Shown here piece after piece: positions 1-64,000 of a stretch of DNA of 64,000 nucleotides. Source of the stretch: an uncultured Alphaproteobacteria bacterium (GTDB lineage Bacteria; Pseudomonadota; Alphaproteobacteria; Reyranellales; Reyranellaceae). The notes below the pieces were generated by a model. It did not search any database. It had not been told where the DNA came from and saw only the letters and a list, made by a program, of their open reading frames with translations. A program made the position numbers and the translations under genes. The first letter of the stretch is position 1. Each line of letters begins with the position of its first letter. Location of the stretch: the NCBI GenBank assembly GCA_963755595.1, contig CAVWKP010000024.1, positions 87,525 to 151,524 on the forward strand, in the 5' to 3' direction.

Positions 1-433
1 GCCGGTGCCGATGGCTGGGCCGGCCTCGAAGCCAAGGAGCTGGTCGGCCTTGCTGGCGAGGTCACGGTGATCGACGCTTCGTCGACTCAATCGCCGGCCG
101 ACATCCCGCACATCGCCGGTCGGATCGTGGCGCTCGATGGAACTGACGGCTTGCAGTCGGTGACTGTGGAGGCGAACGGAACGCGGAAAAGCATTCCGGC
201 CAGCGCAGTGTTCGTCTATGTCGGCCAGTCTCCCGCTGCGGAATTCCTGCCAGAATCGCTTGCACGCGACGCCACGGGGCATATCGTTGTCGATGCCGAG
301 GGCCGCACTTCGGCGCCGACGGTGTTCGCCGTGGGCGACGTGCGGGCCGGAGCGCGGCAATATCTGTCGGACGCCATCGCCGACGGCCAGCGCGCCGCCC
401 AGGCCGTCAGTTGCGGCCCTAAAGAAGAGTTGA
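1..433 (+). CDS. Thioredoxin reductase-like FAD-dependent pyridine nucleotide-disulfide oxidoreductase, 5'-truncated by window edge
   Basis: C-terminal TrxB-type motifs VFVYVGQSP and TSAPTVFAVGDVR, plus AIADGQRAA. An indel near 410 probably shifts the true end to ...AALKKS* at 433 rather than the ORF-track end at 570. Confidence 0.7.
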
Positions 434-445
434 GGAGGACCCTCT

Positions 446-964
446 ATGCGCATTTACAATCCCACTTTCGGCGTTTCCGCCGCGGGCGGAGAGAAAGTGG
501 CGTTGAAGCCGGTCAACTGGAAGACCGACGCCATCGCCCTCGTCTCGAACTCCAAGCCGAACGCCCGTGAGCTGCTGGACGGCATCCGGAGCAAGCTGGG
601 CGCCTCGCGCCAGGTCGAGAACATCAAGTTCCTGGCCAAGAACAGCGCCAGCCAGCCGGCGCCGAAGGACCTGATCGAAGAGGTCGCCGCCAACTACAGA
701 GGAGCGCTTCTAGCGATAGCGGATTGAGGAAGCTGCTCATCGTGGAGTTTCCACGACAGCATCGAACTCGAGAAACGCGGCATTACGGCCTACGTAATCG
801 CCACTGAGACGTTCAAGCCGCTGGTGCTCGCCCAGGCCAAGGCCCGCAAGGTCGAGCCGCGGCTGATCGTGGTGAAGCATCCGATCGGCGGGCTGAACGC
901 CGACGAGCTCAGGGAACGCATCGAAGCAGCGACGAAGGGATTGTCCGAGGCAACCACGAAATGA
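446..964 (+). CDS. UGSC-family selenoprotein (in-frame TGA 725-727 read as selenocysteine), 172 aa
   Basis: The ORF 446-727 ends ...LLAIAD-TGA. The same frame continues GSCSSWSFHDSIELEKRGITAYVIATETF...HPIGGLNADELRERIEAATKGLSEATTK to TGA 962-964, which overlaps the next ATG (ATGA). The UxxC motif matches the UGSC family. Confidence 0.85.
728..752 (+). promoter_or_regulatory. Putative bacterial SECIS hairpin immediately 3' of the Sec codon
   Basis: GGAAGCT-GCTCATCGTGG-AGTTTCC forms a 7-bp stem (one G-U pair) starting at the first base after TGA. Confidence 0.55.
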
Positions 965-1998
965 AGGACATCGCCGAGCAGGAAGTGATCGACCTCGACG
1001 ACATGGACGTCGAGGCCTTCAACGAGTTCGCAACCCAGCAGGGCTGGAGCGACGGCATGCCGCTCTACATCCCGACCGAACAGAAGGTGGCGAAGTTCGT
1101 CGATACAGTTCGCGGCGACAATCGTCCCTTCTCGGGCGTGCCGCCGCGCCAGATCGTGCCGACCGTGCAGGCGCTGGCGGCGAACGCCGTCATGGCGGGC
1201 TGCAAGCCGGAATACTTTCCCGTGGTGACTGCGGCGCTGCGTGGCGTGCTCGATCCGGAATACAATCTCCATGGCACGCTCGCGACGACGCATTCGTGCG
1301 CGCCGATGGTCATGGTGAGCGGCCCGGTCCGCAAGGAGCTCAATATCAATTGCGGCTCCAACTGCTTCGGCCAGGGCTGGCAGGCCAATGCCACGATCGG
1401 CCGCGCGCTCGGCCTGATGCTGCTGAACGTCGCCGGCGCCAAGCCGGGCGAGATGGACCGCTCGACGCAGGGCAATCCAGCCAAGTTCACCTTCTGCTTC
1501 GGCGAGAACGAAGAAGACAATCCCTGGACGCCCTACCACGTACGGCGCGGCTTCGCCCCGACCGACAGCGTGGTGACGGTAATGTCGGGCGAAGGCCCAC
1601 ATAACCTGAACGACCACGGCTCGACCACCGGCGTCGGCCTGCTGACGACCTTTGCAGGCAGCATGGCCACTCCAGGTGCCAACACCGTCTACGGCAAGGG
1701 TCCGATGTTCGTCATCATCGGCCCCGAGCATGCCGCGACGCTGAAGCGCGACGGCTTCACAATCGAGGCGATCCAAGAGGAGCTGTTCAAGCGTGCGCGC
1801 GTGCACGCCTCGCGGATCTCGGAGGAAAACAAGGACACCTATATCAGCACCGGCCACAAGCCCGACGGTGACTGGTTCACGGTGGCTCGCACCCCGCAGG
1901 ATATCCACGTCACGGTGGCCGGCGGGCCGGGCAAGCACTCGGCGTTCATTCCCTCCTTCGGCGGCACGACCGTCGCCTCGGTCCGCATCGCCCGATGA
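961..1998 (+). CDS. Uncharacterised UGSC-associated protein (DGxP-motif family)
   Basis: 345 aa with GWSDGMPLYIPT, AVMAGCKPEYFPVV, ANATIGRAL, GNPAKFTFCFGENEE and VAGGPG motifs; translationally coupled to the UGSC gene. Confidence 0.75.
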   Translation: MKDIAEQEVIDLDDMDVEAFNEFATQQGWSDGMPLYIPTEQKVAKFVDTVRGDNRPFSGVPPRQIVPTVQALAANAVMAGCKPEYFPVVTAALRGVLDPEYNLHGTLATTHSCAPMVMVSGPVRKELNINCGSNCFGQGWQANATIGRALGLMLLNVAGAKPGEMDRSTQGNPAKFTFCFGENEEDNPWTPYHVRRGFAPTDSVVTVMSGEGPHNLNDHGSTTGVGLLTTFAGSMATPGANTVYGKGPMFVIIGPEHAATLKRDGFTIEAIQEELFKRARVHASRISEENKDTYISTGHKPDGDWFTVARTPQDIHVTVAGGPGKHSAFIPSFGGTTVASVRIAR

Positions 1999-2966
1999 CC
2001 GAGTGGTGCGGCTGGCCGGTCGTCAACGAGACGACCGCGTGGGAGGCCGCCCAGCAAATCCTGACCGACGCGGAATTATCAGACGGCCTGCCGCTGGTGC
2101 CGCCGACGAAGGCGCGCCTCGACGCCATGGTCTCGGGTATCGCCGATCGCACGCGCTCGCACGGACTGATGCCGCCGATGCTCGGCGACGTCACGCCCGA
2201 GGCGGTGGCCTACCAGTGCGTGATCGCGGGCGCGCGTCCGGCCGAGCTGCCGGTCGTGCTGGCGGCCGCCGAGGCAACCTTGGAAGCCGATTTCAACCTT
2301 TTGGGCATCGCCACGACCACCGGTACCGCCTGCGTGGCGCTCTGCGTACACGGACCGATCGCGCGCAAGCTCGAGGTCAATGCCGGCACCAATTGCCTTG
2401 GTCCCGGCACGCGCGCCAATGCCTGCATCGGTCGTGCCCTGCAGCTTTGCATCCGCAACATCGGCGGCGCACGTTCCGACACCGGCGACATGGCGACCAT
2501 GGGCCAGCCCGGCAAGTACACGCTCTGCTTCGCCGAGCGCAGTGACGGGCCCTTCCCCACGCTGACCGAGCGCCACGGCTTCAGCAAAGACGCGAGCGCA
2601 ATCACTGTCATGGGGATCTCGGGCACGGCCGAAGTCCTGCCAGGCGACGGTGAAGGCGCCACGCCCGAAGCGATCCTGTCGCCGATCGTGGCCGGAATGC
2701 GCGCGGCCATCGTCATGTCGGGCATCAGCCGCAAGAACGAACGCGGCGAGCAGGTCTTCCTGCTGCCGCTTGAGATGGCCGAGAAGATTGTGCGCCACGA
2801 CGGCTGGGATATCGCCCGAGTGCAGCGCTATGTGTTCGACGAAGGCCAGGGCGTCGCACGCTCGCCCGAATCGATCCATCCCATCGTCACTGGCGGCGCC
2901 GGCTACAAGATGAGTTACCTGCCGATCTGGGGCGGCGGCTCGCAGATGGTAATGCGCCGGCTCTAG
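1995..2966 (+). CDS. Paralog of the preceding UGSC-associated protein
   Basis: SDGLPLVPPT, RANACIGRAL, GQPGKYTLCFAE and VTGGAG motifs align with 961-1998; ATGA overlap. Confidence 0.75.
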   Translation: MTEWCGWPVVNETTAWEAAQQILTDAELSDGLPLVPPTKARLDAMVSGIADRTRSHGLMPPMLGDVTPEAVAYQCVIAGARPAELPVVLAAAEATLEADFNLLGIATTTGTACVALCVHGPIARKLEVNAGTNCLGPGTRANACIGRALQLCIRNIGGARSDTGDMATMGQPGKYTLCFAERSDGPFPTLTERHGFSKDASAITVMGISGTAEVLPGDGEGATPEAILSPIVAGMRAAIVMSGISRKNERGEQVFLLPLEMAEKIVRHDGWDIARVQRYVFDEGQGVARSPESIHPIVTGGAGYKMSYLPIWGGGSQMVMRRL

Positions 2967-3018
2967 TCGGTTTGCGAGAACCGCATCCTTCGCTTGGCCC
3001 CATCCAGCCGGCGCCTGC

Positions 3019-4074
3019 TCAGTTCCGCCAGCGTCCGAGGTTGGCGGCAACGAAGGCGTCATCATGCAGCTCAGGATAGGTGGCATAGAGACGGTCGATG
3101 CCCTCGCTCTGGCCTGGGCTCAGCTTCTCGTTCGGGTCTAGGCATTCGACCGAGGTCATCAGCCCTTGTCGCCGCAGGATCTCGTGGCAGCCCGGTATAC
3201 AGCCGGCGAAGTCATGATCGACGTCGAACACCACCGAATTGCAGTCCGTGACAAATGAATCAAGCGCCAGGATCTCCGGCGGGATGGCGCCGGCCGAGAC
3301 CGAGAGCTTCAGCCGCTCCAACATCTTCACCGCGCCGCGCGTCCACACGCTCCAATGGCCGAGCAGGCCGCCCTGGAAGCGCAGCGTCACGTCGCGATTG
3401 CCGGCGCGCACTACCATCGGCGTCACCAGGTCGGCGACGATGTGGTCGTCATTGCCGGTATAGAGCGTGATGCGGTCCTCGGCCTGCGCCTCGACGATGC
3501 CGACCGCGACATCGAGGGTGCGGTAGCGGTTGAACGGCGCCACCTTGATCGCCACGACATTGTCGATGGCCGCGAACCGCGCCCAGAAGGCGCGCGACAG
3601 GGCGATGCCGCCCACCGCCGTCTGCAAGTAGAAGCCGACCAGCGGCATCTCCCTGGCGACGGCCGCGCAGTGCTCGATCAGCTCGTCTTCGCTCGCGCCC
3701 TTGAGGGCTGCGAGCGACAGCAGCACGGCGTGATAGCCCAGCGCCCGCGCCGTCTTCGCCTCCTCGACCGCCTGTGCCGTCTTGCCGACCGCGCCTGCAA
3801 TCATGACCAGCGGCCGGTCGGTCCACTCGCGCGCCGTTTCGATCGCGAGTTCGAGCACCGGCCGGTAGAGCCCGACCTCGCGGATGGCGAATTGCGTCGA
3901 ATGCACGCCGACGGCCAGGCCCCCCGACCCGGCATCGAGGTAGTAGCGGCTGATGGCGCGCTGCGATTGCTTGTCGAACTGGCGATCCGGGCCGAGCGCC
4001 AGCGGATGCGCCGGGATCACGGCACCGCGGCGCAAGGTCGAGAGGACCGGCTGAGGCAGTTCGTTCCAATGCAT
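3019..4074 (-). CDS. Dihydrodipicolinate synthase (DapA)-like aldolase/dehydratase
   Basis: GGLAVGVHSTQF, GFYLQ and AIKVAPF (Schiff-base Lys) motifs. Confidence 0.8.
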   Translation of the reverse strand: MHWNELPQPVLSTLRRGAVIPAHPLALGPDRQFDKQSQRAISRYYLDAGSGGLAVGVHSTQFAIREVGLYRPVLELAIETAREWTDRPLVMIAGAVGKTAQAVEEAKTARALGYHAVLLSLAALKGASEDELIEHCAAVAREMPLVGFYLQTAVGGIALSRAFWARFAAIDNVVAIKVAPFNRYRTLDVAVGIVEAQAEDRITLYTGNDDHIVADLVTPMVVRAGNRDVTLRFQGGLLGHWSVWTRGAVKMLERLKLSVSAGAIPPEILALDSFVTDCNSVVFDVDHDFAGCIPGCHEILRRQGLMTSVECLDPNEKLSPGQSEGIDRLYATYPELHDDAFVAANLGRWRN

Positions 4075-4092
4075 GGCCAATTCTATCCTAGT

Positions 4093-4924
4093 TCAGGCCC
4101 GGCGAGAGCAAAGAGATGGCTGGGATCGTCCAGACCGGGCGCGCTGCCGAGCGTCATCCGCATGTAGCCACGCGGGCTCACCGCGCCTTGCTGCTCCAGC
4201 CAGCGGCGGATTTCGGCATGCGCGTCGGGCACATCGATGATGAACGGGGCCGGGGACCGATGCAGCCGCCTTGGCGATCAATGCCAGGCCGGTCGTTTCG
4301 TCGTCGGCGACGACCGGGCCGATCGAACTTGCGGCCCGCCCTTCCCGTCCCATCACGTATCCCGCTAGACGTCCCGCGGACTCCGCGACCCAGGCGGCAT
4401 TCGGTTGCCTGTCGGCAAGATGCGTCAACAAAGACGGCCGGTCCATGCCGCTCAGCGCGCGGTCGTAGGCGATGACCGCGGGCAAATCGGATGGCGCCAA
4501 AGGGCGAAGCGCGATACTCGACGGCGAGTTCCTCACGCCGTCGAAATGCCAGCGCGCGATCTTGTACAGATCGCGAAAGCCCAGCGGCAGGTAGATCGGC
4601 CGGCCTTGCTCCGTCGCATCGAGGCCGGCGACGGCGCCGCTCTCTTGCACTTCGGCGATGCAACGATTGAGGAGACGGCTGCCGACACCACTGCGACGCC
4701 GCGCCTTCGTTACCAGCACCATGCTGATCCAGGCGAGTTCGTCGCCCAACGGCAGGACCAGGGAACTCGCTTCCCATCTGCCGTCCGACCCACGACAGCC
4801 AAAGCCGCGGCCCGCGCCCAGCATGAAACGCCAGTCTGCCGACGTTCTGATTCCAGCCGGCTTCGATGGAGAGCGGCCACACGGCCTCACATTGATCAGC
4901 GGTTATCGCCTCAATATTTCCCAT
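4093..4924 (-). CDS. GNAT family N-acetyltransferase (YitH-like), frameshifted
   Basis: Joined frames give EAGWNQ, WISMVLV...RRSGVGSRLL and LDATEQGRPIYLPLGF. Confidence 0.7.
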
Positions 4925-5948
4925 CGCGCACCTCGTAGTGCGTGGGCTTGTTGAGGGTGGCCATGTCGCGGCTGAGCCAGTCCGCGGTCCATTCGATCAT
5001 CTTCGCCAGAGGCACGCTGGGCGGGCCGAACTCCTTCACCATGCGAGCGGCATTGTTCAGCCAGCCGGTCGGCGCCGGCGTGCCGGTGAGCTTGGGCGTC
5101 TTGCCGAAAAGCCTGCCGAACTCGCCGGCCAGCCAACTCACCTCGATGGTCTCCGGACCCGTGACGTTGATCGGCGTGGTCGGCTTGGTGGCGTGAGCCA
5201 GGCAACGCAATGCCACGGTATTCGCGTCGCCCTGCCAGATCACATTTACATGCCCCATGGCCAAATCGATTGCCTCGCCGTCGCGCACCTTGCGGCCAAC
5301 GTCGTGCAGCACGCCGTAGCGCATGTCGATCGCGTAGTTCAGCCGGAACAGCCGGCCAGGCGTGCCGTGCTGCGCGGAGAAATACTCGAACATGCGCTCG
5401 CGCCCGACGCAGGACGTGGCGTAGTCGCCGGGCGGTGGCACGGGGTCGACATCCTCGGTGGCGCCGCCACTCTCGACCGGCACGAAGGGGTAAACGCAGC
5501 CGGTCGAGAAGGCCACGATACGTGAGGCCTTGAATGCCTCCGCGACCATGGCCGGCACCTGCACGTTCATCGCCCAGGTGAGCGGCACGTTGCCCGTGGC
5601 GCCGAACTTGCGGCCGGCCATGAACACGACGTTGGCGGCTTTGGGCAGGCGCCCGAGCGCGTCGCGATCGAGCAGGTCGGCCGACACGGCCTCGACGCCC
5701 GAGCGCGCCAGCGCCTCGCGCACGCCGGGCTCGCTGAAGCGCGCGACGCCGATCACGCGCTTGCCGAGCGGCGCCGCGCGCTTGGCCAGCCGCGCGAGCG
5801 TCGGGCCCATCTTGCCGCCGACGCCCAGCACCAGAATGTCACCCTGCAGAGTCTTGAGGTCGGCCACCAGCGCGGGCGATGGCGTCGTCATGAAGTCCTC
5901 GAGCGCCTCGACGCTATCAAAGCGCTGAGGCAATGCGGCCTGGCTCAT
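4911..5948 (-). CDS. NAD-dependent epimerase/dehydratase
   Basis: Rossmann motif LVLGVGGKMG, MAGRKFG and FSTGCVY. Confidence 0.8.
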   Translation of the reverse strand: MSQAALPQRFDSVEALEDFMTTPSPALVADLKTLQGDILVLGVGGKMGPTLARLAKRAAPLGKRVIGVARFSEPGVREALARSGVEAVSADLLDRDALGRLPKAANVVFMAGRKFGATGNVPLTWAMNVQVPAMVAEAFKASRIVAFSTGCVYPFVPVESGGATEDVDPVPPPGDYATSCVGRERMFEYFSAQHGTPGRLFRLNYAIDMRYGVLHDVGRKVRDGEAIDLAMGHVNVIWQGDANTVALRCLAHATKPTTPINVTGPETIEVSWLAGEFGRLFGKTPKLTGTPAPTGWLNNAARMVKEFGPPSVPLAKMIEWTADWLSRDMATLNKPTHYEVRDGKY

Positions 5949-7369
5949 GCCGTCACTCCCATCGTGCCTCTTGCTGTCCTGGGCGTCATCGCGCGGAAAT
6001 CCATCTCGGCGCCGACGGCGAAGCCTGGTACTGCGAGCGAGCCCAAGGCGATCTTGCCGCCGGCCGCCTTCAGCCGCGCCGGATGGCCTTCAGTCTTTCC
6101 GTAGAGGTCGGGATGCGCGCGCACGAAGGCCCGCTGCTCAAACTCGGAGGCGAAGGACATGCCGTCGACGAAATGGTGGGCGTTGCGCTCGACGTGCGTC
6201 ATGCCGAGCAGCGACACCAGGGCAAGATCCTGCTGCACGCTGACACCGGGCAAGGTCGTGAGATCTTCGGCCGACATGAAGTAGCCCGGCCCGAGGCGCG
6301 CGACGCGCGAGGCGTTGAGGATCGACTTGTAGAAGCCCTTGCAGTTTTTGCTCGACACGCCGACATAGCCGAGTTCCAACGCCGTCGGGAAGGACGACAG
6401 CTCGGCGTCCAATTCGTCGATGATCACCGGCCGGAGCTTGGCCAGCGGCTCGACCGAACGGCTGAGCGCCACGGCGCGCTTGATTGGCTGCTCGATGAAC
6501 AGCGTCGACTGCACCAGGCGCGCGAGCCTGGGCTCCTCCACGACCTTGCGCCAGAGTTCAACGATGCCCTCGACGTCGTCATACTGCTCGTTGCCGTCGA
6601 GCGTGGCTCGATAGTCGGGCAGCCGGGCATCGAGGACGGAGGCGATGCGGGTCAGCCGCTCGAGGTCGGCCTTGATGTCGCCCGCGACCTTCAGCTTGTA
6701 GTAGCGACCGCGATAGTAGGAGACGACCTCCTCGAGCGTCTCCGGCAGGCCGTCATTGATCCGCTCCATCGGCGTGCGGTCACCCGCCGTCAAAGGGTCG
6801 ACCAAGCCGACCGTGTGGCGCAGCTCGATCGAGGACTGAGGCTTCAGCGCTGCGAGGAAGGCCGCGAGCTCGAGCTGGTCAATGTCGGGTGTCAGCTCGG
6901 TCGCCGTGATGCGCGGCACATTCTGGGCGATCATCTGGGCGAAGGAGTTGCCGGTCGCCTTGCCCAGAGCATCGAGGATGGCGCGATCGAGCAGCGCCGG
7001 CCCGTAAGACGCGACCAGCGGATTGAGGCGGAGCGCAGCGCCCTTCTTCTGCTGCTCGCGGTAGGTGCCGGTGAACAGGCCGAACGGCGTTGCCCGGCCG
7101 AAGGCCTTGTAGAGGCCGATGGCGATGTCGAGCGACTGGCGGAGCTGGTCGAGGTTCTGGGCGTCGGTGAATTCCGGGCTCTTCTCGAACCACTTGGCAG
7201 CCAGCGCCTCGGCGGCGACGCCCTGGCAGCTGCGGCCGTCGGGCAGCGAGATGCGTACGCGGATCACCGCCTGGATGCCCTCGGTCACGGTGATCACGCC
7301 GAAGCGGAAGGCGAGCCGCATGGTCATCGGCCGCTCGTAGCGCTCGACCTCCTCCAGCTTGACCTTCAT
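5945..7369 (-). CDS. Enolase-superfamily (mandelate racemase-like) protein
   Basis: YKLKV, LDGNEQY, FIEQP and IIDE metal-ligand motifs. Confidence 0.7.
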   Translation of the reverse strand: MKVKLEEVERYERPMTMRLAFRFGVITVTEGIQAVIRVRISLPDGRSCQGVAAEALAAKWFEKSPEFTDAQNLDQLRQSLDIAIGLYKAFGRATPFGLFTGTYREQQKKGAALRLNPLVASYGPALLDRAILDALGKATGNSFAQMIAQNVPRITATELTPDIDQLELAAFLAALKPQSSIELRHTVGLVDPLTAGDRTPMERINDGLPETLEEVVSYYRGRYYKLKVAGDIKADLERLTRIASVLDARLPDYRATLDGNEQYDDVEGIVELWRKVVEEPRLARLVQSTLFIEQPIKRAVALSRSVEPLAKLRPVIIDELDAELSSFPTALELGYVGVSSKNCKGFYKSILNASRVARLGPGYFMSAEDLTTLPGVSVQQDLALVSLLGMTHVERNAHHFVDGMSFASEFEQRAFVRAHPDLYGKTEGHPARLKAAGGKIALGSLAVPGFAVGAEMDFRAMTPRTARGTMGVTA

Positions 7370-8181
7370 GCGCGCTCCAGCAGACCCGACACGTAGCCGA
7401 TCATGCGGGCCGCACAGGTCGGCCCGTCGGGCTCGTAGATGAAAGGCTCCATCGCCACCCAGCCGGCATAGCCGGTTTCGGCGAGCGCCTGAAGGACGGG
7501 GCCGAACTTATCGTCGCCCTCCCCTGGGCCGCGCCGGTTACGGTCGTTGAGCTGGATATGGGCCATCAGGCCGGTCGGCATCCAGCGCCGGATGAGGTCG
7601 GCCAGCGGCTCGGCCTCCATCTTGCCTGCCGCCGACGTATCAACCATCGACTTGAAAGCGGGGTTGCCGATGCGCTGCACGACGGCGGAGGCCTCAGCGA
7701 TCGTATTGATGAAGTTGCATTCCGGCGTCGACAGCGCCTCCAGGCAATAGACGACGCCCGCTTTCTGCGCTGCTGCCGCTGCGATCGTCCAGGCCTCCTC
7801 GGCGCGCTTGGCGTCGGCCGGACGCTCGACCTGACGCTGCGCCGGCGAGCCGTGCACCAGGTAGACGCCGCCTAGTTCAGCGCAAAGATCGACTGAGGCG
7901 ACGAGCACATCGACGCTCTTCTGCCAGACGGCACGATCGGACGTGGTGATGGAGAGGCCTGCGGGCGCCGCGAGCAGCCAATGCAGGCCGCTCACCTCGA
8001 GGCCGGCATCTGAGCAGATCCGGCGGACTTCACGGCGCTTGGCCGCCGGCATGCGCCAGCCGTCGTCGCCGAAAGTGAACGGTGCGAGCTCGAGGCCACG
8101 ATAGCCGAGCTTTGCCGCGAGCATGCATTGCCGCTCGAAGGGAAGCTCGCGGATCACTTCATTGCACAAGGAAAGCTTCAC
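7366..8181 (-). CDS. Sugar phosphate isomerase/epimerase (xylose isomerase-like TIM barrel)
   Basis: GLELAPF, VHGSP, CLEAL, HIQLND and AMEPF motifs. Confidence 0.8.
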   Translation of the reverse strand: MKLSLCNEVIRELPFERQCMLAAKLGYRGLELAPFTFGDDGWRMPAAKRREVRRICSDAGLEVSGLHWLLAAPAGLSITTSDRAVWQKSVDVLVASVDLCAELGGVYLVHGSPAQRQVERPADAKRAEEAWTIAAAAAQKAGVVYCLEALSTPECNFINTIAEASAVVQRIGNPAFKSMVDTSAAGKMEAEPLADLIRRWMPTGLMAHIQLNDRNRRGPGEGDDKFGPVLQALAETGYAGWVAMEPFIYEPDGPTCAARMIGYVSGLLERA

Positions 8182-8254
8182 CGCGGAGCCTCGTCTTGAC
8201 GGCCAATCGGGCCTTCGTCAGTCTCGCTGAAATGTGGGGCAAATTATCACGAAA

Positions 8255-9012
8255 ATGAAGGCATTAAGTCGCCAGTACTGGCCGACGGTCGCGCTGTTCA
8301 TTGCACTCTTGGCCGCCTGGCAGATGGCCGTGAGCTTCGGCGGCATTCGCGAATATCTCCTGCCTTCCCCGCTCTCGGTGTGGAACTCGCTGTGGCATGG
8401 CGAGGTCGACTGGACGCAGCATCTCTGGGTCACGACTTGGGAGATTGTCGGCGCCTTCCTGATGGCAGGCGCGGTCGGCGTGGCACTGGGCGTCGCCATC
8501 GCCTGGTCGCCGCTGCTCGCCAATGCGCTGGTGCCGTTCCTGGTGTTCGTGAACACGCTGCCCAAGGTGGCAATCGCCCCGCTGTTCCTGATCTGGATGG
8601 GCTACGGCATCTTCCCCAACATGCTGATGGGGGCGCTGATCGGCTTCTTCCCGGTGGTGATCAACACCGCCGTCGGCTTGAGCCAGGTCGAGGCGGACAT
8701 GCTCGATCTCGGCCGCGTGTTCAACGCGCCGAAATGGAAGATCTTCGCCAAGATCCGTATCCCCAACGCGCTGCCCTACATCCTGAGCGCGCTCAAGATC
8801 ACCGCGACGGCCGCGGTGGTCGGCGCGATCGTGGGCGAGTTCGTCGCCTCACAGAGGGCCTGGGCTTCGTCATCGTCACCACGCAGAGCAGCATGAACAC
8901 CGGCGTGGCGTTTGCCGCGCTGATCTGGATTTCCGTGGTCGGGCTGCTGCTCTATGGCGCCGTCGTGCTGCTGGCGCATCTCTGGGCGCCGTGGGCCGAA
9001 GGCATCGAATAA
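8255..9012 (+). CDS. NitT/TauT-family ABC transporter permease (frameshift near 8860)
   Basis: LPKVAIAPLF, IPNALPY and VGAIVGEFV; C-terminus GLGFVIV...WAEGIE lies in the other frame. Confidence 0.8.
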
Positions 9013-9024
9013 GGGAGACATGTC

Positions 9025-10016
9025 ATGAATCGCACATTGTCACTGGCGCTCGCCGCCCTGCTTGCGTCGGCGGGCGGCGCCGCTGCGCAGGAGAAGTTCA
9101 CCTTTGCGCTCAACTGGTTCGCCGTTGGCGACCATGCCGCCTACTGGGTGGCGCTGGACAAGGGCTACTACAAGGCGAAGGGCCTCGACGTCACACTCGA
9201 GAATTCCAAGGGCTCGGGCGACTCAATCGCCAAAGTCGATACCGGCCGCGCCGATGCAGGCCTTGCTGACGCGGCCGTGGTCATCGCCTCCAATGCGCGC
9301 GGCACGACGGTCAAGACCGTCGGCATGGTGTTCGACAAGACGCCGCTCAACATCTTCAGCCTCAAGAGCAAGCCGCTGACCAAACCCAAGGACCTCGAAG
9401 GCATGACACTGGGGGCGCCTCCGGGCGATGCGCAGCGCCAGATGTTCCCGGCCTTCGCCAAGGTGACCGGCATCGACGCCGGCAAGGTCACCTGGGTGAA
9501 CATCGAGCCCGCCGCCAAGATCGCCGCGGTCGCCGAGAAGCGCATGGACGGGGTCGGCGACTACAACACCGGCCTGCCGCTCTACGAAAAGGCGGCCGGC
9601 AAGGGCAACGTGATGATGATGCCGTGGGCCGATTTCGGCTTCGACATGTACTCGATGTCGATCATGGCCAGCGAAAAGACCATGAAGGAGCAAGCCGAAG
9701 CAGCTGAAGGCCTTCCTCGAAGCCTCCTACATGGGCTGGCGCGACGTCATGGCCGATCCCGAACGCCGCCATGGTGATCTTCAAGAAGCGCGTGCCGGAG
9801 ATCGACGTCGAAACGGTGCTGAGCGCCAACATGATGATCGGGCTCGGGCTGATGAAGACCGAGCAATATGCCAAGAACGGCATCGGCTCGATCGACGACA
9901 AGAAGATGTGCGCCTCGGTCGACCTGGTGAACAGCTACATGGGCCTGCCCAAGAAGGTCGACTGCAAGGACGTCTACACCAAGGACTTCTACACCAAGGT
10001 CGAGATGCCGAAGTAA
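9025..10016 (+). CDS. NMT1/THI5-like ABC substrate-binding protein (frameshifted ~9700-9770)
   Basis: Signal peptide and ALNWFAVGDHAAYWVALDKGYY; the C-terminus is ORF 9771-10016. Confidence 0.8.
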
Positions 10017-10036
10017 GACTTCGTGGCCCAGTAATT

Positions 10037-10866
10037 GTGGCAAAGGCCCTGATCGACCTCTCCGGGGTCGGCATGACCTATCAGGCGGCGAGCGGCCCCG
10101 TCGAGGCGCTCGCCGGCATCTCGATGTCCGTCGGCACGGGCGAGTTCGTCTCGCTGGTGGGCCCGAGCGGCTGCGGCAAGTCCACTCTGCTGCGCATCGT
10201 GGCGGGGCTGCGGCCAGCGACGCTGGGCACGGTGACGGTCGGCGACCGCGAGGTCACTCGGCCCATCCCCGACATCGGCATGGTGTTCCAGGCGCCGGTA
10301 CTGCTGAAATGGCGTTCGATCCTGCAGAACGTGCTGCTGCCGGCTGAACTCGCCGGCCACGAGCCGCGCATCTATTGGGCGCGCGCCCAGCAGCTCTTGG
10401 AGATGGCCGGCCTGCACGGTTTTGCTGAAAAGCTGCCGCGCGAGCTGTCGGGCGGCATGCAGCAGCGCGCCGCGCTCTGCCGCGCCCTGCTGCTTGATCC
10501 GCCGCTGTTGCTGATGGATGAGCCGTTCGGCGCCCTCGACGCCATGACGCGCGACGACATGGCCTTGGAGCTGCTGCGCATCTGGGGTGAGCGCGACCTC
10601 GGGCGCGAGCAACGCAAGACCGTCCTGTTCGTCACCCATTCCATTGCCGAGGCGGTGTTCCTTTCCGACCGCGTGGTGGTCATGTCGCCCCGGCCCGGCC
10701 GCATCGCGGCAGACCTGAAGATCAACCTGCCGCGGCCAAGGACGGTCGAATTGCGCGCCTCCGAGACGTTCGGCAGGCTCAGCCTCGAGATTTTCCGGGC
10801 CTTAACCGGGCAGGCGCGGGCTCGGGCAGCAAGCGCAATTGGGGCACCGTTTCTCGCCCGCGCTAG
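10037..10866 (+). CDS. NitT/TauT ABC transporter ATP-binding protein (3' end uncertain)
   Basis: GPSGCGKS, LSGGMQQR and LLMDEPFGALD. Confidence 0.8.
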
Positions 10867-10917
10867 TTGGCCAAGCCGGCACCGCCTGATAAGACGCCCG
10901 CGACTAAAGGAGCAGAC

Positions 10918-12153
10918 ATGGCCACCGCCGCCACCCCGATCAAAAGCGCCGCCAAGGGCATCAGCGCCGATGCCAAGCCCTTCGACTGGGAAGACCCGTT
11001 CTTCCTCGACGAGCAGCTCACCGAGGAGGAGATCGCGATCCGCGACGCGGCCCGCGCCTACTGCCAGGAAAAGCTGATGCCGCGCGTCATCGAGGCCAAC
11101 CGGCACGAGAAGTTCGACCGCGAGATCATGAACGAGATGGGCGCCCTCGGCCTGCTCGGCTCGACCCTGCCCGAAAAGTACGGCTGTGCCGCCACCAACT
11201 ACACGACCTACGGCCTGGTCGCCCGCGAGGTCGAGTCGGTCGACTCGGGTTACCGCTCGGCGATGAGCGTGCAGTCCTCGCTGGTGATGCATCCGATCTA
11301 CGCCTACGGCAGCGAAGAGCAGCGCGTGAAGTACCTGCCGAAGCTCGCCACCGGCGAATGGGTCGGCTGCTTCGGCCTCACCGAGCCCGACCACGGCTCC
11401 GATCCCGGCAGCATGAAGACGCGCGCCGTGACGGTCCCCGGCGGCTACAAGCTCTCCGGCTCCAAGATGTGGATCACCAATTCGCCGATCGCCGACGTGC
11501 TGGTGATCTGGGCCAAGCTCGACGGCGGGGCAATCCGCGGCTTCATCCTGGAGCGCGCCTGGAAGGGCATCGCCACGCCCAAGATCGAGGGCAAGTTCAG
11601 CCTGCGCGCCTCGGTGACGGGCGCGATCATGCTCGACGAGGTCATGGTGCCGGCCGAGAACATGCTGCCCAACGTCTCGGGCCTCGGCGGCCCGTTCGGC
11701 TGCCTCAACAATGCGCGCTACGGCATCGCCTGGGGCGCCATGGGCGCGGCCGAGTTCTGCTGGAAGCAGGCGCGCAACTACACCATGGACCGCAAGCAGT
11801 TCGGCCGGCCGCTCGCCGCCAACCAGCTGATCCAGAAGAAGCTCGCCGACATGCAGACCGAGATCACGCTCGGCCTCCAGGCCTGCCTGCGCGTCGGCCG
11901 GCTCAAGGACGCGGGCCACGCCCAGCCGGAGATGATCTCGCTGATCAAGCGCAACAACTGCGGCAAGGCGCTCGACATCGCCCGCGTCGCCCGCGACATG
12001 CACGGCGGCAACGGCGTCTGCGACGAGTACCACGTGATCCGCCACGCCATGAACCTCGAGGCGGTCAACACCTACGAGGGCACGCACGACGTGCACGCGC
12101 TGATCCTCGGCCGCGCCATCACCGGCATCCAGGCCTTCACCGCGCAGAACTGA
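10918..12153 (+). CDS. gcdH: Glutaryl-CoA dehydrogenase
   Basis: [35 protein letters not shown] and [15 protein letters not shown] are characteristic of glutaryl-CoA dehydrogenases. Confidence 0.85.
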
Positions 12154-12902
12154 TGGGAGCGCTGCCGCCCGCCGCCGACATCGCACTGGTCGTCGCGGGC
12201 GCGCTGGTCGCTGGCTTCCTCAATGGCCTCAGCGGCACCGGCTATGCGCTGGCGTCGCTCGGCTTCTGGCTGCACGCCATGCCGCCCGCCACCGCCGCGC
12301 CGCTGGTGGCGCTCTGCTCGGTGATCGGCCACATCCAATCCCTGCCGCGCATCTGGCACGGCGTCGTCTGGCAGCGCCTGTGGCCGTTCCTCGTCGCCGG
12401 CCTCTTGGGCGTGCCGGTCGGCACCCTTCTGCTCGACCAGGTGCGCGTGCAGCCGCTGAAGGTCGGCGTCGGGCTGCTGCTGATCTTCTACAGCGCCTGG
12501 ATGGGCCTGGTGCGGCGGCCACCCATCATCACCGGCGGCGGCCGCCTGGCCGATGCCGCGATCGGCTTCACCGGCGGCGTGATGGGCGGCGTGGCGAGCC
12601 TGAGCGGCCCCGCTCCCGTGATCTGGACCCAGCTGCGTGGCTGGAACATGCACGAGCAACGCGGTGTCAATCAGCCGTTCAACATGGCCGTGCTTGCTCT
12701 GGCGGTCGTCACGGCCGCCATTGCGGGCTTCCTCGATGCCAGGTTCTTCATCTTCGTCGCGCTCGCCGTGCCCACCACCCTGATCGGCGCCCGGATCGGC
12801 CTCAGCCTCTATGGCAAGGTCGACGACCGGCAATTCCGCATCATCGTGCTCAGCCTGCTCGGCGTCTCCGGTGCAACCTTGATCGCCTCGTCCCTGACAT
12901 GA
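12153..12902 (+). CDS. Sulfite exporter TauE/SafE family membrane protein
   Basis: AGFLNGLSGTG and GGVMGG..SLSGP; multiple hydrophobic segments. Confidence 0.75.
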   Translation: MGALPPAADIALVVAGALVAGFLNGLSGTGYALASLGFWLHAMPPATAAPLVALCSVIGHIQSLPRIWHGVVWQRLWPFLVAGLLGVPVGTLLLDQVRVQPLKVGVGLLLIFYSAWMGLVRRPPIITGGGRLADAAIGFTGGVMGGVASLSGPAPVIWTQLRGWNMHEQRGVNQPFNMAVLALAVVTAAIAGFLDARFFIFVALAVPTTLIGARIGLSLYGKVDDRQFRIIVLSLLGVSGATLIASSLT

Positions 12903-13756
12903 ACCGCAATACCTTCGTCGCCGGCTTCCTCGGCGCCTGTGTGGCGATCGCCGCCGTCGCCTTCGCCCTGCACCGGCTGCCGCAGACCGCGCTGCCGCGC
13001 GGACCGACCTCGCCGCCCGCAGCCTGGCCCGACTACAGCGTCAACGGCCCAGGCTTCCTCACCCCCGCCGTGGCCGATGGCGAGCTGATCGCCTACGGCT
13101 ACAAGCTGATCACCGAGACCTTCGCGCTGATCGGCCCCGAGGCGCCCGACGCCAGCAAGCGCTTCGCCGGCAACAACCTCGCCTGCAGGAACTGCCACCT
13201 CGATGCCGGCACCAATCGCGCCGGCGTGCCGCTGGTCGGCGTGGCGAGGACGTACCCGAAATTCTCGACGCGCAGCGGCCGCGTGATCTCGCTGGCCGAG
13301 CGCATCGACGAATGCATGACCCGCTCGATGAACGGCCGCAAGCTGCCCGACGGCTCGCGCGAGATGGCGGCCTACCTCGCCTACCTGAAATTCATCGGCG
13401 CGCCCCAGGCCGTGACGGCCGAGCCCGCGCCGCCCGCGCCGCTTCCTCCCGACGCCACGCGCGGCACGGCGGTCTATGACCGCGTGTGCGCCGCCTGCCA
13501 TCAGCCGGACGGGCTCGGCAAGCGCTGGGGAGCGCCGGCCGATGCGCGCGGTTATCAATTCCCGCCGGTCTGGGGACCCGACAGCTTCAACGACGGCGCA
13601 GGCATGGACCATTTCCAGCGCTCCGTCGGCTTCATCCAGCACGACATGCCGCGCGGCACCGATCCCACGCATCCGCAACTCACCCTGCAGGACGCCTGGG
13701 ACGCCGCGGCCCTGCTGCAGTCCAAGCCCCGACCACATTACGAGCCGGTGCGGTAA
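12899..13756 (+). CDS. Diheme c-type cytochrome, thiosulfate dehydrogenase (TsdA)-like
   Basis: CRNCH and CAACH heme motifs, RIDECMTRSMNG active-site Cys motif, PPVWGPDSFNDGAGM. Confidence 0.75.
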   Translation: MNRNTFVAGFLGACVAIAAVAFALHRLPQTALPRGPTSPPAAWPDYSVNGPGFLTPAVADGELIAYGYKLITETFALIGPEAPDASKRFAGNNLACRNCHLDAGTNRAGVPLVGVARTYPKFSTRSGRVISLAERIDECMTRSMNGRKLPDGSREMAAYLAYLKFIGAPQAVTAEPAPPAPLPPDATRGTAVYDRVCAACHQPDGLGKRWGAPADARGYQFPPVWGPDSFNDGAGMDHFQRSVGFIQHDMPRGTDPTHPQLTLQDAWDAAALLQSKPRPHYEPVR

Positions 13757-13884
13757 TTTTCTGTTGCGTTTTTCCACCGATTTTCCACCCGTTGGAAAAC
13801 GTCTGATTCCGATGGCACAAGGGTTTTAGGGCACTTTTTCCATTTTCCGCGTCACCCCCCTCGATTTCGAGCTTGAGCGGCTTT

Positions 13885-14878
13885 CTAGGCAGCGAGCCAG
13901 CGCAGGCAGTCCGTCTTGGTCAGGACCTCGTCGAGGCCGAGGGCGCCTTTGGCGGCGGTGTATTTGCGGCGGATCTCGGCCAAGGAGCGGGCGTGGTACT
14001 TCTGCGGCTCCTGCGACCAAGGTTGGCCGCCGAGCTTGAGCTCGAAGGTCTTCTCGCCCTTGTCGATCGCCGCCGCGTTGGCCGTCGACCAGGGCAGGAA
14101 CAGGCCACCGACCTGCTCGCTGAGCAGCGGCATCAGGCCGGAGGCCAGCGTCGCCCAGGACTCGAACGGGCCCTCCGCCTTGGGCGACAGCATGCGCTGC
14201 CACCCAGGCCATGACGTTGGGCGCCGAGGCGCGCATCAGCGCGCCGGGCGTGGGATCGGTGGCGGTTTCGTAGAATTGGCCCCACAGGCCGAAGTCGGCC
14301 AGCGCCGGGCGGCCACCCAGCAGATACGGCCGCGCCGCCAGGTGGGCGTTCAGGATCTCCAGCGTGCGCTTGAACGAGGCCTCGATCAGCGGCCGGGTCG
14401 TGGCGTTGGAGCCGACGAAGCCCAGCCGCCCGCTCATGCGCTCGGCCACCGCCGCGCGCGCCTGCGCCACGGCGAGCGTGCCTTGCGCGCCCATCATCTG
14501 CTGGGCGATGCGCTCGGCGGTCGACCAGCAATCGGGCGCGTAGGTCCAGCGATAGTGGAACATCCACTTGTTGCCCCACTCGTCGCCGAATTCCTCGAGC
14601 AGGGCGGACAGGAAGGCGAGCGCCTTGTCGTCGGGCACGATCGAAGGCTCGTGGTTCGCGGCCTCGAAGCGCTCGATGATCGGCGTGGAGTCCTGCACGC
14701 CCTCGCCTTCCGGCGTCACCACCAGCGGCACCAGTGGCAGCTTGGCGTATTTCTGGAACTCGGCCTGGTTGGCGGGCGAGCGCAGCAGCCAGTCGTGCGG
14801 CAGGCCCTTGTAGCGGAAGTAGGAGCGCACCTTCACCGAATAGGGCGACAGCTCCGAGCCGAAGATGCGGTAGGTCAC
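13885..14878 (-). CDS. Glutathione S-transferase family protein (frameshift ~14200)
   Basis: SPYSVKVRSYFRYKG, QDSTPII, EEFGDEWGNKWMFHYRW and YLLGGRPALADFG. Confidence 0.8.
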
Positions 14879-15942
14879 AGCCAGCGCTTGCGCTTGATCC
14901 AGAGGAACAGGGCGACCGTAATCGCGGCGGCCAGGCACCAGAACCAGATATAGCCATAGCCCCAGCTCAGCTCGGGCATGTTGCCCTTGTCGCGGTCGAA
15001 GTTCATGCCGTAGATGCCCGTGAGGAAGGTAAGCGGCATGAAGAACACGGTGATGACCGCGAGCGTCTTCATCACCTCCGATAGGCGGTTGTTGGCCTGC
15101 ATCAGGTAGACTTCCATAAGGCCGTTGCACATTTCGCGATAGCTCTCGACCAGGTCCAGCACCGCCACCGTGTGGTCGAAGCAGTCGCGCAGGTAGGTGC
15201 GCGTCTCGGGCATGATGAACGGCGTCTCGGGCCGCATGATCGCCAGCACCGTTTCGCGTTCGGCCCATTCGATGCGGTGGAAGGCCACCAGCGCTCGCCG
15301 CGCTGCATGGATGTGACCCAGCGATTCCTCGCTGCTGTGGCCCAGCGTCTCGTCCTCGAGTTCCTCGAGATGATTGGCCAGCCGCTCGATAATCGGGAAC
15401 TTCCGGTCGATGACCAGGTCGATCAGGGCGTAGACGAGATAGTCGACGCCGAACGTGCGCAGCCGCGAGCCCGCCGTCTGCACGCGATCGCGCACCGGCT
15501 TGAAGATGTCGAGCTTGTGGTCGTGGAAGGAGATGACGTAGTTCTCGCCGAAGAAGATGCTGACCTGGCGCAGCTTGATATCACCGTCCTCATAGGACGG
15601 ATCGTTGAGCACGATGAAGCCCTGGCCCTCGTAGAGATCGAGCTTGCCGCGCGAACTCGAATGGAACACGTCCTCGAGCGCCAGCGGGTGCAGGTTGAAG
15701 GCCATGCCGAGGTCGCGCAGCATTTCCGAGCTTGGCCGGCCGGCGACGTCGATCCATGTGTGCGCGGGCGTGCCGAGGTGGAAGCGGCACTCGTCGACCT
15801 CGACGCCGTGCAGCACCTCGCAGTCGTCGTTGGTGTATTCGACCAACGTGAAGTCGAGCGCCTCGTCGGGCACGGGGGCACGGCCGGCCAGCGTGCCCGG
15901 CGCAGTGCCCGGCTTGGTGTGGCGATGAACAACTCCGTCCAT
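14875..15942 (-). CDS. corA: Magnesium/cobalt transporter CorA
   Basis: LHPLALED, TGIYGMNF signature and MPELSWGYGY. Confidence 0.9.
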   Translation of the reverse strand: MDGVVHRHTKPGTAPGTLAGRAPVPDEALDFTLVEYTNDDCEVLHGVEVDECRFHLGTPAHTWIDVAGRPSSEMLRDLGMAFNLHPLALEDVFHSSSRGKLDLYEGQGFIVLNDPSYEDGDIKLRQVSIFFGENYVISFHDHKLDIFKPVRDRVQTAGSRLRTFGVDYLVYALIDLVIDRKFPIIERLANHLEELEDETLGHSSEESLGHIHAARRALVAFHRIEWAERETVLAIMRPETPFIMPETRTYLRDCFDHTVAVLDLVESYREMCNGLMEVYLMQANNRLSEVMKTLAVITVFFMPLTFLTGIYGMNFDRDKGNMPELSWGYGYIWFWCLAAAITVALFLWIKRKRWL

Positions 15943-15952
15943 GATTACCTGC

Positions 15953-16237
15953 TCAGACTTCCTGCATGACCTGTACGTCGGGCCGGCCGGCGAGGTAGTC
16001 GCCGAGCTTGCGGCCAAGCTCCTTGAAATGCGGCGCCGCGCGATGCGCCTCGAGCGCCGCCTGGTCGTCATACCGTTCCAACATGACATAGACGTTGGCG
16101 TCGGCCGTCTTGTGCAGCGAGTAGAGCTTGTTGCCCGGCTCGTCGGCCCGCACCTTGGCCTGCAGGGCCTTCATGGTCGCCTCGAAGTCGGCGTTGCTGC
16201 CGGGCTTGATGGTCAGTTTGGCGATGACGCCGAGCAT
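15953..16237 (-). CDS. Antibiotic biosynthesis monooxygenase (ABM/YgiN-like)
   Basis: 94 aa; EPGNKLYSLH and ERYDDQAALEAH. Confidence 0.8.
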   Translation of the reverse strand: MLGVIAKLTIKPGSNADFEATMKALQAKVRADEPGNKLYSLHKTADANVYVMLERYDDQAALEAHRAAPHFKELGRKLGDYLAGRPDVQVMQEV

Positions 16238-16254
16238 GGTCGTTCCTCCGCGGC

Positions 16255-16739
16255 CTATTGGGGACGCTTCTTCACAAGGTACTTGTGTTCGCCGTCACAG
16301 ACCAGCACGCCGGCCTGGTTGTGGATGGTGAGCTTCAGTAGTGACTGTGCCGGTCGTCCGGCCGGGCGTCAGCTCGCTTATCTCGAGCATCGGATAGAGC
16401 GTGTCGCCGCAATAGACCGGCTTCAGAAAGCGCGACGACTGCTCGAGGAAGCCGACCAGCGAATTGCCGATGACATGCGGGAAGATACCGGCACCCGCCG
16501 CGCCCTGGATCGCCACCTGCAGCCCGTGGGCCAGCATGTCGCGATGGCCGCGTGCCTTGCAGTATTCGCGGTCGTAGTGGATCGGATGATTGTCGCCGCT
16601 GGCCAGCTGGAAGGCCGCGAACAGCGACTCGGTCTGGGTGCGCGAGTTGATGTAGAACTTCTGCCCGACCTTGAGGTCCTCGAACCAATGGGTCGGGCCG
16701 AAGCGATGCTCGGCCGGATCGAATTTCGACTTCAGTCAC
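16255..16739 (-). CDS. MaoC family dehydratase (frameshifted)
   Basis: Joined frames give FEDLKVGQKF, ASGDNHPIHYD, LAHGLQ and FLKPVYCGDTL. Confidence 0.75.
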
Positions 16740-16797
16740 GCGCCCTCCCTTGCGGGAGCACCCTAAAACACAACACGAACCGATGGAACCGCCCCAA

Positions 16798-16832
16798 CCT
16801 CATCCTGACGAGCGCGGCTCCTCAGGATGAGG
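16798..16832. repeat. Short RIME/REP-like palindrome (internally deleted copy)
   Basis: CCTCATCCTGACGAGC-GCG-GCTCCTCAGGATGAGG; near-identical termini to the element at 19974-20077. Confidence 0.65.
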
Positions 16833-16911
16833 CGAGTCTGTGAAGCGGTTCGAGGCTCTTTTCGAGGAAGTCCGGCCGGGCATCATCGCGCGGCGGCAGG
16901 CCGACCGTACC

Positions 16912-17598
16912 TCACGCGGCCTTCGCCTTGCGGCCCATGCCGTCGTAGAGGTCGAGCATGCGCTCGCGCCAGGCATGGACCGGGTCGTCGGTCTCCAAGA
17001 GCTCGAGCGGGCTCACGACGCGCGCCCACAGGAAGGCGCCAGCCAGGGCGTAGTCTGGATAGGCCGGATGCTGGCCGGCGAGGAACGGTTGGTCCTTGAG
17101 CATGCGCCGCGCTGGTTCGAGCACGGCGCGCAGCGCCGGCACGCCCTTCTCGCGCGCGTTGGCCTGGAAACCGGCGAAGTCGGTCGTGCCCAGCCTCTTG
17201 CCGCGCGATTCCCTGAAATAGGGCTGATCGACCGGCCGGACACGGTCGTAGAGATCGCCGACAATCAGCACGAACACCGCGGGGTGTACGGCAGTATCCA
17301 CCCAGCCACTAACGAAGTGTGCGTAACCGAGCGCCATCTCGCTTTTGAAGATCGGCTTGTCGGGATGGGCCTTGTCGAGGTGCCGGGCGATCGCCCAGCT
17401 ATCCTTCACCACAGAGGCGTCGTCGTGAATGACCGGGACCGTCTGCGACTGGGCAAACGCAATCTTTTGCTTGTCGGTAAAGCCTACTGGCTCGTCGCGC
17501 CAACTGAGGCCCTTGTGCCTCAGCGAGAATTTCGTGCGCCAGCAGAATGGACTGGGGCGCCGGTCTTCGGAGAATACGAGGTCGTAGAGTGTGATCAT
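16912..17598 (-). CDS. Glutathione S-transferase family (LigE/beta-etherase-like)
   Basis: SPFCWRTKFSLRHKG, TVPVI, DSWAIARHLD and PAYPDY. Confidence 0.75.
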   Translation of the reverse strand: MITLYDLVFSEDRRPSPFCWRTKFSLRHKGLSWRDEPVGFTDKQKIAFAQSQTVPVIHDDASVVKDSWAIARHLDKAHPDKPIFKSEMALGYAHFVSGWVDTAVHPAVFVLIVGDLYDRVRPVDQPYFRESRGKRLGTTDFAGFQANAREKGVPALRAVLEPARRMLKDQPFLAGQHPAYPDYALAGAFLWARVVSPLELLETDDPVHAWRERMLDLYDGMGRKAKAA

Positions 17599-17903
17599 CA
17601 GAAACCGCAATTGTACGGAGCGGCGTTGAGCGACGGCTTGACCGCCTCGATTGACTGCTTGCAGGCCGTCTCGAGCGAGGGCTTGGTCTGCGGATCGCTC
17701 GCCATCTGCTTCCACTGCGCGCGGAGCTGCGTGATCATCTGATCGAGCTGGGCGCGCTGGTCGCCCGCCTGGTCCTTCACGCATGTCTGGTACTTGTCGA
17801 GGAAGGTGTCGCACGCTTCGACACCGACCTTGTCCTGCGCCAACGCCACCGGTCCGCCGGCGACCGCAAGGACACCCAGCACTAGAACGCCAACGCCCTT
17901 CAT
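17598..17903 (-). CDS. Small secreted cysteine-containing hypothetical protein
   Basis: Signal peptide; GVEACDTFLDKYQTC...C...CGF. Confidence 0.65.
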   Translation of the reverse strand: MKGVGVLVLGVLAVAGGPVALAQDKVGVEACDTFLDKYQTCVKDQAGDQRAQLDQMITQLRAQWKQMASDPQTKPSLETACKQSIEAVKPSLNAAPYNCGF

Positions 17904-17984
17904 GTGATTCGCTCCGCTCGTTGATCGACGGCCAAGCGTCTCACATCGACCAAGAATTGGCAGCCATCGAATGTGTGCGCTTGG

Positions 17985-18866
17985 TCACTTTCCATCCAGC
18001 ATGCGGATGATGCCCGAGAAGTCCTTGGCCGCGTGGCCGCTATTGACGAACATGTTGAAGAGCTGGGCAGCGCTGGCGCCGAGCGGCGTGCTGGCATTGA
18101 CCGCATTCGCCGCCTGCTGCGCCAGCAGCAGGTCCTTCAGCATCATCGCCGCGGTGAAGCCCGCCTGGTAGTCGCGATTGGCAGGCGATGTCGGCACCGG
18201 ACCCGGCACCGGGCAGTAGTTGGTGAGCGCCCACGACTGGCCCGACGAGGTCGAGGCGATGTCGAACAGCTTCTGGAAATCGAGGCCGAGACGTTTGGCC
18301 AGCATGAAGCCTTCGCTGACGCCGATCATCGAGATCGCGAGCATCATGTTGTTGCAGATCTTGGCCGCCTGGCCGCTGCCGCTGTCGCCGGCCAGCACGA
18401 TGTTCTTGCCCATCTTCTCGAGGATCGGCCTGGCCTTGCCGAACGACGAGGCCGGGCCGCCGCACATGAAGGTGAGCGTGCCGGCCGTGGCGCCGCCGAC
18501 ACCGCCCGACACCGGCGCATCGATCATCTCGAAGCCCGCCTTCTTGGCCAGCGTCGCGACATGGCGGGCGCTATCGACATCGATGGTCGAGCAATCGATC
18601 AGCAGCGCGCCTTTGGCGGCGTTGGGCAGCACGTCCTTCTCGTAGACCTCGCGCACATGCTTGCCGGCGGGCAGCATGGTGACGACGATCTCGGCGTCCT
18701 TCACGGCCTCGGCCGCACTCTTGGCCTTGTGCGCGCCCTTCTCGACCGCCGCAGCGACGGCCGCGTCCGACAGGTCGAAGGCAACGACGTGATGCTGCGC
18801 CTTGCAGAGATTGGCGGCCATCGGGCCACCCATGTTTCCAAGACCGATGAAGGCGATTTTCGCCAT
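17985..18866 (-). CDS. mmsB: 3-hydroxyisobutyrate dehydrogenase
   Basis: FIGLGNMGGPMAANL, DAPVSGG, AKICNNM and YCPVPGPVPTSPANRDY. Confidence 0.9.
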   Translation of the reverse strand: MAKIAFIGLGNMGGPMAANLCKAQHHVVAFDLSDAAVAAAVEKGAHKAKSAAEAVKDAEIVVTMLPAGKHVREVYEKDVLPNAAKGALLIDCSTIDVDSARHVATLAKKAGFEMIDAPVSGGVGGATAGTLTFMCGGPASSFGKARPILEKMGKNIVLAGDSGSGQAAKICNNMMLAISMIGVSEGFMLAKRLGLDFQKLFDIASTSSGQSWALTNYCPVPGPVPTSPANRDYQAGFTAAMMLKDLLLAQQAANAVNASTPLGASAAQLFNMFVNSGHAAKDFSGIIRMLDGK

Positions 18867-18888
18867 GGCTTCCTCCCTCTCCTGCCGG

Positions 18889-19956
18889 TCAGTCGAAAAA
18901 CAGGTCGTTCGCGACCGGCTTGAAATGCGCCTCGACCATCGCCCGCGTGACGCCCTCGATGGTCGGCGGTTTCCACTTGGGCTTCTGGTCCTTGTCGATC
19001 AGCAGCGCCCGCACGCCCTCGAAGAAGTCGTGGTCGGGCCGCATGCAATGCTGGGCCATGCGGTATTCGATGGTCATCGAATCCTCGAACGAACGGTTGG
19101 CGCAACGCTTGAGTTGCTCGAGCGTGATCGACATGGCCAGCGGCGAAAGCTTGAGAAGCGCGGCGAGCTGCTTCTCTGCCCACTCCCCGCCCTGCTTCTT
19201 CAGCTTGGCCTCGATCTCCGCCACAGTCTCTGCCGAGAAGCAGCGATCGATGTCGGCCATCATCGCCGGCAACGTCGGCGGTCCGGCGTCGGCGGCAAAA
19301 CGGGCGATCACGGCATCGACTTTGCGGTTGGCATCGGACCCCGAGAGATCGGCCGCACCCAGCGCCGCCTGCAGCTCGGTCATCTTGGCACTCGGCACAT
19401 GGGCATCGACGATACCCGCCCACACCGCGTCGGCCACCTTCAGGCGATGGCTGGTCAGCGCCAGGAAGATCCCCAGCGCGCCCTGCAGGCGTGTCAGGAA
19501 ATAGCCGCCACCGACATCGGGGAAGAGGCCGATGGTGGTCTCGGGCATGGCGAACAGGAACTTCTCGCTCGCCACCGAATGCGAGCCGTGCACCGAAAGG
19601 CCGACGCCGCCGCCCATGTCGATCCCGTCGATCAGCGAGATCCAGGGCTTGGCGTAGCGGTAGATGCGGCGGTTGACGATGTATTCGTCGCGAAAGAAGT
19701 CGCGACGCAGCGTGCCCTTGGGGTTCTCCCGGCTCTCGCGATAGAGGTTGGTGACGTCGCCGCCGGCGCAGAACGCCCGGTCGCCCGCGCCGCGCAGCAC
19801 CACAGCCTTGATCGCCAGGTCCTTCTCCCAGCCGGGGATGACCTTCTCGAGCTCCAGGATCATGCCGTGCGTCAGCGCGTTCAGCGCCTTGGGCCGGTTC
19901 AGCGTGATGACGCCAAGGCCATCCTTCACGTCGAACAGAATCTCTGACTCAGCCAT
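18889..19956 (-). CDS. 3-hydroxyisobutyryl-CoA hydrolase (crotonase family)
   Basis: LNRPKALNAL, FCAGGD, MPETTIGLFPDVGG and DFFEGVRALLIDKD; lies between mmsB and an acyl-CoA dehydrogenase. Confidence 0.85.
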   Translation of the reverse strand: MAESEILFDVKDGLGVITLNRPKALNALTHGMILELEKVIPGWEKDLAIKAVVLRGAGDRAFCAGGDVTNLYRESRENPKGTLRRDFFRDEYIVNRRIYRYAKPWISLIDGIDMGGGVGLSVHGSHSVASEKFLFAMPETTIGLFPDVGGGYFLTRLQGALGIFLALTSHRLKVADAVWAGIVDAHVPSAKMTELQAALGAADLSGSDANRKVDAVIARFAADAGPPTLPAMMADIDRCFSAETVAEIEAKLKKQGGEWAEKQLAALLKLSPLAMSITLEQLKRCANRSFEDSMTIEYRMAQHCMRPDHDFFEGVRALLIDKDQKPKWKPPTIEGVTRAMVEAHFKPVANDLFFD

Positions 19957-19973
19957 TCCAACTCCAACCAAGA

Positions 19974-20077
19974 CCTCACCCTGAGGAGGCCGCGTAGCGG
20001 CCGTCTCGAAGGACCGGCACCCGCACTGTGTCCCATCCTTCGAGACGCATCGCTACGCGATGCTCCTCAGGATGAGG
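19974..20077. repeat. RIME/REP-like intergenic palindromic element
   Basis: CCTCACCCTGAGGAG...GTCTCGAAGGA...TCCTTCGAGAC...CTCCTCAGGATGAGG nested inverted repeats, typical of alphaproteobacterial intergenic mosaic elements. Confidence 0.8.
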
Positions 20078-20093
20078 CCATGCCCAACCCACA

Positions 20094-21233
20094 TCACCCC
20101 ATCAAAAGCCTGCGCGCGATGATCACGCGCATGATCTCGTTGGTGCCTTCGAGGATCTGGTGCACGCGCAGGTCGCGCAAATAGCGCTCGATGGGGAAGT
20201 CCTTCAAGTAGCCGTAGCCGCCATGCAGTTGCAGCGCGTCGTTGACGACGCGGAAGCCGACATCGGTGGCGAAGCGCTTGCCCATGGCGGCGGCCTGCGT
20301 CGCCTCGGGCGACTTGGCATCGAGCAGCGAGGCTGCGCGCCAGATCATCAGCCGCGCCGCGTCGAGTTCGGTCGCCATGTCGGCGAGCTTGAACTGCGTC
20401 GCCTGGAAGTCGGCGATCGGCTGGCCGAACTGCTTGCGCTCCACGACATAGCGCGAGGCCGTCTCCAGGCAGGCGCGCGCGCCGCCCAGCGAGCAGGCGC
20501 CGATATTGATGCGCCCGCCATCGAGCCCCATCATCGCAATCTTGAAGCCGTGGCCCTCTGGGCCGAGCCGGTTGGCGACCGGCACCTTGCAATTCTCGAA
20601 GATCACCGCCGCGGTCGGCTGGCTGTTCCAGCCGAGCTTCTGCTCCTGCTTGCCGAACGACAGGCCTGGCGTTCCAGCCTCGACCACGAGCGTCGAGATA
20701 CCGCCCGCCCCCGGCCCGCCGGTGCGCAGCATCACGACATAGATCTCGCTCCTGCCGCCGCCCGAAATGAAGGCCTTGGTGCCGTTCACTATGTAGTGGT
20801 CGCCGTGCAACTCGGCGCGCGTGCCCAGCGCCGCTGCGTCGGAGCCCGCGCCCGGTTCGGTGAGGCAGTAGCTGGCGAAATGCTCCATCGAGCAGAGCTT
20901 GGGCAGGAAGCGCTTGCGCTGTTGATCGTCGCCGAAGCCATCGATCATCCAGGCGGCCATGTTATGGATCGAGATATAGGCCGCCGTGCTCGGACAGGCG
21001 GCAGCCAGCTCTTCCATGATCAGGGCCGCGTCGAAACGCGACAGAGCGCTGCCGCCGACGTCGTCGTTCACGTAGATGCCGCCAAACCCCAGGGCCGCCG
21101 CTTCGCGCAGGGTCTCGGCTGGAAAGATCTTCTCGACGTCCCACTTGGCGGCGTGCGGCAGCATCTTGTCGGTCGCGAACTGCCGCGCGGTGTCGCGAAA
21201 GGCCTGCTGGTCCTCGGAAAGCGTGAAGTCCAT
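20094..21233 (-). CDS. Isobutyryl-CoA dehydrogenase (acyl-CoA dehydrogenase)
   Basis: AYISIHNM, SYCLTEPGAGSDA, KLGWNSQPT and RVHQILEGTNEIMR. Confidence 0.85.
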   Translation of the reverse strand: MDFTLSEDQQAFRDTARQFATDKMLPHAAKWDVEKIFPAETLREAAALGFGGIYVNDDVGGSALSRFDAALIMEELAAACPSTAAYISIHNMAAWMIDGFGDDQQRKRFLPKLCSMEHFASYCLTEPGAGSDAAALGTRAELHGDHYIVNGTKAFISGGGRSEIYVVMLRTGGPGAGGISTLVVEAGTPGLSFGKQEQKLGWNSQPTAAVIFENCKVPVANRLGPEGHGFKIAMMGLDGGRINIGACSLGGARACLETASRYVVERKQFGQPIADFQATQFKLADMATELDAARLMIWRAASLLDAKSPEATQAAAMGKRFATDVGFRVVNDALQLHGGYGYLKDFPIERYLRDLRVHQILEGTNEIMRVIIARRLLMG

Positions 21234-21269
21234 ACGGGTGCGATCATAGCCGGGTGCTATGCTGGCGCA

Positions 21270-21701
21270 ATGCAATGGCGCGACATGACCGCGACGGAGC
21301 TCGCCACGCGGCCCGAGGCGAAGCTTGGCGGCGCGCTGTTGGTCATCGACATCGTCGCTGTGCTGCTCTGCGCCCTGGTGCTGGTCGGCGTCATCGTGGC
21401 GTTGAATGAAATCCGCGCCATCGGCATCCGCTATGGAATCGCCGTTGCCTTCATCACCCTCTGGGCGGGGGCCTTCGTCATCATGACCTGGCTTCGGCTG
21501 CCGTCCACGCCCGTGCTGGCAAGCGCCGGCCTCATCGTCTGGATCCTCTATCGCCTCGCTGTTTCAGTGGCCGGCGGGTACGGCTGGCCGCTCGCCGTCG
21601 ACCTGGTGGCAGAACTCGCCATGGCTGCTTCCTTCTGCGGCTATATGGCCGCCGGCGTGCGGCCGAACGCCTATTATCGCCGTCGCCTTCCCGTATCCTG
21701 A
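21270..21701 (+). CDS. Hypothetical membrane protein
   Basis: About four hydrophobic helices, ending RPNAYYRRR. Confidence 0.6.
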   Translation: MQWRDMTATELATRPEAKLGGALLVIDIVAVLLCALVLVGVIVALNEIRAIGIRYGIAVAFITLWAGAFVIMTWLRLPSTPVLASAGLIVWILYRLAVSVAGGYGWPLAVDLVAELAMAASFCGYMAAGVRPNAYYRRRLPVS

Positions 21702-21711
21702 GCGGCTATAA

Positions 21712-23224
<1,513 letters not shown>

Positions 23225-23228
<4 letters not shown>

Positions 23229-23368
23229 CGGCCGTCGCGGCGTTCCTTCTCACGCTTGCGCTCCTCTTGGTCGGCCGCGGCGCCGCGATAGGCGCGCCAG
23301 GCCAGCACGAGAGCTGCCAGCGAGCAGAGGACACCGGCAATCATCGTCACAGGATCAAGGTCGGCCAT
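23225..23368 (-). CDS. Small membrane-anchored hypothetical protein
   Basis: One hydrophobic helix plus a charged tail; overlaps both neighbours. Confidence 0.45.
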
Positions 23369-24337
23369 GTTCGAAGAACCTCGCGACTGCCAGGTCGCTC
23401 CAGGGGCGTTGGTCGGTGGTGCCGTGGAAGCCGACGTGCCCGCCACGTGACGGCAGCAACGGTATCAGCGACTTGTTCGACCGCCAATCATAGCCGCTAT
23501 AGAGCGCACCGGGAATCCACGGATCATCAAGAGAAGCCAGCACGAGCGTCGGCACGCGGATGGCGGCCATGAAGCCGATCGGCTTGCAGCGCTCGTAGTA
23601 GTCGTCGGCGCCGGCAAAGCCGTGGCGCGGGGCGATGAAACGGTCGTCGTATTCCCGGATCGTGCCCGAGCCCAGGATGGCAGCGCGCTCGGCCGCCGAC
23701 AGCGCCGCGCCCTGCCCGGTCGCTTCGCGTTTCATCTGCCGGAGCAGGTAGCCGTGATAGAGCCTGTTGCGCGGCCGCATCATGCAATGGCACGTCGCCG
23801 CCAGATCGATCGGCGCCGAGACGGTGGCGGCAGCGGCGAGCGGCGCGCGCGAACCTTCTTCGCCGAGATATTTCAGCAGCATCGCGGCGCCCAGCGAAAA
23901 ACCGACCGCCACGATCCCGTCGCGCGTGATTTCCGACGGCAGCACCTCAAGCAGAGCGCGAAAGTCCTGGCTGCGACCGGCGTAATAGTGACCGCCGCAG
24001 ACGGCCGCGACGGGCCCGCGCCGCGCAGGTTCAGACGCAGCACCGGGTGCCCTCGATCCAGCAGGTGCCGAGCCATGCTGAGCACGTAGGCGCTGTCCTC
24101 GGCGCCGGTCAGGCCGTGGATGACAATGGCGAGCGGTCGTCCCGCCTTGGATGCCGCCGGACGGTCGAGCATGGCGAGCAGCGTATCGCCGGTGCCGTCG
24201 CGCAAGGCAAAGGACCGGCGCTCGCTGGTATGGGGCACAAGGTCCCCGCGCAGCGAGCGAAAACGATTGGCCAGGGTCTGGAGGTCGCCGCCCCACCAGG
24301 GAAAGCGCGGCTTGAAGGGCGGCAGCTCGAGGCTCAC
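23355..24337 (-). CDS. YheT-like alpha/beta hydrolase (frameshift ~24000)
   Basis: HGLTG, GFSLG nucleophile elbow, DDPWI and GGHVGF. Confidence 0.8.
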
Positions 24338-25341
24338 GCCTCTATACTAGTCACTCGTTCCAGGAATTTCTCTATGGCGAGGTTGCACCACGGCCGGCCG
24401 CTGGCGTCGCCATGGAAGCCGACATGGCCGCCGGTCTCCGGCATCACCGGCAGGAGCCAAGGGTTGTCGGACCACTTGAAGTCGCGATAGTGCTCGATCG
24501 GAATCCAGGGATCATCGCACGCCGCCAGCACCATGGTCGACACACGGATCTCGGGCATGAACTGCTTGGGCGCGCAGAGCGAGTAGTAATCCTCCGCGCC
24601 GCGAAAGCCGTAGCGTGGCGAGATGAAGCGGTCGTCGTAGTCGAACACCGAGCGCGCCGAGCGCACGATCTCGCGCTCCTCTTCCGAAAGGCGGGCTCCC
24701 TCCGCCAGCGTCTCCGTCTTCAGGCCGTTCAGGATGTAGCTGTGATAGAGCCAGTTGCGCGGCCGCAGCATGTGATGGCCGGTCTGCAGCAGGTCGATCG
24801 GCGCGCAAATTGAGGCGGCCGCGCGCAAGGGCGAGAAGTTGCCCTCCTCGCCGAGATATTTCAGCAGCATCGTGCCGCCCAGCGAGTAACCGATCGCGAC
24901 GATGCCGTTCTGCTTCAGGTCGTCGGGAATCTGCTGCAGCACGCGGCGAAAGTCGGCGGTGCGGCCGACATGATAGTGCTCGCCGCAATAGCGCCGCGAG
25001 GGGCCTGCGCCACGAACGTTGAGGCGCAGCACCGTGTAGCCGCGATACAGCAAATGACGCGCCGCACTCAGGATATAGACGCTGTCCTCGCAGCCGGTAG
25101 CACCGTGAATGAGGATCACCAGCGGCCGCGTGTCGTCGGGCCACTGGGGCGTGTCGAGCGAGCCGAGCAGGATGTCGCCGCTCCGATCGGCCATCGGAAA
25201 GCACACGCGCTCGCTGGTGTTCGGCGACAGGTCGGACATCGCCGGCTGCCACAGGAGCGCGAGGGTCTGCAGATCGGGCCCCCACCAGGGGAAGCGCGGC
25301 CGAAAGGGCGGCAGGTCGAGGGAATCGATGGACGGGGGCAC
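24334..25341 (-). CDS. YheT-like alpha/beta hydrolase (tandem paralog)
   Basis: HGATG, GYSLG, DDPWI and GGHVGFHG. Confidence 0.85.
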   Translation of the reverse strand: MPPSIDSLDLPPFRPRFPWWGPDLQTLALLWQPAMSDLSPNTSERVCFPMADRSGDILLGSLDTPQWPDDTRPLVILIHGATGCEDSVYILSAARHLLYRGYTVLRLNVRGAGPSRRYCGEHYHVGRTADFRRVLQQIPDDLKQNGIVAIGYSLGGTMLLKYLGEEGNFSPLRAAASICAPIDLLQTGHHMLRPRNWLYHSYILNGLKTETLAEGARLSEEEREIVRSARSVFDYDDRFISPRYGFRGAEDYYSLCAPKQFMPEIRVSTMVLAACDDPWIPIEHYRDFKWSDNPWLLPVMPETGGHVGFHGDASGRPWCNLAIEKFLERVTSIEA

Positions 25342-25371
25342 GACTAATCCGTATTCACGCTTTGGTAGGAA

Positions 25372-26248
25372 ATGAAAACGCCGGACTACCAGCAGAGTTC
25401 CACGGCGCTCGGTGTCATATGCGCCCTCGGCGCCGCAACCGTCTTCAGCACCGGCGGCGTCATCGTCCGACGCATCGATCTTCCCGCATGGGACGTGTCA
25501 TTTTGGCGTTCCGTGCTGCTTGTTGCCACGATTTTGCCTCTGCTCGCCTGGCAGCGCCGCGCCGTCTGGATCGACGTCCGCAATGCCGGGCGATCGCTGC
25601 TGGCGAGCGCGCTCGCGCTGGCGGGCAGCATGGTGGCGTTCATCCTCGCCCTCGGCCATGCGCCCGTCGCCAATGTGCTGATCGTATTCGGGGCCACGCC
25701 CTTCATCACCGCCCTGCTCGCGCGCCTGTTTCTCGGCGAGCCGCTGCATCGCCACACCTCTGGTGGCGATGGCGGTCGCAGTCATCGGGCTTGCCATTTC
25801 CGTCGCCAGCTCGCTCAAGGCCGGTGCCCTGCTCGGCATGGCGATCGCGGGCATCGTCGTGCTCTGCATGAGTTCGAACTATGTGATCGTGCGCCATCGT
25901 CGCGATGTCGGCATGGCGCCGGCCCTGCTGCTGGCCGGCATGATCTCGGCCATCGCCGCCCTGCCCTTCGCGCGGCCGGGCGACGTCGGCGTGCCGCAGA
26001 TGGGCTGGCTGCTGGCGCTGGGGCCGGGCCAGCTGGCCGGCGGCCTGCTGCTTTACATGGCAAGCCTCAAGCGCATTCCGGCCGGGCGCGCCGCCCTGCT
26101 CGGGCTGCTCGAGCTGGTGCTGGGACCGATCTGGGTGTGGGCGATCGACGGCGAAAAGCCGGGCGACCTCACGCTTTTGGGCGGCGCCATCGTCATCGGT
26201 TCCGCAGCGGCAAATGTGTGGCTGGATTCGCGCCGGCCCACTGGTTAA
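25372..26248 (+). CDS. DMT/EamA family transporter (frameshift ~25760)
   Basis: Two hydrophobic halves; LFLGE and LELVLGPIWVW..GE motifs. Confidence 0.8.
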
Positions 26249-26258
26249 GAACCCCGCC

Positions 26259-27416
26259 ATGACCCAGAACACCAAAGGCCCCCTGTCGGGCGTCACCGTC
26301 GTCGACCTGTCGCGCATCCTCGCCGGCCCCTATTGCACGCTCTTGATGGCCGAGATGGGCGCCCGGGTGATCAAGGTCGAAGCACCCAAGGGCGGCGACG
26401 ACGCGCGGGCCTACGGACCGTTCGTCAAGGGCAAGTCGACCTACTTCGCCTCGGTCAACCGCGGCAAGCAGAGCATCGCGCTCGACCTCAAGGGCGAGGC
26501 GGACCGCGCGATCTTCGAGAAGCTGCTCGCCAAGGCCGATGTCATCGTCGAGAACTTCCGCCCCGGCACGATGGAGAAGCTGGGCTACGGCTGGGAGCAG
26601 CTCCACGCCAAGTACCCGCAGCTGATCTACGCCGCGGCCTCGGGCTTCGGCCATAGCGGCCCCAACTCGCGCGACCCCGCCTACGACATGGTGGTCCAGG
26701 GCATGGGCGGCGTCATGAGCATCACCGGTTCGGAGGGCGGCGAGCCGGTGCGCGTCGGCATGTCGATCGGCGACATCGGCGCCGGCCTCTACACCGCCGT
26801 CGCGGTGAACGCGGCCCTGGTCCATCGCCTGAAGACCGGCGAGGCCACCAAGGTCGATATCGGCATGTTCGACTGCCAGATCGCGCTCCTGGAAAACGCG
26901 GTCATGCGCTACACGGTCGAAGGCGAGGTCCCCGGCCCGCTCGGCGCGCGCCATCCGACCATCGTGCCGTTCCAGGCCTTCAAGACCGGCGACGGCGCCA
27001 TCATCATCTCGGCCGGCAACGACTCCCTGTTCGTCAAGATGTGCCACGCGCTCGGGCTGCCCGAGATGGCGAACGATCCCGACTACACGACCAATGCGCT
27101 GCGCCAGAAGCACCACCGCAAGCTCGAGGCCAAGCTCGAGGCACTTCTGAAAACCAAGCCGACATCGCATTGGCTCGCGGTGATGGCCAAGGCCGACATC
27201 CCGGCCGGCCCGATCAACAACGTCGCCCAGGCGCTCGCCCATCCGCAGGTGGCGGCGCGCAACATGCTGGTTTCCGTGCCCGACGGCAGCGGCGGCACGC
27301 TCAAGCTCGCCGGCAATCCCATCAAGATGTCGGCCTTCGACGATCCCGCGACCCGCCGGCCGGCGCCCGACCTCGACGCCGACCGAGCCGCCATCCTTTC
27401 TTATATCGGCGGCTAG
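26259..27416 (+). CDS. CaiB/BaiF family III CoA-transferase
   Basis: DLSRILAGPY, NRGKQSIALDLK, ENFRPG and PAYD. Confidence 0.9.
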   Translation: MTQNTKGPLSGVTVVDLSRILAGPYCTLLMAEMGARVIKVEAPKGGDDARAYGPFVKGKSTYFASVNRGKQSIALDLKGEADRAIFEKLLAKADVIVENFRPGTMEKLGYGWEQLHAKYPQLIYAAASGFGHSGPNSRDPAYDMVVQGMGGVMSITGSEGGEPVRVGMSIGDIGAGLYTAVAVNAALVHRLKTGEATKVDIGMFDCQIALLENAVMRYTVEGEVPGPLGARHPTIVPFQAFKTGDGAIIISAGNDSLFVKMCHALGLPEMANDPDYTTNALRQKHHRKLEAKLEALLKTKPTSHWLAVMAKADIPAGPINNVAQALAHPQVAARNMLVSVPDGSGGTLKLAGNPIKMSAFDDPATRRPAPDLDADRAAILSYIGG

Positions 27417-27419
27417 TCC

Positions 27420-29874
27420 GTGCGGGCGCCCCCCGCACAACTCGTCGTGCGCATCGGCGCCGGCCTGGCAAAGCTGCTGGCGGCTCTTGTGCTTGCGCTG
27501 GCGATCTTCCTCGCCGGCACCTATTTCCAGGTGCGCGGCGCGCTGCCGCCCTATAGCGGCCACTTCGAGGCCAAGGGGCTGAAGGCGCCGGTCGAGATCG
27601 TGCGCGACAAGAACTCCGTGCCGCACATCATCGCCGGTTCCATCGAGGATGCCGCCTTCGGCCTCGGCTTCGTGCACGCGCAGGACCGTTTCTGGCAGAT
27701 GGAGTTGCTGCGCCGGGCGGGCCAGGGGCGCCTGGCGGAGATCTTCCCGCCCCGCCTGCTTGGCCCGGGCATCGTCAATACCGACCGCACCATGCGCGGG
27801 CCTGGGCCTCTATCGCGCCGCGTCGGACAGCGTGGGCGCGCTGTCGCCGGGCACGCGCACGGTCCTCGAGTCCTATGCCGCCGGCGTGAATGCCTGGATC
27901 GGCGGCCGGGATCGGCAATACGGCCTCGAGCTCACGCTGATCAAGCTGCTCTCCGGCGGTCGCTACCGGCCGGAGCCGTGGCAGCCGGCCGATTCCATGG
28001 TGTGGGGCAAGCTGATGGCGCTCAGCCTCGACGGCAACTGGCGCTCCGAACTGCTGCGCCTGCGCCTGTTGCGCAAGGTCGGCGAGGACAACCTCAAGTT
28101 CCTGATCGCCCATCCCAGCGAAAGCCGCGACGCCACCCTGTCGCTCGCCAACCAGGTGCTGAACGGCCTCGATCTCGACCGGCTGTATCGCGATACCGAC
28201 AATGCGGCCACCCGGAAGCGCGAGGCTTCCAACGAATGGGTGCTGTCGGGCGCCCATTCGGTCTCAGGCAAGCCGCTGCTCGCCAACGATCCGCATCTCG
28301 ATTTTTCTTTTCCCGGCACCTGGTATCTCGCGCGCATGGTCGGGCCCGGCTTCGACATCAAGGGCGCCTCCTCGCCGGGCTCGCCGGGCATCGTGCTGGG
28401 CCACAACGCCTCGATCGGCTGGGGCTTCACCACGACCGGTCTCGACAGCCAGGACCTGTTCATCGAGCGCGTCGATCCGACCGATCCCAACCGCTACATC
28501 ACGCCCGACGGCGCGCGCCCCTTCGCCGTGCGCGACGAGACGATCAACGTCCTGTGGGGCGACCCGGTGCACCTCAGGGTGCGCAACACGCGCCATGGCG
28601 TGGTGATCGACGATTTCATCGCCAGTCCCGAGGATTACTCGCCGGCAGGCCACGTGCTGGCCCTGCAGGCCACCGCCCTCGATGGCGCGGATACCTCGCT
28701 CGAAGGCTTCATGCGCATCACGCTGGCGCAGAACTGGGACGATTTCCTGGGCGCCGCGCGCAAGATCGTCAGCCCGATGCAGAACATGGTCTATGCCGAC
28801 ACCAGCGGCAATGTCGGCCTGATCTCGCCGGCGCGCGTGCCGATCCGGCGCAAGGGCGACGGCTCGATGCCCTCGCCGGGCTGGACGGGAGAATACGACT
28901 GGGCGGGCTTCGTGCCGTTCGACGAGCTGCCCAAGACCTACAATCCGCCGGGCGGCATCATCGTCAATGCCAATGCGCGCCTGGTGCCCGAGGATTATCG
29001 CCACTTCATCACCCGCGATTGGGCGCCGGCCTATCGGCAGCTCCGCGCCAACCAGCTGCTGCGCGAGGTCGAGCGCCATCCGGTCTACGGCATGATCGCC
29101 ATCCAGGCCGACATCCTGACGCCCGACGCCGCCGACATCCTGCCTGTGCTGTTGAAGCCCGCGGCGCGCAACCCGCGGGCCGCGCGGGTGATCGACATGA
29201 TGGGCCGCTGGAACCGCTTCATGCTGGCCAACCGGCCCGAACCGCTGATCTACACGGCCTGGCTGTTCGAGCTGGAGCGTCGCCTGGTCGCTCCCAAAGT
29301 GGGCGACGCGCTGTACGACTATCTGGCCGCGCCCAATGTATCGCTGATGCTGCGTATCCTGAGCGAGCGGCCGCAATGGTGCGACGATCCCGCCACGCCG
29401 GCGCCGGAAAGCTGCGACGACGCCATCGCCGCCGCGCTCGAACGCGCCCTCGACGGCATCGCCCGCCGCCAGGGACCGGAGATCGAGACCTGGCAATGGG
29501 GCCGCGAGCATGTCGCCGCGTTTCGCCATCCCCTGTTCGACCGCCTGCCGCTGTTGCGCAACCTCGCGTCGGTGCGTTTCCCGGCCGATGGCGGCGGCCA
29601 GACGCTCAATCGCGCCACGCCCGAATTCGGCGGCCCCGACCCGTTCGAGGCGGTCCATGGGGCGGGCTATCGCGCGGTCTATGATTTCAGCGACCTCGAC
29701 AACAGCCGCTTCGCCATACCGCTCGGCCAATCGGGCAACATGTTCTCGCCATGGGCGCGCAGCTTCGTCGACCGCTGGCAGAGCCTGCGCTACATCGAGA
29801 TCGCCGGCACCCAGCGCGAGATCGCCCGCGGCGCCGTCGGGACCGTGACGCTGGCGCCGCCGGCGGGGCGCTAA
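27420..29874 (+). CDS. Penicillin acylase family Ntn-hydrolase (frameshift ~27800)
   Basis: VPHI, HAQDRFWQM, ASNEW (Ntn Ser), LLANDPHL and GQSGN. Confidence 0.85.
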
Positions 29875-29908
29875 CAACACCGCCACGCGCCTGCGTGTGG
29901 CGGTGTTG
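29875..29908. repeat. 34-bp palindrome R1
   Basis: CAACACCGCCAC-GCGCCTGCGT-GTGGCGGTGTTG. Confidence 0.9.
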
Positions 29909-30072
29909 TCGTTCGGTCCGCGCACCCGAAGCCGGGCAAAGCGATTAGAGCGGCAGCGCTGGCCAATGTCATTGCAAGTTTATGACGGTTCCAACACAGC
30001 GAAAGGCTACCCAGGGGGCCAGTGGCCGCCCAGGGGTGAGGCCCGGGTTCTCTTCCCCGCCAACAGCACCAG

Positions 30073-30106
30073 CAACACCGCCACCATCTGCGGTGTGGCG
30101 GTGTTG
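30073..30106. repeat. 34-bp palindrome R2
   Basis: CAACACCGCCAC-CATCTGCGGT-GTGGCGGTGTTG. Confidence 0.9.
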
Positions 30107-30194
30107 TTGTTCGCTGGCGTGGGACCGGCGACCGCGCTCAGGTCAGGGGATCGCCGGTCGAGGATCGGATCCTTGAGCCTTGACGCGTCGCCGG

Positions 30195-30377
30195 CTAGCC
30201 GCGGACGTACGGAGGCGGCGGCGGCGGGGGCTGAGTGGCAACCGTCTGCGGCGCCGGCGGCGGGGGCTGCTGCGAGGAGCATCCCGCCGCGAGCAGCACC
30301 GCTGGAATCACGACTGCAACCAGCGCGGCACTCCGCAAATGCCTGAGGCGGGCCATTTTTTGGGCAACGTCGGACAT
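30195..30377 (-). CDS. Small proline-rich lipoprotein
   Basis: GGAGG RBS; lipobox LAAGC followed by SSQQPPPPAP...PPPPPPPYVRG. Confidence 0.65.
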   Translation of the reverse strand: MSDVAQKMARLRHLRSAALVAVVIPAVLLAAGCSSQQPPPPAPQTVATQPPPPPPPYVRG

Positions 30378-30667
30378 CCGATTCCTCCATAGCTGAGGGA
30401 CTGAAACACAACGCAACAACCGAAAGTGATCGAAGCAAACGTCGCAGGGAACCTTCCGGTTCCCACCCCGTAGCCAACATTATCGAGCTCTGGTCGCCGC
30501 CAGCCTCCCCGGCTGGGTTCGCGACGGCGGGCACGCCGAGGTCGACCAATGAAAACCTTGCTTTTGCCGCCGCGTGAAGCAAGCTCTCGGAACCGCGAAC
30601 GCCTGCCGCCATTATCTACCGGCGGCAGCGCAGGTCGCGGCGGAATCGCGCTGTCGGTGAGGCTACC

Positions 30668-32094
30668 TTGTTCCCATCCTGCAGCTTCTCGACGAGAAAC
30701 CTTCTGGCACGCGTCGGCCCGATTGCAGCCGCCGCGATTGCGCTCGCAGCCTGTAGCCCTGCCGAGCCGACAGTTCCCTCGGCGGACCAGGAGCCGGCAG
30801 CAGCCCTCGTGTCGGCCCCGTCCGCCCCGATGGCCGCGTCTGCCAACACCAAGATCGGCGAACTGATCGAGAGCGGGCCCAAGTCAGCCGTCGCGGGTGA
30901 ACGGCTGAACGTCGAACTGCTGCGACGCTTCTACGCCCGCCATGGTTTTGAACCCGTCTGGACGACCCGGCAGGCGCAAGCGAAGTCGCTGATGGATGCC
31001 GTGTTGCGCGCCGGCGATCACGGCCTCGCCCCTGAACGGTTTCACGCAGATTTGCTGCGCTCGCCGGCAACGTTGCCGACGCTCGACCGGGAACTGCTGC
31101 TGTCGGACGCCTTCCTGTCCTATGCCGACGCGCTGGCGCGCGGGGCCATGCCGATCGAGCGCCGACGAGATGACGAGATTTTGACGCCTGAGCCGATCGA
31201 TGTCGCCGCCGCGCTCGACGCCGCGATCGGCAGCCCCGATCCCGCGGCGGCGATCGAAGCGCTGGCACCGACGACGCCGACCTACCGGCTGCTGCGCCAG
31301 GCGTTGCAGAATTTTCACGCGGGCTTCCTGGTCGGCGGCAATGCCGCGACGACCCGCTTGCGCGAGATCGAGGTAAACCTCGAGCGCGAACGCTGGCTGC
31401 CGCGGCGGCTGCCGGCGGACCGCGTCTGGGTCAACGTTGCCGACGAGCGGGTACTGCTGTACCGCGACGATCAGGTGGTTTTCTCCTCGCGGGTCATTGT
31501 CGGCCAGGACGAGATCCGCAATCAGAGCCCGGAGTTCCAGGCCTCGATCGAGCGAATTTCGTTCAACCCGCCCTGGAACATCCCGGATTACATTGCCACC
31601 GAAGAGATCCTGCCGAAGACCAAGCAAGACCCGAATTACCTGGCGCGGCACGGCATGGTCATGCTGCCCAATGGCGTGCTGCAGCAGCTGGCGGGAGCCA
31701 CCTCAGGGCTCGGACAATTTCTGTTCGAGATGAACAACCGGTTCGACGTTTACCTGCACGATACCCCGTCGAAAAACCTGTTCAGCCGCGACGGCCGGCG
31801 CATCAGTCATGGATGCATCCGGGTGGAGAATGCAGAGCAGTTGGCCGCCCTGCTGATGCAGCAACCGCTCGATGCGATCAAACAAACGATCGCGACCGGC
31901 GAGACCACCCGTCCCGCTCTGCCCAAGCCCGTGCCGGTATTCGTGGTGTACGAGACCGCGTTCGCGGAGTTCGATGGCAGGTTGCAGTTTCGCGCGGATG
32001 TTTACGGACGCGATGCCGAGATCTGGCAGTACCTGGATCCGAAGGGGCGATGCGACGGGCGGAACGCGAGGCGCCCGGCCAACGCAGGCGCTGA
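30668..32094 (+). CDS. L,D-transpeptidase (YcbB/LdtD-like) lipoprotein
   Basis: Lipobox LAAC, VNLERERWLP, FNPPWNIP and YLHDTP...SHGCIRV. The true stop is probably 32094; the ORF-track extension to 32245 likely reflects an indel. Confidence 0.85.
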
Positions 32095-32153
32095 CCTCGA
32101 CACTGCAGGAGCCGACCGGGCACAAGAACCCGATTTGACCAGGCGCGCGCCGG

Positions 32154-32305
32154 CTAGGGATGACGCAGCCGCCACCGCAGGGCTTCGAGTTCCTCCCCCA
32201 TCGGCCGGCTGCCGGTTCCAGCGTGATGAACTTCACCAAGAATGATCGGCTGTGTGTTTCACCCTGGCGAGCGGACGTTTCCTGCTGGCGGGCGATGGCG
32301 ACTTG
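32154..32305 (-). pseudogene. Decayed duplicate of the helicase C-terminal extension
   Basis: AIARQQET...MGEELEALRWRLRHP* versus AIAHQQET...MGEELEALQWRLRRSDQ* at 32751-32920; the two parts are out of frame. Confidence 0.7.
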
Positions 32306-32374
32306 ATCCACCTCAAACCACCCGGCAGCGCGGCGGCGTAAGAGTGCGGGCAGCCAGCCGAGAGGGCGCAAGTC

Positions 32375-32704
32375 ATGAAATCCATCACCGACAGGGCCGA
32401 GGTCTCGGTCGACTTCCCGGACAAGACCTACATGGGCGCCTTCGGCAGGGAGTCGTCGTTCGACGTGAAGGTGGAGGCCGATGAGGTCCTGCTGCGCATC
32501 GTTCGTTCAGGTGCGGAGCGGCGCGAGATCGCGGTTCACCTGCACTACTACCTGCTGGCCGACATCCTCAAGGAACTGGGCCAGGGGCTTGCCAAGGAGG
32601 GCGACCTCGACGAGGCGCATCTCGAGGCCTTGCGTGACGGCGCCAGGGCGCTGACGCAATCGCTGTCGAGCAAGCCCTCGAAACGCAGCACGGCCAAGCG
32701 CTAG
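32375..32704 (+). CDS. Hypothetical protein (109 aa)
   Basis: Host-like codon usage; SVDFPDKTYMG...HLHYYLLADIL; the stop lies 7 bp before R3. Confidence 0.7.
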   Translation: MKSITDRAEVSVDFPDKTYMGAFGRESSFDVKVEADEVLLRIVRSGAERREIAVHLHYYLLADILKELGQGLAKEGDLDEAHLEALRDGARALTQSLSSKPSKRSTAKR

Positions 32705-32711
32705 CCGGCTG

Positions 32712-32746
32712 CAACACCGCCACTCCCCGGCATGGTGGCGGTGTCG
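32712..32746. repeat. Palindrome R3 (11-nt spacer, one arm mismatch)
   Basis: CAACACCGCCAC-TCCCCGGCATG-GTGGCGGTGTCG. Confidence 0.85.
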
Positions 32747-32750
32747 ATCC

Positions 32751-34063
32751 CTATTGGTCGGATCGACGCAGCCGCCACTGCAGGGCTTCGAGCTCCTCGC
32801 CCATCGCCGCCAGAACCTGCTCCGCCTCGGCCGTCGACTGCCCGGTCGAGGCCAGGATCCTCACCGTCTCCTGCTGGTGCGCGATGGCCCCCGTCAGCTC
32901 CCTGATCTTCTGATCGTCTTCCCCGCCAACAACACCGCCACCATCCGCGGAGTGGCGGTGTTGTTGTTCGGTGGCGGAGTTGGTCTCGGACGGCAGCGCC
33001 CAGTACCACAGCCCGCCCACGCCCTTCTTCGCGCTGAGGCCGAGATCGGTCTTGGCGCGCTCCATCGTGCGCCACCTGTAGCCGTTGGCGGCAGCCGCCG
33101 CTTTCACCTCGCGCGTGGCCACCGGTCCGCGGCCCAGCAGGTCCTGCAGGAAGGCCATCACCTCACCCCGCGCCTGCTCCTCCTCGTCCGGCGCCTCGAT
33201 CGCCATCAGCTGGTGCGCGCTGCCGTCCAGCCGCTGGCCCCACTCCACGCGCTGGGCGTGGAAGTCGTAGCCGGGCACCGGCACGCCCAAAAGGGTGTAC
33301 TCGATGCCGCCATGGTCGAGGCCGAGGTTGGACTTGGCGCGCACCAGTCGGTGCGGCAGCCGGCGGTCGCGCGGCTTCACGGTGGCCAGCACCACGCGCG
33401 CCACGGCGGCGAAGGCGATCGAGCCCATCACGCGCTCGAGCGGCTCGCGGCCGGTGCTGCCCTTGCTGAGGTGGGTGATCCCGAGCACCGCCACGTCGAG
33501 CTGCTCGGCCAGGCTCACCAGCGGCGCGAGGTCGCGCCTGCGTCTCGCTGTTCTTGTGGCTGTCGCCGTTGATCACCGCCACGACGGGATCGAGCACGAC
33601 CAGCTTGAGCTCGCGCATGAATTCCGCGCACTCGATCAGCCGCGGCAGGTCGGTGGCCGGATCGAACGGCCGGCTGCGGCCGCTCTCGTTCACCTCGCCG
33701 GCGAAGTGCAGGCGGCGCGGGTCACCGCCGGCCGCCAGGAAGCGCGGCAGCAGCGTGTCGGCGATGCCGTCCTCGCCGCTCCAGAACAGCACGTCGCCCG
33801 GCTCGGCCCTTTCGCTCCCGGGCGCTGCCAGCCCCGCCAGTCGGCCAGGCCGCGCCCGCGGTGATGGCGGCGGCGAGCGACACCGCGATGGTGGTCTTGC
33901 CGGTGCCGGGCGAGCCCGCCAGCAGCTGCAGCTTGCCGAGCGACAGCCAGTGCGGCCACAGCCAGCGCACCGCCTCCGGCTCGACCAGTCTGGCGCTCAC
34001 CAGCTGGAAGCCGGGCTTGCGCGCCGCGCGATCCGCCATCGCGAGGATGTTGTCGTCAGCCAT
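32751..34063 (-). CDS. RecA/RepA-like AAA (AAA_25) helicase with C-terminal winged-helix-like region, frameshifted
   Basis: VRWLWPHWLSLGKL, Walker A GSPGTGKTT, WSGED, Walker B LVVLDP, GITHLSK, GSIAFAAVAR and KSNLG, then GPVATREVKAAA..GYRWRTMERAK and WYWALP. Confidence 0.8.
32930..32963. repeat. 34-bp palindrome R4 (inside the helicase reading frame)
   Basis: CAACACCGCCAC-CATCCGCGGA-GTGGCGGTGTTG. Confidence 0.9.
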
Positions 34064-35003
34064 GGCTCCGCACCTCCGCGATTGAACCGAAATCCTTGAA
34101 GCGGCGCGGCGGCTTCGACCACGCCCGCCTCCTTGCCGGCCTGCCGCCAGCGGCCGATGCAGGCCTCGGCGGCCCGCGCGCCGGGCGCGTCGTTGTCGCT
34201 GTAACACCGTCGAGCGACTCGACGCCGCCCAGCACCGGGAAGCCCGCCAGGGCGCCGGCCGACAGGCACACCCAGACCGGGCGCGAAGCCGGCGGCCAGA
34301 ACAGCGAGGCCGTCCTCGATGCCTTCGGTGAGACGAAGCCCCATCGTCACGTCCTCATCGGGCGTGAGCTTCAGCACGGCGCCGCGGGCGGGACCGAGCA
34401 TCATCTTGTTGGGCGTGACACGCGCTTTGCCGAGGCCATCCGCCCGCAGGAAGGTCCGATGCACGCCGACCGGCTGATCGTCCGCGATGTCGCGCATCAG
34501 GCCGAGCATCGGCCGGCAGAGCGCGCCTCGCCGCGCGGGCAGGCAGGATGGAAGCGCAGAACCTCGTCGCTGCCGTCCGGCAGCTTCAGGCCGCGGTGGC
34601 GGAGGTAGGTCTCGACGATCGTGCCGCTCGCCGGACGCGCCTCGCGCCAGAGCTGCAGCGCCAGCTCATGAGGCTGGAGGCGCGTCCGCCGAGTGCTTGG
34701 TGCAGGCGCGTGAGCGGCGCGATCTCTCGCCACACCGACCGGCGCACCCAGCCACTCGCCGGCCCACTCGATCGCCTGGCGGAAGTCCCAGCCTGGATTG
34801 GCGAACTGGATCAGGTCCAGCAGGTCGCCGCCCTGGTCGGCCTCGAAGCTGTGCCAGGTGTGCCGCTCGACGTCGTACGACAGGCTGCCGCGGCTGCCCC
34901 AGCGCCAGTAGCGCGCACCCTGGGCCGTCGGCTGGCCCAGCAGCTCGACCACCAGCCGGTCAGAACTGGCGGCCAGCTGAGCCTTCAGCGCCGCAATATC
35001 CAT
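34056..35003 (-). CDS. Toprim-domain primase (plasmid/phage type, DUF7146-like), frameshifted
   Basis: GGDLLDLI, ALQLWREARP..GTIVETYLRHRGL, LRFHPACP, GVHRTFL, KMMLG, TEGIEDGLA and DND; the stop overlaps the helicase start. Confidence 0.8.
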
Positions 35004-35042
35004 CCCTCCGCCCTCCTCTTCCAGGCGTTATTGGATGAACCC

Positions 35043-35087
35043 CTTGTACGTCTACCGTATATACGAAGTCAAGAACATTTGACGAAC
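35043..35087 (-). promoter_or_regulatory. Putative primase promoter with alphaproteobacterial LexA box
   Basis: Minus strand reads GTTC-GTCAAAT-GTTC (35087-35073) directly abutting TTGACT (-35), then an 18-nt spacer containing the palindrome CGTATATACG, then TACAAG (-10-like). Confidence 0.65.
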
Positions 35088-35099
35088 ATCGCAATCCAA

Positions 35100-35133
35100 C
35101 AACACCGCCACTCGCCACAGGGTGGCGGTGTTG
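35100..35133. repeat. 34-bp palindrome R5
   Basis: CAACACCGCCAC-TCGCCACAGG-GTGGCGGTGTTG. Confidence 0.9.
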
Positions 35134-35157
35134 TTGTTGGCGGGAGGGGTTGGCCCG

Positions 35158-35191
35158 CAACACCGCCACTCCCCGCGCGGTGGCGGTGTTG
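35158..35191. repeat. 34-bp palindrome R6
   Basis: CAACACCGCCAC-TCCCCGCGCG-GTGGCGGTGTTG. Confidence 0.9.
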
Positions 35192-35332
35192 TCCGGTGGG
35201 TGCCGGCGAGGACGTTCGCCCGGAATGCGCGGACGGCGGCAGCTGGTCAGGAAGCGGGCGTGCTAGCCGCCACGGGTCGAATCCCATGCGCCGTGTGGGC
35301 TACACTTCCCATGCTTTTGAAGGAGACAATTA

Positions 35333-35821
35333 GTGCCTCTGCTTCGTTTGGCTGCTGCGGCACTCGTCGCCTTCGGGCTCGACAGGCTTTCAAAGATCCT
35401 GATCGTGCACTGGCTTAACCTGCCATCACTGGAAGTTATCGATGTACTGCCGCCTTACCTCGTACTGAGAATGGCTTGGAACAAGGGCATAAATTTTGGG
35501 CTCTTCAGCATCTACGACAGCCAGTGGTTCTTGGTAGCCTCTGCACTTCTTATCTCTTTTTTGTTGATGGTATGGATACGCACCAAGCAGGGCTGGATAC
35601 AGCCGTTGGCCATCGGAGCAATTGTTGGTGGAGCACTCGGCAACGCCTTTGATCGAGTAAGATATGGAGCCGTCGCCGACTATCTCAATATGAGTTGCTG
35701 TGGCATCAAAAACCCAACGTCGTTTAACGTTGCCGACATTTCTGTCTTTGGTGGTGTCTTGGTCTTGATTGTAGGAGGCTGGATCGGTTCGCGGACTACG
35801 ACGACACACTCGCACAAGTAG
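35333..35821 (+). CDS. lspA: Lipoprotein signal peptidase II (AT-richer than host)
   Basis: DRLSK, NKGINFG, GGALGNAFDR, VADYL and FNVAD motifs; GAAGGAG RBS. Confidence 0.9.
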   Translation: MPLLRLAAAALVAFGLDRLSKILIVHWLNLPSLEVIDVLPPYLVLRMAWNKGINFGLFSIYDSQWFLVASALLISFLLMVWIRTKQGWIQPLAIGAIVGGALGNAFDRVRYGAVADYLNMSCCGIKNPTSFNVADISVFGGVLVLIVGGWIGSRTTTTHSHK

Positions 35822-35874
35822 GGCGGACCGGCTCGAGGGCACGCGGACTAGTCGAGATGGGGGAGTTCGGACCG

Positions 35875-35908
35875 CAACACCGCCACTCCCCGCGCGGTGG
35901 CGGTGTTG
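35875..35908. repeat. 34-bp palindrome R7 (identical to R6)
   Basis: CAACACCGCCAC-TCCCCGCGCG-GTGGCGGTGTTG. Confidence 0.9.
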
Positions 35909-35911
35909 CCC

Positions 35912-36680
35912 CTAGTTCACCGCGCCGCCGGGCACCGCGTCGACGGTGACCTCGATCGGCCGCTGCAGCTGGTCGGGGTTGAGCGCCAGCGGTTGCGCGA
36001 GGCGATAGAGCGTCGAGGCGCCGAGCGAGAGCCGCACGTCGAGCACGAGCTTGCGGTCCCGGAGCTTCATGTCGGGCGGCACGCGCAGGCCGAAGGGGAT
36101 GGGGTTGACCCAGCTCGAGCGCGCCACGGCTTCGGTGAGCAGCGCCGGCGGATTGGTCGCCTGGTCGAAGAGCTGCACGCGGAGCTCGGCACCCGGCGCC
36201 AGCTGTGCCTTGGGGCGGTAGTAGGCCTGGCCGCGCAGCACCAGGGCCGGCGGCAGGTCCTCCTTGCGCTGGGGCTGCAGGTCGGTCCAGGTGAAGCTCA
36301 CGGCCGAGCCCTTGTCGTCGATCAGGCAGCGGAAGCGCAGCCCCACTACCTCGCCGCGGCGGCGGTTGCGCGCGCCGATGCCGGTGACGATCGCGACGAT
36401 GTGGGCGCCCTCCACCGTCTGGTCGGTGCGCTCGACGTTCATCCAGGGAACGCCCATCAGGGTGAGCAGCGGAAAGGCGTTGTCGGCCTCGCGTATCTCG
36501 GCGCCGAACTTGCCGGCACAGCGCGACAGCAGCGGCGAAGAGATGCCTCCCTGGTTCCGAAATTGCTCGTCCTGCGCCTGTCCGGCAGACGGCAGGCCGA
36601 GGCCGGCCGCAAGCGCCGCCCAGGAAACAAACGCGGCAACGAACCGGGCGCGCCGGCCCGACGGGAATGCGAGTCTCCAT
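35912..36680 (-). CDS. Secreted protein with C-terminal YbaY/YscW-like domain (5' frameshift)
   Basis: LRGQAYYRPKAQLAPGAELRVQLFD...PIPFGL resembles the YbaY pilotin domain; a signal-like N-terminus is in frame upstream of 36457. Confidence 0.6.
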
Positions 36681-36683
36681 GGC

Positions 36684-36989
36684 TTACAGCGGCGTCAGCG
36701 ACGGGTTCTTGTCGCAGGCCTTGTCGTTGTCCTTGACCACCCAGATCGGCCGCTTGCCCGGCCACTCCGTGCACGTGAGCGACGACTGCTGGCGCGAGCA
36801 GAACGAGGCGCCGAGCGAATAGATCTGGCCGGCCCAGAAGCAGTAGGTCTGCTTGTCCTCTGGCGTCAGGTTCCCATAGGCCGGCGGAACCCTGAGGATG
36901 TTCTGGCTCGGAACCTGGTCCTGCTGTGCAGCCGCGCCGAGCGGCAGCCCCAAAGGCGCGATGGACAGTGCGATCGCTAACGCCCGCAT
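36684..36989 (-). CDS. Small secreted Cys-rich hypothetical protein
   Basis: Signal peptide; YCFWAGQIYSLGASFC. Confidence 0.6.
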   Translation of the reverse strand: MRALAIALSIAPLGLPLGAAAQQDQVPSQNILRVPPAYGNLTPEDKQTYCFWAGQIYSLGASFCSRQQSSLTCTEWPGKRPIWVVKDNDKACDKNPSLTPL

Positions 36990-37024
36990 GATCTCTCCCC
37001 CGTTATCCGCTCGACGCGGCCCCT

Positions 37025-37885
37025 CTAGCGAGGCTTGTCGCCGGCCAGCGTAATGCGGTGCATGACGCGGCGGAAGCCGTGATAGTCGTTGACCGGATTG
37101 TGCAGCGCGCAGCGATTGTCCCAAAGCGCGATCGAGCCCGACGCGCCCATGGAAGCGGCAGGTGAATTCCGGCCGGGTCTGGTGGTCGCACAGGAACTCG
37201 AGCAGGGGCGCGCTCTCCTTCTTCGCTCAGCCCGTTGAAGCGCGCGGTGTGCGCGAGGATTGACGTAGAGCGCCTTGCGGCCGGTCTCGGGATGGGTGCG
37301 CACGACCGGATGCTCGGCCTCGTAGTCCTCTTGGGTGTGGCCCTCGCGTCCGCCTGCTTCAGCGCGATCCTCGCGGGTCTTGCGTGGCGTCGGCCTTGGC
37401 CGAGAGTTGACGCCGATCAAGCCCTCGAGCAGTCTGCTTCATGCCGTCCGACAGCGCCTCGTAGGCGAGATACTGGTTGGCGAACAGCGTGTCGCCGCCG
37501 TAGGGCGGCACTTCGCGCGCCAGCAGCATGTGCCCATCGGCGGGTCCGTCAGATAGGTCGTGTCGGAATGCCAGATGCCGCCGAAATTGTTGCGCTCGTG
37601 CTCGAGCTTGACGACCGGCGTGATCTTCGGGCAACTCGGGCAGGCCTTTGAGCTGAACGGATACTCGATCGGCTCGCCGAACTTCCTGGCGAAGGCGAGC
37701 TGCTGCGCCGGCGTCACCTTCTGGTCGCGCAGGAAGATCACCAGATGCTCGAGCAAGGCATGGCGCACCTCGGCCACGATCTCGGCGTCGAGGTCGCGCG
37801 CCATATCCACGCCCCCGATCTCGGCGCCGAGCGCGCCGGCGATCGGCTTCACCTCGATGTGGCGGTAGTTGCGCATGGTGCTCAT
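37025..37885 (-). CDS. TauD/TfdA 2-oxoglutarate-dependent dioxygenase (several frameshifts)
   Basis: LGAEIGGVD, WHSDTTY, GGDTLFAN, HPVVRTHPETGRKAL, WDNRCALH and RVMHR. Confidence 0.85.
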
Positions 37886-38694
37886 TCCTTATTCCACACC
37901 TTACTCCATGGCGGCGCTTGTTTGGCCAGGAACGCCTTGATGCCCTCGGCGGCCTGCGGCCGGCGCAGCAGGCCGACCAGGCTCTCGGCCGCGTCGTCGA
38001 GCACGGCCCGATCCTCCGCCGTTGCCGAAGACAGCACCAGGCGCTTTACGGTGGCCAGCGCCTGCGGCTCGAGCTTCAGGATGTCGTCGAGCACGGCCTT
38101 GAGCGTGCGGTTGAGATCGGCGGTGTTGGCGCAGAAGTGCCGCCCGACGCCCAGGCGATGGGCTTCCGCGCCATCGATCACGCGGCCGGTGACGGCAAGA
38201 TCGCGGCACCCGCCCTCGCCCACCCGGCGCACGACGAACGGCAGGATCTGCGAGGGGATGAAGCCCCATTTGGGCTCGGGCATGCCGAGCCGTGCGCTCT
38301 CGTGCAGGATCACCACATCGGAGCAGCAGGCGAGACCGAAGCCGCCGCCCACCGCCGAGCCCTCGACGATCGCGACGACCGCCTGCGGCAGGTGATTGAG
38401 CGCCAAGAGCGCGTCGCCGAGCCGGCGGTAGGCCGGGACGAGCGGATCGGCCGCGCCATTGGCAGGCTTCGGCGGCATGTCGGCCATGGCGTCGAGATCG
38501 CCGCCGGCCGAGAAGTTGCCGCCGGCGCCGCGCAACACCAGCACGCGGCAGGATTGATCGTCGCGCACGTTGGCGAAGGCGTCCTCGAGCTCGACCATCA
38601 TCGCATGCGTCAGCGCATTGCGCCGGTCGGGCCGGTTCAGCACCAGCCGGGCGACAGCTCCGTCGCGCGACAGCGTGATGTTGGTGTAGGCCAT
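37882..38694 (-). CDS. Enoyl-CoA hydratase/isomerase
   Basis: LNRPDRRNAL, FSAGGDL, AVGGGFGL and MPE. Confidence 0.85.
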   Translation of the reverse strand: MAYTNITLSRDGAVARLVLNRPDRRNALTHAMMVELEDAFANVRDDQSCRVLVLRGAGGNFSAGGDLDAMADMPPKPANGAADPLVPAYRRLGDALLALNHLPQAVVAIVEGSAVGGGFGLACCSDVVILHESARLGMPEPKWGFIPSQILPFVVRRVGEGGCRDLAVTGRVIDGAEAHRLGVGRHFCANTADLNRTLKAVLDDILKLEPQALATVKRLVLSSATAEDRAVLDDAAESLVGLLRRPQAAEGIKAFLAKQAPPWSKVWNKE

Positions 38695-38731
38695 GGGCAA
38701 TGTCTTAGCGAGCGGCTATCCTCACAACAAG

Positions 38732-39572
38732 ATGAAGCGTTTCGTTGTTTCGCTGGCTCGCTGCGTTTCTGTGCTGCGTCGGGGATTGGTCCGCGGCGGC
38801 CGCGGACTGGTCGACCGTCACCACGCCCGCGCCCGGCCCGACGCAGTCCATCGGCTTCTACACGGCGGGCTGTCTGCAAGGGGCGCAGCCCCTGCCGCTC
38901 GACGGACCGGGCTACGAGGTGATCCGCATCAGCCGCAACCGCTACTGGGGCCAGCCGGTCATGCTGGACTACATCCAAGGCCTGGCGGCCAAGATGAAAG
39001 CCGCCGGCCAGGCCCACCTCTATATCGGCGATATCGGCCAGCCCCGCGGCGGGCCGGCGCCCACAGGTCACGCCAGCCACCAGGTCGGACTGGATGCCGA
39101 CATCTGGTACGAGCGCCAGCCCGGCGCGCGCCGGGCGCCGGCCGACCGCGAGAACCCGCGCCTGCGCTCGCTGGTGCGCTCCGACGATAGCGGCATCGAC
39201 GACACGGTCTTCAGCCCGGCGCATGTCAGCCTGCTGCGCACCGCGGCGGAGATGCCGCATGTCGACCGCATCTTCGTGAACAAATTTATCAAGCAGCGGC
39301 TGTGCCAGACCGTCACCGGCAACCGCGCCTGGCTGAACAAGCTGGTGGTGTGGGCCGGCCACGACGAGCACTTCCATGTCCGGCTCCATTGCCCGCCCGG
39401 CAATCCGCAGTGCCAGCCGCAGGCCGGCTACTACTCCGACGACGGCTGCGGCGAGCCGCTCGACCTCTGGTTCCGGCGTCCGCCGGTGACGCTGCCGCCG
39501 GAGGGCGCGCCGCAGAAGCCCTACCGGCCGAAATTGCCGGCGGCCTGTGCCGCGGTCCTCAACGCGCGCTAG
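38732..39572 (+). CDS. mepA: Penicillin-insensitive murein endopeptidase
   Basis: IGFYTAGCLQG, SRNRYWG, GHASHQVGLDADIW and GHDEHFHVRLHCP; start uncertain (5' indel). Confidence 0.85.
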
Positions 39573-40366
39573 CCGGCTGAGGGCGCGCCACTCCCGTCGC
39601 GCGTCATCATCGCGCCACTAGAGTGGCGCGCCCCCAACGGAAGATCGACGTCCACGATCACGGGAGCATGGTCGCTGAGCCCCGTGCTGCACCAGCTCTC
39701 GAACGTGCCGACATCGACCTTCACCCGGCCGATCCAGCGTGACGGCAGGAACACGTAATCGATGTGATAGGTCGGCCCGTCCTTGGTGCGGTCGCGCCAG
39801 TAGAGCGTCGGCATCGTCTCCTGGCCGTGCAGCTCGCCGCGTACCGCATGATAGGCGCTGACCAGGCCGAACTCCTCTTCGAGAATCCTGACCTTGGTCG
39901 AGTGATTGATGCGCCAGCCCGGCTTGTCCCAGATGGTGTTGCTGTTGAGGTCGCCCGCGATCACGGTTGCCGGATGGCCGAGGAAATCCCGGTAGCGCGA
40001 CAGGGCGCGCCGCAGCGGACCGAGCCGGCGCTTGCGCATGCCGCCGGCACTGGCATTCTGCGCCCATACCGCCAGCAGATTGCATTCCGTGGGTCCATCG
40101 ACATGGACCGGGGCAACATAGTGCAGCGCCGCGTGATAGGAGTCGGCGAGCCGCACGGCATGGCCGTTGAAGCCGAAGACGGCGAGCCCCTTGTGCGGGT
40201 TGCGCCCGATCCACACCGGATCGCTTTCCATCCAGCTCGCGCCGCGCGAACGCAGTCGCTCAGGCTCGGCGCATTCGGAGATGACGGCGATGTCAGGCTT
40301 GAGCGCCAACAGGCCCCGGGCCTTGCGGTCCAACGCCATGTTGCAGTTCCAGGCGACGATTCTCAT
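39569..40366 (-). CDS. Endonuclease/exonuclease/phosphatase family protein
   Basis: MRIVAWNC, PDIAVISE, AGDLNSN, HIDYVF and SDHAP. Confidence 0.85.
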   Translation of the reverse strand: MRIVAWNCNMALDRKARGLLALKPDIAVISECAEPERLRSRGASWMESDPVWIGRNPHKGLAVFGFNGHAVRLADSYHAALHYVAPVHVDGPTECNLLAVWAQNASAGGMRKRRLGPLRRALSRYRDFLGHPATVIAGDLNSNTIWDKPGWRINHSTKVRILEEEFGLVSAYHAVRGELHGQETMPTLYWRDRTKDGPTYHIDYVFLPSRWIGRVKVDVGTFESWCSTGLSDHAPVIVDVDLPLGARHSSGAMMTRDGSGAPSAG

Positions 40367-41173
40367 TCACCTTGCCCGAGCAGCGTGCCGGCGCGGCGCG
40401 AGGAGCGGAAGAACCACAGGAAGATCTGGAAGCCCAGCACCAGATAGACCACCGACAGGCCGAAGGCGATGGCGAGGCTGTCCCAATGGACGGTCTTCTC
40501 GGCCAGGATGGCGCGCATGCCCTCGAAGATATAGGCCGGCGGCAGCCCGAGCGAAATCACCTGCATCCAGTGCGGCAGCACCGACACCGGATAATAGACG
40601 CCGCTCACCGGCATCAGGATGAAGACGGCGGCCCAGGCGAAGCTTTCAGCGCTCTGGCCGACGCGCATGATCATGCCCGACATGGCGAGCCCGATCGACC
40701 AGGAGAACATCTGCAGGATGGCGAAGAAGGCGACCAGCGGCAGGCCGAGCGTGTAGATGTTGTAGCCGAAGAACGCCCAGGCCATCAGCGACACCGGCAC
40801 GAGCCCGAGCAAGGTGCGCAGGAGGGCCGCGATGATGATGCCGGTCGCCATCTCCCACGAGCGGATCGGGCTCACGAACAGATGGCCGAGATTGCGCGAC
40901 CACATCTCCTCGAGAAAGGCGATGGAGAGCGAGAGGTTGCCGCGCACCACGACCTCCCACAGCAGCAGGCCGGACAGCAGCACACCCGCGGCCTGCGCCA
41001 CGAACGATGCCCGCGGCAGCAGGTACTGGGTCATGAAGCCCCACATCACCATCTGCACCGCCGGCCAGTAGATCGAATTCGATCAGCCGCATGACCGAGC
41101 TGCGCCAGATATGGATATGGCGCAGCACCAGGGCGTAGATGCGATCGACAGATCCACTCAAGGGGCCGCTCAT
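40363..41173 (-). CDS. ABC-2 type transporter permease (frameshift ~41075)
   Basis: FLEEMWSRNLGHLFVSP and SGVYYPVSVLP. Confidence 0.8.
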
Positions 41174-41959
41174 GATGCCGCCTCCCCCTTGCGTAGCGCG
41201 TTGAGTCCGCGTCCGCGGCCGCGCGCCATGTCGAGGAACACCTCCTCCATGTCCTCGCGGCCGAAGCGCTCGATCAGCTCGCGCGGGAGCCGCGCTCGAA
41301 GACCTTGCCGGCCTGCAGCAGGATCACGTCGTCGCACAGCCGCTCGACCTCGCCCATGTTGTGCGAGGCGAGCAGGATCGTGGCGTGCGTGTCACGCTGG
41401 TAATCCTTGAGATAGCCGCGCACCCAGTCGGCGGTGTCGGGATCGAGCGAGGCCGTGGGCTCGTCGAGCAGCAGCACGTCGGGCCGGTTGATCAGTGCCT
41501 TGGCCAGCGCCACGCGGGTCTTCTGGCCGGCCGACAGCTTGCCCGCCTGCGCGCTCGAGGAACGGCGCGATCTGCATGTGGCTCGGCGATCTCCTCGACC
41601 CGGCGCGCGAGATCCTTCACGCCGTAGAGCCTGCCGTAGAAGGCAAGGTTCTGGCGCACCGTCAGGCGATGCGGCAGGTCGACATAAGGCGAGGAGAAGT
41701 TCATGCGCGGCAGTGCCGCGTAGCGCCGGCGGCGCATGTCGACGCCCAGCACCTCGATCTCGCCGGCCGTCGGCTCCAGCAGGCCGAGCAGCATGGCGAT
41801 GGTCGTGGTCTTGCCGGCGCCGTTGCCGCCCAGCAGCCCGAGCACGGCGCCGGCCGGCACCGCGAAGGTCAGGTCGTCGACCGCGACGACCTCGCCGTAC
41901 ACCTTGCGCAGGTGCCGTACATGGATGGAGGGGGCCTCAATAGAGCGGGATTGGGCCAT
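41170..41959 (-). CDS. ABC transporter ATP-binding protein (frameshifted)
   Basis: GGNGAGKTT, LSAGQK and LLLDEPTASLD. Confidence 0.85.
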
Positions 41960-41966
41960 GGCTGCA

Positions 41967-43170
41967 TCATAGCGCCTTGATCGCCGCCTCGATGCGATCG
42001 AGGCCGCGGCTCAGCTGCTCGGCGCCCGAGGCGAAGCACAGGCGGATGTTGCCCTGCCCGCCGGCCGCGAAGGCCTCGCCGGGCGCCAGGCCGACCTTGT
42101 ATTCCTTTGCCAGCTTCTTGCAGAAGCTCATGGTGTCGGTCGACGCCGTCGATCGAGAAGAAATTGTAGAACGCCGCCTCCGGCCGCGCGATCTTCACGC
42201 GCGGCTGGGCCGACAGGCGCTGAAACACCAGCTCGCGCCCGGCACGGCAGCGGTCGACCATCTCGGCAATGAAGCCGTCGCCCTTCTGCAGCGCCGCCAC
42301 CGCGCCGCGCTGCAGGAAGGCCGGCACGCCCGACGTGTTGATCTGCACCAGCTTGGCGATCTGGTCGCCCAGTGCCGCCGGATGGGTGAGCCAGCCGATG
42401 CGCCAGCCGGTCATCGCCCACGGCTTGGAGAAGCTGTTGAGCACGATCAGCGGATCGTCCGGCCCGGCCAGCTCGAGGAACGACGGCGCCACCGGGCGCG
42501 TGTAGATCAGCCGCGCATAGACCTCGTCGGCCATGATCCAGATGCCGCGCTTCTTGGCGAAGTCGAGAATTGCGCGCTGTTCGTCCGAGGTCATCGTCCA
42601 TCCGGTGGGATTGCCCGGCGAATTGACGAAGATCGCGCGCGTGCGGCCGTCCACGGCGTCGAACACTTTCTGCACGTCGAGCTTCCAGCTGCCGTCCGGC
42701 TTGCGGTCGAGCGCCACGTACCTGGGCTCGCCGCGCACCAGCCTGGCCGCCGAGGTGATGTTCGGCCAGATCGGCGACACGATCACGATGTTGTCACCCG
42801 GATCGAGCAGCAGCTGGCAGCTGAGCAGGATCGCCTGCATGCCGCCGGTCGTTACAGAGATGCGGTCGACGGGACAGTCGATGCCGTACAGCCGGCCGGT
42901 GTAGGCCGACAGCGCCGCGCGCAGCTCGGGTAGGCCGCGCTGCCAGGTGTAGAACGTCTCGCCCGCCCGCAGGCCCTTGGCGGCGGCGTCGCGCACGAAA
43001 TCGGGGGTGACCAGGTCACCTTCGCCGAACCACAGGGGCACGACGTCGGGGTCGCCGAACACCGACATCGCGACCTCGGCGATGCCGGTTTCGCTGAGGT
43101 CGTGGGCGATCGGGCCGCTGAGGCTGGCGCTGAGGCCGGGCGGCAGGAAGCGTGCGGGCTCGGGTTGCAT
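41967..43170 (-). CDS. Class I/II PLP-dependent aminotransferase (3' frameshift)
   Basis: NSPGNPTG, ADEVY and SFSKPWAMTGWRIG. Confidence 0.88.
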
Positions 43171-43283
43171 GGCTCGGAGGTAGCGCATCGGCCGGTATTC
43201 CGCCAGCCGGGCGCGTCGGACTATTCTTGGCGGCGAGGCCAAGTCTGGCTAGAGCATAGTCCGAGGCGCCTGGGACAACGCGT

Positions 43284-43325
43284 TTCCAATTAAATGGAAC
43301 CGCAAGCGGTTCCATTTAATTGGAA
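43284..43325. repeat. Perfect 20-bp AT-rich inverted repeat
   Basis: TTCCAATTAAATGGAACCGC-AA-GCGGTTCCATTTAATTGGAA between divergent genes. Confidence 0.8.
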
Positions 43326-43363
43326 GCCGCACTATCGTTAAGGTTCCACCCTTGGAGGCTTCG

Positions 43364-43663
43364 ATGAAGCGCACCACCCTGGGACTGCTGATCGCCCTCT
43401 CCGTCGCCGGATGCGTGCACGGCTCGTCTCTGGAGCAGGTCCATGCCGGCATGAGTCGTGACGAGGTCGCCGCGCTGATGGGTCCAGCGGACCTCTCGAC
43501 CAGTACGCCCGGCCACGAATGCGCCTACTACACCGTGCTCAAGGACTTCTGGAGCCGCGTGCCGTGGGACATGTCGGATCGCTATTACGTCTGCTTCAGC
43601 GACGGCAAGGTCGATACCTTTGGCCGTGCCGACGGCCGTCCCGACACGCGGCAAACCGGCTGA
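43364..43663 (+). CDS. SmpA/OmlA (BamE-like) small lipoprotein
   Basis: Lipobox VAGC; GMSRDEVAALMGP; YYVCFSDGKV. Confidence 0.65.
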   Translation: MKRTTLGLLIALSVAGCVHGSSLEQVHAGMSRDEVAALMGPADLSTSTPGHECAYYTVLKDFWSRVPWDMSDRYYVCFSDGKVDTFGRADGRPDTRQTG

Positions 43664-43667
43664 CCAC

Positions 43668-44303
43668 GTGGGCGACGACTACCAGCGCCGCAGCTACGGC
43701 GCCATTCCGGTCGGCACCGGCGAGAAGCCCGGCATCGTCGTCGTCGATTTCCAGCTCGGCTTCACCGACCCGCAATATCCGCTGGGTGGCGCACCGCTGG
43801 TCATGCGCGCGGTCGAGAACACGGCACGGCTGCTCAAGGTGGCGCGCCGGCACGGCGTACCTGTAGCGGTTTGCAATACCGCCTACCTCAACGAGCGCGA
43901 GATGCCGTACTGGAAGATCACCGCCGTGCGCGAGACCTTCCTGCACAGCCATCCCAGCACCAGGCTCGATCCGCGCATCTACGAGCCGGACTACGACCTG
44001 CAGGTGACGAAGAAAGGCCCGTCGATCTTCTTCGAAACGGGCGTCGCCAACTACTTCACCAAGGAGCGGGTCGACACGGTGATCGTGACGGGCTGCAACA
44101 CATCGGGCTGCATCCGTGGCACCGCGCTGGACAGCTTCAGCCTGCGCTATCGCACGCTCGTGCCCGAAGACTGCGTCGGCGACATCGAGGAGCAGCCGCA
44201 TCGCGACAACCTGCGCGACATCGGCCGGCGCTACGTCGACGTGGTCGATCTCGCCTTCTGCACCGACTTTCTCGAGAGTTGGGCGCGTCGCAACAGCATG
44301 TGA
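43668..44303 (+). CDS. Isochorismatase family hydrolase (N-carbamoylsarcosine/maleamate amidase-like)
   Basis: VVDFQ, KKGPSIFFET and TGCNTSGCIR. Confidence 0.85.
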   Translation: MGDDYQRRSYGAIPVGTGEKPGIVVVDFQLGFTDPQYPLGGAPLVMRAVENTARLLKVARRHGVPVAVCNTAYLNEREMPYWKITAVRETFLHSHPSTRLDPRIYEPDYDLQVTKKGPSIFFETGVANYFTKERVDTVIVTGCNTSGCIRGTALDSFSLRYRTLVPEDCVGDIEEQPHRDNLRDIGRRYVDVVDLAFCTDFLESWARRNSM

Positions 44304-44310
44304 GGGCGAC

Positions 44311-44700
44311 ATGGGTCACCGGCAGGAAAAAGCCATCGGCGCCGCGATCGTGGCGATCTTCAGCGAGCGCAACAGCGGTACCCTGTGCTGCACCATCGAG
44401 ACGGTGAACGCCGAGGGCCAGGACGTGGCGATCCAGGTCATGCAGGACTCGATCAACATCGCGCCCTACCCGTTCGGCGAGGAGCCGCTGAGCCGCCTGG
44501 AACGGAACGGCGTCATGCGCGAACTCGGCGACCCCGAGCTCGAGCTGGTCGACTGGGACACCAACGTCCACGCCCAGGTCGGCACCGGAGCCCTCGATGC
44601 CCGCAAGGTGGCCGAGCTGGTCGATCTCACCTTCGTCAAGCTCCTGGCGTGCGACGACGCCAGCTACGCCATCACGGTATTGACCGAAGATCTGGCCTAG
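44311..44700 (+). CDS. Hypothetical protein
   Basis: GAGG RBS and host-like codon usage. Confidence 0.6.
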   Translation: MGHRQEKAIGAAIVAIFSERNSGTLCCTIETVNAEGQDVAIQVMQDSINIAPYPFGEEPLSRLERNGVMRELGDPELELVDWDTNVHAQVGTGALDARKVAELVDLTFVKLLACDDASYAITVLTEDLA

Positions 44701-44701
44701 T

Positions 44702-45511
44702 TCACTTCGAGGTCTCGACGAGCACGGCCTGCAGCGGAGTCGTCGTCGGGCCCTGCCCGCAACGCATGGCGATGGCCTCCGCCGCCGCGCGCGTCGCGGC
44801 ATCGAGGCCATCCTTGTCGAGCGCCTCTATCTCGCCGCGCATCGGCGTGCCCTGGCACAGCCCGATCGCGGCATCGAGCGCCGTCGACAGCTCGCCGCTC
44901 TGCTTGACGATCCGGGTCCGCACGACGGTGAACCCCGCCGCCTTCAAGTCGCCGCCGATCTCCGCGTGGTCGTGATAGCCGCAGGGTGTGCGTTCGAGGA
45001 ACCAGCTCTTCTGCTGCGGATAGCGGCGCGCCAGACCTTCCACGGCCGCGGCCATGACCGGGTTGGCCTCAATGCGGTCCCACACGCTGAACACCAGGTG
45101 ACCGCCCGGCTTCAGCACCCGCCGCGCCTCGCGATAGGCCTTGACCCGATCGGGAAAGAACATGGCCCCGAACTGGCAGACCACCGCATCGAACGAGGCG
45201 TCGGGAAACGGCAATGCCAGCGCGTCCGCCTGTTGCCATGTCACATGCTGCAGGCCCGGCTGGGCCGCAGCATGATCGAGCATCGGCTGGTTGAGGTCGG
45301 TCGCCACGATTTCGACGGCGGGCGGCAGGCGCGCGGCCAACTGGCGGGTGACGATGCCGGTGCCGGCGGCCGTCTCGAGCAGCCGCCCCGACGCAAGCGA
45401 GCGCACCCGCATTGCCATATCGGCCGCATAGGGCGCGAAAAGCAGCGCGCCCAGCTTCTGATCGTAGAATTGCGGGATCGATCCCGCGAAGACGGTGTCA
45501 CCTTGTGCCAC
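44702..45511 (-). CDS. Class I SAM-dependent methyltransferase
   Basis: LETAAGTG, TDLNQPML and FDAVVCQFGAMFF. Confidence 0.88.
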   Translation of the reverse strand: MAQGDTVFAGSIPQFYDQKLGALLFAPYAADMAMRVRSLASGRLLETAAGTGIVTRQLAARLPPAVEIVATDLNQPMLDHAAAQPGLQHVTWQQADALALPFPDASFDAVVCQFGAMFFPDRVKAYREARRVLKPGGHLVFSVWDRIEANPVMAAAVEGLARRYPQQKSWFLERTPCGYHDHAEIGGDLKAAGFTVVRTRIVKQSGELSTALDAAIGLCQGTPMRGEIEALDKDGLDAATRAAAEAIAMRCGQGPTTTPLQAVLVETSK

Positions 45512-45569
45512 GCTCTACCCCCGAAAGTGCCGGTGGCAGTGTGCGCGGCTTGCCCGCGCCCCGGCAATG

Positions 45570-46142
45570 TCAGAAGGATGACGCCTGAGGCCGGTCGAGG
45601 GCGGCGGAGAGGTCGGCGCAGGACCGCCGCGGCACGCCGATTGCGACCACTCTGCTGCCCTTGCGGAGGCAACCATTGCGCCACTCGCCGGAGAACACTT
45701 CGCCCGCGATATGGGCCGTGCCGAAGCCCTGCGGCACGCCATTGACGTAGTGCCCCTCGAAGCGGTCGGACGGGTTCCATTCATAGCGGCCGAAACCTTC
45801 GCGCCGATTGTTACGATAGGTGCCCTCAAAACGATCGATGCGCTGGCCGTGCTCGAACCATTGCAGCACGCCGCGCCCTTCCTTCTGCCCCTTGGGACAG
45901 GCGCCGCTCCAAGACACCGTGTCGTGCGGATCGGGATGCCAGTCCCACATCCGACAACCGAGTTCGGTATCGTACAGCCAGTTGCCGTTCTCGCAGGGCT
46001 CGACCCAGCTGATCTGAACGGAGTCGGGATCCTCCGACGGACAATCCACAGGTACCAGCGCGAGTTGCTGCGCGAATGCAGTCGCGCCAAACAGTTGCGT
46101 CAGCGCGAACAGCAGCACCGAGATGTAGATGGAAGAGCGCAT
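45570..46142 (-). CDS. Secreted MORN-repeat-like protein
   Basis: Signal peptide; WSGAC..G..EGRG, RFEGTY..EGFG and FEGHY..QGFG repeats. Confidence 0.7.
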   Translation of the reverse strand: MRSSIYISVLLFALTQLFGATAFAQQLALVPVDCPSEDPDSVQISWVEPCENGNWLYDTELGCRMWDWHPDPHDTVSWSGACPKGQKEGRGVLQWFEHGQRIDRFEGTYRNNRREGFGRYEWNPSDRFEGHYVNGVPQGFGTAHIAGEVFSGEWRNGCLRKGSRVVAIGVPRRSCADLSAALDRPQASSF

Positions 46143-46246
46143 TGCCCTCCGGCCCCCTCAAGCCGGCATGAAACAACAACGACGGCGCGGGCAAAAAGTT
46201 GCAGGCGTGATATGTCTTGCGACGTTCTGTTGATCAGGAGTCCGTG

Positions 46247-46813
46247 ATGGCAGTGCTGATCCTCGGCCTCGTTCTCTTTCTCGGTATTCACACTCTCACC
46301 ACCTTGCGCGAGCCGCGGGCGGCGTTGATCGGCCGGATCGGCGAGGGTCCCTATAAGGGACTTTACTCGGCCGTGTCGGCCATCGGGCTGGTACTGATCG
46401 TCTGGGGCTTCGCGCACTATCGCGACACTGCCTATGTACAGATCTGGGCACCGCCGGCGTGGCTGCATCCAGTGGTCCTGGTGCTGATGTGGTTCGCTTT
46501 CACCGCGCTTGCCGCCGCCTATTCCCCGGCCGGCTGGATAAAGGGCACGCTGCGCCATCCCATGCTGGTCGGCGTCAAGAGCTGGGCACTCGCTCACTTG
46601 CTGGCTAATGGCGATCTCGGCGCGCTGCTCCTGTTCGGCGCCTTCCTCGCCTGGGCGGTCTATGACCGTATCGCGGTGAAGCGGCGTGGAGATCTGGGGG
46701 CGCCGCGATCGGGCTTCACGACGGGCGACGCGATTGCGCTGGTCGTCGGCGGCGCCGCCTACGCCGCCATGTTCTGGCTGCATCCGAAGCTGATCGGCGT
46801 TCCGATCGGCTAG
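46247..46813 (+). CDS. NnrU family membrane protein
   Basis: LFLGIH, YKGLYS and RHPMLVGVKSWALAHLLANGD. Confidence 0.85.
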   Translation: MAVLILGLVLFLGIHTLTTLREPRAALIGRIGEGPYKGLYSAVSAIGLVLIVWGFAHYRDTAYVQIWAPPAWLHPVVLVLMWFAFTALAAAYSPAGWIKGTLRHPMLVGVKSWALAHLLANGDLGALLLFGAFLAWAVYDRIAVKRRGDLGAPRSGFTTGDAIALVVGGAAYAAMFWLHPKLIGVPIG

Positions 46814-46817
46814 ATCC

Positions 46818-47384
46818 CTAACGCTCCGGCCGGGCCTGCCAGGTGCGGACGAGTTCTCTGGCCTCGTCGATCTGCCGCGGCGTCATGCGCGCCGCGACGA
46901 AATCGCGGTTCGCCGTGGCACCGGCCAACGCGAACCACTTATAGGCCTGCACATAGTCGCGGTGGACGCCACGGCCGGTGGCGAACAGGATTCCGAGATT
47001 GCCTTGCGCGGCGATGTAACCCTGGTCGGCGGCGCGTCGATACCAGCTCGCCGCCGCCGGCTGCGCATCGTCGGCCGCCAAGCCCTGGCCCTGCTCGTAC
47101 ATGTGGGCGAGACTGTATTGCGCGTTGACCTGCCCCTGATCGGCCGCTTTGCGATACCACGCGGCGGCAGCGGCATAGTCGGTCGCCACGCCGCGGCCAA
47201 AGTCGTAGGCGGCACCCACCCAGAATTGCGCATTGGCATCGCCGGCGTCCGCCAGCGGCCGCCACAACCGCAATGCCGTCGCATAGTCGCCTTTCTGATA
47301 GGCGGCCTTTGCGTCCTCGAAGGGATCGGCCAGCGCGGGGCTTGTGATCGCGAGGCCCAGCACGATAAGAGCGAGCAGTCTCAC
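46818..47384 (-). CDS. Sel1/TPR repeat protein
   Basis: Repeated AQxxLG..Y..G.G...WYRKAADQG. Confidence 0.85.
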   Translation of the reverse strand: MRLLALIVLGLAITSPALADPFEDAKAAYQKGDYATALRLWRPLADAGDANAQFWVGAAYDFGRGVATDYAAAAAWYRKAADQGQVNAQYSLAHMYEQGQGLAADDAQPAAASWYRRAADQGYIAAQGNLGILFATGRGVHRDYVQAYKWFALAGATANRDFVAARMTPRQIDEARELVRTWQARPER

Positions 47385-47473
47385 AGCACCGGCGATCCTA
47401 TCAGGCCTTGTGCAACGCCTCCAGAGCCGCGGGCGTTTACTGGAGGTCCATCACGGACAAGGAGGGACTGTTT

Positions 47474-47800
47474 ATGAAACGCACGATCGTCACTCTCGCC
47501 ACGCTCCTGGCCGCGGCCGGCATCGCCAACGCCCAGACCACCTCGCCCAGCGCGCCCTCGACGACGACGCCACCGTCGGGCGGCTCGAGCACCACCATGC
47601 CCGGCAGCGCAGCCGGCGGCGCGGGCGCCATGAGCGCGACCGCCGTGAAGTCCAAGATCGAGGCCAGTGGCTACACCAATGTCACGGGCCTGAAGCAGGA
47701 CGCCACTGGCGGCTGGACGGCCAAGGCCACCAGCAAGGGTGGCCAGCAGGTCGCGGTATCGGTCGATACGAAGGGTATGGTGAAGGAAGCGCAGCAGTAG
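47474..47800 (+). CDS. Small secreted PepSY-like protein
   Basis: Signal peptide; KIEASGYTNVTGLKQD..GGW..VSVDTKG. Confidence 0.7.
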   Translation: MKRTIVTLATLLAAAGIANAQTTSPSAPSTTTPPSGGSSTTMPGSAAGGAGAMSATAVKSKIEASGYTNVTGLKQDATGGWTAKATSKGGQQVAVSVDTKGMVKEAQQ

Positions 47801-47823
47801 CGCGACGCACATCGAAGACAGCG

Positions 47824-47856
47824 GTCCCCTCTCCGCTTGACTGTGGAGAGGGGCAC
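47824..47856 (+). terminator. Probable intrinsic terminator hairpin
   Basis: CCCCTCTCCGC-TTGACT-GTGGAGAGGGG just after the stop at 47800, followed shortly by a T-run. Confidence 0.45.
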
Positions 47857-47863
47857 GCCCTTT

Positions 47864-48105
47864 TCAGTTGGCGGGCTTGATGTGGGCGTCCTGGATGACC
47901 TTGGCCCACTTCGGAATGTCGTCGAACCCGAATTCTGGACGCCGACCGGGACTACGCCGCTCATGATGTCGCTCAAGTTGGCGGGCGCCGCTTTGGCGAC
48001 CTTGTCGACGTCGATCGCGCCCGAGTTGCCGCTGGGCTAGCTGGTCTGGGCCGACGCCGGAGAGCGAGCGAGCGCCAGCAGGGCCGCGGCAGCCCATTGC
48101 ACCAT
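47864..48105 (-). pseudogene. Internally deleted Bug/TctC (tripartite tricarboxylate transporter) substrate-binding remnant
   Basis: A signal-peptide-like start, a GAI..DKVAKAAP fragment and the C-terminal KWAKVIQDAHIKP motif are compressed into ~240 bp with stops and shifts. Confidence 0.6.
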
Positions 48106-48208
48106 ACCGTGCATATTGTTTCCTCCCGGGCCGGGTCTAGCACATCACCCCTAGGCGGATGGCTGGAAATCCCCATAATGCGCCCGCTACCATAACAAGG
48201 AGGCAGCG

Positions 48209-49429
48209 TTGAAGACGAACAGGCGTGGATTTTTGGGAGGCGTGTCGACGGCCGCCATTCTATCGGCGTCAGGCACGGCCTGGGCGCAGAAGAAATACGA
48301 CGAAGGCGCAAGCGACACCGAGATCAAGATCGGCAACACCAATCCGTATAGCGGACCTGCCTCGGCCTACGCTGCCATCGGCAAGACCATCGACACGTAT
48401 TTCAAGAGCGTGAACGATGCCGGCGGCGTCAATGGCCGCAAGATCAAGTTCATCTCGCTCGATGACGGCTATTCGCCGCCCAAGACGGTCGAGCTGGTGC
48501 GCCAGATGGTCGAGCAGGACAAGATCTTCGCCCTGTTCCAGTCGCTGGGCACGCCGTGCAACACGGCGATCCACAAGTACATGAACACCAAGAAGGTGCC
48601 GCAGCTCTACGTCGCCACCGGCGCGTCGAAGTGGGGCGATCCCAAGAACTTCCCGTGGACCATGGGCTTCCAGCCCGACTACCACACTGAAGCGGTGATC
48701 TACGCCAAGCATATCCTGGCCAACGTCAAGGATGCCAAGATCGGCGTACTGCACCAGAACGACGACTACGGCCGCGATTATCTGGGAGGCTTCAAGGAAG
48801 GCCTCGGCAAGGAGGAAGGTCGCATCGTCAAGATCGTCACCTTCGAGGCCACCGATCCCACGGTCGACAGCCAGATCATCCAGCTCAAGGACTCCGGCGC
48901 CAACGTCTTCTTCAACGTCGCGGGCCCGAAGGCCGCTGCGCAGGGCATACGCAAGGCGGCCGACATCAGCTGGAAGCCGGCGCACTATCTCAACAATGTC
49001 TCGGCCTCGGTGGCGGCGGTGATGAAGCCTGCGGGCTTCGACAACGCCCAGGGCATCATCACGGCGGCCTACTTGATGGACGCCACCGACAAGCAGTGGG
49101 ACGACAACGAGGAGATGAAGGCGTGGCGCGCCTGGATGGACAAGAATATGCCACAGGCCAACAAGGCCGATGCCAACCACATCTACGGCTACGCGGTCGC
49201 CTTCCTGATGACCGAGACGCTGAAGCGTTGCGGCGACGAGCTGACGCGCGCCAATCTGATGAAGCAGGCCGCGAGTTTCCAGAAGTTCCGCGTCCCGCTG
49301 ATCCTGCCGGGCATCCTGGTCAACACCAGTCCGACGGATTTCTACCCACTGCAGGCGGTCCAGCTGCAACGCTTCAAGGGCGAGACCTGGGAGCTGTTCG
49401 GCGACGTCATGCACGCCGAGAGCAGCTGA
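48209..49429 (+). CDS. Branched-chain amino acid-type ABC substrate-binding protein
   Basis: Tat-like NRRGFL; IKIGNTNPYSGPASAY and GGVNGRKI..DDGYSP. Confidence 0.88.
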   Translation: MKTNRRGFLGGVSTAAILSASGTAWAQKKYDEGASDTEIKIGNTNPYSGPASAYAAIGKTIDTYFKSVNDAGGVNGRKIKFISLDDGYSPPKTVELVRQMVEQDKIFALFQSLGTPCNTAIHKYMNTKKVPQLYVATGASKWGDPKNFPWTMGFQPDYHTEAVIYAKHILANVKDAKIGVLHQNDDYGRDYLGGFKEGLGKEEGRIVKIVTFEATDPTVDSQIIQLKDSGANVFFNVAGPKAAAQGIRKAADISWKPAHYLNNVSASVAAVMKPAGFDNAQGIITAAYLMDATDKQWDDNEEMKAWRAWMDKNMPQANKADANHIYGYAVAFLMTETLKRCGDELTRANLMKQAASFQKFRVPLILPGILVNTSPTDFYPLQAVQLQRFKGETWELFGDVMHAESS

Positions 49430-49490
49430 ACGCTCTCACCGGCCATTGTGGAAAGCGCGGAGGAGACTCCGCGCTTTCCATTTTTTCGGC

Positions 49491-49910
49491 TCACGAAGCG
49501 GCTCTTGACCGCCCCGTGGAGGACGCCGCGCGCGCCAGCGGCCCGCCGGGCTGGCCGCTCAGCATCATCTCGATGGCGTCCTGCATCTCCTTGGGCTCGA
49601 ACGGCTTGGAGACCAGCGGCAGGTTGCGGAACTGCTGGGGCACCAGCGCCAGGTCGCTGTAGCCGGTGAGGAAGCAGAACGGAATGCCGCGCTGGGCCAG
49701 CACGACGCAGATCGGGAAACTGAAACGCCCGTCGAGATTGATGTCGAGGATGGCGCCGTCGATAGGCGCCTCGCGGGCATAGACCAAGCCGGTCTCCAGC
49801 CCGCATGCGGGGCCAATGGCTTCCATGCCGCAATCGGCGACGAAATCGCAAATCACCTGGGCGAAGAGGTAGTTGTCCTCGACGACCAGGATCTTCGAGC
49901 CAGCGTGCAT
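49491..49910 (-). CDS. Single-domain response regulator
   Basis: ILVVED, AILDINL, FLTGY and KPF. Confidence 0.85.
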   Translation of the reverse strand: MHAGSKILVVEDNYLFAQVICDFVADCGMEAIGPACGLETGLVYAREAPIDGAILDINLDGRFSFPICVVLAQRGIPFCFLTGYSDLALVPQQFRNLPLVSKPFEPKEMQDAIEMMLSGQPGGPLARAASSTGRSRAAS

Positions 49911-50111
49911 GTGACCCCCCTTCTATCGCGGCATTCCCCCCACGGCGCGTGACAAAATAAGAACGGGGTACGCCAGTGAACGTTGCCTGGAGCAACGACC
50001 GTTCGACCATATGCAATCAATCCTGCCGGCGTTGTGCCAGGCCGCATTGGCGTCCATGATGAGTTTTCCGCACTTGTCGCACGATCGTGGCAAAACGGAT
50101 CGGGAGCCGGC

Positions 50112-50312
50112 ATGGGCAGTTCATCTCGCTATCGCGTCAACATCACCCGCCGCGGGCCGCCGCCGCGGCCCTTCGGCTGGGAGATTTGCCGCTGCGACGA
50201 TGCCGCCGAAGTCGAGCGCTCGCGGGACACCTTTCGCGCCCGCTACGAGGCCATCGCCGATGGCGAGCGCGCAGCCCAAGAATTGGACGCCAAGCAAGAC
50301 GTCCCCACCTGA
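50112..50312 (+). CDS. Small hypothetical protein
   Basis: PFGWEICR...FRARYEAIADG; GGGAG RBS; TGATG coupling to the next gene. Confidence 0.55.
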   Translation: MGSSSRYRVNITRRGPPPRPFGWEICRCDDAAEVERSRDTFRARYEAIADGERAAQELDAKQDVPT

Positions 50313-50617
50313 TGCGCCATCTCGGCGTCCTGCGCGGCAGCGGCATGCTCGAAGGCGGCGGCCAGCCGCTCGGTCGGGCCGACTATGAATTCGACGGCTA
50401 TCTGGTGCAGCCGGGCGAGATCGTGGCCTCGGGCGAGGTGCGCATGGCGGCCGACGCCCTGGGCAATGCTTTCGGCCGCAATGATCTCAGCCTGCGCACC
50501 GACGACGGCCGCGTCCTGTCGCTGCGCTTCAGCGGCAAGCGGTTGGCTGCCGAAAGCGCCGTTGCGCATGCCGACGTGCGCGGCGACCTGCCCGATGCCA
50601 AGGATTGGCGGCGCTGA
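50312..50617 (+). CDS. Hypothetical protein (paralog of 59253-59561)
   Basis: GRADYEFDGY, VASGEVRM and NAFGRNDLSLRTDDGR...RFSGKRL. Confidence 0.7.
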   Translation: MRHLGVLRGSGMLEGGGQPLGRADYEFDGYLVQPGEIVASGEVRMAADALGNAFGRNDLSLRTDDGRVLSLRFSGKRLAAESAVAHADVRGDLPDAKDWRR

Positions 50618-50632
50618 CGGCGCAGCGCCCAG

Positions 50633-51728
50633 TCACTCTGCAGCCTTGGCCGTCGCTTTGGCTCCCCACGACTTCACCACCGGCAGCACTTCCTTGGCGA
50701 ACAGCTTCAGCCCGCGCTCCGAGACCTCGTAGGGGGTGCCGCCGAAGCGGAACGCCACGTTCATCTCGAAGTCGCCCAAGAGCTTCCGCCGCGCCTCGAG
50801 CCCGCGCAGGATCTTGTCGGGCGTGCCCCAGCTTGCCGCCTGCATGAAGCCCGCCACCGCGCCCTCAAGCCCGCCCTTGCGGGCGATCTCGGCCTTCTGC
50901 TGGTAGGCGTCGTAGCCCTTCACCGTCTTGAAGTGCTCGCCCAGGAATTCGTAGTGATGGAAGTTGCTCTCGACGAACTTGCCCTGATAGCGGCGCGCCT
51001 CCTCCTCGGTCGCGGCGAGGTCGCTGCCGCAGACGCAGAACTCGGTCAGCATGACCCGGGGCGGCTCGGTGCCATGATACTTGCGGTGCAGCTCCCGCCC
51101 CTTCTCGATCATCGGGGCCCGCATCTCCCACGGCCGGTCGGCGAACATCACCTGGTGGGCGCCGAGCTTGGCCGCCGAATGGATCGAATCCTCGCTTGAG
51201 GCCACGGCATAGATCCGGCCGTCGAAGCTGTATTTCGGCCGAGGCCTGATCTCGATGCGCGGCTGCTTGTAGAACCGGCCATTGCCTTCCATGACGCCGG
51301 TGCGCAGCGCCTCGACGATCATCGGTGCCGCCTCGTCGAAGCGGGCGCGCAATTCGTCCATGGCGACGCGGAAGGCGCTGAACTCGCGCCGCGCCAGCCC
51401 GCGGCCCATGCCGAAGCGCAGCCGGCCGCCGCTCACCATGTCGAGCACGGCGGCGTTCTCGGCGACGCGCAGCGGATCGTGCCAGGGCAGGATCACCGCC
51501 GCGGTGCCAAGATCGATATCCGGGCAGAGCGCTGTGAGGTGCATCATCAGCGCGAGGTTGTCGGGCACGAAGGAATAGTCGTTGAAGTGATGCTCGGCCG
51601 ACCACAGGCAGTCGAAGCCCGAAATCGGCGGCGATGCGGGCGAGCCGGATTTCCTCGTTCCACACGCGGTCGTCAGGGCAGTTCTCCCAGCCGTAGCTGG
51701 CGAACACCATCATCATGCCGACATCCAT
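50633..51728 (-). CDS. LLM-class flavin-dependent oxidoreductase (frameshift ~51620)
   Basis: FDCLWSAEHHF, LPWHDPLRVAE and SGGRLRFGMGRG. Confidence 0.85.
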
Positions 51729-51738
51729 CGGAGCCTCC

Positions 51739-52212
51739 CTACTCGGCCGCCTTCGCGTGAGCCATTCCTGCAGCCTGTTTTTGTTGCGCCTGCTGCTGCA
51801 TCTGCAGGACCTGCTCCCAGCCGCGGTAGCCGGTGAAGCTGTCCTTGTCGAAGAACAGCACCGGCCCGTCGCAGAAGAAGAGATATTCGGTGTCCTCCAG
51901 CGCCGTCGTGGCACCGTGCACCATGCCATTGGTCTCGTGCAGGAAGTCACCCGGACCGTAGGTGTTGTTGCGCACCTCGAGCTTGCCCGAGAGCACGAAG
52001 GCGAACGCGGCGCTCAGGTGTTTGTGCGGCGGCGCGACATAACCTTTCTTCCATTTTAGCAGCACCGCCCAGCGGCCCGATTCCTGGCCGACCCAGAGGA
52101 CCTTGGTCCAGGCCATGCCGGGCTTTGTCTCGATCCACGGGATCTCGGACGAGCGGGTGATGGAATCGGCCAGCTCGCTGTTGAGCGGACGGATATCCTG
52201 CGGCAGCGCCAT
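51739..52212 (-). CDS. Cupin (ChrR/2,4'-dihydroxyacetophenone dioxygenase-like)
   Basis: PPHKH...FVLSG...ETNGMVH. Confidence 0.75.
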   Translation of the reverse strand: MALPQDIRPLNSELADSITRSSEIPWIETKPGMAWTKVLWVGQESGRWAVLLKWKKGYVAPPHKHLSAAFAFVLSGKLEVRNNTYGPGDFLHETNGMVHGATTALEDTEYLFFCDGPVLFFDKDSFTGYRGWEQVLQMQQQAQQKQAAGMAHAKAAE

Positions 52213-52332
52213 GGCGGGGCCTCCTTTGACCTGTTGCGGCAATACTAGGCCCTTTCCCCGCCCACTTCACTTTGCCGCCGCCCTGCCAAGCCGCCGTGCG
52301 GCTCGGTTTTCCTTGTGGCAGGATGAACCGGC

Positions 52333-52719
52333 ATGGATATCCCGCCCTCGATCCGCACGTTCGAACGCATGCAGATCGTCGCCCTCGCCATCGGTTGGCT
52401 GAACGCCACCTACACCTATCGCACCGTGCTGCATGACCGGGTGAGCGCGTTCGTCTTCTCCACCGCTCTGACCACGGTGAGCGTCGTAGTCATGCTGCTG
52501 GTGTTCCTGATCTCGCGCCGCCGCAGCACCTGGGCCAAATGGCTGCTGATCGTGCTGTCGGCCGCGGCCACCGCGCCATGGGCCGCCCTGCTGCGCCACT
52601 CCGGCGTCGCCGACTGGGCGGGCGTGCTCGGGCTGTTCCAGGGCGGCCTGCAGATCGTCTCGCTGTTCTACCTGATCCACCCGGCCTCGCGGGCATGGTT
52701 CAGCACCGTGGAGGAGTAG
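52333..52719 (+). CDS. Hypothetical membrane protein
   Basis: Four hydrophobic helices; RRRSTWAKW and PASRAWF. Confidence 0.65.
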   Translation: MDIPPSIRTFERMQIVALAIGWLNATYTYRTVLHDRVSAFVFSTALTTVSVVVMLLVFLISRRRSTWAKWLLIVLSAAATAPWAALLRHSGVADWAGVLGLFQGGLQIVSLFYLIHPASRAWFSTVEE

Positions 52720-52829
52720 TCGCCCTGCGCCGTGATCGGCCGCGCGAGCGACAGGCAGAAAGCAAGAGTACACGATCGCACGCGACGTCTATCTCGACAG
52801 CTGCCGGCAGCTCAGACCCGGCCGACGCG

Positions 52830-53104
52830 CCGGCGAGGTCTACGACTTCGTGGTCAGGCGCTTCGCCAAGGAAGGCCTCGACTATCACCACATGATCGCC
52901 GGCCACTCAGTCGGCGCCTGGTGGCATCAGCAGGAGCCGGTGATCTCGCGCGACAACCCGCGCCTGCTCGAGGACGGCATGGTGATCGCCATGGAGCCGC
53001 ACCTCGGCCACTGGCACATCCAGGACATGTGGGTGGTCCGGCCGAACGGGCCGGAATTGATCTCGGCGAAGATGTCGACGGAACGGATCTTTGAGTGCCA
53101 CTAA
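52830..53104 (+). pseudogene. C-terminal remnant of an M24 (Xaa-Pro peptidase-like) protein
   Basis: GHSVG..HQQEP..LEDGMVIAMEP..HIQD motifs present; the N-terminal part is absent. Confidence 0.6.
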
Positions 53105-53117
53105 GCCACTGACGGGC

Positions 53118-54197
53118 TCAGCGTGCCGGGTCGGGCCTCGGTTGCGGGCGCAGCAGGGTCACGACCTGAAGGCCGAGCCAGTGCAGGCCGACGGACAGGA
53201 GCACGATGATGGGGAACGACACGATGGCCGCGCCGACATTGCCCAGCGTCGTTTCCGGGAAGACGCGCAGCGAGAATTCGCGCACTGGGTAGTGCAGGAT
53301 ATAGAACTCATAGGAATAGAAGCCGAGCAGCGCCAGCCAGCGTAACGGCGCCGCGCGTACCGTAACGTTGGAAAGCCGCACCACCAGCAGGCCGGCCAGC
53401 AGCGCAATCAGCGAATAACCCCAGACATATTGCGCGGCACCCGGCGTGCCCAGGAACGGCAGCCAGAACGCGCCATCGCGCGTGCCGGTGGTGGCCCAGC
53501 CGAGCGCGACCATGGCAGCGAGCATCAGCGCGATCGCCGTCCAGCTCGCGAAGCGCTCGAGCCGCTCGCGATGCATGCAGAGCAGCGCGCCGACCGCAAA
53601 GGCGTCGAGCTGGGTGAAACCCGCGACATAGACGGCAATGCTGCGCTCCTCCTCCGGGCGCGCCAGCAGATGGGCAAAGCCCCAGCGGATCAGCGGCGCG
53701 CTCAGCACCACGGCGATCAGCGCGGGCGTCGCGCGGCGGCGCCACAGGACGATCAGGAACGGGAAAACGAGATAGAACTGCTCCTCGACACCCAGCGACC
53801 AGGTATGGGTGAGCAGCCGCGAGTGCAGGTAGCTCGGCAACAGATGATAGAAATTGGTGGTGAAGGTTAGGGACGCGATCCAGCCTTTGATGTGCACCGG
53901 ATAGCGCAGGAAGATGTACGGCGCGATCAGCACTAGATAGATGTAGAGCGGCGGCAGGATCCGCCGAATGCGCCGGCCGTAGAAGGCGAGGATGCGTTGG
54001 CGCGGCGCGCCGGGCCGGCTTTCGATAGACTGCGTGATCAGATATCCACTGATCACGAAAAAGACCTGAACGCCCAGCCAACCCGGCTCGAACAACCGGA
54101 AATGGTACAAAAAAACCATCAGGGCCGACAGCGCCCGCAGGATATCGAGGCCGGGGTTGCGGCCGGTGGCAGTGGTGGTCACGTCGAGGACCTTCAT
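53118..54197 (-). CDS. Acyltransferase-3 (OafA-like) membrane O-acyltransferase
   Basis: LDILRALS, GVQVFFVISGYLIT, RRIRRILP and HTWSLGVEEQFY. Confidence 0.88.
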   Translation of the reverse strand: MKVLDVTTTATGRNPGLDILRALSALMVFLYHFRLFEPGWLGVQVFFVISGYLITQSIESRPGAPRQRILAFYGRRIRRILPPLYIYLVLIAPYIFLRYPVHIKGWIASLTFTTNFYHLLPSYLHSRLLTHTWSLGVEEQFYLVFPFLIVLWRRRATPALIAVVLSAPLIRWGFAHLLARPEEERSIAVYVAGFTQLDAFAVGALLCMHRERLERFASWTAIALMLAAMVALGWATTGTRDGAFWLPFLGTPGAAQYVWGYSLIALLAGLLVVRLSNVTVRAAPLRWLALLGFYSYEFYILHYPVREFSLRVFPETTLGNVGAAIVSFPIIVLLSVGLHWLGLQVVTLLRPQPRPDPAR

Positions 54198-54424
54198 GCC
54201 GCGCCCGCCGCCGCCGTGGCAAGTCCCTTGCGGAGGTGCCTGCGTCGGCCCATATGATGTTACCTGCGCCCTGACCCGATCCACTCTCCTCAAAAAGTCG
54301 TTCGCGACGAGCTGGCGTTGCTGCGCCGGCTGGCGCTCGATCGCCGCGACGCCTCCACCCGTCTGCCGATCCTGCGGCGCACCGGCCCGCAGGCTCCGCA
54401 CATCAAGCCAAAAGTGGAAAAGGC

Positions 54425-54715
54425 ATGAGCATCGCCCCCAAGCCCAGCTCCCCCACCCTCAGCGAAAACGAGGAAGTGACGCTGCGCCGCGTCGCCTTCG
54501 GCCAGTCCGAGGTGCGCGCGATGCGCGCGCCGGACCTCGCCCAGCTGCGGCGGTTGCGGCTGATCGAGAACGGCAAGGACGGCCGCCCGCAGCTCACCGC
54601 CGACGGCAAGAAATGCTTCGAGGCGCTGCCCCGCCCAATGACGCTGAGCGAGCTGAAAGGCGCCGACGACTTCCTCACCGCGATGGCGAAGCCGGTCGAC
54701 CGCACGCGGCGCTAG
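54425..54715 (+). CDS. Hypothetical protein (winged-helix-like)
   Basis: LSENEEVTLRRVAFG...LTADGK; host-like codon usage. Confidence 0.55.
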   Translation: MSIAPKPSSPTLSENEEVTLRRVAFGQSEVRAMRAPDLAQLRRLRLIENGKDGRPQLTADGKKCFEALPRPMTLSELKGADDFLTAMAKPVDRTRR

Positions 54716-54850
54716 CCGGTCTCCAGACAAGCAAAAGCCCCGTCACCCTGCCACTGACGTGGCGAGGTGCGGGGCTCCCGCATCATCCCTTCAGCCGCGG
54801 CCGCCGGTACATCCGCGGTCGACCGAGCGAAAGGAACGATCAGCCGGCGA

Positions 54851-55063
54851 TCAGCCGACTGCCTTCAAGTTGTCAGCCGACATCTTGCCGCTGCGGCGAT
54901 CGGTGACCAGCTCGAACTCGAGCTTTTGGCCCTCGCTCAAGTTGGAGAGGCCGGCGCGCTCGACGGCGCTGATATGGACGAAGGCGTCCTTGCCGCCATC
55001 ATCGGGTTGAATGAAGCCGAAGCCCTTAGTGGCGTTGAACCACTTAACGGTTCCCGTAGCCAT
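54851..55063 (-). CDS. Cold-shock protein (CspA family)
   Basis: GTVKWFN.KGFGFI and FVHISA (RNP1/RNP2). Confidence 0.95.
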
Positions 55064-55252
55064 GGGAAGTAACCTTTCACGTATAGATATGCTGCCCGCC
55101 CGCGGATGAGCCGTGGGCCGGCCGTCGAATGCGCACTTGTGTTCGGGGCAAGTCGATGGCGTGGCGCCGAACAAGTCGGGGGCACAGCCAAGTAGTTGTC
55201 CTTCTATCGACGGCCTTCATATGGGCGCTCCGGCAGCCCTTGGCAAGGACGA

Positions 55253-55549
55253 TTACGAGTGGTCAGCCAGGCGGTCGAAGTCGGCCAACACGGCGGCAAT
55301 CAGGCTTTTCAGCCGGGCATCGCCGCGGCCGGACGCCGCGTCGAGCAGGCCGAGCAGATAGCGCGCCTTGTCGGCAGCCTGCGACCAGTTCTCGGCAGGG
55401 TGTGCCAGCAGCCGGCGCTCCAGCTCGTCCTGGCGGCGGCGCAGGCCGGCGCGATCGGCCTCCACTTCGGCGGCCATCCGGCGGAGATCGGTGGCGTGCT
55501 GGGCAGCCATGCCGCGACGCGCGTCGAGATCGATCGGCTTGTCGGTCAT
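55253..55549 (-). CDS. Hypothetical protein
   Basis: MTDKPIDLDARRGMAAQHAT...AADKARYLL; GGAGGAG RBS. Confidence 0.65.
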   Translation of the reverse strand: MTDKPIDLDARRGMAAQHATDLRRMAAEVEADRAGLRRRQDELERRLLAHPAENWSQAADKARYLLGLLDAASGRGDARLKSLIAAVLADFDRLADHS

Positions 55550-55709
55550 GATCGGGCTCCTCCACCGCGATGCCGCGCGCCGGGCCGGCCGATGTCCAGC
55601 ACATTCGCTGCCGGCTACGACATATATGTCCGCCGCACCCCTGATAAACGCCGGCCGCAGGCCCCATTTCAAACGAGCCTTCCCCGCACTTCGAATAAGG
55701 CAAAGTGTC

Positions 55710-55967
55710 ATGTCAACGCGAACCACCGAGACGACGGTGACGTTCAGCCGCTCCTTCACGCTGTCGGCGGTCGACGGCGTGCTGCCCGCCGGCACCTACC
55801 GCGTCAGCATCGATGAGGAGGAGATCGAGGGTCTTTCGTTCCGCGCCTTCCAGCGCGTGTCGACGACGCTGCATCTTCCCGCCAATCCGGCGCCCGGGCG
55901 CAAGCGCGAGGTGGTCCAGGTCGATCCGCAAGAGCTTGCGGGCGCGCTGGCCGCCGACGCCGCTTAG
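55710..55967 (+). CDS. Hypothetical protein
   Basis: TVTFSRSFTL..LPAGTYRV..EEEIEGLSF. Confidence 0.65.
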   Translation: MSTRTTETTVTFSRSFTLSAVDGVLPAGTYRVSIDEEEIEGLSFRAFQRVSTTLHLPANPAPGRKREVVQVDPQELAGALAADAA

Positions 55968-55974
55968 GCGCGCG

Positions 55975-56496
55975 GTGTCGCTTGCCAGGCACCTGCCCGC
56001 GGGCTGCGCGCTGCGCCGCGCAACGGCCGAGGATGCGCGTCACGTCGACCGGCTGATGCGGCCTGCCGATCGTGCGGAAATCGAGGCACTGGAAGGACGG
56101 CCCGTGGCCGAGTTCCTCGCGGAGGCGATCGCAGATAGGTCGCGCGTGCTGACCATCGACCGTGAGCCCGTGGTGCTCTACGGCATCGCCGCCTGTGACG
56201 GCCTGCCCGGCCATTCGACGCCATGGCACGCCACGACGGCGACCATCGCGCATGAAGATCTGATGACGGTGATGTGGCTGTCGCGACTTCAGATCGACTT
56301 GTGGCACCGCCATTCGCCCACCTTGCAAGCACTGTGTGACAGCCGGAATTTCTTCCGTCGCGATTGGCTGGAATGGCTGGGCTTCGTCAAGGGTGGCCAC
56401 CTGGCGGCGTTTGGCGCAGCGCGCTTGCCGTTCGATCTCTACGTGCGCCGCGCCGGCCGCATCGATTGCAACTGCACCTGCGCAACACCATCTTGA
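55975..56496 (+). CDS. Hypothetical protein resembling podophage gp13-like/GNAT-fold proteins
   Basis: RRATAEDA..MRPADRAEIEA, V.YGI, PW and RN....WLEWLGF pattern. Confidence 0.45.
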   Translation: MSLARHLPAGCALRRATAEDARHVDRLMRPADRAEIEALEGRPVAEFLAEAIADRSRVLTIDREPVVLYGIAACDGLPGHSTPWHATTATIAHEDLMTVMWLSRLQIDLWHRHSPTLQALCDSRNFFRRDWLEWLGFVKGGHLAAFGAARLPFDLYVRRAGRIDCNCTCATPS

Positions 56497-56500
56497 AGCA

Positions 56501-57514
56501 GTGAACCCCTCGACAACGTCGGACCAGGAGCTGCGCCGCATTGCGGCCTCTTTTGCCCGTCCCAGTCGGCGGCAAGGACTCGTCCAGCTGCTCACGTCAT
56601 TCGGCCCGTTCCTTCTCTCCTGCGCCGCGATGTACGTGGCCTATCCGATCTCCGGGCTGCTCTCGCTTGCTCTCGCACTGCCCACCGGCATGCTGTTGGT
56701 GCGCATCTTCATCGTGCAGCACGATTGCGGCCATGGCTCGTTCTTCGCCTCGCGGCGCGCCAATCTGCAGGTCGGCCGGCTATGCAGCCTGCTCACGCTG
56801 ACGCCATTCGCCAATTGGGCCCATCAGCATGCCCTGCATCATGCCAACTGGAACAACCTCGAGCGCAGTGGCGGCAGCGACATCTATTCCGCCTGCCTCA
56901 CGGTGCGCGAGTATCTCGCGTTGTCACGCTGGCGCCGCCTGCTCTATCGCCTGCCGCGTCATCCGCTGGTCGCCAACATCGTGCTGCCGCCGCTGGTCTT
57001 CGTGTTGCTTTATCGGGTGCCGTTCGACACGCCGCGCGCCTGGGCGCGCGAGCGCTGGTCGGTGCACCTGACCAACGCCGCCCTGGTCGCGCTGTTCGGC
57101 ACGCTGGTCGTGCTGTTGGGCTGGCGCGAGGTGCTGATGGTGCATCTGCCGGTCATGGTGGTGGCCTCGATCCTGGGCGTCTGGCTGTTCTCCTTGCAGC
57201 ACCGCTTCGAGACGGCGCGCTGGACGGCGCGCGGCGACTGGAACTTCGTCGCGGCATCGCTCGACGGCTCGTCGTGGTTCCGCTTGCCGCGCCCCTTGCA
57301 CTGGCTGACCGGCAATATCGGCTTCCACCACGTCCATCATCTCAATCCGCACGTGCCCAATTACCGCCTGCGCGCCGTGCACGACGCCGTGCAGCCGCTG
57401 CGCCCGACGCCGCCGCTCAGTCTGCGGCGGGGACTTGCCGCGCCCTGGCTCACGCTCTGGGACGAGGCCACCGGACGATTAGTGCGCTTCCGCGACGCCC
57501 GTCTGCCGGCGTAG
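56501..57514 (+). CDS. Membrane fatty acid desaturase (copy 1)
   Basis: His boxes QHDCGH, HALHH and FHHVHH. Confidence 0.9.
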   Translation: MNPSTTSDQELRRIAASFARPSRRQGLVQLLTSFGPFLLSCAAMYVAYPISGLLSLALALPTGMLLVRIFIVQHDCGHGSFFASRRANLQVGRLCSLLTLTPFANWAHQHALHHANWNNLERSGGSDIYSACLTVREYLALSRWRRLLYRLPRHPLVANIVLPPLVFVLLYRVPFDTPRAWARERWSVHLTNAALVALFGTLVVLLGWREVLMVHLPVMVVASILGVWLFSLQHRFETARWTARGDWNFVAASLDGSSWFRLPRPLHWLTGNIGFHHVHHLNPHVPNYRLRAVHDAVQPLRPTPPLSLRRGLAAPWLTLWDEATGRLVRFRDARLPA

Positions 57515-57578
57515 AGACGGAGGCGGGCAGTCGACCTTGGGTTGCAAGAGCCCCGGCCATCGGCCATGTTGAGGCATA

Positions 57579-58619
57579 GTGACTTCCTCGACCACGGCCG
57601 ACCAAGAGCTGCGTCGTATTGCGGCCTCTTATGCCCACTCAAGCCACCAGACTGGACTGCTCCAGCTTCTGACGTCGTTCGGGCCCTTCCTCCTCTTCTG
57701 CGCCGCGATGTACGCGGTCTATCCGATCTCCGGACCGCTCTCGCTCGCGCTCGCACTGCCCACCGGCATGCTGCTGGTTCGCATCTTCATCGTGCAGCAC
57801 GATTGCGGCCACGGCTCGTTCTTCGCCTCGCGACGCGCCAATCTGCTGGTCGGCCGACTATGCAGCCTGATCACCTTGACGCCGTTCGCCTACTACGCTC
57901 GCCAGCATGCCCTGCACCATGCCGATTGGAACAACCTCGAGCGCAGTGGCGGCAGTGACATCTATTCGGTCTGCCTGACGGTGCGCGAATATCTTGCACG
58001 CTCGCGCTGGCGCCGCCTGCTCTACCGCCTGCCGCGCCATCCGCTGGTTGCCAACATCGTGCTGCCGCCCCTGATCGTTCTGCTGCTCTTCCGCGTGCCC
58101 TTCGACACGCCACGCGCGTGGAAGCGCGAGCGCCGGTCGGTGTACCTCACCGACCTCGCCCTGGCCGCCCTGGTCAGTACGCTGGTCGCCCTGATGGGTT
58201 GGCGCGAGGTGCTGATGGTGCATTTGCCGGTCATCGTGGTGGCGTCGATTTTCGGGTTCTGGCTGGTCTCGCTGCAGCATCGCTTCGAGACGGCGCGCTG
58301 GATGGCACGCAGCGACTGGGACTTCATCGCGGCGTCACTCGACGGCTCGTCGTGGTTTCGCCTGCCGCGCGCCTTGCACTGGTTGACCGGCAATATCGGC
58401 TTCCATCACGTCCATCATCTCAATCCACACGTGCCCAATTACCGCCTGCACGCCGCGCATGATGCACTGCAAGCATTACGGCCGACCGAGCCGCTCAGCC
58501 TGCGCCTCGGGCTCGCCGCGCCCTCGCTCACGCTATGGGACGAGGCCACCGGGCGGTTGGTGCGCTTCCGCGACGCCCGCCCGCTGGCGCCGTTGGACGC
58601 GCCCGGCGCCGGGGTGTAG
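57579..58619 (+). CDS. Membrane fatty acid desaturase (copy 2, tandem duplicate)
   Basis: Same His boxes; co-linear with and highly similar to copy 1. Confidence 0.9.
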   Translation: MTSSTTADQELRRIAASYAHSSHQTGLLQLLTSFGPFLLFCAAMYAVYPISGPLSLALALPTGMLLVRIFIVQHDCGHGSFFASRRANLLVGRLCSLITLTPFAYYARQHALHHADWNNLERSGGSDIYSVCLTVREYLARSRWRRLLYRLPRHPLVANIVLPPLIVLLLFRVPFDTPRAWKRERRSVYLTDLALAALVSTLVALMGWREVLMVHLPVIVVASIFGFWLVSLQHRFETARWMARSDWDFIAASLDGSSWFRLPRALHWLTGNIGFHHVHHLNPHVPNYRLHAAHDALQALRPTEPLSLRLGLAAPSLTLWDEATGRLVRFRDARPLAPLDAPGAGV

Positions 58620-58829
58620 AGCTACCGCATCATCGCCCGAGGATACCCGGCGGCGATGGCTGAGAGATGCGTGTGCTCCCGCCCAAAGCGAGGTGCACAA
58701 TGAAGACGCTCCCGGACTGGCTCGTTCCGCCGGTCCTGTTCCCTGCTTTCCTGATCCTGCTTGTCGTGGCTTACGCAACCTTGCGTACGCCCAACTGAGG
58801 CCGCGTCTCTGCGGCCCGAAAGGACTCGT

Positions 58830-59189
58830 ATGTTACCTGCAAACACCAGCGCCTATCTGTGGGGCGCCTTCGGCGGCGCCGTCATCGTTGCCGTCGTCGG
58901 GTTCAGCTGGGGAGGCTGGACGACCGCCGGCACCGCCCAACGCAACGCCTCGACCGCTGCTCACGACGCCGTCGTGGCCGCCCTCGCGCCGATTTGCGTC
59001 GACCGGTTCCAAGGCCAAACCGACGCCGCCGCCAGGACTGCCGATCTCGCCAAGACCAGCACCTGGGAACGCGGCGCCGTCATCGAGAAGAGCGGCTTTG
59101 CCACCATGCCCGGCGCCAAGTCCGCCGACTTAGACGTGGCGCGTGCCTGTGCGGCGATCCTGGCCAACCCGCCGACGCCCAAGACCTGA
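58830..59189 (+). CDS. Hypothetical membrane-anchored protein
   Basis: VVGFSWGGW, ALAPICVDRF and VARACA. Confidence 0.65.
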   Translation: MLPANTSAYLWGAFGGAVIVAVVGFSWGGWTTAGTAQRNASTAAHDAVVAALAPICVDRFQGQTDAAARTADLAKTSTWERGAVIEKSGFATMPGAKSADLDVARACAAILANPPTPKT

Positions 59190-59252
59190 GCGAGCACCCC
59201 AGCGTTTGAACCCTGCCCGCCGCTGCGGGCGAGGCCGGATGGAGGCCGGCAC

Positions 59253-59561
59253 ATGCAATACCTCGGAGTCATTCGCGGCGCCGGCACATTGGGGGCCGAC
59301 GACGGCAACATCTTCGGCCGCGCCGAATACGACATCGACGGGTTTCTCACCCAGGCCCGCGAGGTCGTGGCCTCGGGCGAGCTGCGCATGTCCGCCCAGG
59401 ACCTGAACAACGCCTTCGGGCGCAATGACTTGCGCCTGAGGACCGACGACGGACGGACCCTGCACGTACGGTTCAGCGGCAAGCGGCTGAACCCCGCGGG
59501 CGGTGCCGCCCATGCCGACGTCAGTGGCGAGCTGCCCACCGCGAAGCAGTGGCGGCGCTAG
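59253..59561 (+). CDS. Hypothetical protein (paralog of 50312-50617)
   Basis: GRAEYDIDGF, VASGELRM and NAFGRNDLRLRTDDGR; GGAGG RBS. Confidence 0.7.
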   Translation: MQYLGVIRGAGTLGADDGNIFGRAEYDIDGFLTQAREVVASGELRMSAQDLNNAFGRNDLRLRTDDGRTLHVRFSGKRLNPAGGAAHADVSGELPTAKQWRR

Positions 59562-59640
59562 CCGCCTAGGGGGCCGGTCCTCCTTCCGGACCGTCGAAAC
59601 CGGTCGACAAGCTGCGCCATACCGTCAGAATCAGGCGTGG

Positions 59641-62091
59641 ATGGCCGGTATCATGCGAGCTACTGCCTCTGCTGCGATGTCCCACACGTCGACCTATCGG
59701 GCGACGCTGGCCATTATCGGCATCTACGCCGCGCTGACGCTGGCGCTGCTGACGGTGTGCCGCCAGCCGGGCCCCGAGATGCCCGGCTTCAACGCGGCTT
59801 TCGGCGCCGGCGTGTTCGTGGCCGACCTCGCGACGTGCTTCCTGCTGCTGATCCTGTTCCGCCAGACCCTGCAGGCCTCGGTGCTGGTGCTGGCGGGCGC
59901 CTTCCTGTTCTCGGCGCTGATGGCCGTCGCCTATCTGCTGGCCTATCCCGGCGCGGTGACGGCCGGGCGTTCGCTGGTCGGCTCCGGCCAGACCATCTCC
60001 TGGGTCTACAATTGCTGGATCGCGGGCTTTGCGCTGGTGTGCCTGGCGGCCTGCGCCCTCGAGGCGTGGGGTAACGACTACAAGCTCCACGGCCTGTCGC
60101 CGCGCGTGGCGGCGGCGTTTGCCGCGACCGTCGCCTTTCTGTTGTCGCTGATCGTGCTGATCGTGGCCGCGGCGTGGGGCGATCGTCTGCCGATGCTGTC
60201 CAGCGGCGCCACTTGGACGCCACTCAATGCCATCGTCAACTACAGCGGCGTGATCGTGCTGGTCGCCAGCGTCGCCATCGTCTTCCTGTCGATCGGCGCG
60301 CGCAGCGACCTCTTCCTGTGGCTGAGCCTGGCCCTGGCGGCGATGGCGTTGGGCAACGTGCTCTCTGTCGCCGGCGGCGGGCGCTACACCGTCGGCTGGT
60401 ATGCCTGCCGGCTGAGCTGGGGCGCCTCGGCCTGCGTGATGCTGCTCTATTTCATGGCCCAGTTCGTGCGCCAACATGGCCAGCTCGAGCGCACTACCGG
60501 CGACCTCGCGGAGCGCACGCGCGAGCGCGACCGCATCTGGAGCGTGTCCGAGGATCTGTTGGGCGTCTCGACCTTCGAGGGCTATTTCGTCGCCATGAAC
60601 CCCGCCTGGCGGCGCGTGCTGGGCTGGAGCGAGGCCGAGATCAAGTCGATGCACGTCGATGCGCTGCGCCATCCCGACGATGCCGCGCATTCCCGCGCCG
60701 GCCGGGCGCGGCTGGCGGAAGGCGTGCCGACGGTGCGCATGGAGAACCGCTTCCGCCACAAGGACGGCAGCTGGCGCTGGATCGCCTGGACCATGACCGC
60801 CGACCAGGGGCTGATCTATGTCGCGGGCCGCCACGTGACGGCGGAGAAAGAAGCGCAGGAGGCCCTGCGCAAGGCCGAAGCCGATGCCGCGCACCGCCAG
60901 AAGATGGAGGCGCTCGGCCAGCTCACCGGCGGCGTGGCGCACGACTTCAACAACCTTTTGATGGTGGTGGCGGGCTTCGTGCCGCGGGTGAAGGACGCGG
61001 TGGTTCACGACGAGAAGGCGACGGAAGCAGCGCTTGCGATCGAGATCGCCGCCCAGCGCGGCGCAGCACTGACCCGCCAGCTGCTCTCCTTCTCGCGCCG
61101 CCAGCCGATCAACCCCGTGGTGGTCGATATCGGCGCGCGCATCGAGGCGCTGAGGCCGCTGCTCACCAGCACAGTCGGCCCGTTCGTCGACCTGCAGCTC
61201 AAGATCGCGCCCGACCTGTGGCCGGCCTGCATCGACGTCAACGAGTTCGAGCTGGCACTGCTGAACCTGGTGTTGAACGCGCGCGATGCGGTGGCACAGA
61301 AGGGCTCGATCAGCATCGTCGCGCAGAACCGCAAGGTTGCGACCGCGGACACGCCGGACAAGCTGCAGGGCGAGTTCGCCACCGTGGCGGTCGTCGATAC
61401 CGGCCACGGCATCGCGCCGGACATCCTGCCCAAGGTGTTCGACCCTTTCTTCACCACCAAGCAAATGAAGGGCACCGGACTTGGCCTCTCGCAGGTCCAT
61501 GGGTTCACGCGACAGTCGGGCGGCACCGCGGTGATCGACAGCACGCCGGGGCGCGGCACCAGCGTGACGCTTTACCTGCCGCGCAGCGTCGCCCTGCCCG
61601 ACCGCCCGGTGGCGGCCAAGCAGCAGCCGTCGGCCGGCGGCACGGCGCTGCTGGTCGAGGACAATGCCAGCGTGGCCGCCGTCACGCGCGACATGCTGAT
61701 GCAGCTAGGCTACGCCGTGCACACCGCCAGCAGTGCCCGGCGCGCGCTCGAGCTGTCGGACTGCCACGCCTTCGACCTGGTGCTGAGCGACATCGTCATG
61801 CCCGGCACCATGAACGGCATCGAGCTCGCCCGCACGATCCGTGCCCGCAAGCCCACTCTGCCGATCGTGCTGGTGAGCGGCTATGCCGGCTCGGCAAGCG
61901 GCGCCGGGCCTGAGTTCACCGTGCTGCGCAAGCCCTATCGCTTCAGCGACCTGCGCGAGGCGATTTCCCGGGTTTCAGCCGCGACCCGCAAGCGCGCGGT
62001 TCTCCAGCCGGCTCAACAGCCGCACCATCGGCCACAGGATCAGGAAATAGATCACCGCCGCCATCACGATCGGCGTGGGATTGAAGCGTGA
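59641..62091 (+). CDS. Hybrid sensor histidine kinase (MASE4-like membrane domain, PAS, HisKA, HATPase, REC)
   Basis: RYTVGWY, HPDD/HKDGSWRW PAS, GGVAHDFNNLL, NARDA, DTGHG, PFFTTK, GLGL and LSDIVMPG. The 3' end overlaps the convergent gene and may be over-extended. Confidence 0.88.
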   Translation: MAGIMRATASAAMSHTSTYRATLAIIGIYAALTLALLTVCRQPGPEMPGFNAAFGAGVFVADLATCFLLLILFRQTLQASVLVLAGAFLFSALMAVAYLLAYPGAVTAGRSLVGSGQTISWVYNCWIAGFALVCLAACALEAWGNDYKLHGLSPRVAAAFAATVAFLLSLIVLIVAAAWGDRLPMLSSGATWTPLNAIVNYSGVIVLVASVAIVFLSIGARSDLFLWLSLALAAMALGNVLSVAGGGRYTVGWYACRLSWGASACVMLLYFMAQFVRQHGQLERTTGDLAERTRERDRIWSVSEDLLGVSTFEGYFVAMNPAWRRVLGWSEAEIKSMHVDALRHPDDAAHSRAGRARLAEGVPTVRMENRFRHKDGSWRWIAWTMTADQGLIYVAGRHVTAEKEAQEALRKAEADAAHRQKMEALGQLTGGVAHDFNNLLMVVAGFVPRVKDAVVHDEKATEAALAIEIAAQRGAALTRQLLSFSRRQPINPVVVDIGARIEALRPLLTSTVGPFVDLQLKIAPDLWPACIDVNEFELALLNLVLNARDAVAQKGSISIVAQNRKVATADTPDKLQGEFATVAVVDTGHGIAPDILPKVFDPFFTTKQMKGTGLGLSQVHGFTRQSGGTAVIDSTPGRGTSVTLYLPRSVALPDRPVAAKQQPSAGGTALLVEDNASVAAVTRDMLMQLGYAVHTASSARRALELSDCHAFDLVLSDIVMPGTMNGIELARTIRARKPTLPIVLVSGYAGSASGAGPEFTVLRKPYRFSDLREAISRVSAATRKRAVLQPAQQPHHRPQDQEIDHRRHHDRRGIEA

Positions 62092-62655
62092 CGCTCTGCG
62101 CCTGGCGCGCCTGGAACAGGAGTTCAGGCACGGCGACGACGCTGCCGAGCGAGGTCAGCTTCACGACTTCGAGCGTGTTGGACAGGAGATCGGGCAGCAC
62201 GTTGCGGATCGCCTGCGGCAGCACGATGTAGATCATCGCCTGCGCGCCCGACAGCCCGGTCGAGCGCGCCGCCTCGACCTGGCCGTGCGGCACCGAGTTC
62301 GATGCCGGCGCGCAGGATCTCGCCGTAGTAGGCGCTGTTGTTCAGCATGAAGGCCATCGCCACGCAGGCGAAGCCGCCCAGCTCCAGCCCGACGAACGGC
62401 AGGCCGGCGAACAGCAGGATCAGCAGCACCAGCGGCGGGAAGGCGCGGAAGAAATCGACCCAGGCCATCAGCGGCCAGCGCACGAGCGGGGTTCTTCGAC
62501 TGCGCCAAGACGCGCCAGCGAGGAGGCCCGGCGACGAAGCCCAGCGGCACCACCATCAGCGACAGCAGGATCGTGTTCAGCAGCCCCGCCAGCACGATCG
62601 GCAACGCCGCCGCCGCGATGTCGGCGTTGAAGAAGTTGTCGATCATCTCTTCCAT
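61975..62655 (-). CDS. Polar amino acid ABC permease (frameshifted)
   Basis: [28 protein letters not shown] and VLPQAIR. Confidence 0.8.
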
Positions 62656-63330
62656 GCGAACTTCGTCTCGACCCAGCGCGCCGCCACGACGACCGGCATG
62701 AACAGGATGAGGTAGGCCGCCGCGCCCATCATCAGCGGCGAGGGATTGTAGGAGTTCGAGACGGCCGACGAGGCCATGCCGAGGATCTCGTGCAGCGCCA
62801 CCACGGTGCCGAGCGCGGTGCCCTTGGTGATGGCGATCGTGCGGTTGGTGAGCGGCGCCATCGTGAGGCGCAGCGCCTGCGGCAGCACCACGCTCAGCAG
62901 GGTCTGGCCGAAGCCGAGGCCGGTCGAGCGCGCGGCCTCCCACTGGCCCTTGTGCACCGAGGTGATGCCCGCCCAGAAGATCTCCTCGGAGAAGGCCATC
63001 AGCACCAGCGCGAGCGACAGCCAGGTCGACACGAAGCCCGAGGGCGACCAGCCGGCCGACGGCAGGCCGAAATAGAGCAGCACGATGATCGACCAGCGGC
63101 GGCAGCGAGCGGAACAGATCGACCGACGAAGATGATCAGCCAGTTGAGCGGCCGGACGCCGAGCGCGCGGATCAGCGCCAGCACCAGGCCGGCGCAGCGA
63201 TGCCGGCGATGCACGATCAGCGACGGCCAGCTCGATGGTGACCAGCGTGCCCGCCACGATGTCCGGCAGGTATTTCGCCATCACCTTCGGCGTTGAAGAA
63301 CGTGTCGAGGAACTTGTCCCAGCCGGTCAT
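62643..63330 (-). CDS. Polar amino acid ABC permease (frameshifted)
   Basis: [18 protein letters not shown] and KGTALG. Confidence 0.8.
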
Positions 63331-63338
63331 GAGGCTGT

Positions 63339-63438
63339 GTCGTCCTTGAGACGCTAGCTGCGTGCACCTCGCGTGAGGCCGATGGCATTCGTCATCGACC
63401 TCATCTGCGAGTGTCGCGTCGCTGCGCTCAGGATGCCC
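63339..63438. repeat. Degenerate REP/RIME-like palindromic element
   Basis: GTCGTCCTTGAGACGC...GCTGCGCTCAGGATGCC imperfect terminal inverted repeats in an intra-operon gap. Confidence 0.35.
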
Positions 63439-63452
63439 GCAAGCGCGCATTG

Positions 63453-64000
63453 TCAGTGCTGCTGGATCTGCCCGATGAACGCCTGCGTGCGCTCGTGGGC
63501 GGGGGTGTCGAAGATCGCGGCGGGCGGGCCCTGCTCGACGATCAGCGCCATCGTCCATGAAGATCACGCGGTCGGCGGCGTTCTTGGCGAAGCCCATCTC
63601 GTGGCTGACCACGATCATGGTCATGCCGCTTTCGCGCAGGTCGCGCATGACCGCGAGCACCGAGCCGACCAGTTCGGGGTCGAGCGCGCTGGTCGGCTCG
63701 TCGAACAGCATCACCCGGGGCTCGAGCGCGATCGAGCGCGCGATGGCGACCCGCTGCTGCTGGCCGCCCGACAGCTCGGCCGGCCGGTGATGGGCGCGGT
63801 CGGCGAGGCCGACGCGCTCGAGCGCGGCGCCGGCCAGCTTCTCGGCCTCGGCGCGGCCCTTCCCCGCCACCTTGCGCAGCGCCAGCATGACGTTGCCCAG
63901 CGCCGTCATGTGCGGATAGAGGTTGAAGGACTGGAACACCATGCCGATGTGCTGGCGCGCATGGTTGATGTCGGTGCGCGGGACTCAGCATGTCGATGCC
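63453..64000 (-). CDS. Polar amino acid ABC ATP-binding protein (GlnQ-like), truncated at window edge
   Basis: [24 protein letters not shown] and [11 protein letters not shown]. Confidence 0.85.

Follow-up and report, generated by a model that had tools for sequence, protein, structure and literature searches.

What are the arm–spacer–arm sites that divide a small island of genes lacking an integrase, and which protein do they belong to? The window analyzed here, a 64-kb stretch of an alphaproteobacterial contig in its entirety, carries seven such sites around a primase–helicase gene pair. Here, we propose, with a probability of about 0.5, that the island is a satellite-derived origin module whose copies bracket captured genes and have spread in the manner of REP elements.

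Repeat sites and genes of the island

The seven sites reported in the earlier note were recovered: six are exact copies of CAACACCGCCAC-N10-GTGGCGGTGTTG (starting at 29875, 30073, 32930, 35100, 35158, and 35875), and one, R3, has an 11-nt spacer and a single mismatch in the right arm. The exact-site count was 0 across 100 shuffles of the sequence. The outer sites lie 0 and 3 bp from the neighboring stop codons, in agreement with that note. When the pattern was searched in the whole assembly of the window's own genome (G000; 5.13 Mb, 85.8% complete), all six perfect pairs and 13 of 14 exact arms lay inside the island. The features are listed below, with reference to the corresponding island of a related genome (G002).

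29875..29908, R1, inverted site pair at the left end of the island, adjoining the acylase stop codon
30073..30106, R2, part (with its flanking bases) of a 51-bp copy (92%) of the R4 region within the helicase gene
30195..30419, minus strand, cargo, 74-aa proline-rich ORF, lipoprotein-like by reading; absent from the G002 island
30668..32245, plus strand, cargo, L,D-transpeptidase (Scaffold + YkuD); absent from the G002 island
32162..32203, 42-bp duplicate (93%) of the helicase 3′ end (32765–32806)
32375..32704, plus strand, cargo, 109-aa ORF; no match in Pfam, PHROG, or NCBIfam
32712..32746, R3, 5 bp beyond the helicase stop codon
32751..34063, minus strand, Rep-type helicase; frameshifted in the window, intact (435 aa) in G002
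32930..32982, R4 and a third arm (32971–32982, one mismatch), in the helicase frame directly after the winged-helix codons, the presumed position of the origin throughout the helicase family
34056..35003, minus strand, Toprim primase (DUF7146 + Toprim_3; PHROG 510), overlapping the helicase start; frameshifted in the window
35067..35087, minus strand, primase promoter region, TTGACT −35-like hexamer (35067–35072) adjoining a GTTC-N7-GTTC box (35073–35087)
35100..35133, R5, exact site
35158..35191, R6, an exact 37-bp direct repeat of R7 when 3 flanking bases are included
35333..35821, plus strand, cargo, signal peptidase II (lspA); GC 51.5% versus ~69% in the acylase
35875..35908, R7, right end of the island, separated by 3 bp from the YscW-like gene's stop codon

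Pfam searches of the 14 ORFs supplied confirmed the L,D-transpeptidase, AAA_25, DUF7146, signal peptidase II, penicillin amidase, and YscW assignments. Toprim_3 was weak in the frameshifted primase of the window and above the cut-off in the intact G002 copy (313 aa). As the earlier note had stated, no integrase is encoded, none being detected by Pfam among these ORFs, and the G002 island is also without one. Neither regulator (AlpA/Stl) nor packaging-interference genes were present among the ORFs scanned in both islands; tRNA genes were absent across the window, and Rfam gave no match within 29500–37200. R4 falls within the reading frame of the helicase; the small helical domain previously regarded as a module of its own, flanked by R3 and R4, is therefore the C-terminal helical hairpin of that protein. 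On its 3′ side, the duplicate at 32162..32203 is followed by ~80 bp that G002 has downstream of the helicase, and the two segments together may be the scar of an earlier rearrangement.

The island genes are under purifying selection: with the G000 and G002 domains compared in frame, dN/dS was 0.27 for the ATPase, 0.52 for the winged helix, and 0.34 for the primase, and the dS of the ATPase was 0.22 as against 0.16–0.19 in three neighboring genes.

The sites as putative iterons of the resident helicase

The helicase consists of a RecA-fold AAA_25 ATPase, a predicted winged helix, a disordered linker, and a helical hairpin. R4 codes for the linker that follows the winged helix, and R3 trails the stop codon. 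The winged-helix domain, at approximately residues 296–357 of the intact G002 protein, was modeled as a predicted fold with a pLDDT of 84.6. In the fold search with this domain, the ten best hits were all winged-helix DNA-binding domains (probability 0.85–1.0, E 0.05–0.3), and no match reached E ≤ 0.001. The full-length helicase retrieved RecA/Rad51/DnaB folds, and its sequence gave P-loop matches only when compared with solved structures. An inverted 9-mer pair no more than 230 nt past the winged-helix codons was found at 48 of 65 helicase loci, compared with 27 of 198 control windows inside the genes, and the loci that share a motif mostly share recognition-helix residues. In SaPI Reps, a C-terminal winged helix binds iterons directly 3′ of rep (PMC9371898; 10.64898/2026.10.17.759575). 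The island sites are thus very probably the binding sites (iterons) of the predicted winged helix of the island Rep. Many relatives in this family are satellite-like; the loci fetched for 19 of 55 IMG/VR relatives contain an integrase of the P4 type, and the nearest sampled helicase relative is an integrase-linked Rep with the site GAAGACCGCCA (FastTree support 0.88).

Both arms are exact in 42 of 62 sites, although the spacers vary (47 different sequences in 56 sites) within a length of 9–11 nt. Invariant arms and a constrained spacer length fit protein binding on double-stranded DNA. It is highly unlikely that the palindromes are instead kept at the RNA level, as terminators or mRNA-stabilizing hairpins between convergent genes. 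Their folding is strong (z −4.4 to −5.9), TTGTTG follows several of them, and two terminator-like hits were obtained at R5; however, the arm sequence itself is invariant rather than pairing alone, the spacer length stays at 9–11 nt, and one copy lies within a coding region.

The geometry of the sites also raises the idea that the 12-10-12 units are crossover points of a tyrosine recombinase whose gene lies elsewhere, with the intervals as pdif-like cassettes. The spacers have polar ends (C...GA, in part a result of the orientation chosen), R6 and R7 are identical, and Phage_integrase matches number 8 and 9 in the two genomes. Tyrosine recombinases of the loxP/pdif type, however, require matching spacers of 6–8 nt. 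In the window, only R6 and R7 share a spacer; most neighboring island sites differ in theirs, as do the outer sites R1 and R7. Moreover, other members of the helicase family have their own, different inverted pair at the same position. The sites are probably not recombinase sites, and the cassette model as a whole is very improbable.

Control of the primase–helicase genes

The GTTC-N7-GTTC box on the primase promoter is kept in G002. The same pattern precedes host recA and lexA, and 47 such boxes occur genome-wide. A sigma-70 scan of the primase promoter region returned no full promoter, and the box was absent in the other seven genus members of the island's helicase family checked. As judged from the sequence, DNA damage probably activates the primase–helicase pair via this LexA-type box.

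Distribution of the sites and differences in cargo

At up to 2 mismatches, the site was found in 2 of 130 family genomes, both with the island's helicase at at least 83% identity; like the other co-occurrence counts given here, this one is among kin and hence not independent. An exact scan of a 185,579-species collection gave G002 only, besides one hairpin that was rejected as unrelated (a stem with 21-bp arms and no helicase in 8 kb). The exact site had no matches in IMG/VR. A 16-nt D motif had 22 single matches in the same database. As to whether the motif is simply a dispersed REP unconnected with primase–helicase loci, it is indeed genome-wide in G002, but it is confined to two helicase-bearing genomes of the 130.

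In G002, 42 exact sites occupy 20 loci (19 besides the island), mainly as intergenic doublets, and the helicase gene is single-copy and flanked by its own repeat. For 16 of 25 dispersed G002 loci, both sides could be aligned to G000, where the site is absent; no dispersed sites were found in the 85.8%-complete G000 assembly. G000 does carry the genes, so that dispersal rests on one genome. A dead Rep in G000 was not adopted as the reason for this absence, since the frameshifts in the window's helicase and primase do not clearly exceed the 1.5 per kb seen in host genes (140 in 92.6 kb, a count from which the primase was excluded by the identity filter).

Elsewhere in the family, the sites are mostly undispersed: the integrase-linked Rep of G002 has 2 copies and two integrase-less Reps have one exact pair each, and G003 has three orphan arrays. 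A second AAA_25+HTH family in the genus, present in 22 of 114 genomes, has sites of its own, one type occurring in 10 genomes, all within the 22, and another core in 21 genomes, 18 of them within the 22; an SOS box was found at 9 of its 35 loci. A class-wide profile search yielded 4 of 401 genomes, a number too small for assessing dispersal beyond the genus.

The comparison of the acylase junction in relatives showed that G002 holds other cargo between the same sites, namely a 279-aa ORF and an OmpA-family gene, the latter at the position of lspA. On a metagenome contig, a half site is followed by a further, different gene. The YscW-like gene taken as the second flank in the earlier note is not the usual neighbor in the genus: it lay within 1.5 kb of the acylase in 0 of 28 fetched loci outside G000 and G002, some of which are shortened by contig ends. 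The GrpB gene, single-copy and 93% identical in the two genomes, lies between sites in G002 and at another locus in G000. Of the original description of the island, the site-bracketed cargo, which differs between relatives, and the tie of the sites to the primase–helicase pair are supported, and the recombinase option is not.

In the assembled contigs, to which this comparison was limited, no circle, inversion, or copy-number peak was seen at the island. An empty-site joint (29868→35917), found on one contig with a short side of 21 letters, was absent when the search was repeated over a narrower stretch and was discarded. No sequencing run held half of the island's words, and differences in depth between cargo and helicase were set aside as evidence because the runs mix organisms.

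The promoter box in both genomes and the fixed locus with single-copy genes, a host-like dS, and dN/dS below 1 could also mean that the host has domesticated the sites as backup origins, at which, once DNA is damaged, primase and Rep under LexA control would restart replication or amplify it, much like the phage-derived origin of Bartonella, to the benefit of cargo nearby. This is improbable: the site occurs in only 2 of 130 genomes and is dispersed in one, the gene is frameshifted in G000, and the phage-derived helicase locus of Bartonella, by contrast, is conserved across its genus.

Proposed mechanism of spread

Here, we propose that the sites are copies of the inverted site in and directly past the island's helicase gene, a site that is likely a replication origin. 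The primase–helicase pair is probably a replication module of phage-satellite descent whose integrase was lost and which became fixed in the chromosome. DNA damage would induce it through the LexA-type box, and local DNA copying would then start at the sites. Such copying may duplicate sites, enclose genes between the copies, and give rise to orphan sites in other places, the copied strands being re-inserted by host repair or template switching; both the cargo swaps and the spread would follow. Given that the relative has other genes between the repeats and repeats in 19 other places, the module probably propagates its origin and rearranges genes along with it.

The structure of many dispersed G002 copies speaks against this mechanism. 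They lie in composite units of 350–480 bp that share YTAG...CTAR ends, and 15 of the 25 dispersed loci carry other repeat modules too; because the copies sit in such MITE-like units, another enzyme may move the dispersed sites. The sites would then be the origin of Rep without Rep being the mover, their dispersal would be the work of a REP-like process or of a transposase that moves MITE-like carriers in trans, and host recombination between 34–50-bp repeats would swap the cargo. Four subfamilies of dispersed units have the common ends, one has TAG duplicated at an empty site in G000, and 9 of 12 end-motif matches in G002 fall at site-bearing loci (by reading coordinates). By a rough heuristic, 12 of 16 inserts are between convergent genes, a placement also reported for REPs (PMC3184786). 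The exact R6/R7 direct repeat would suit host recombination. On the other hand, the 16 junctions show no constant target duplication (G000 gap −9 to 732 bp), 10 of the 25 loci are without any other module tested, the ends match neither of two insertion sequences compared, and the one weak Y1 transposase match per genome lies off the island. Passive copies would be expected to decay, yet the arm pairs stay exact at the frequency given above while the spacers differ. We regard passive transport as possible but doubtful, and a causal role of Rep in the spread of the sites as roughly an even chance.

The origin and mover of dispersed bacterial repeats are known for few families, such as REP with RAYT and MITEs with IS. 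The repeat family described here is traceable to one gene: it is the site found at the origin position of one resident replication initiator. The second family in the genus repeats this pairing of gene and site. If Rep is the mover, this would be a DNA damage–coupled route of gene capture and relocation missed by integrase- and transposase-based mobilome scans. Tentatively, and as a less probable extension, SOS-induced, satellite-derived AAA_25 initiator-helicases with their own iterons might form a class of integrase- and transposase-free mobile DNA that copies origins, and any gene lying between two of them, to new chromosomal positions, a helicase-based counterpart of RAYT/REP building intergenic repeat mosaics in these alphaproteobacteria.

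Comparison with known systems

In pdif modules, loxP/FRT, and integron cassettes, genes are partitioned by arm–spacer–arm sites and the cargo varies between strains. The island resembles them in both respects, but it has no cognate recombinase, its spacers vary in sequence and length, and its arm is the resident helicase's own repeat. As to MITE features, some G002 units have the YTAG...CTAR ends and constant duplication is absent over the 16 junctions; neither is found at the island.

The gene order of a primase followed by a Rep helicase with a predicted C-terminal winged helix, and opposed repeats at the rep 3′ end, is shared with SaPI/PICI satellites (PMC9371898; 10.64898/2026.10.17.759575). 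The island differs in the lack of an integrase, att site, regulator, and packaging gene, in having a RecA-fold AAA_25 rather than an SF3/SF6 helicase, and in a GC-rich 10-nt spacer in place of the AT-rich center of SaPI origins. No AT-rich region lies between the arms, the lowest 20-mer GC being 0.50 near R3 and 0.45 near R4. Moreover, the origin is present up to seven times in the island and at 19 further loci in G002, and the SOS box is directly on the primase promoter. New are the absence of an integrase, the SOS box on the primase promoter, the different cargo between the same sites, and the dispersed sites.

With RAYT/REPIN systems (PMC3116915), the island shares a single-copy gene that is flanked by its own palindromic repeat and the rule that every gene variant has its own repeat; in G002, though not in G000, the repeat is also dispersed intergenically, mostly in doublets. 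Its partner is a primase–helicase and not an HUH tyrosine transposase; the search for an HUH (Y1) partner gave a single weak PF01797 match in each genome, located on a contig other than that of the island. The island repeats also have 9–11-nt non-pairing spacers, bracket cargo, and number tens versus hundreds of copies.

In Bartonella, run-off replication starts from a phage-derived helicase locus, and there, too, such a helicase and origin have remained in an alphaproteobacterial chromosome (PMC2697382). The Bartonella locus is genus-conserved, with a single origin and a link to a gene transfer agent, whereas the module of the island is patchy and its origin is multiplied.

Layout of the island in the window

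The seven inverted sites (R1–R7) reported in the earlier note between window positions 29875 and 35908 were all recovered. Six are exact 12-10-12 copies; the seventh has one mismatch, and its spacer is 11 nt long. Shuffled sequence yielded zero copies, and a pattern search of the whole assembly (5.13 Mb, 85.8% complete) showed that perfect pairs are confined to the island. The gene content stood as previously described, apart from two corrections. The R3–R4 interval, taken for a separate module, is the tail of the helicase gene, with R4 in its reading frame and R3 5 bp beyond its stop codon. The second concerns the YscW-like gene on the right, which is not commonly adjacent to the acylase gene in the genus. 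An exact direct repeat of 37 bp, comprising R6 and R7, flanks lspA. R2 duplicates the R4 region, and a second copy of 42 bp from the 3' end of the helicase gene lies at window 32162. The YscW-like gene adjoins the acylase gene in G000 (the window's own assembly) and G002 (a relative of the same genus, acylase 92% identical) only, and in 0 of 28 other fetched loci; in several of these acylase loci, the end of a TauD-like gene can be read from the sequence.

The YscW-like gene and a 99-aa ORF past R7 (window 35912–36983) are also present in G002, where a degraded stretch resembling a site lies at this edge. On the right, the variable region may in fact extend to about window 37020. Elsewhere, at window 23355–25341, two tandem paralogous α/β-hydrolase-like ORFs were read from the translations, one of them frameshifted.

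Conservation of the primase–helicase pair and turnover of cargo

Relatives were compared at the junction for different cargo, as the earlier note had suggested, and G002 indeed differs between shared sites. Its island occupies the same junction and has six sites, an intact primase (313 aa), and an intact helicase (435 aa). A 279-aa ORF occupies the place of the lipoprotein-like ORF, the L,D-transpeptidase, and the 109-aa ORF of the window, and an OmpA-family gene that of lspA. A metagenome contig encodes an 82% identical helicase with the same internal site and a half site after the stop codon, followed by another gene. Between G000 and G002, the ATPase had a dN/dS of 0.27, the winged helix one of 0.52, and the primase one of 0.34; dS of the ATPase (0.22) was close to that of neighboring genes (0.16–0.19), and that of the primase was higher (0.38). 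The dN/dS ratios and the ATPase dS suggest that the pair was most likely passed down at this locus, under purifying selection, with turnover of the cargo. Relative to G002, coding sequence of the G000 assembly has ~1.5 frameshifting indels per kb (140 in 92.6 kb). Because this is the rate in host genes, the frameshifts in the window copies of the primase and helicase are indistinguishable from assembly errors, and broken genes in the window should therefore be read with care.

Helicase family and predicted function of the site

At least 1262 relatives of the helicase were found. The predicted structure of the protein consists of a RecA-type ATPase, a winged helix (~298–355), a disordered linker, and a helical hairpin; the isolated winged-helix domain matched winged-helix DNA-binding domains consistently, with weak E-values. 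An inverted pair of 9-mers lies within 230 nt after the winged-helix codons at 48 of 65 family loci versus 27 of 198 control windows, and its motif varies by family member, following the recognition helix. Many IMG/VR relatives are on 10–15-kb contigs, and a P4-type integrase is encoded at the locus in 19 of 55; among the annotated genus loci of the window helicase family, an integrase is present in three of seven and absent from four. The nearest sampled relative is an integrase-linked Rep of G002, whose related site is GAAGACCGCCA (support 0.88). SaPIs, in the accessible parts of two sources (PMC9371898; 10.64898/2026.10.17.759575), have a primase, a Rep with a C-terminal winged helix, and opposed iterons directly downstream. 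The arrangement of the helicase family is this same layout of primase, Rep, and predicted iterons.

Tyrosine-type recombinases generally need matching spacers at their crossover sites. The spacers here are 9–11 nt long and 47 of 56 differ, which argues against the earlier option of recombinase crossover sites and makes it highly improbable. A role of the inverted arms as RNA hairpins is just as improbable, and their maintenance as domesticated backup origins is unlikely.

Probable SOS-like control

A GTTC-N7-GTTC box at window 35073–35087, which we take to be the alphaproteobacterial LexA box, adjoins a –35-like hexamer upstream of the primase and is also found in G002. This identity is backed by the same box before host recA and lexA; the genome holds 47 boxes. 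The box was not found in seven other checked genus members of the window helicase family.

A second match (GAAC-N7-GAAC) is located at window 15653–15667. A dispersed motif, GAACTTCTAATGACCAAA, has 56 copies in G000, 89 in G002, and 4 in G132, and is absent from 111 other genomes of the genus. Over its first 15 nt, the motif is GAAC-N7-GACC, which differs from the SOS box by one base (43 copies), and a TATNAT-like hexamer lies ~25 bp beyond; the motif may be a mobile SOS-responsive promoter.

Dispersal of the site

G002 contains 42 exact sites at 20 loci, chiefly as doublets or triplets; allowing as many as three mismatches in the arms gave 62 sites in 26 fetched loci, 42 of the 62 being exact. 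Sixteen of 25 dispersed loci aligned on both flanks to G000 as insertions or replacements of 339–5215 bp, and no constant target duplication was found across these 16. Some dispersed sites flank foreign genes: a site-bracketed GrpB gene is single-copy in G000 and G002 at differing loci. A 260-aa ORF sits between degenerate site clusters. The site is present in 2 of 130 family genomes and was found neither in the rest of the species genome collection, one unrelated hairpin aside, nor in IMG/VR.

Dispersed copies were not found in G000, the sites of other family members are mostly local (G003, with three orphan arrays, is an exception), and many G002 copies lie inside composite units that have YTAG...CTAR ends in common and contain further repeat modules (15 of 25 loci). 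These observations count against a simple story. The main rival explanation keeps the sites as iterons and ascribes their movement to another enzyme, which is possible, if rather doubtful.

Intergenic repeats of G000 comprise many more families, arranged as mosaics, and each of 88 clusters has at least 2 of 22 tested motifs. One mosaic repeat is palindromic and 120 bp long, with a 15-nt motif of it occurring 39 times, and one module combines a constant GATGCCGATGGC core with exchangeable iteron-like arms.

A second AAA_25 family

Of 114 genus genomes, 22 encode members of another AAA_25 family, which carries a C-terminal HTH. The copies inspected are mostly lone genes behind a host stop codon, and most have an iteron-like module and a promoter upstream. 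Three P4-type integrase queries gave no match in 20 fetched loci (19 carrying the gene), and a Pfam scan of 102 ORFs, mostly from 12 loci, found no recombinase or transposase. One site type was found in 10 genomes, each belonging to the 22, with cargo between its sites in G118 and G061; another core is present in 21 genomes, 18 of them among the 22. A perfect SOS box was found at 9 of 35 loci. All these counts come from kin and are therefore not independent. Members in G000 are as follows.

Second-family members in G000
L176:3960–5700 (G000:C4:36962–39728), bracketed by GTCTCACCGTCTCA-type sites
L177 (G000:C18:290758–291030)

At L176, a 181-aa cargo ORF lies with the family member between the sites, and the member is truncated by other genes. 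At L252:6199–6420 (G118:C2), a copy of the 120-bp genomic repeat lies between two identical 40-bp second-family sites, an apparent site duplication around a captured piece. At L256:4273–7765 (G002:C6), a CBASS-like pair (DncV-type cyclase and Cap15) and a JAB-domain gene are directly 3' of a lone AAA_25 gene.

Proposed mechanism

Here, we propose a joint mechanism of satellite-module origin, LexA control, and site-started copying with re-insertion, with a probability of about 0.5. A satellite primase–Rep–origin module would have lost its integrase and gained LexA control. Upon induction, Rep would bind the inverted sites, load, and begin copying in place with the primase, by analogy with SaPIs. 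Strands starting or stalling at the sites may then be re-inserted via host repair or template switching, which fits the absence of a fixed target duplication. Re-insertion would leave duplicated sites, genes trapped between two sites, and orphan origins.

Comparison with known systems

About 20% of marine satellite-like elements have no identified integrase, according to the accessible part of PMC9618062, so the absence of an integrase is not new by itself. Searches of the open-access literature turned up no account of a resident helicase by or with which origin sites had been dispersed and had multiplied around cargo. That the system represents a class of mobile DNA independent of transposases is a tentative reading. 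The G002 genome pattern is similar to RAYT/REPIN systems, as far as the available portion of PMC3116915 describes them, but the HUH transposase partner is missing. PLE RepA iterons are also semi-palindromic in the available text of PMC7145576 and PMC8263062. SaPI origins have an AT-rich spacer, whereas that of the window site is not AT-rich. The island lacks an integrase, an att site, a regulator, and a packaging gene and so is not a PICI; its functions are nevertheless like those of the SaPI/PICI replication module, with Rep binding and copying predicted here.
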